21,778 bases of DNA from Gemmatimonadota bacterium (GCA_031372565.1 JANMLN010000086.1:1-21778); one strand, 5' to 3'. Positions 1 through 21,778 are shown, counted from the stretch's first letter. The notes: generated by a model from the sequence alone, not told the origin. Program-made: numbers and translations.

Positions 1-140
1 GTTTTCTGGTTTGAAGTTGACAAGTATCAATCGTGCAGCCACCAACAATTCGTTTTTGCTTTTTCCAGTAAAACGAAATGCGCCAATAAAAATGAGAATC
101 TGAATGCCTTCAATACCAATGGGAATGCGGTTGATCCGAG

Positions 141-170
141 AAGCAGGTCCTTCGCTTTGCTCACGACGAC
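141..170. repeat. Single arm of REP-like repeat family A
   Basis: AAGCAGGTCCTTCGCTTTGCTCACGACGAC matches 17680-17709 (AAGCAGATCCTTCGCTTCGCTCAGGATGAC) at 26/30 positions and contains the symporter stop codon (161-163). Confidence 0.75.
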
Positions 171-1537
171 GGGGGGGCGGTGGCGAGCGACACGCCAACC
201 CCGGTCGCACACACCAGCGGGATCCCGTACATCGCCCACGGCCACGTGTACCCGCCCGCCTCGCCCACCACCACGAAGCAGCCGATCCCCCACGTCACCC
301 CGACCACCACCGACGCCCACGCGCCTGCCGTCGTCGCCTTCGGCCAATGGAACCCCGCGAGCAGCGCGAAGCTCAACGCGGCCACCGGAATGTTCGCGAG
401 AATCAGCCGATTGAGAATGTCGTCGACCAGCAGGTTGGCGCCGAGCCAGCACAGCACCGCGAAGCCGCCGATCAGCAGCCGCTGGCCGCGTACCGACATC
501 CCGCCGCGCACCTGAAAATCCGCCGCGACCATCGCCGCCATCGCGCTCCACACCCCCGCGAGCGTCGTGAGTGCTGCGGTGAACAGCATCGCGATCCCGA
601 CTCCCTTGAGCCCGGTCGGCAGCCAGGCCGCGATCATCTGCGGCACGACCTGCTGCGGATCGTCCAGCACCACGCCGCTCGCCTTGAACCACGCGGCGCC
701 GAGCACCATCACGCCGTAGAGGAGGAAGATGAGCACGGCGCTCACGCCCACTGCGGCAAATGCCGTCTTCTCGTCGCGCGCCGCAAAGATCTTCTGCCCG
801 TACCAGGGCGCCGCGATGTACGTGAAGCAGGTGAGCACGATCAGCGTCGTCACGAAGCGGAACGGCAGCGCCGGGTGTGTCCACTGCGCCCATGGCGCAA
901 ACACGCGCTGGTCGGCCGGGTACGCGGCGTCCATGGCGCCCGGCCCGAGCTTGAGATAACCGATGATGCCCAAGACCGGCAACAGCACCAGCGTGAGCGC
1001 GAATCCGACCAGATCGCTTCGCACCACGCTCTCCAATCCGCCCGAGATCACCACCAGCACCACCACCGCGCTCAACACCCCCGACAACACCCACGCATCC
1101 ACCCCGGGCACGATCGGAGCAAAGATCAGTGCCAACGACTTCACGTAGGTCGCGCTGAACCCCGTCATCGCCACCAGCAGCAGCGCCGACGCGAACCGCC
1201 CCAGCGCGGGCGAGTAGCGCGTACTGAAGAGTTCCGCCACGCTCAACCGGTTGAACCGCTTCCACGGCTTGGCCACCGTGACGGTGTAGAACAGCAGCCC
1301 CACCAGGAAGACGAACGGAAGCGCCAGCGCCATGGGCCCCGCGCGATAGCCCGCGGCGCTGAAGGCCAGCAGCGTGCTCGTGTTGAACTCGGTCATCACG
1401 AGCGTTGCCACGAGCGGAACGAACCCCACCGACCGGTCCGCCACGAGGTAGCTCTCCGCACTCACCGTCCCGCGGCGTCCCACCAGCACCAGCAGCGCAA
1501 TGATCGCCGCGAAACCCACCAGGTCGAGTCCGTTCAT
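161..1537 (-). CDS. Sodium:solute symporter (SSS/SLC5) family transporter
   Basis: Polytopic hydrophobic protein of ~458 aa with SSS-like segments (ESYLVADRSVG, ATLVMTEFNTSTLLAFSAAGY, SVAELFSTRYS, GGLESVVRSD, QKIFAARDEK). ATG at 1537 is preceded by GGGAG and is preferred over the GTG at 1549. Confidence 0.88.
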   Translation of the reverse strand: MNGLDLVGFAAIIALLVLVGRRGTVSAESYLVADRSVGFVPLVATLVMTEFNTSTLLAFSAAGYRAGPMALALPFVFLVGLLFYTVTVAKPWKRFNRLSVAELFSTRYSPALGRFASALLLVAMTGFSATYVKSLALIFAPIVPGVDAWVLSGVLSAVVVLVVISGGLESVVRSDLVGFALTLVLLPVLGIIGYLKLGPGAMDAAYPADQRVFAPWAQWTHPALPFRFVTTLIVLTCFTYIAAPWYGQKIFAARDEKTAFAAVGVSAVLIFLLYGVMVLGAAWFKASGVVLDDPQQVVPQMIAAWLPTGLKGVGIAMLFTAALTTLAGVWSAMAAMVAADFQVRGGMSVRGQRLLIGGFAVLCWLGANLLVDDILNRLILANIPVAALSFALLAGFHWPKATTAGAWASVVVGVTWGIGCFVVVGEAGGYTWPWAMYGIPLVCATGVGVSLATAPPSS

Positions 1538-1614
1538 GCGCGCTCCCACATCCGCCGCATCGCCGCGCGCGTAAACTCCTGTAGCGTTCGTGTTCCGCCC
1601 CCTCCCGTGCTCCG

Positions 1615-1989
1615 ATGCCGACGACCCGCCGCCGCTTCAGCCCCGAGTATGTGAGCATCGCTGCCCGCTGGCTGGGTCTGCTCAGCCACGAGACGCGCCT
1701 CCACCTGGTGCTGACCCTCGCGCAGGGCCCCAGCACGGTCACCGACCTCTGCGCCCACTTGGGGCTCGCGCAAAGCAACTGCAGCCACCACCTCGCGATC
1801 CTCCGCAATGCGGGCCTCGTCGTGGATGACCGCGACGGGCAGTTCGTGAACTATCGGCTCAACGTGGACGTCTGGCGCCGGATTGGCGATTCTTTCTTCG
1901 ACCAGCTGCTCGGCGGGGCCGATTCCGCAACGCTCCAGCACGTCCGCATCCAACGCCTCGCCAACGGCCGTACCACCCATCCGGCGTGA
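1615..1989 (+). CDS. ArsR/SmtB family transcriptional regulator
   Basis: 124 aa winged HTH: LSHETRLHLV...TVTDLCAHLGLAQSNCSHHLAILRNAGLV...RDGQFVNYRLN. Divergent from the symporter. Confidence 0.93.
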   Translation: MPTTRRRFSPEYVSIAARWLGLLSHETRLHLVLTLAQGPSTVTDLCAHLGLAQSNCSHHLAILRNAGLVVDDRDGQFVNYRLNVDVWRRIGDSFFDQLLGGADSATLQHVRIQRLANGRTTHPA

Positions 1990-2106
1990 GGAACGCGGCC
2001 GGATGCATCCGACTAGCTATGGTTGGACGTATTGAAGCCTGAACATATGTCGATACGCATCGGTGGCCATGCCGGCATCGGCCCCTTCACCCCTGCAGAA
2101 TCTTCC

Positions 2107-5046
2107 ATGTCGCTGCTTTGTGAGTTTCGACTGGCCTCGGCCCTGCTCGCCCTGGGTGCCGCGCTGATCGCGCCAGCCACTGTTGACGCCCAGCGACCGG
2201 AGGCCATCGTCTCCGGCATCGTGCGCTCGCAGGGCGGACGCCCGATCGGCGGCGCACGCGTCGAGACCGCCGATGGCGCCAACAAGATCGACGCCGATGC
2301 CGGCGGCCGCTTCCGGTTGAGTGTCCCAACGGGTGACGCGATCATCAGCGTCACGGCGATCGGGTTCCGGCCCGTGCGCATTCCACTCGTGGCGCTCGCG
2401 GCTGGCGAAGTGCGCCCCGTTGGCGTCACGCTCGCGCCGCTGTACACGCTGACGGCCACCACGATCGTCGCCACGCCCGAGCGTCCGCTCCTCAACACGG
2501 AGAACGCGGCCACCGGTGGCTCGATCGAGAAAGCCGAGCTCCTCGCGCTGCCCACGGATGCGCGCGACCCGATCGCGCTGCTGTTCAACGTGCCCGGCAT
2601 CACGCAGTCATCGGGCTTCTTCGGCGATGCACCGCAACTGTCGTTCAACGCGCAGAACGCGCTGTACACGACCTACCTGCTCGACGGCCTCGACAACACG
2701 GAAGGATTCCTCGGGGGACCGCGCGTGGAGTTTCCGCTCGCGGGACTCGATCGGATCGACGCCTACGTGAACAGCTACTCGAGCGAGTTCGGCCGCAGCC
2801 CGAGCGGCATCGTCAACCAGCTGTCGCGCGGTGGCAGCAACGCGCGCCACGGCGAACTCTTCCTGTATGGCCGCCCCGGGCGATCGTCGGGCGTCGATGC
2901 CGACAACAAGATCCCGTTCGGTGCGGTACCGGCCGCCATCCAGCGCAAACAGGACGGCTTCAAGCGCTTCCAGCTCGGCGGTGCGCTCTCTGGCGCCCTG
3001 CGTCCCGATCGCACCTTCTACTCCGTGGCCGCCGAGTACACGGACGAGACCGAGGACCGGGTCGGATCGACTGCACTGGCGAGCTTTCTTGGCACGGAGC
3101 GCCGCCAGAAGGTGAAGCTGTACGGCCGACTCGATCAGGCGTGGAACGCCAACCAGTTCACGACCGTGCGCGCGGCCTTCTCGATCACCGATCGGGCAGG
3201 GACCGGGTCCGGGATCGTGACGCCGGAAGCCGACATCGTCACGCGTCGCATCGGCGGATTGTACGCGCTCACGCACCGCTCCTCGCTCGATGGCGGGAAC
3301 GCGAGCAACACGATCTCCGCACAGGTCGGCACCTACCACTGGTACTTCCCGCCGGCCAACTCCGACTTCACCAAGCCGCAAGTCACGATCGTCGGCCCGG
3401 GCCCGTCGTTCACGCCGCAGGCGGTGGTCGGGTCGTCCAACTTCGTGTTCGATGAAAAGGAAGTGCAGATCCAGCTGCGCGACGTGTTCGAAACGGCGCT
3501 CAACGACGAGCACACGCTCCGGCTGGGGGGCGACATCCTGCGTTCGAACTTCGAGCTGTTCGCGGCCGGAACCAACCCGCTCGGCAGCTACGTCGTGGTC
3601 AACACCGGCAACATCAGTCCGCCAAGCGGACGCCCGGCGCGCTACTCCGACATTCCCGCTGGCGTACAGGTGCAGTCGTACACGGTGGATGCGCGACCGC
3701 AGCAGGTGAACCTCTCGCAGACCGTCTTCGGCGCGTTCATCGAGGACCGCTGGAAGGTGAGCCCGAGCTTCACGCTCATCTCGGGGCTCCGCTGGGATTA
3801 CGACGACATCACGAGCCGAGGGCAAAGCTCGCCGGATCTCACGGCGTTTCAGCCGCGCGTGTCGTTCAACTGGTATGCGACGCCGCGTTCGGTGCTGCGT
3901 GGTGGCATCGGCATGTACGCCGGCAAGCTTCCATACGCCATCTACTCCGACGCGCAACAACTGGGGGTCAATGGCAACGCGACGGTCTCGTTCAGCGGTG
4001 CGAGTGCACCGGTGTTCGGCGCGGGCCAGACCGCAGCAGCCCTCGCCGCCGCCACTGGCGCGCTACCGCCGCGCGAGGTCTTCTCGTTCTTCCCGCTCGG
4101 CCTGCGCATGCCGATGACCTACCAGACCACGGTGGGCTACCAGGTGCAGGTGGGCGATGACTGGGGCTACAGCGCCGATCTCGTGCTGTCGCGCACGGCC
4201 AACCTGCCGCGCCTGCTCGACCTCAACCCCGTCAACAAGCAGCTGGGCCCCGGCGACACGGCCAACCAGGTGTGTGCCTCGGCGACGTCGTGCCCCGGCG
4301 ACGCGTTCCGTCCGTCGAATCCGAACACGACCGGGTATCGACGCCTCTCGGCCGCGCAGTCGGGCGGCGAGGCGATGTACGCGGGCCTCTACCTGAGCGC
4401 ACGCAAGCGACTCGCGCGATCGCTCGCCGTCGATGCCAACTACGTGCTGTCGCGCGCCATGAACGATGCCGAAGACATCAACTTCTCGGCCACGCAGGGC
4501 AACTGCTTCGGTTCGAACTATCGCGATGCCGTGACCAACGCACCGTGCTCGAGCCGCGAGTGGGGCAACGCGAACAACGACCGCACGCACCGGGCCACGG
4601 TGCGCGCCATCTGGACACCGTGGGCCGCCTGGCGCTTCAGCATCGTGTCCGACGTGCAGAGTGGACAGCCGTTCACGCGTGTGGCCGGTGCCACCGTCGG
4701 CGGCGGACAATCGCGCTACGACCTGCTCGGCGCCGGCGCGATCCGCGGCAACGGCTTCATCGGCAACAGTGATCGCTACTACGGCGTGGAGCGCAACAGC
4801 GAGACGCTCCCGATGTACGAGAACACGAACATCAGCGCGACCTACCTGCTGGCGTTCGGCACCCAGGTGATCGAGTTGCGCGCCGACCTCTTCAACCTCA
4901 CGAACTTCACGGCGTGGGGGAACTTCGCGAACGGCGTGGGCGGTGGCGGGAGTCGCGTGCAGACCGGCCGACCCGGCGATCCGATCTACAACTTCAATCC
5001 CGGTCCGCCGAGGCAGCTGCAACTCTCGGCCCGCTGGGGCTTCTAG
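2107..5046 (+). CDS. TonB-dependent outer-membrane receptor with N-terminal carboxypeptidase-regulatory-like domain (Oar-like)
   Basis: Signal peptide (LASALLALGAALIAPATVDA), N-terminal SGIVRSQGGRPIGGARV domain, plug region (LLFNVPGI, YLLDGLDN, YSSEFGRSPSGIVN), beta-barrel strands (FIEDRWK, SGLRWDYD, FQPRVSF) and C-terminal PRQLQLSARWGF ending in Phe. Start chosen at ATG 2107. Confidence 0.92.
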   Translation: MSLLCEFRLASALLALGAALIAPATVDAQRPEAIVSGIVRSQGGRPIGGARVETADGANKIDADAGGRFRLSVPTGDAIISVTAIGFRPVRIPLVALAAGEVRPVGVTLAPLYTLTATTIVATPERPLLNTENAATGGSIEKAELLALPTDARDPIALLFNVPGITQSSGFFGDAPQLSFNAQNALYTTYLLDGLDNTEGFLGGPRVEFPLAGLDRIDAYVNSYSSEFGRSPSGIVNQLSRGGSNARHGELFLYGRPGRSSGVDADNKIPFGAVPAAIQRKQDGFKRFQLGGALSGALRPDRTFYSVAAEYTDETEDRVGSTALASFLGTERRQKVKLYGRLDQAWNANQFTTVRAAFSITDRAGTGSGIVTPEADIVTRRIGGLYALTHRSSLDGGNASNTISAQVGTYHWYFPPANSDFTKPQVTIVGPGPSFTPQAVVGSSNFVFDEKEVQIQLRDVFETALNDEHTLRLGGDILRSNFELFAAGTNPLGSYVVVNTGNISPPSGRPARYSDIPAGVQVQSYTVDARPQQVNLSQTVFGAFIEDRWKVSPSFTLISGLRWDYDDITSRGQSSPDLTAFQPRVSFNWYATPRSVLRGGIGMYAGKLPYAIYSDAQQLGVNGNATVSFSGASAPVFGAGQTAAALAAATGALPPREVFSFFPLGLRMPMTYQTTVGYQVQVGDDWGYSADLVLSRTANLPRLLDLNPVNKQLGPGDTANQVCASATSCPGDAFRPSNPNTTGYRRLSAAQSGGEAMYAGLYLSARKRLARSLAVDANYVLSRAMNDAEDINFSATQGNCFGSNYRDAVTNAPCSSREWGNANNDRTHRATVRAIWTPWAAWRFSIVSDVQSGQPFTRVAGATVGGGQSRYDLLGAGAIRGNGFIGNSDRYYGVERNSETLPMYENTNISATYLLAFGTQVIELRADLFNLTNFTAWGNFANGVGGGGSRVQTGRPGDPIYNFNPGPPRQLQLSARWGF

Positions 5047-5103
5047 CGCGCCCGGTGGGACCCGCGCGCTCCGGCGGGCCCCATCACGCGTAGCTTCCCC
5101 CGC

Positions 5104-5712
5104 ATGTTCGACGAACAGTTCCGTCGCGTCTTCCCCGCCGTTGCGGCCGCTCCCGTGCGCGCGCTCGCGCGTGCGAGGATCACGCCGAATCAGGTCAGCG
5201 TGGCCGCATGCACGCTGGGGTGCATCGCGGCCGTGTCGCTCGGCGCCGGTTACCCCGTGAGCGCGCTTACGCTGTGGCTCGCAGGACGCGTGCTCGACGG
5301 CATGGACGGCCTGCTCGCGCGCGAGACGGGTGCCGGTACCGCGTTTGGTGGCTACCTGGACATCACGCTGGACATGGTGGCGTACGGCGCCATGGTGATC
5401 GGCTTCGCGGTGCAGCGCCCGGAGCATGCGATCGCGTGGATGTGCATCCTGTTCGGCTACGTGCTCGTGACGACCAGTACGTTGGCGCTCTCATCGCTGC
5501 TCGAGGCCCAGCATGCGCGCGAGGGGCTCACCAACCGATCGATCGCCTTCACGCCGGGCTTCGCCGAGGCCGGAGAGACGAGCATCGTGTACGCGCTGCT
5601 CGTGCTCGTGCCGGTCGCGATACCGATGATCGCGTGGGCATGGGTGGCGCTGTTGGCTGCGACAGTCGTGCAGCGCACGCGCCTCGCGTGGCGCGTGTTG
5701 GACGGTCGGTAG
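5104..5712 (+). CDS. CDP-alcohol phosphatidyltransferase family protein (YnjF-like)
   Basis: ITPNQVS and the signature DGMDGLLARETGAGTAFGGYLDITLD (D-G-x2-A-R-x8-G-x3-D-x3-D); several TM helices; later GFAEAGET segment. Confidence 0.9.
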   Translation: MFDEQFRRVFPAVAAAPVRALARARITPNQVSVAACTLGCIAAVSLGAGYPVSALTLWLAGRVLDGMDGLLARETGAGTAFGGYLDITLDMVAYGAMVIGFAVQRPEHAIAWMCILFGYVLVTTSTLALSSLLEAQHAREGLTNRSIAFTPGFAEAGETSIVYALLVLVPVAIPMIAWAWVALLAATVVQRTRLAWRVLDGR

Positions 5713-5751
5713 TGCGCGCGCAGTGTTCAGGCGACGAGCCGCGAGATCCGA

Positions 5752-6492
5752 TCAGCGCGGCACGTAGTCGTGCAGGAGCGGTCCTGGTCCGGGCGCGTCG
5801 AGCATCGACAGCAGGGCGCGCAGCACGTGGCGCTGCCCGTCCGCGTCACCCGGTGCACCGAGCGCTCGCCCGAACGGGAACGGCACCGCCAGCATGCGCG
5901 GCGCCCGCAGCGTCACCGCCACGCTGCGCACGAGCGCGATGCACGCCGTGGCGATCCCCAATCGTTCGACTTCCGCTGCGAGCAGTCCGACCGACTGCGT
6001 ACAGGTGGGTCAGACGGGCACGAAGAGCGCGGCGTCCACCTCATCCGCCAGCAACGCATCCACGATCCCGGGCGCTGTCTCCTTGAGGAAGCGGCCGGGC
6101 GCCACCATGCTGCCGTTGAAGCTCACGGCTCGCGGCGCCACCTCGCCGATCGTCCCGTCGGCTGCCAGCTCGTAGAGGCGGTCGAGCGGCAAGGCGAGAT
6201 TCTTGTCCTTGAGCAGATCGGCACGGTCGAACGCGTCGCTCGTCTGTCCGATCGCGAGCGCGGTCACGGGGGTATCGCTCGGCAGGTAGCGCGCGCTGAT
6301 CACTTCGCCTTCGCGCGTGCCGAAGTCGGCATCAACGCCCGGGCGATAGAGCCCCGCACTCGTCACCAACGCCACGCGCGCCCGTCCGAGCGGCACGCGG
6401 AGCGTCGCCCACGGCGTGTCGGCGATCGTACGCCACCGGTACGCGCGAATCGAGATCCGGTACTTGAGGGGTAGCTCATCCCAGCTGGCCAT
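5752..6492 (-). CDS. PrdB/GrdB-like (glycine/sarcosine/betaine/D-proline reductase component B family) selenoprotein, 246 aa, Sec at codon 161
   Basis: The N-part (RVALVTSAGL, DKNLALPLDRLYELAADGTIG, SFNG, VDAALFVPV) and C-part (PTCTQSVGLLAAEVERLGIAT...PRMLAVPFPFGRALG) are in one frame, separated only by TGA at 6012-6010, giving V-P-V-U-P-T-C. A SECIS-like hairpin follows immediately. Confidence 0.88.
5982..5998 (-). promoter_or_regulatory. Putative bacterial SECIS element
   Basis: mRNA reads UGA-CCCACCUGUAC-GCAGUC-GGUCG-GACUGC: a perfect 6-bp stem with a 5-nt loop starting with GG, beginning after an 11-nt spacer. Confidence 0.78.
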
Positions 6493-6624
6493 GCGGGAAA
6501 GATGGCGACGACACCGCATGCGCACGACCGGCGTGATGAATCCGGACGTGACCCGTGCGGCGTACCGTGTCGAACGAGCGCGTCCGCCACGACAGGCGTT
6601 GCATCTAGCGGCGTCGATATTCCC

Positions 6625-6652
6625 TTGCCGACCCGATTCCTCCCCGTAGGAT
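6625..6652 (+). promoter_or_regulatory. Possible sigma70-type promoter for the radical SAM gene
   Basis: TTGCCG (6625-6630), 16 nt spacer, TAGGAT (6647-6652), upstream of ATG 6693. Confidence 0.35.
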
Positions 6653-6692
6653 GGGGGTTGGTGTTTCTCGCCCCCTCCCAACGAGTACGCGC

Positions 6693-8090
6693 ATGGCCAC
6701 TCGACCCGTCGTGAACAGTGCGTGGGCGGCCTTCACCGAGCCCGTGCTCGCCGAGTCGCGAGCGCTGTTGGCCCAGAACTGGAGCCAGCTCCCGGCGGCG
6801 CTGCGAACGCCGCACCAGATGCTGGGCCGGCAGGGCAACGGATGCGGAGCGACGATCGGTGCCATGCCGCGCTGTGACTTCGCCTGTCGCGGCTGCTATC
6901 TCGGCGAGGAGGCCAACAAGATTCCCGCCGAACCGCTCGAGGCGATCAAGGCGCAGATGCGTGCGTTGCGCCCGGTGCTCGGCCCGGCCGGCAACCTGCA
7001 ACTCACCGACGGCGAGGTCACGCTGCGGCCCGTCGAGGACGTGATCGAACTGCTGCAGTACGCGCGCTCGCTGGACCTCATTCCCATGCTCATGACGCAT
7101 GGCGATTCGTTCCGTCGCCGGCCAGGACTGCTCGAGCGGCTGGTCCGCGAGGGCGGCTTGCGTGAAGTGAGCATTCACGTCGACACGACGCAGCGCGGCC
7201 GCACGGGCCCATACCGCAATGCCAGGACCGAGGCGGACCTCAATCCGCTGCGCGCCGAGTTCGGCGAGATGCTGCGCGCTGCACGCGCCGCCACGGGGCT
7301 GAATGTGCGCGCGGCCACGACGATGACCATCACCCCGGAGAACCTGGGCGGCGTGGCCGATGTCGTGCGCTGGTTGATGCAGAACCCCGATGCCTTCTTC
7401 ATGATCTCGTTCCAGCCCATCGCGCAGGTGGGGCGTACCGAGGATGGCCTGGGCGACAGCGTGGACGTCGAAGCACTCTGGCGCGAGATCGCGCGTGGCT
7501 GCCATGGATCGGCCGATGCAGCGACCGTCGCACGACTCCTGGGCGGGCAGAAGTGGCTCGGGCACCCCGCCTGCAACCGGTTCGTGCACGGCATCGTGGC
7601 GAAGCGCGCCACCGCGGCCACCTTCCACCCCGTACGCCAGCAGGGCGACGCGACCGACGCCCGCATCGTGGACGGCTTCCTTGCACGGTTCGGGGGGATC
7701 TCGTTTCGTCGCGATGGGCGAGTGACCGCCATCGCACGTGCGCTCGGACTGGCTGCGCGCGCGCCGGGCTTCTTCGCGCGCAATGTGCCCGCGTTCGCCT
7801 GGCACTGGCTGCGCCGCCTTGGTGATGGCAACCCGTGGCGCGCAGCACGCGAACTCGCGTCGGGGGCGCTGCACGCGCACGGCTTCCTGTTCGTGAGCCA
7901 TCACTTCATGAGCAAGGCACAGCTCGAGACGCCCCTTGGCCAGGAGCGCGTGCAGCACTGCGTGTTCACCGTGCCGGTGGACGGTCAGCTGGTGAGCATG
8001 TGTGAAGTCAACGCGCTCGGCATCCGCGAGGAGTACTACGCGCAGATCGCTACCGCTGCGCGACCTTCCGTGCTTTCGCCTGACTGTTGA
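6693..8090 (+). CDS. Radical SAM enzyme of unknown function
   Basis: CxxxCxxC motif CDFACRGC; LQLTDGEVTLR (GGEP-equivalent), MLMTHG, SIHVDTTQ, ISFQPIAQVGR; further Cys in HPAC and C-terminal HCVF...SMCEVN. Confidence 0.92.
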   Translation: MATRPVVNSAWAAFTEPVLAESRALLAQNWSQLPAALRTPHQMLGRQGNGCGATIGAMPRCDFACRGCYLGEEANKIPAEPLEAIKAQMRALRPVLGPAGNLQLTDGEVTLRPVEDVIELLQYARSLDLIPMLMTHGDSFRRRPGLLERLVREGGLREVSIHVDTTQRGRTGPYRNARTEADLNPLRAEFGEMLRAARAATGLNVRAATTMTITPENLGGVADVVRWLMQNPDAFFMISFQPIAQVGRTEDGLGDSVDVEALWREIARGCHGSADAATVARLLGGQKWLGHPACNRFVHGIVAKRATAATFHPVRQQGDATDARIVDGFLARFGGISFRRDGRVTAIARALGLAARAPGFFARNVPAFAWHWLRRLGDGNPWRAARELASGALHAHGFLFVSHHFMSKAQLETPLGQERVQHCVFTVPVDGQLVSMCEVNALGIREEYYAQIATAARPSVLSPDC

Positions 8091-8847
8091 GCGTCCAGTC
8101 GTAGTCGGTCTGGACCGTCTTGAAGTCACCCGACAAGAGCAGCTGCTTCTCCGGCCCGTCGGGGAACCACTTGGCCATGAACTTGGCCGACTCCTTCACG
8201 CTGCCGCCGAAGTCTTCCTTGTAGTAGCCGAAGATCATCGAGTGGTAGAGCGTCCGGTTGGCCACATCCACGCGGTTCTTCGTCGGTGACTTGACGATGA
8301 ACTGCGTGCCCTGATCATCGAGCTGCGCGCCGAGCTTGGCCGCGGTGTAGGCCTCACTGCGAAGCGGCGGGCACCCCATCGCGGCGCACACCAGCGCCAG
8401 GTGGATGCGCGGCTCCTTGTACGTCGGGCGGATGATCTTGTGTTCGATGTCGTCGAGCGTGTAGTCCTTGCCGCCAACCTTGGCGAGCGGCTCGGCCCAC
8501 GGCCCCTTGAGCTTGAGGAAGAGCGTCTTGTTGATGTTGCGGATGCTCTCGGTCTCGTTGTGCGACACGATCAGTTCGATCGTGTAGGCATTGTAGGCGT
8601 TGATCCAGAAGGCCAGCTGCTCATCGCGCGGCATCGCGGCGGGATCGGTCGCCGCGAGCGTCCTGAGGTACCCCTTGAACTCGGGGGCCGCCTTGAACCC
8701 GTCGTAGTTGACCATGCCGTTGACGACGTGCTTGCGCAGCAGGCCGTCGAACGACGAATGATCGAACCCCTGCGCGAGCGCCGATCCGGACACCGTGAGG
8801 GTCATGGCAAGGGCCGCCAACGGGCGGCGCAGCAAGGCGGATGGCAT
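8050..8847 (-). CDS. DUF547 domain exported protein
   Basis: Signal peptide ending in ALA; motifs LAFWINAYNAYTI, TLDDIEHKIIR, EPRIHLALVCAAMGCPPLRSEAY, YDWTLN. AAGGAG RBS before ATG 8847. Confidence 0.9.
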   Translation of the reverse strand: MPSALLRRPLAALAMTLTVSGSALAQGFDHSSFDGLLRKHVVNGMVNYDGFKAAPEFKGYLRTLAATDPAAMPRDEQLAFWINAYNAYTIELIVSHNETESIRNINKTLFLKLKGPWAEPLAKVGGKDYTLDDIEHKIIRPTYKEPRIHLALVCAAMGCPPLRSEAYTAAKLGAQLDDQGTQFIVKSPTKNRVDVANRTLYHSMIFGYYKEDFGGSVKESAKFMAKWFPDGPEKQLLLSGDFKTVQTDYDWTLNSQAKARKVAQR

Positions 8848-8896
8848 GGTCGAAGCTCCTTCAAGATGTGACTGGAACGGGCCGCCGTCGGCACGT

Positions 8897-10435
8897 TCAC
8901 GTGAACAGGCGAAACCAGGTCCGGAAGAGCGACGCCACGGTCGGCGTGAGCCGCGTGCGGTTGTACGAATCGGCGGCCTTGCGCAGCGCCTCACTGACGG
9001 TGGGATACGGATGGATCGTGCGACCAATGGCACCGAGGCCCATGCCGTTGGTCATGCAGAGCGTGATCTCGCCGATCAGGTCGCCCGCGTGCTCGGCCAC
9101 GATCGTCGCACCGACTATACGATCGGATCCCTGTGCCAGATGTACGCGCACGAATCCCTCCTCCTGACCGTCGAGCCGCGCACGGTCGACATCATGGAAC
9201 GGGACCGTGATCGTGTGCACCGCGATCCCGGCCTTCTGCGCGCCCTCGGCGGTCAGCCCCACGTGCGACAGCTCCGGGCTCGTGTACGTCGCCCACGGAA
9301 TCACCAGCTTGCTCCCCTTGGCGCGACCGAAGAACAGCGCGTTCTGCACCACCGCGCGCGCCATGAAGTCCGCCGCGTGCGTGAACTGGTAGCGACTCGC
9401 GCAGTCGCCGATCGCGAACACGGCCGGATTGCTCGTCTGGAACCGGTCGTCCACCGTGACGCCAGCTTTGTCGTACGCGACTCCCGCCTGCTCGAGCCCC
9501 ATCCCCTCGACGTTCGGCGCGCGCCCGATCGCGACCAGCAGCTGGTCGCCCTCGAGCACTTCTTCGCGACCCTCGCGCGTGAGGACCACGCGGAACACCC
9601 CGCCTTCGTGCGTCACCGAGTTGATCGCCGCACTGAACCGGAACTGCACGCCGCTGCGACGCATGCCGGCCTGCACCAGCGCCGCGGCTTCGGCATCCTC
9701 GCGCGGCAACAGCTGCGCGGAGCGATCGACGAGGGTGACGTCGCTGCCGAACCGCGCGAAGCTCTGCGCCATCTCGCACCCGATCGGACCGCCACCGATG
9801 ACGAGCAGCCGCTCCGGCAGCGTGGTCAGATTGAACAGGGTCTCGTTGGTCAGGTACGGCGTGCCGGCGAGACCGGGAATGGGTGGGGCCGCCGCGCGTG
9901 CGCCCGTGGCGATCACCGCGCGACGGAAGCGCAGCGTTTGCCCGCCCACCGTGATCGCATCGCGCGCCGTGAAGGCGCCGTCGCCGAGAAAGACATCCAC
10001 TCCGAGCGTCGCGTAGCGCGGCGCGCCATCGACGACCGAGATGTCCGCGCGAAGCCGCCGCATCCGCTCCATGACGGCGGCAAAGTCCCCCGCACCGCTT
10101 GCAGCCGGGCCCGCGAAATCAGGTGCGGCACGATGCGCCGCTTCCCACGCGCGCGACGGCGCGATGATCCCCTTGCTCGGCACACACCCGACGTTGAGGC
10201 AATCACCGCCCATCATGTGCCGCTCGATGAGCGCCACCTTCGCGCCCAGTCCAGCCGCCGCCGATGCCGTGACCAGCCCGGCCGTGCCCGCGCCGATCAC
10301 GACCACGTGATAGCGCGCCTTGGCCCGCGGATTGGTCCAGCCGGCCGGATGTACGTTCGCCACGAGGCGCCGGTTGTGCGCATCGTCGGGGAGCATCACG
10401 AGGCCAGCATCGTGGCGGGGGGTGGTCATGGGCAT
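8897..10435 (-). CDS. Mercuric-reductase-like / LpdA-like FAD-dependent pyridine nucleotide-disulfide oxidoreductase (not a true MerA)
   Basis: VVIGAGTAG FAD site, redox disulfide GGDCLNVGCVPSK, IGGGPIGCE NAD(P)H site, AIGD, C-terminal HPYPT. No N-terminal metal-binding domain and no C-terminal Cys-Cys. Start is 10435 or 10429. Confidence 0.9.
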   Translation of the reverse strand: MPMTTPRHDAGLVMLPDDAHNRRLVANVHPAGWTNPRAKARYHVVVIGAGTAGLVTASAAAGLGAKVALIERHMMGGDCLNVGCVPSKGIIAPSRAWEAAHRAAPDFAGPAASGAGDFAAVMERMRRLRADISVVDGAPRYATLGVDVFLGDGAFTARDAITVGGQTLRFRRAVIATGARAAAPPIPGLAGTPYLTNETLFNLTTLPERLLVIGGGPIGCEMAQSFARFGSDVTLVDRSAQLLPREDAEAAALVQAGMRRSGVQFRFSAAINSVTHEGGVFRVVLTREGREEVLEGDQLLVAIGRAPNVEGMGLEQAGVAYDKAGVTVDDRFQTSNPAVFAIGDCASRYQFTHAADFMARAVVQNALFFGRAKGSKLVIPWATYTSPELSHVGLTAEGAQKAGIAVHTITVPFHDVDRARLDGQEEGFVRVHLAQGSDRIVGATIVAEHAGDLIGEITLCMTNGMGLGAIGRTIHPYPTVSEALRKAADSYNRTRLTPTVASLFRTWFRLFT

Positions 10436-10447
10436 GGGCAAAGGATG

Positions 10448-11194
10448 CTATGCAGCGGGCGCCGGCGCGCCCTCGGTGGCCTCGCGCAGCGCGCGGCGCG
10501 CCGTTCGGGTGACCAACGCGGTCACGAGGATCGTCGCGGCCAAGCCCAAGCCAAGCACCGCATAGTAGCCGACGTCCTTCGGCGCCTGCGTGCCGCTCGC
10601 GAGGGCCGCCACGTCGCCCGCGAGGCGCCCGTAGTACACAAAGAGCACGGTGCCCGGCAGCATGCCCACCGCCGCCAGCACGTAGTCGGCGAGCTTCACC
10701 TGTGTGAGGCCGAGCGCGTAGTTGAGCAGCGAGAACGGGAAGGCCGGTGAGAGGCGCAGCAGCGTCACGATCCGTCGGCCGTCGGCGCCGATGGCACGGT
10801 CGATCGCGGCAAAGCGCGCGTTGCCCGCCAGTCGTTGCTCCACCCAGCCGCGCGCCGCGTAGCGGGCGATGAGAAACGCCAGGGTTGACCCGATGGTCGC
10901 GCCCACGAAGACGAGCGCGACCCCCTTGACCAGCCCGAAGATCGCCCCCGCGGCCAGCGTGAGCAGTGACCCCGGGATGAACGCCACGCAGGCGATGATG
11001 TACCCCAGCACGAAGACCACGGCCCCCAACGCGCCCAGCCCGTTGATGTACGCGGCAAACTGTGGCACCACGCCGGCCGCCTGTCGTCCCGCAAACACGA
11101 CCCCCACAAGGACGACGGCGATGACGGCTATGCGCCCCCAACGCCGAAGCGGCGAGGGAGGGGTGGCATCGGTGGTGGCGACGGTCGGCGTCAT
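10448..11194 (-). CDS. TVP38/TMEM64 (DedA/VTT domain) membrane protein
   Basis: PGSLLTLAAGAIFG, GSTLAFLIARY, LLRLSPAFPFSLLNYALGLT, GMLPGT motifs; 12 nt upstream of the oxidoreductase, so likely co-transcribed. Confidence 0.92.
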   Translation of the reverse strand: MTPTVATTDATPPSPLRRWGRIAVIAVVLVGVVFAGRQAAGVVPQFAAYINGLGALGAVVFVLGYIIACVAFIPGSLLTLAAGAIFGLVKGVALVFVGATIGSTLAFLIARYAARGWVEQRLAGNARFAAIDRAIGADGRRIVTLLRLSPAFPFSLLNYALGLTQVKLADYVLAAVGMLPGTVLFVYYGRLAGDVAALASGTQAPKDVGYYAVLGLGLAATILVTALVTRTARRALREATEGAPAPAA

Positions 11195-11604
11195 GCGATG
11201 GGTACGAGAAGCCACGCGCGGAGGGACGAAGTGAATACGCCGCCCCCGGCGCGGCGGATTGCGGTCGCGCGGAATGCCGAAGTGATAGCGTCGTACCCCC
11301 GATTCGGTTCACAGCCAACGCACGAGATCGCGCAGCAGCGGCCCGGGCGCGGGCGCCGACCCCAAGGCGTCATCGAATACCTGACGCTCCAGCGGTTGAA
11401 CAGATTTGCTGGCGGGACCTAACGCTTTTTGCTATATATGCTTGGTTCCAAATACTACACAACGCCCGTCCGGTGGTTGGACCCGATGCCGGGTCACACT
11501 GGGTCATGGTTGTCTCAATCGCGTACGACCCGACGGTACGTCCGCACTCCCCGTGCGCTTGGCGTCGCCGCTTGTCGTCGCACCTCCACCAGGCCCTGCT
11601 GCCG

Positions 11605-12234
11605 ATGATTCGCGTCTTCGTCGCGGATGACCACACCATGCTGCGCGATGCCCTCGCGGCGCGCCTCGCGACGATCGCCGACTTCGCCGTCGCCGGTGAG
11701 GCGGGCACCATCGACCAGCTGTTCGAACGGCTCCCCGCTGCGAACGCCAAGGTCCTCCTGCTCGACGTGCGCATGCCCGGTCCGCCGATCGCCGACACAC
11801 TCGGTCGGCTGCGCGCGGAGTTCTCCGAGGTGCAGGTGCTGGTCCTCTCGGGCTATCCGGAGGATGCGTACGCGGCGCGCGTCATGCGCATGGGTGCGTC
11901 CGGCTTCCTCAACAAGGAGCATGCGATCGACCAGCTGGCGGTCGCGATTCGTACCGTGGCCAGCGGCGAACAGTTCGTCACCCCGAGTCAGGCCACCGAC
12001 GTCGCTCGTTCGCTGCAGGCGCCGGGAGCGCTCGCGCAGGAGCTGTCCGAACGCGAGCTCGAAGTGCTGCAGGCGCTCGGCGCCGGCGAATCGCTCAAGG
12101 AGACCGCCGCGCGCCTCGTCATCAGCCCCAAGACGGTCAGCACCTACCGCGCGCGCATCGCCGAAAAGCTTGGTGCCAAGTCCACCGCCGAACTGATCCG
12201 CTACGCGATCGATCGCGGACTGCTGCCCGGGTAG
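11605..12234 (+). CDS. NarL/FixJ (LuxR-type HTH) response regulator
   Basis: MIRVFVADDH, phosphoacceptor LLDVRMP, LSG, GFLNK; C-terminal LSERELEVL...ISPKTVSTYRARIAEKLG. Confidence 0.95.
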   Translation: MIRVFVADDHTMLRDALAARLATIADFAVAGEAGTIDQLFERLPAANAKVLLLDVRMPGPPIADTLGRLRAEFSEVQVLVLSGYPEDAYAARVMRMGASGFLNKEHAIDQLAVAIRTVASGEQFVTPSQATDVARSLQAPGALAQELSERELEVLQALGAGESLKETAARLVISPKTVSTYRARIAEKLGAKSTAELIRYAIDRGLLPG

Positions 12235-12333
12235 CCACGCGCGGCGCGCCGCAGGCGTCAGCGTCGCCGGCACGCGAGCCGCGCTGCACGACGCCCCATT
12301 GCGCGACCGCCACGCCCCGTCCATCCTGCACCC

Positions 12334-12975
12334 ATGAGTCTCATGGATGCCGCCCCCACGCCCGGCGCCGCCGAACTGCTCGGCCTGATCCTCGGCTCGA
12401 GCTTTGCCGCCGGGCTCAACCTGTACGCGACCGTGCTCATCGCCGGCCTCGTGCAGATCGCGGGATGGACCGTGCTCCCGGGCAGCTTGGGACTGTTTGC
12501 GCATCCGGTCGTGCTTGGCGTCGCGGGCGTCCTCTTTCTGCTCGAGTTCCTCGCGGACAAGGTGCCGTTTGTCGACAACGTGTGGGACGCGGTGCACACC
12601 TTCATCCGCCCAACAGCCGCCGCCGCGATCGCGATCGGTGCGCTCGGCGCGGCACCGGACTCGTGGAAGGTGGGCGCGGCGCTGCTGGCGGGCACGGTGG
12701 CGCTCACGAGTCACGGGGCGAAGGCGAGCACCCGCGCGGCTGCCAACGTGAGCCCCGAGCCATTCTCCAACTGGGCGCTCTCCATCGGCGAAGACGTGCT
12801 CGCCGGCGCGCTCACCTGGCTCGCGACCACGCACCCCTACTGGGCCACGGGGGTCGTCGTGGTGCTGTTGGTCGTGGCCGTCGTGCTCGTGCGTGCCATC
12901 GTGCGGCTGGCCAGGAAATGGCTCGTCGATTCGCTCGTCGACGCCGCCGCAGAACCGGGCGCGCCGTCAACGTAG
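12334..12975 (+). CDS. DUF4126 family membrane protein
   Basis: AAGLNLYAT, EFLADKVPFVDNVWDAVHTFIRP, HGAKASTR, SPEPFSNWALSIGED motifs. Confidence 0.88.
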   Translation: MSLMDAAPTPGAAELLGLILGSSFAAGLNLYATVLIAGLVQIAGWTVLPGSLGLFAHPVVLGVAGVLFLLEFLADKVPFVDNVWDAVHTFIRPTAAAAIAIGALGAAPDSWKVGAALLAGTVALTSHGAKASTRAAANVSPEPFSNWALSIGEDVLAGALTWLATTHPYWATGVVVVLLVVAVVLVRAIVRLARKWLVDSLVDAAAEPGAPST

Positions 12976-12985
12976 TGCGCTCGCG

Positions 12986-14056
12986 CTAGAAGTCTTCCCA
13001 GGCGAAGCCCGACGCGATGCGCTCGAGCTTCTTCGTCTTCAGGTCCATGCGCAACACGGTCACGGCCCCCGCGCGCTCGGTCGTCGCGCGCGTGGCCAGT
13101 TCATCGATGCCGTCGCCATCCACGTCATAGGCGCCGAGCAGTTCGTGGGCGCGAAAGCGCAGGTCGCTCACCTTGAGCGGCGTCACCTTGCCCTTGTCGT
13201 CCACGATCACCACGCGCTCGACAAACCACTCGCCTCGATCGTCGCGGAGCATCGCCGCCATGGCGAGACGGCCGAGCGCGCCGAAGCAGCCGAGCACGCG
13301 CGTGCCGCGGGTCATCACCTTCCTCGAGAAGCCGGTGTACGCGGGTCGCGGCGTGTTTCTCACGACCAGATCAAGGGAATCCTTGAGCCACTTCTCGCGC
13401 AGCTTGAGCTCGCTGCTGATCGAGTCGCGCACGCAGGGCTCGACGTCGCTCGCCGGAGCAGCGGTCGCAGCCGCACTCGTCGCGGGCGAGGTCGCGGACA
13501 CGGCAGGCGCCGGAGCAACGGCTGCCCCTTCACGATCCGCGACCGCGGTCAGCTTGTCATCCTTCCTGGCCATCGAGTCGATCGTCGCATTCAGTTCGAG
13601 CGTGGCCACCACGCGCGATGACCAGACGTCGTACCCCGTGATGCGCGTGCGCACGGAGCCGAACTTCCCGTTCAGCACAACTGCCGTACCGATGGGCATG
13701 GGCGGGTGCGAGGCGATCACCTGCCGATACGCACGCGCGCGCGCGCTGTCCTTGCGCACGTCGAGGTCCACCCGGCCGACATCGAGCAGCAGCCGCTTCC
13801 CGCGCGCGGCCGCAACGAAGCGCGACTGACCGGCAGGGGGCCACGTCGTCCGCGCCAGAATCGAGTCGCCCACAACCTCCAGCTTGGTGCCGAGGCGCAG
13901 GCCGTCGGGGCCGAGTGGAACCGGCGCTGGTGCGGGCTTGCTCGACGGCGTCCGCTGGGCCGCGGGCTTGGCGACCGGCTTCGTGGCGCCCTGCGCCGGG
14001 AGCTCGCGCACGACGCTCGCGAGACACCACACGACCAGGAGACGGTGCATCAGCAT
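12986..14056 (-). CDS. Hypothetical secreted protein with an Ala/Pro linker and a C-terminal DVDGDGIDE (FG-GAP/VCBS-like) Ca-binding-type motif
   Basis: C-terminal half of the 725-aa track ORF; signal-like MLMHRLLVVWCLASVVRELPAQ; fills the gap between convergent and divergent neighbours. Start is 14056 or 14050. Confidence 0.72.
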   Translation of the reverse strand: MLMHRLLVVWCLASVVRELPAQGATKPVAKPAAQRTPSSKPAPAPVPLGPDGLRLGTKLEVVGDSILARTTWPPAGQSRFVAAARGKRLLLDVGRVDLDVRKDSARARAYRQVIASHPPMPIGTAVVLNGKFGSVRTRITGYDVWSSRVVATLELNATIDSMARKDDKLTAVADREGAAVAPAPAVSATSPATSAAATAAPASDVEPCVRDSISSELKLREKWLKDSLDLVVRNTPRPAYTGFSRKVMTRGTRVLGCFGALGRLAMAAMLRDDRGEWFVERVVIVDDKGKVTPLKVSDLRFRAHELLGAYDVDGDGIDELATRATTERAGAVTVLRMDLKTKKLERIASGFAWEDF

Positions 14057-14182
14057 GGCTTCAATGCTACTCGCCGAGTGGGCGGGCGTCATCCGCGCTG
14101 GCGGCGCCCGGTGCCATCGGGCGTGCCCCCCGTGCGTATCGGGCTGCCCCGCGCTATCGTATGCTTCCTCGCTTCCTTGCCC

Positions 14183-15136
14183 ATGACCTTTCGCTACGTC
14201 CGCCCCACCAACGCGCCCGACGCTGGCCGCGCCCTCGCTGAACCCGCCGCGGTTCCGCTGGGGGGTGGCACGGACCTGCTTGTCACCATGCGCGAAGGGC
14301 TGGCACAGCCCCACGCGCTGGTCGACCTGCGGCGCGTGCAGGGGAGCGACGCCATCGCGCGCAGCGACGGCAACGCGCTCGTCATCGGTGGCAGCGCTCG
14401 CTTGGCCGACATCGCCGCGCACCCCGACGTGCGCGCGCACTTCGGCGCACTCGCGCAGGCGTGCGAGAGCGTCGGAACAACGCAGCTGCGCGTCATGGGC
14501 ACGCTCGGCGGCAACCTCTGCCAGCGGCCGCGCTGCTGGTACTTCCGGCGCGGCGTCTCCTGCTTCAAGTCGGGCGGCTCGAGCTGTCCAGCCGTACTCG
14601 GCGAGAACCAGTATCTGGGCATCCTGGGCGGCGGTCCCTGTCACGCGCCGCATCCCAGCGATCCCGCCGTCGCACTCACCGCGCTCGAGGCCACGGTCAT
14701 CGTGGCGGGCGCAGCGGGAGAACGGCGTGTGCTCATGTCCGACTTCTACGACGCGACGGATGTGACGCGCGAGACGGTGCTCGCACACGGCGAGTACGTG
14801 CAGGCCGTGGAACTCCCCGCGGGCAGCGCGAGCGCGGTGCAGCGGTACGACAAGCTGATGCAGCGCGCCAGCTGGGACTTCGCCCTGGTCTCGCTCGCGG
14901 CGGTGCGGCGCACGGACGGCGACGTGCGGCTGGTGCTGGGCGGCGTTGCCCCGCGTCCATGGCGCGTGACGTCCAGCATCGAAGAGGACATTGCGAGCGG
15001 TGGCCTCGACGACGAAACGATCGCGGTGCTCGCCGAGCGTGCGTTGTACGATGCTGCGCCGCTGTCGCAGAACGGGTACAAGGTGACGCAGGCGGAAGCC
15101 CTGCTGCGTCGCGCCATCAAGGCGATTGCCCAGTGA
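14183..15136 (+). CDS. Xanthine dehydrogenase family FAD-binding subunit (PaoB/YagS-like, with Cys-rich Fe-S insert)
   Basis: FRYVRP, LGGGTDLL, QLRVMGTLGGNLCQRPRCWYFR...CFKSGGSSC...GPCHAPHPSD, RASWDFALVS, LGGVAPRPWR, PLSQNGYKV. Confidence 0.93.
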   Translation: MTFRYVRPTNAPDAGRALAEPAAVPLGGGTDLLVTMREGLAQPHALVDLRRVQGSDAIARSDGNALVIGGSARLADIAAHPDVRAHFGALAQACESVGTTQLRVMGTLGGNLCQRPRCWYFRRGVSCFKSGGSSCPAVLGENQYLGILGGGPCHAPHPSDPAVALTALEATVIVAGAAGERRVLMSDFYDATDVTRETVLAHGEYVQAVELPAGSASAVQRYDKLMQRASWDFALVSLAAVRRTDGDVRLVLGGVAPRPWRVTSSIEEDIASGGLDDETIAVLAERALYDAAPLSQNGYKVTQAEALLRRAIKAIAQ

Positions 15137-15726
15137 GCGCCACACGCCAGCATCCGTTCGCATGCGCGATCCTCGCGGCGGGCGCCGGCACGCGTTTCGG
15201 CGAGCCCAAGGTGAATGCGCCGTGGTCCGACGGGGTGCGCTTCCTCGATCGTGTCGTGCAACTCGCGCAGTGGACCGGCGCCGACCCGATCATCGCGGTC
15301 GTGCCGCCCGAGACCATGGTGCCGGAGGGAGTTCGCGTCGTGATCAACGCCAACGCGCGCGGCGAACAGATCGCGTCGCTCCGCCTCGCGCTCGCCCAGC
15401 TCACCAACAGTCCGGCAACCGGCGTGCTGGTGTGGCCGGTCGACCATCCCGCAGTGGAGCTCGCGAGCGCACTGGCCGTGCTCGACGCCGCTCGACGGTC
15501 CGATCAACCGATCGTCGTGCCGGTGCATGAGGGCCGTCGCGGGCATCCGGCCTGGTTTGATCGATCGGTCTGGCGCGAGCTGGTGACGGTGCAGGACGGT
15601 GGCGCGCGTGCCGTCGTACAGGCGGACCCGTCGCGCGTGCTCGAGGTGAGCGTGCCGCACGCCGGCGTGAATCGCTACATCGACCCGCGCGACGACTTGG
15701 CGCGTGCGCAGGCGGGGGTGGCGTGA
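15133..15726 (+). CDS. MocA/YgfJ-like nucleotidyltransferase (putative Mo-cofactor cytidylyltransferase)
   Basis: ILAAGAGTRFGEPK, WPVDHP, GRRGHPAWF, GGARAVV; GTG start overlaps the upstream stop (GTGA). Confidence 0.85.
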   Translation: MSATRQHPFACAILAAGAGTRFGEPKVNAPWSDGVRFLDRVVQLAQWTGADPIIAVVPPETMVPEGVRVVINANARGEQIASLRLALAQLTNSPATGVLVWPVDHPAVELASALAVLDAARRSDQPIVVPVHEGRRGHPAWFDRSVWRELVTVQDGGARAVVQADPSRVLEVSVPHAGVNRYIDPRDDLARAQAGVA

Positions 15727-16244
15727 CCGTGAACGGGTTTGCGCATGGCGTCGCGCATCTCATCGAGACCGGCACGACGCTCGCGCATCCGCTCATGACG
15801 CCGGTGGTGCGCATCGGCCGCGATCCGGAGAACGAGGTGCTCGTGCGCGACGCCACCGTGTCGCGACTGCACGCGGAAGTGCGATCGGCGTTTGGTACGC
15901 GCACCCTCACGGTCATGGGATCAACAGGTGCACGCGTCAACGATGAGCGTGTGGAGCGCCCGATGGTGCTCACGAGCGGTGACCTCATCGAGATCGGCAG
16001 CCGACGCTTCACCTACCACGAGGGCGACCTGCCGAACGGCGTGATGTCGTACGTGGGGCATGGCCAGGAGGCGCACGGCGATCCGCTGCTGTCGCGTACC
16101 ACGCAGACCAATCCCGTGATTCGCATGGACGACCTGCCGCCTGCTGCTCCCGTGCGTCGCGGGTTCGACTGGGGCAACGTGGTGATCATCAGCGTCGCCT
16201 TCCTCTTCGGATGCTGCATGTACCTGGGCGGCATGCAGCGCTGA
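15723..16244 (+). CDS. FHA domain protein with C-terminal membrane anchor
   Basis: IGRDPENEV..VSRLHAEV..GSTGARVN..LTSGDLIEIG FHA pattern; hydrophobic tail WGNVVIISVAFLFG; GTGA coupling. Confidence 0.85.
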   Translation: MTVNGFAHGVAHLIETGTTLAHPLMTPVVRIGRDPENEVLVRDATVSRLHAEVRSAFGTRTLTVMGSTGARVNDERVERPMVLTSGDLIEIGSRRFTYHEGDLPNGVMSYVGHGQEAHGDPLLSRTTQTNPVIRMDDLPPAAPVRRGFDWGNVVIISVAFLFGCCMYLGGMQR

Positions 16245-16310
16245 TGGCGTGAGCCGCGCGCGCGTGGTCACGCAGGACCTGCCGCACGACCGCATGTCGC
16301 TGGTGTCGCC

Positions 16311-16862
16311 GTGAGCCGCGTGGCGTCGGACGCACGAGCGCGCGTTGTGGTCGTCACCGGGGCCGAGTCCACCGGCAAGTCCACGCTGGCCCTCGCACTC
16401 TCGCAGTCGCTCGGCGTGTCGCTCGGGCTCGAGTACGCGCGCGCGTATGCGGAGCGCGTGCAGCGGGAGCTCACGCCGGCGGATGTCGAACCCATCGCGC
16501 TCGGGCAGCGAGCGCTGGAAGACGCGGCAATCGCGCACGCCGACGGCGGCATCGTGGTGCTCGATACCGATCTGCTTTCCACGCTGCTGTACACGCGACA
16601 CTACTACGGCGACGCGCACGTGCCGAGCTGGCTGCCGAAGGTGATCGCGTTGCGGACGCCGGCGCTGTACCTGCTGTGCGACACCGACATTCCGTGGACG
16701 CCGGACCCGGTGCGCGATTCGGCCGAGGCGCGCGAGGCGCAGCAGCGGACGTTCGTGGCGAGTGTGGAGGGGAGCGGCGCGATGGTGGTGCGCGTGCGTG
16801 GCGAGGAGTCGGTGCGGTTGGCGACGGCGCGTGCGGCGGTGCGCATGCTGGGTGCCCGCTAG
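16311..16862 (+). CDS. NadR-like (AAA_28) P-loop ATPase/kinase
   Basis: Walker A VVVTGAESTGKSTL, EYARAY, LDTDLLST, YLLCDTDIPWTPDPVRD. Confidence 0.87.
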   Translation: MSRVASDARARVVVVTGAESTGKSTLALALSQSLGVSLGLEYARAYAERVQRELTPADVEPIALGQRALEDAAIAHADGGIVVLDTDLLSTLLYTRHYYGDAHVPSWLPKVIALRTPALYLLCDTDIPWTPDPVRDSAEAREAQQRTFVASVEGSGAMVVRVRGEESVRLATARAAVRMLGAR

Positions 16863-16933
16863 CTGGCGGCACGTGCAGCTAACTCGTTGTATGGCAAACG
16901 AATAGCGCGCACAGCAATTCGCACACGTTTTTG

Positions 16934-16962
16934 TTGACGAAAGGCTCAAGTCCGGCTAGTTT
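16934..16962 (+). promoter_or_regulatory. Putative sigma70 promoter of the suf operon (near-leaderless transcript)
   Basis: TTGACG (16934-16939), 17 nt spacer, TAGTTT (16957-16962); ATG at 16972 with no Shine-Dalgarno sequence. Confidence 0.6.
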
Positions 16963-16971
16963 TCGGGTCTG

Positions 16972-17733
16972 ATGAGCGCCCCCGTCACCCTGTCCGGCTA
17001 CCGCGGTATTCGCGGCGAGATCCTGATTGCGCTCAAGAAGGCGCAGCCGCTGACGGCGCGCGAACTGGGTGAGCGGTTTGACCTGACCGCGAACGCGCTG
17101 CGCCGGCATCTCGACCAGCTCGAAGCGGACGGCGTGGTGCGGCACGAGGCGCAGGTGCGCGGCGTCGGGGCGCCGGTGTTCGCGTACTCGCTTGCGGCCG
17201 AGGGCGAGTCGCTCTTTCCGTCGGCGTATGTGGCGGCGCTGGTGGAGGCGCTGGAGACCGTGCGCCAGCACGCGGGCACTGCCGGCGTGGTGGAGCTGTT
17301 CAAGCGTCGTTGGGATGCGCTGGCCGACACGGCGCGCCCGGAGCTGGAGCGCCTGGCGCTCCCGGAGCGGACGAAGCTGCTGGCGAGCTTGTTGTCGGAG
17401 CAGGGTTACATGGCGGAATCGGTCGCGCATAACGCCAATAGTGCGACACTAACAGAACACAATTGCGCCATTCGCGCAGTTGCGGAGCGGTTCCCCGAGA
17501 TCTGTGAAGCGGAAACCGACTTTCTCGAGCTCATGCTCGGCGGTCGGGTTGAACGACAGGCGCACATCCTCAAGGGGTGCAATGCCTGCGAGTACACCAT
17601 CACCACCGATGTCGTTCTGAACGATCCCGTCGTGCTGTGCGAAGCGGAGGTCCTGCTTGTGCCGCTGCTCAAGCGCGACAAGCAGATCCTTCGCTTCGCT
17701 CAGGATGACACTTCTCCCATGAGCACCACATGA
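16972..17733 (+). CDS. sufR: SufR-like HTH transcriptional regulator of Fe-S assembly
   Basis: N-terminal HTH ([25 protein letters not shown]), C-terminal Cys pattern HNCAI...EICEAE...GCNACEY; ATGA overlap with sufB. Confidence 0.82.
17629..17709. repeat. REPIN-like inverted repeat (family A) inside the sufR 3' end
   Basis: Left arm 17629-17660 GTCGTGCTGTGCGAAGCGGAGGTCCTGCTTGT versus the reverse complement of the right arm 17678-17709 GTCATCCTGAGCGAAGCGAAGGATCTGCTTGT: 26/32 identical, 17-nt spacer. Confidence 0.82.
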
Positions 17734-19163
17734 GCACCGAAATCGAAGCACTCGTCAACCGCGAGTACCAGTACGGCTTCGTCACCGACATCGCCACCGA
17801 CACCGTGGCGCCCGGCCTGAGCGAGGACGTCGTCGCGCTCATCTCGTCCAAGAAGAACGAGCCGCAGTGGCTCCTCGACTGGCGCCTCAAGGCGTACCGC
17901 CGCTGGCTCACGATGAAGGAGCCGCACTGGCCCAACGTCACCTACCCGCCCATCGACTACCAGGGCACCAGCTACTACTCGGCGCCCAAGAGCGTGAAGC
18001 CGCTCCAGTCGCTGGATGAGGTGGACCCGGAGCTGCTCAAGACCTACGCCAAGCTCGGCATTCCGCTCCTCGAGCAGAAGATGCTGAGCGGCGTGGCCGT
18101 GGACGCGATCTTCGATTCGGTGAGCGTCGGCACCACGATGAAGGAGGAGCTCCGCAAGCACGGCGTGATCTTCTGCTCCTTCACCGAGGCGGTGCACGAA
18201 TTCCCCGAACTGATCCAGAAGTACCTGGGCTCGGTCGTGCCCTACTCCGACAACTTCTTTGCCGCGCTCAACTCCGCCGTCTTCAGCGACGGCTCCTTCT
18301 GCTACGTGCCGAAGGGAGTCCGCTGCCCGATGGAGCTCAGCACGTACTTCCGCATCAACGCCGCCGAGACGGGGCAGTTCGAGCGCACCCTGCTCGTGGC
18401 CGATGAAGGATCGTACGTGAGCTACCTCGAAGGGTGCACCGCCCCCAAGCGCTCGACCAACCAGCTGCATGCGGCCGTGGTGGAGCTCGTCGCGCTCGAC
18501 GGCGCGACCATCAAGTACTCGACCGTGCAGAACTGGTACGCGGGCGACAAGGACGGCGTCGGCGGCATCTACAACTTCGTCACCAAGCGCGGCAAGGCGA
18601 TGAAGGGGTCGAAGATCTCGTGGACACAGGTCGAGACCGGGTCGGCCATCACCTGGAAGTACCCGAGCGTGATCCTGCAGGGCGACGACTCCACCGGCGA
18701 GTTCTACTCGGTGGCTGTCGTCAACAACAAGCAGCAGGCCGACACGGGCACCAAGATGATCCACGTCGGCAAGAACACGAAGTCGACGATCGTCTCCAAG
18801 GGGATCAGCGCCGGCCAGGGACAGAACTCGTACCGCGGCAAGGTGCACATCCTCCCCAAGGCGAGTGGTGCGCGCAACTACACGCAGTGCGACTCGATGC
18901 TCGTCGGCAACGCCTGCGGCGCACACACCTTCCCGTACATCGAAGTCGAGAACAAGACCGCGACGCTCGAACACGAGGCCAGCACCTCGAAGATCGGCGA
19001 AGACCAGATCTTCTACCTCAAGCAGCGCGGACTCTCGGCCGAACAGGCCGTGAGCATGATCGTGTCCGGGTTCTGTCGCGAAGTGTTCAAGGAACTGCCC
19101 ATGGAGTTCGCGCTGGAGGCCCAGCAGTTGCTCGGCATCACGCTCGAGGGGTCCGTGGGGTAG
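17730..19163 (+). CDS. sufB: Fe-S cluster assembly protein SufB
   Basis: [74 protein letters not shown]. Confidence 0.98.
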
Positions 19164-19187
19164 GAGGGGAACGGAGGGCACGGAGCG

Positions 19188-19418
19188 TTGCGGGGGGCGG
19201 AGACACAGAACACACAGAGCTGCACAGAGGGTGCGCCGCGCGTGTGAGGTTCCGCCCCACCCCAACCCGCAGCTGTTCCCAGTAAGTGAAGGCCGCTCCT
19301 TTCTTTTGTTTTGTCCGATGCACGCCCTTGCCGTTGCCGTTGCCCTTGCCGTTGCCGTTCCGATAACCCCCAGCAGTTCTCTGTGAACCTCTACGTGCTC
19401 GGTGTCTCCCCCCCCGCA
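19188..19418. repeat. REPIN/MITE-like element (family B) with ~40-bp imperfect inverted arms and an internal hexamer array
   Basis: Left arm 19188-19229 TTGCGGGGGGCGGAGACACAGAACACACAGAGCTGCACAGAG; right arm 19379-19418 reverse complement TGCGGGGGGGGAGACACCGAGCACGTAGAGGTTCACAGAG; (GCCSTT)x6 at 19324-19359. Confidence 0.78.
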
Positions 19419-19459
19419 CCTCTCCAGTACTTCTCGCTCTTCATCTCCGTAACCACCCC

Positions 19460-20226
<767 letters not shown>

Positions 20227-20230
<4 letters not shown>

Positions 20231-21537
20231 GCACCACCTTGGCTCCCGACTTCACGATGCAGACCGACGAGGCCGTCCGCACCGGCCCCGAGTGGCTGAT
20301 CAAGACGCGCCGCGCGGCCATGGCCGAGTTCACGCGTCTGGGCTGGCCCACCCGTCGCATCGAGGACTGGCACTACACCAACCCGTCGGCGATCGCCGAG
20401 GGCGGCTTCCAGCTGGTGCCCGCGTCCGTGGCATCACACGTGACCGCGGCGGATGTCGCGCGCTACACCTTCGCGCAGGACGGGTGGCCGCTGCTCGTCT
20501 TCGTGAACGGGCGCTTCGATGCATCGCTCTCGAAGATGGCCGACCTGGGCGCCGGCGTCCGTGTGCAGACACTCGGCAACGCCCTGCGCGAAGACCGTGA
20601 CTTCCTCGAGCCCAGGCTCGCCAAGGTCGCGCGTTTCGACGAGCATGCCTTCACCGCGCTCAACACCGCGTTCATGACCGAAGGCGCGGTCATCCATGTG
20701 GCGAAGGACACGGAGGTCGCGCTCCCGATTCACCTCCTGTTCATCGCGGACAGCGGCGCCGAGGGTGGCATCGTGCATCCGCGCGTGATCATCGCCGCCG
20801 AGCGTGCGTCGAAGGTGACCGTGCTGGAGAGCTGGGTGTCGATCGGCAATCCGCGCTACGTGTCGAACGTGGTGACGGAAGTGGATGTCGCCGAGGGCGC
20901 GACCGTGACGCACCTGAAGGTGCAGCGCGAGTCGACCGAGGCGTTTCACGTCGGCACCGTGCAGGTGAACCAGGCGAAGGATTCACACTTCGTGCAGTTC
21001 ACGTACCAGGCGGGCGCCAAGCTGATGCGATCGAACGTGTACACGCACCTGAACGGCCCGGGCTGCGGCTCGACGCTCAACGGGCTCGTGCTCGCCGATG
21101 CACAGCAGCACCTGGACACGCAGACGCGCATCGAGCACATCGCCCCCAATTGTTATTCGCGCGAGCTGTACAAGGGGGTGCTCGACGGCGAGGGGCACGG
21201 CGTGTTCAACGGCAAGGTGTATGTACACCCCGAGGCGCAGAAGACGGACGGCAAGCAGGAGAACCACACGCTGCTGCTGTCGGATGATGCGACGATCGAC
21301 ACCAAGCCGCAGCTCGAGATCTTTGCCGACGACGTGCGGTGTACGCACGGCGCGACGGTGGGGCGGATCGACGCGATGGCGGAGTTCTACATGGTGTCGC
21401 GCGGGATTTCCGCTGCGCATGCGCGGCAGTTGCTGGTGTATGCGTTCGCGGCGGATGTGCTCGAAACCATCGAGTGCGGGCCGGTGCGTGAGTCGCTGGA
21501 GGCGCTGGTGTTGGAGAGGTTTACGGGGGAGGGGTGA
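20227..21537 (+). CDS. sufD: Fe-S cluster assembly protein SufD
   Basis: PTRRIEDWHYT, LVFVNG, ALNTAF, GVFNGKVYV..AQKTD, TKPQLEIFADDVRCTHGATVG; GTGA coupling to sufC. Confidence 0.97.
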
Positions 21538-21553
21538 GGAGGACCGTTGCGGA

Positions 21554-21715
21554 GTGCGGGGGTGGGAGACACAGAGCACACCGAGGTTCACAGAGGAAAA
21601 GCAAGAAGCAGGGGAACGGCAACAGCACAAGCAGAAGCTCTGGCCGGCCGTTTGACTCGTTCATGACGATGGGAGGCTCGCGCTGCCGTTTTCGTTCTCT
21701 GTGAACCTCTGTGTG
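21554..21715. repeat. Second copy of the family B REPIN/MITE-like element, right arm truncated at the sequence end
   Basis: Left arm 21554-21595 GTGCGGGGGTGGGAGACACAGAGCACACCGAGGTTCACAGAG; right arm 21697-21715 CTCTGTGAACCTCTGTGTG is complementary to it at 18/19 positions. Confidence 0.75.
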
Positions 21716-21721
21716 GGCGGT

Positions 21722-21778
<57 letters not shown>

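Follow-up and report, generated by a model that had tools for sequence, protein, structure and literature searches.

A Gemmatimonadota locus combining separable modules of the ArsS ('arsenosugar') gene guild, with a possible role in arsenoriboside salvage

Introduction

ArsS turns DMAs(III) into DDMAA, as passages of PMC13598754 state, and passages of PMC11009773 mention that AsSug328 and AsSug482 may be either precursors of arsenosugar phospholipids or products of their breakdown, and describe the steps of arsenolipid formation after ArsS as unknown. The ydjXYZ-ynjABCD region of Escherichia coli is activated by FNR under anaerobiosis according to excerpts of PMC3688515, which disagrees with a purely oxidative-stress role. 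Relatives of PrdB and GrdB perform reductive cleavage (sections of PMC13188914), the RpoE-ChrR-type consensus TGATCC-N16-CGTA marks a broad oxidative-stress regulon (PMC5507510), and a review of radical SAM enzymes that modify lipids, published in 2026, nowhere contains 'arsen' (PMC13459092). Here we analyse a nine-gene locus of a Gemmatimonadota bacterium; a published description of the system was not found in the literature covered, which included few subscription journals, and an earlier description is possible.

Results

Organisation of the locus

The window, that is the whole 21,778-nt stretch of DNA analysed, displays nine intact and genuine ORFs between 161 and 11194, as judged by ORF and profile checks, and all of them match by profile the families that a first-pass annotation of this DNA had named. 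The genes and predicted control elements are:

161..1537, minus strand: SSS sodium:solute symporter of a distinct subfamily, 458 aa (PF00474)
1550..1573, plus strand: ECF-type promoter ATCC-N16-CGTA before arsR (in 3/3 arsR orthologs)
1615..1989, plus strand: ArsR/SmtB repressor, optional (NF033788, over cut-off)
2007..2031, plus strand: ECF-type promoter ATCC-N17-CGTA before the TBDR-CDP transferase unit (motif match)
2107..5046, plus strand: TonB-dependent receptor (TBDR), 979 aa (PF13620, plug and PF25183)
5104..5712, plus strand: YnjF-type CDP-alcohol phosphotransferase (PF01066; motif DGxxAR...GxxxDxxxD intact)
5752..6492, minus strand: PrdB/GrdB-like probable selenoprotein, 246 aa, optional guild member (TIGR04483 108.5 bits, cut-off 300; PF07355 over gathering)
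5982..5998, minus strand: SECIS-like hairpin, 6-bp stem and GGTCG loop, 11 nt past the UGA
6540..6564, plus strand: ECF-type promoter ATCC-N17-CGTA before the radical SAM gene (21/55 leading radical SAM genes versus 0.4 in shuffles)
6603..6652, plus strand: ArsR-type box ATCTA-N6-TCGAT (6603-6618) adjoining a sigma70-like TTGCCG-N16-TAGGAT
6693..8090, plus strand: Tes/GDGT-MAS-fold radical SAM enzyme, 465 aa (PF04055)
8050..8847, minus strand: DUF547 protein with an N-terminal signal-like segment (PF04784)
8897..10441, minus strand: PRK06370-type flavin disulfide reductase, MerA-like (NF004991, 733 bits, cut-off 620)
10448..11194, minus strand: TVP38/DedA (VTT) membrane protein (PF09335; 33-35% to E. 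coli YdjX and YdjZ)
11236..11259, minus strand: ECF-type promoter ATCC-N16-CGTA before TVP38-reductase-DUF547 (17/29 leading TVP38 genes)

The nine genes are arranged in five strand blocks, the 3' ends of the DUF547 and radical SAM genes overlapping by 41 bp, and neither Rfam nor tRNA scanning found anything in the window. Clustering is far above chance: of 80 radical SAM loci, 64 contain DUF547, 32 TVP38 and 29 the MerA-like reductase. The nine genes are nevertheless not the one fixed system proposed at first pass. The complete set is confined to the source genus, and each of two parts, the SSS module and the radical SAM gene, is found without the other: in a 251-genome phylum sample either occurs in seven genomes, with the source genome (G000, 95.9% complete) as the only overlap. 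A single nine-gene operon is ruled out by the strand layout and the separability of the modules.

Several modules of the ArsS ('arsenosugar') gene guild that can occur apart are brought together in the locus. TVP38, the MerA-like reductase and DUF547 form the core module; TBDR, SSS and the YnjF-type CDP-alcohol transferase form the uptake module, in which YnjBCD takes the place of SSS elsewhere; the third module is the Tes/GDGT-MAS-fold radical SAM enzyme, fused to TIGR04283 in some bacteria; and Sec-PrdB and ArsR are optional members. The comparisons support the connection suspected at first pass, both with the ArsS guild and with the ydjXYZ-ynjABCDEF genes of E. coli. Relatives contain TIGR04283-radical SAM, TVP38-DUF547 and radical SAM-DUF547 gene fusions.

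Within the core module, a CxxxxCP motif is present in 63 of 65 DUF547 homologs. The reductase displays the CxxxxC and HPYPT motifs, as expected from its first description as MerA-like, but its C terminus is devoid of Cys. A true MerA is ruled out by the missing C-terminal Cys-Cys and by a TIGR02053 (MerA) score of 390 against a cut-off of 454. PRK06370 reductases occur in 15 of 21 ArsS genomes, compared to 42 of 251 overall. Several related loci (L041, L116, L131) are flanked by mer operons.

Importers and the CDP-alcohol transferase

The SSS gene adjoins those for the TBDR and the CDP transferase in 6/6 other genomes, and the TBDR family adjoins either an SSS of the source-locus type or YnjBCD; a Bacteroidota TBDR homolog (30.5% over 956 aa) has YnjB and DUF2064 as neighbours. 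Gene order is SSS-TBDR-CDP in loci L175-L180 and L200, and TBDR-YnjB-permeases-ATPase-CDP in L131, L198 and L199. The transferase adjoins the importer in those SSS loci that extend far enough to include it; beside YnjB it is present in the latter three loci and none was seen in L016, L075, L077 and L191. SSS and YnjB are found together in 0/50 radical SAM genomes, and YnjBCD (NF008633) was not found in the source genome. SSS is a positional replacement for the YnjBCD ABC importer. No SSS homologs were found in a plasmid search, and PDB sequence searches with the PrdB-like protein, YnjB and an SSS alignment gave no matches. The CDP transferase matches E. coli YnjF at 31% over 176 aa (E 1e-18; next paralog in its own genome, E 4e-7); its best NCBIfam match is archaetidylinositol-P synthase, with a score below the cut-off, and its plasmid matches include ynjF.

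Distribution of ArsS and the importers

Across 50 genomes of the 80-member radical SAM set, ArsS is present in 8 and an importer in 35 (YnjB in 29, SSS in 6), both together in one when 5.6 are expected; as the genomes compared are related MAGs, these and the following make-or-import statistics are overstated. ArsS or an importer is found in 42 of the 50 genomes, with 35 of the 39 Gemmatimonadota among them, while 8 have neither; in the phylum sample the union is 35/251 with no overlaps. The complementarity holds genome-wide even with the modules unlinked (G142). This make-or-import pattern suggests that the imported solute is the product of the ArsS pathway, and it strengthens the import-reduce-lipidate logic put forward at first pass, which the analysis supports. 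Most importer or ArsS genomes of the phylum sample do not have the radical SAM gene (SSS 6/7, YnjB 6/7, ArsS 17/21), and the nine genes thus do not make up a single obligatory pathway.

A profile search of the source genome (95.9% complete) returned no ArsS (TIGR04167) over the cut-off, the best score being 47 bits versus 300, no TIGR04282 match, and 78.5 versus 182 at best for TIGR04283. The absence of ArsS, ArsM and the transferases noted at first pass extends, at these cut-offs, to the genome for ArsS and both transferases but not for ArsM (351, cut-off 263), which is encoded with arsR in an arsM-arsN2 unit on contig C158. The presence of ArsM is uninformative, as 183 of the 251 genomes exceed its cut-off, and so is the arsM part of the neighbourhood and phylogenetic-profile comparison proposed at first pass. 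In the E. coli control genome no ArsS was found over the cut-off.

The radical SAM enzyme

The best structural match of the radical SAM enzyme is the lipid-binding GDGT-MAS (VIA Z 27.5, rmsd 3.7, 344 aligned; next 16.9), with a Foldseek E of 1.6e-14 and a TM of 0.56 to Tes/GDGT-MAS, and the Tes-like fold spans model residues 35-460; the NF045702 (Tes) score is 57.5 bits versus a cut-off of 450. C51 is the sole Cys ahead of CxxxCxxC. Among homologs C294 is kept in 55/55, C423 and C437 in 54/55 each, and His403 (54/55) aligns to Tes Met439, while no equivalent of the partner that C294 has in Tes was observed; C294, C423 and C437 are candidate ligands of a probable C-terminal auxiliary cluster, with His403 at the Tes Met439 position. 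Helices 343-390 are basic and moderately amphipathic, their hydrophobic moment not being above that of core helices. A separate, more Tes-like paralog on contig C91 of the source genome keeps CPYDCGLC. The radical SAM tree was built by a quick method with Tes and TrsS sequences left out, and its outgroup join was flagged as long-branch.

P0243 and P0255 have the enzyme as a fusion with TIGR04283 (over cut-off), and Burkholderia thailandensis and Cupriavidus plasmids carry radical SAM operons with arsS, TIGR04282, TIGR04283 and MTA phosphorylase; in Cupriavidus an ars operon neighbours the radical SAM locus. The guild also includes MTA phosphorylase, nucleoside hydrolase, rhodanese and an oxidoreductase of the 'N-terminal to SelD' family. 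Homologs of the radical SAM enzyme occur in Mesostigma, Rhodosorus and Porphyridium. A role of the enzyme as general algal arsenic-hydrocarbon synthase receives no support from the known producers (brown algae, Dunaliella, Chlamydomonas), whose names do not appear among the 120 matches listed of 2412, most of which are nameless. Action of the enzyme alone on free DMA(III) is weakened as a candidate, as 4/5 ArsS-less genomes tested have the importer and YnjF module.

The PrdB-like protein

The PrdB-like ORF has a single in-frame TGA (6012-6010), which would place U161 in a UPTC sequence (UxxC motif). In 61 homologs examined, of which 53 were scorable, the position is TGA in 48 and Cys in 5, and 50 of 51 distinct UGA homologs have a hairpin of at least 5 bp in the matching window, with paired stem changes; the source fold alone is not significant against synonymous controls (p=0.08). 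The source genome holds selA, selB, selD and tRNA-Sec, a full Sec machinery. Selenocysteine in this protein, as first proposed, is strongly indicated by the UGA aligned to Cys, the downstream hairpin and this machinery. Selenium looks like a catalytic residue of an optional gene rather than the substrate, which speaks against the selenium compound once considered as substrate. The idea of an arsenobetaine- or proline-type reductase gained no support: a search for the PrdA/GrdE partner (PF09338) was blank in the source genome, and in all control genomes too. The PrdB-like gene, as does the radical SAM gene, recurs in ArsS or transferase loci. In a metagenome scan the single protein query found none and an alignment query 60 loci, 9 of them with guild neighbours, many of the loci being short.

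Promoters and regulators

The ATCC-N16/17-CGTA motif precedes 75 of 273 guild lead genes versus 1 of 770 other genes in the same loci, and four units of the locus share it, while it is nearly absent before SSS (1/12) and PrdB (0/44) genes. The source genome has 20 sigma-like matches, none assigned as the cognate sigma; SigK-like and SigH-like/zf-HC2 ECFs adjoin some related loci. ArsR is found in 2/80 related loci. The local protein has two conserved Cys ten residues apart and no CVC, CxC helix-3 or C-terminal CC arsenite site, whereas the contig C158 ArsR, the arsRM repressor, has CVC and a terminal CC. The ArsR-type box is kept in 5/5 genus orthologs and belongs to a set of 9 such sites genome-wide, which includes the arsRM promoter (ATCAA-N6-TTGAT). 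The ArsR link claimed at first pass stands in that an ArsR gene is present (NF033788), but its product has no CVC arsenite site, and the ECF promoter is the more general regulatory link.

Discussion

The reading we prefer, to which we give an even chance, is that the locus is a salvage form of the ArsS guild, bringing an arsenoriboside into a redox-cycled arsenolipid; the arsenic link, via ArsS, the ArsR-type box and the neighbours, is by association throughout. The TonB receptor and the Na+ symporter would import a foreign 5-deoxy-5-dimethylarsinoyl-riboside, from which the YnjF-type transferase, given its family and the known lipid class, could form an arsenosugar phospholipid with CDP-diacylglycerol. 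TVP38 may bind or flip this lipid, the PRK06370 flavoenzyme may use NAD(P)H to reduce its head from As(V)=O to As(III), and the DUF547 protein, with its two Cys and probably exported, would work on the outer side. Further downstream, the optional Tes-like radical SAM enzyme, judging from its fold, might perform radical C-H chemistry on the lipid-linked compound, and the optional Sec-PrdB might be a soluble oxide reductase. A putative stress-type ECF promoter would be common to four units, with extra control at the PrdB/radical SAM promoter through the putative ArsR-type box.

The guild's MTA phosphorylase, nucleoside hydrolase, rhodanese and 'N-terminal to SelD' family oxidoreductase would also suit a sulfur (or selenium) analogue, an MTA-derived 5-methylthio- or methylsulfinyl-pentose that is imported, lipid-linked and redox-cycled like the mycobacterial methylthioxylose cap, with arsenic as a side substrate; the mycobacterial methylthiopentose pathway also employs an MTA phosphorylase and a DUF2064 protein. 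Yet MTA is formed in most bacteria without ArsS, so that no ArsS/importer exclusion would be expected, and both are found in 1/50. The ArsR-type box and the neighbouring Cupriavidus ars operon also point to arsenic, and we regard the sulfur analogue as unlikely, even with the lipid-linked methylthiopentose donor from Rv0539/MtxS described in passages of PMC12088412.

That no lasting lipid is made, an arsine oxide (or S-oxide) serving as an anaerobic electron sink, or arsenic being stripped off by radical SAM cleavage of C-As to make the sugar usable, seems quite improbable to us. FNR activation of the E. coli homologs (excerpts of PMC3688515), reductive cleavage by PrdB/GrdB relatives (sections of PMC13188914) and two reductases in the locus would suit it; nevertheless the radical SAM enzyme, whose fold is that of a lipid synthase, is also encoded within operons for ArsS biosynthesis, and the CDP transferase gene neighbours the importer in L131, L198, L199 and those SSS loci that reach far enough, if not seen in L016, L075, L077 and L191. 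The three types of gene fusion, the SSS/YnjBCD swap and the genome-wide complementarity with unlinked modules (G142) argue in turn against a stress-regulon or metal island of genes co-regulated without a common substrate; this we hold to be very unlikely, despite the five strand blocks, the separable modules, the mer operons beside L041, L116 and L131 and a motif that fits the RpoE-ChrR-type TGATCC-N16-CGTA of a broad oxidative-stress regulon (PMC5507510).

For YnjB, SSS and the TonB receptor, the make-or-import pattern points to a specific candidate ligand, and for YnjF to a candidate reaction. Were arsenoriboside salvage true, several orphan proteins, including E. coli relatives, would gain jobs, arsenic sugars would be a scavenged resource and not merely a detoxification product, and gut bacteria might convert dietary arsenosugars to arsenolipids. 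The locus also supplies a new Tes-fold enzyme and a promoter motif usable for finding the inducing signal. As a doubtful extension, arsenosugars could be a community-traded metabolite from which ArsS producers and scavengers (TBDR with YnjBCD or SSS and YnjF, including E. coli ydj-ynj) both make an arsenolipid; its As(III)/As(V) head group would buffer the redox state of the membrane and be recycled by TVP38 and the flavoreductase, with a stress sigma factor in control. The Tes-like enzyme would then be the missing C-As bond former at the alkyl chain end, leading to arsenic fatty acids or hydrocarbons, with the Mesostigma, Rhodosorus and Porphyridium homologs as algal counterparts.

Comparison with known systems

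The radical SAM enzyme has the two-domain fold, CxxxCxxC and aligned C-terminal cysteines of Tes/GDGT-MAS (PDB 7TOL, 7TOM; NF045702), but it is only ~20% identical, scores far under both the Tes and the TrsS (NF045646) cut-offs, and lacks the rubredoxin and N-terminal [4Fe-4S] motifs of Tes. With D-proline reductase PrdB and GrdB the selenoprotein candidate shares UxxC and PF07355 and TIGR04483 similarity over most of its length; unlike them, it falls below the TIGR04483 cut-off, has no prdA/grdE in the locus and is partnered by guild genes. The reductase shares the CxxxxC redox centre and the Tyr of HPYPT with mercuric reductase MerA, but has neither the C-terminal Cys-Cys nor the metal-binding N-domain and scores in PRK06370.1-3. 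The promoter core ATCC-N16/17-CGTA is that of the RpoE-ChrR ECF regulon, the first two bases of whose consensus are variable at guild promoters.

The uncharacterised E. coli ydjXYZ-ynjABCD-ynjE/ynjF region likewise contains DedA/TVP38 proteins, an importer and the YnjF CDP-alcohol transferase; however, the importer is YnjBCD there and SSS with TBDR here, the E. coli region is without radical SAM, DUF547, PRK06370 reductase and PrdB, and control is by FNR in E. coli, compared to ECF and ArsR-type motifs at the source locus. Finally, TVP38, the PRK06370 reductase and DUF547 are shared with the ArsM/ArsS arsenosugar neighbourhood (TIGR04167, TIGR04282, TIGR04283, TIGR04169), while in place of ArsS and both transferases the source genome has an importer and a YnjF-type enzyme.

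Module structure of the nine-gene cluster

The source assembly (G000; 4.4 Mb, 68% GC, 95.9% complete) holds the window as its entire contig C11, and all nine ORFs that the first-pass annotation placed in the cluster (161..11194) are present, intact and of the families assigned. They are arranged in five strand blocks, in this order:

Minus strand: Na+ symporter (SSS)
Plus strand: ArsR regulator, TonB-dependent receptor (TBDR) and YnjF-type CDP transferase
Minus strand: PrdB-like selenoprotein
Plus strand: radical SAM enzyme
Minus strand: TVP38, flavin reductase and DUF547

The neighbourhoods of the best 80 of 155 radical SAM loci, many on short contigs, were searched by tblastn. Among these 80, DUF547 was found at 64, TVP38 at 32 and the MerA-like protein at 29, followed by TBDR (13), the CDP transferase (8), SSS and PrdB (6 each) and ArsR (2). 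Further recurrent neighbours at the same 80 were TIGR04283 (9), TIGR04282 (5), TIGR04169 (4), ArsS and YnjB (3 each), a rhodanese (10), an 'N-terminal to SelD' oxidoreductase (5) and a nucleoside hydrolase (3). In the phylum sample of 251 genomes, whose tallies take in G012, a genome flagged unpublished, radical SAM and SSS are each present in 7/251 and the source genome is the sole one common to both. TBDR and the CDP transferase are kept in all six other SSS loci of this sample, and a MerA-like gene with a TVP38 or TVP38-DUF547 gene in five of them, the sixth contig being 4 kb long. The tblastn, phylum-sample and SSS-locus counts thus make the cluster a combination of separable modules grouped about a core of TVP38, reductase and DUF547. 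It is an undescribed putative salvage variant of a named gene guild, the ArsS ('arsenosugar') neighbourhood. The analysis shows the genes and their modular arrangement, the Sec signals, the swap of transporters, the complementarity to ArsS, the radical SAM fold and the promoter motif in common; we infer the cluster's substrate, each reaction and its physiological purpose. DedA proteins have been described as lipid-carrier flippases.

The core reductase, previously called MerA-like, falls in PRK06370.1-3, keeps CxxxxC and HPYPT and lacks the terminal Cys-Cys of MerA. PRK06370-type reductases occur in 42/251 genomes of the phylum sample, including 15 of the 21 with ArsS, 5/7 with radical SAM and 5/7 with SSS.

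ArsS and the importers as alternatives

Genomes of 50 of the 80 radical SAM loci, picked mainly by longer contigs, contain ArsS in 8 cases, YnjB in 29 (28 over the cut-off, one split) and SSS in 6. YnjB and SSS were never found together (0/50 versus 3.5 expected), and ArsS coincided with an importer once (1/50 versus 5.6 expected; nominal p 4e-4). Either ArsS or an importer is present in 42/50 of these genomes, and in 35/39 of the Gemmatimonadota ones, leaving eight with neither; in the phylum sample the figure is 35/251 (ArsS 21, YnjB 7, SSS 7), without overlaps. All these statistics are inflated by kinship and MAG incompleteness. Read most simply, the importers would supply the product that ArsS otherwise makes, and the radical SAM would require it. 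Conversion of DMAs(III) to DDMAA by ArsS, as described in PMC13598754, is the sole experimentally anchored chemistry in the guild.

At three related loci (L131, L198, L199) the order is TBDR-YnjB-permease-permease-ATPase-CDP transferase, and a Bacteroidota plasmid has DUF2064-TBDR-YnjB-permeases-ATPase, its TBDR sharing 30.5% identity over 956 aa with that of the window. In the cluster, SSS takes the position of YnjBCD. E. coli YnjF is 31% identical to the window CDP transferase, and E. coli YdjX and YdjZ are 33-35% identical to its TVP38.

Two alphaproteobacterial loci (L075, L077) have YnjB/YnjC adjoining an APH-family kinase, a SPASM radical SAM, TIGR04282 and TIGR04283, a gene set that could possibly form an import-phosphorylate-activate route for 5-substituted ribose. 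A pair of a second radical SAM and a metallophosphoesterase recurs in ArsS-less guild loci (L038, L052, L187, L192), accompanied in L038 and L192 by a porin-like gene and an SSS of a different subfamily.

Predicted selenocysteine in the PrdB-like protein

With its TGA read as Sec, the PrdB-like gene encodes a 246-aa protein with UPTC, and the genome encodes selA, selB, selD and tRNA-Sec. Among 61 PrdB-like loci (60 metagenomic plus L186) the Sec position is TGA in 48, Cys in 5 and not covered in 8. In 50/51 distinct homologs the UGA is followed, within the same interval, by a hairpin with 5 or more base pairs, with paired stem changes; in the five Cys homologs this hairpin is absent or displaced. 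Compared with synonymous controls, the hairpin of the window does not stand out by itself (p=0.08). UGA conservation, the hairpin across homologs and the Sec genes therefore make Sec decoding well supported at the sequence level, in agreement with the Sec-containing protein first proposed. The gene is optional in the guild. The 251-genome sample gave six closest matches: those of G000, G275 and G083 lie within guild loci, that of G119 is 4.5 kb from such a locus, that of G154 adjoins a weak TVP38-like gene, and that of G112 has no such neighbour. Guild neighbours were found at 9/60 metagenomic PrdB-like loci.

An AhpD-like gene (G000:C64:27629-28228; L201:3630-4229), whose CPFU motif contains an in-frame TGA, is located directly 3' of the gene for a SigK-like ECF sigma. 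Homologs of this sigma adjoin the radical SAM at 6 of the best 80 of 155 loci. This gene probably encodes a second selenoprotein tied to the guild.

A common promoter motif

Aligning the intergenic regions of genus orthologs yielded the motif ATCC-N16/17-CGTA, which occurs five times in the window (about 0.6 predicted from the genome rate): four sites precede arsR, TBDR, radical SAM and TVP38, and the fifth lies within arsR. The motif precedes 75/273 leading guild genes versus 1/770 other leading genes of the same loci, a count drawn mostly from loci outside motif discovery, with duplicates L181 and L183-L185 dropped and a few genomes possibly repeated. It stands before 1/12 SSS genes and 0/44 PrdB genes, and the cluster holds 4 of the genome's 12 intergenic upstream sites. 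The motif agrees with the core of TGATCC-N16-CGTA, the ChIP-defined consensus given in PMC5507510 for a singlet-oxygen/tBOOH-responsive RpoE-ChrR-type sigma. Counting against an oxidative-stress reading, PMC3688515 describes the E. coli homologs as FNR-activated. A further site, ATC[TG]A-N6-TCGAT at 6603-6618, conserved in 5/5 genus orthologs, is similar to the ArsR core ATCAA-N6-TTGAT described in PMC4585019 and PMC9137774, and is a candidate ArsR box. The exact ATCAA-N6-TTGAT is found at the genome's arsRM promoter, and the local ArsR lacks the canonical arsenite site.

Elsewhere in the genome, arsR and an arsM-arsN2 fusion (G000:C158:5332-7082; L099:4333-6083) have a perfect ATCAA-N6-TTGAT box. 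Other motif-preceded genes (G000:C152:354, C64:11323, C86:8104 and C186:11719) are candidate members of the same regulon; those at C152:354 and C64:11323 presumably resemble DUF4331- and HupE/UreJ-type proteins.

Elsewhere, the window also contains:

101-165: short repeated intergenic element, REP-like, with 95 blastn matches in the genome
13706-15723: xanthine-dehydrogenase-type FAD subunit and MobA-like transferase
16972-21537: SufR-like regulator, then further genes that we take to resemble sufB, sufC and sufD

In distant loci, the genes of the last two regions showed no linkage to the cluster.

The radical SAM enzyme and Tes

At a threshold of E 1e-30 the radical SAM family counts 185 representatives. 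One large branch is actinobacterial, and algae contribute members from Mesostigma, Rhodosorus and Porphyridium. Fusions to TIGR04283 score over the cut-off in P0243 and P0255, P0372 is such a fusion by name, and P0155 is fused to DUF547. Distant members (27%) accompany arsS, the TIGR04282 and TIGR04283 transferases and MTA phosphorylase on plasmids of B. thailandensis and Cupriavidus KK10, the KK10 locus adjoining an ars operon, and in Roseomonas they occur with TIGR04282, DUF547 and VTT. In a quick tree the algal proteins (P0249, P0289, P0290) fall within the actinobacteria-rich branch; P0249 has a long N-terminal extension. The source genome also encodes a second, more Tes/TrsS-like radical SAM (476 aa; G000:C91, L097:928-2355), which keeps N-terminal cysteine motifs, adjoins a membrane-protein gene and is also found in genomes G004 and G015.

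GDGT-MAS/Tes is the sole PDB sequence match of the cluster enzyme, whose predicted model (pLDDT 94) matches 7TOL with a Foldseek E of 1.6e-14 and TM of 0.56, and with a VIA Z of 27.5 (rmsd 3.7, 344 residues; next fold 16.9). Tes is described as carrying a rubredoxin and an N-terminal cluster, together with a C-terminal cluster of 3Cys+Met439 at which a lipid radical is parked (PMC9433317, PMC13459092). The enzyme encoded here lacks the rubredoxin and the N-terminal cluster motifs and does not qualify as a member of Tes. Relative to the C-terminal cluster, its C294, C423 and C437 are kept in 54-55/55 family rows, while Met439 aligns, through an inferred 20-residue numbering offset, with His403 (54/55 rows). 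The enzyme plausibly acts in a Tes-like manner, on lipid.
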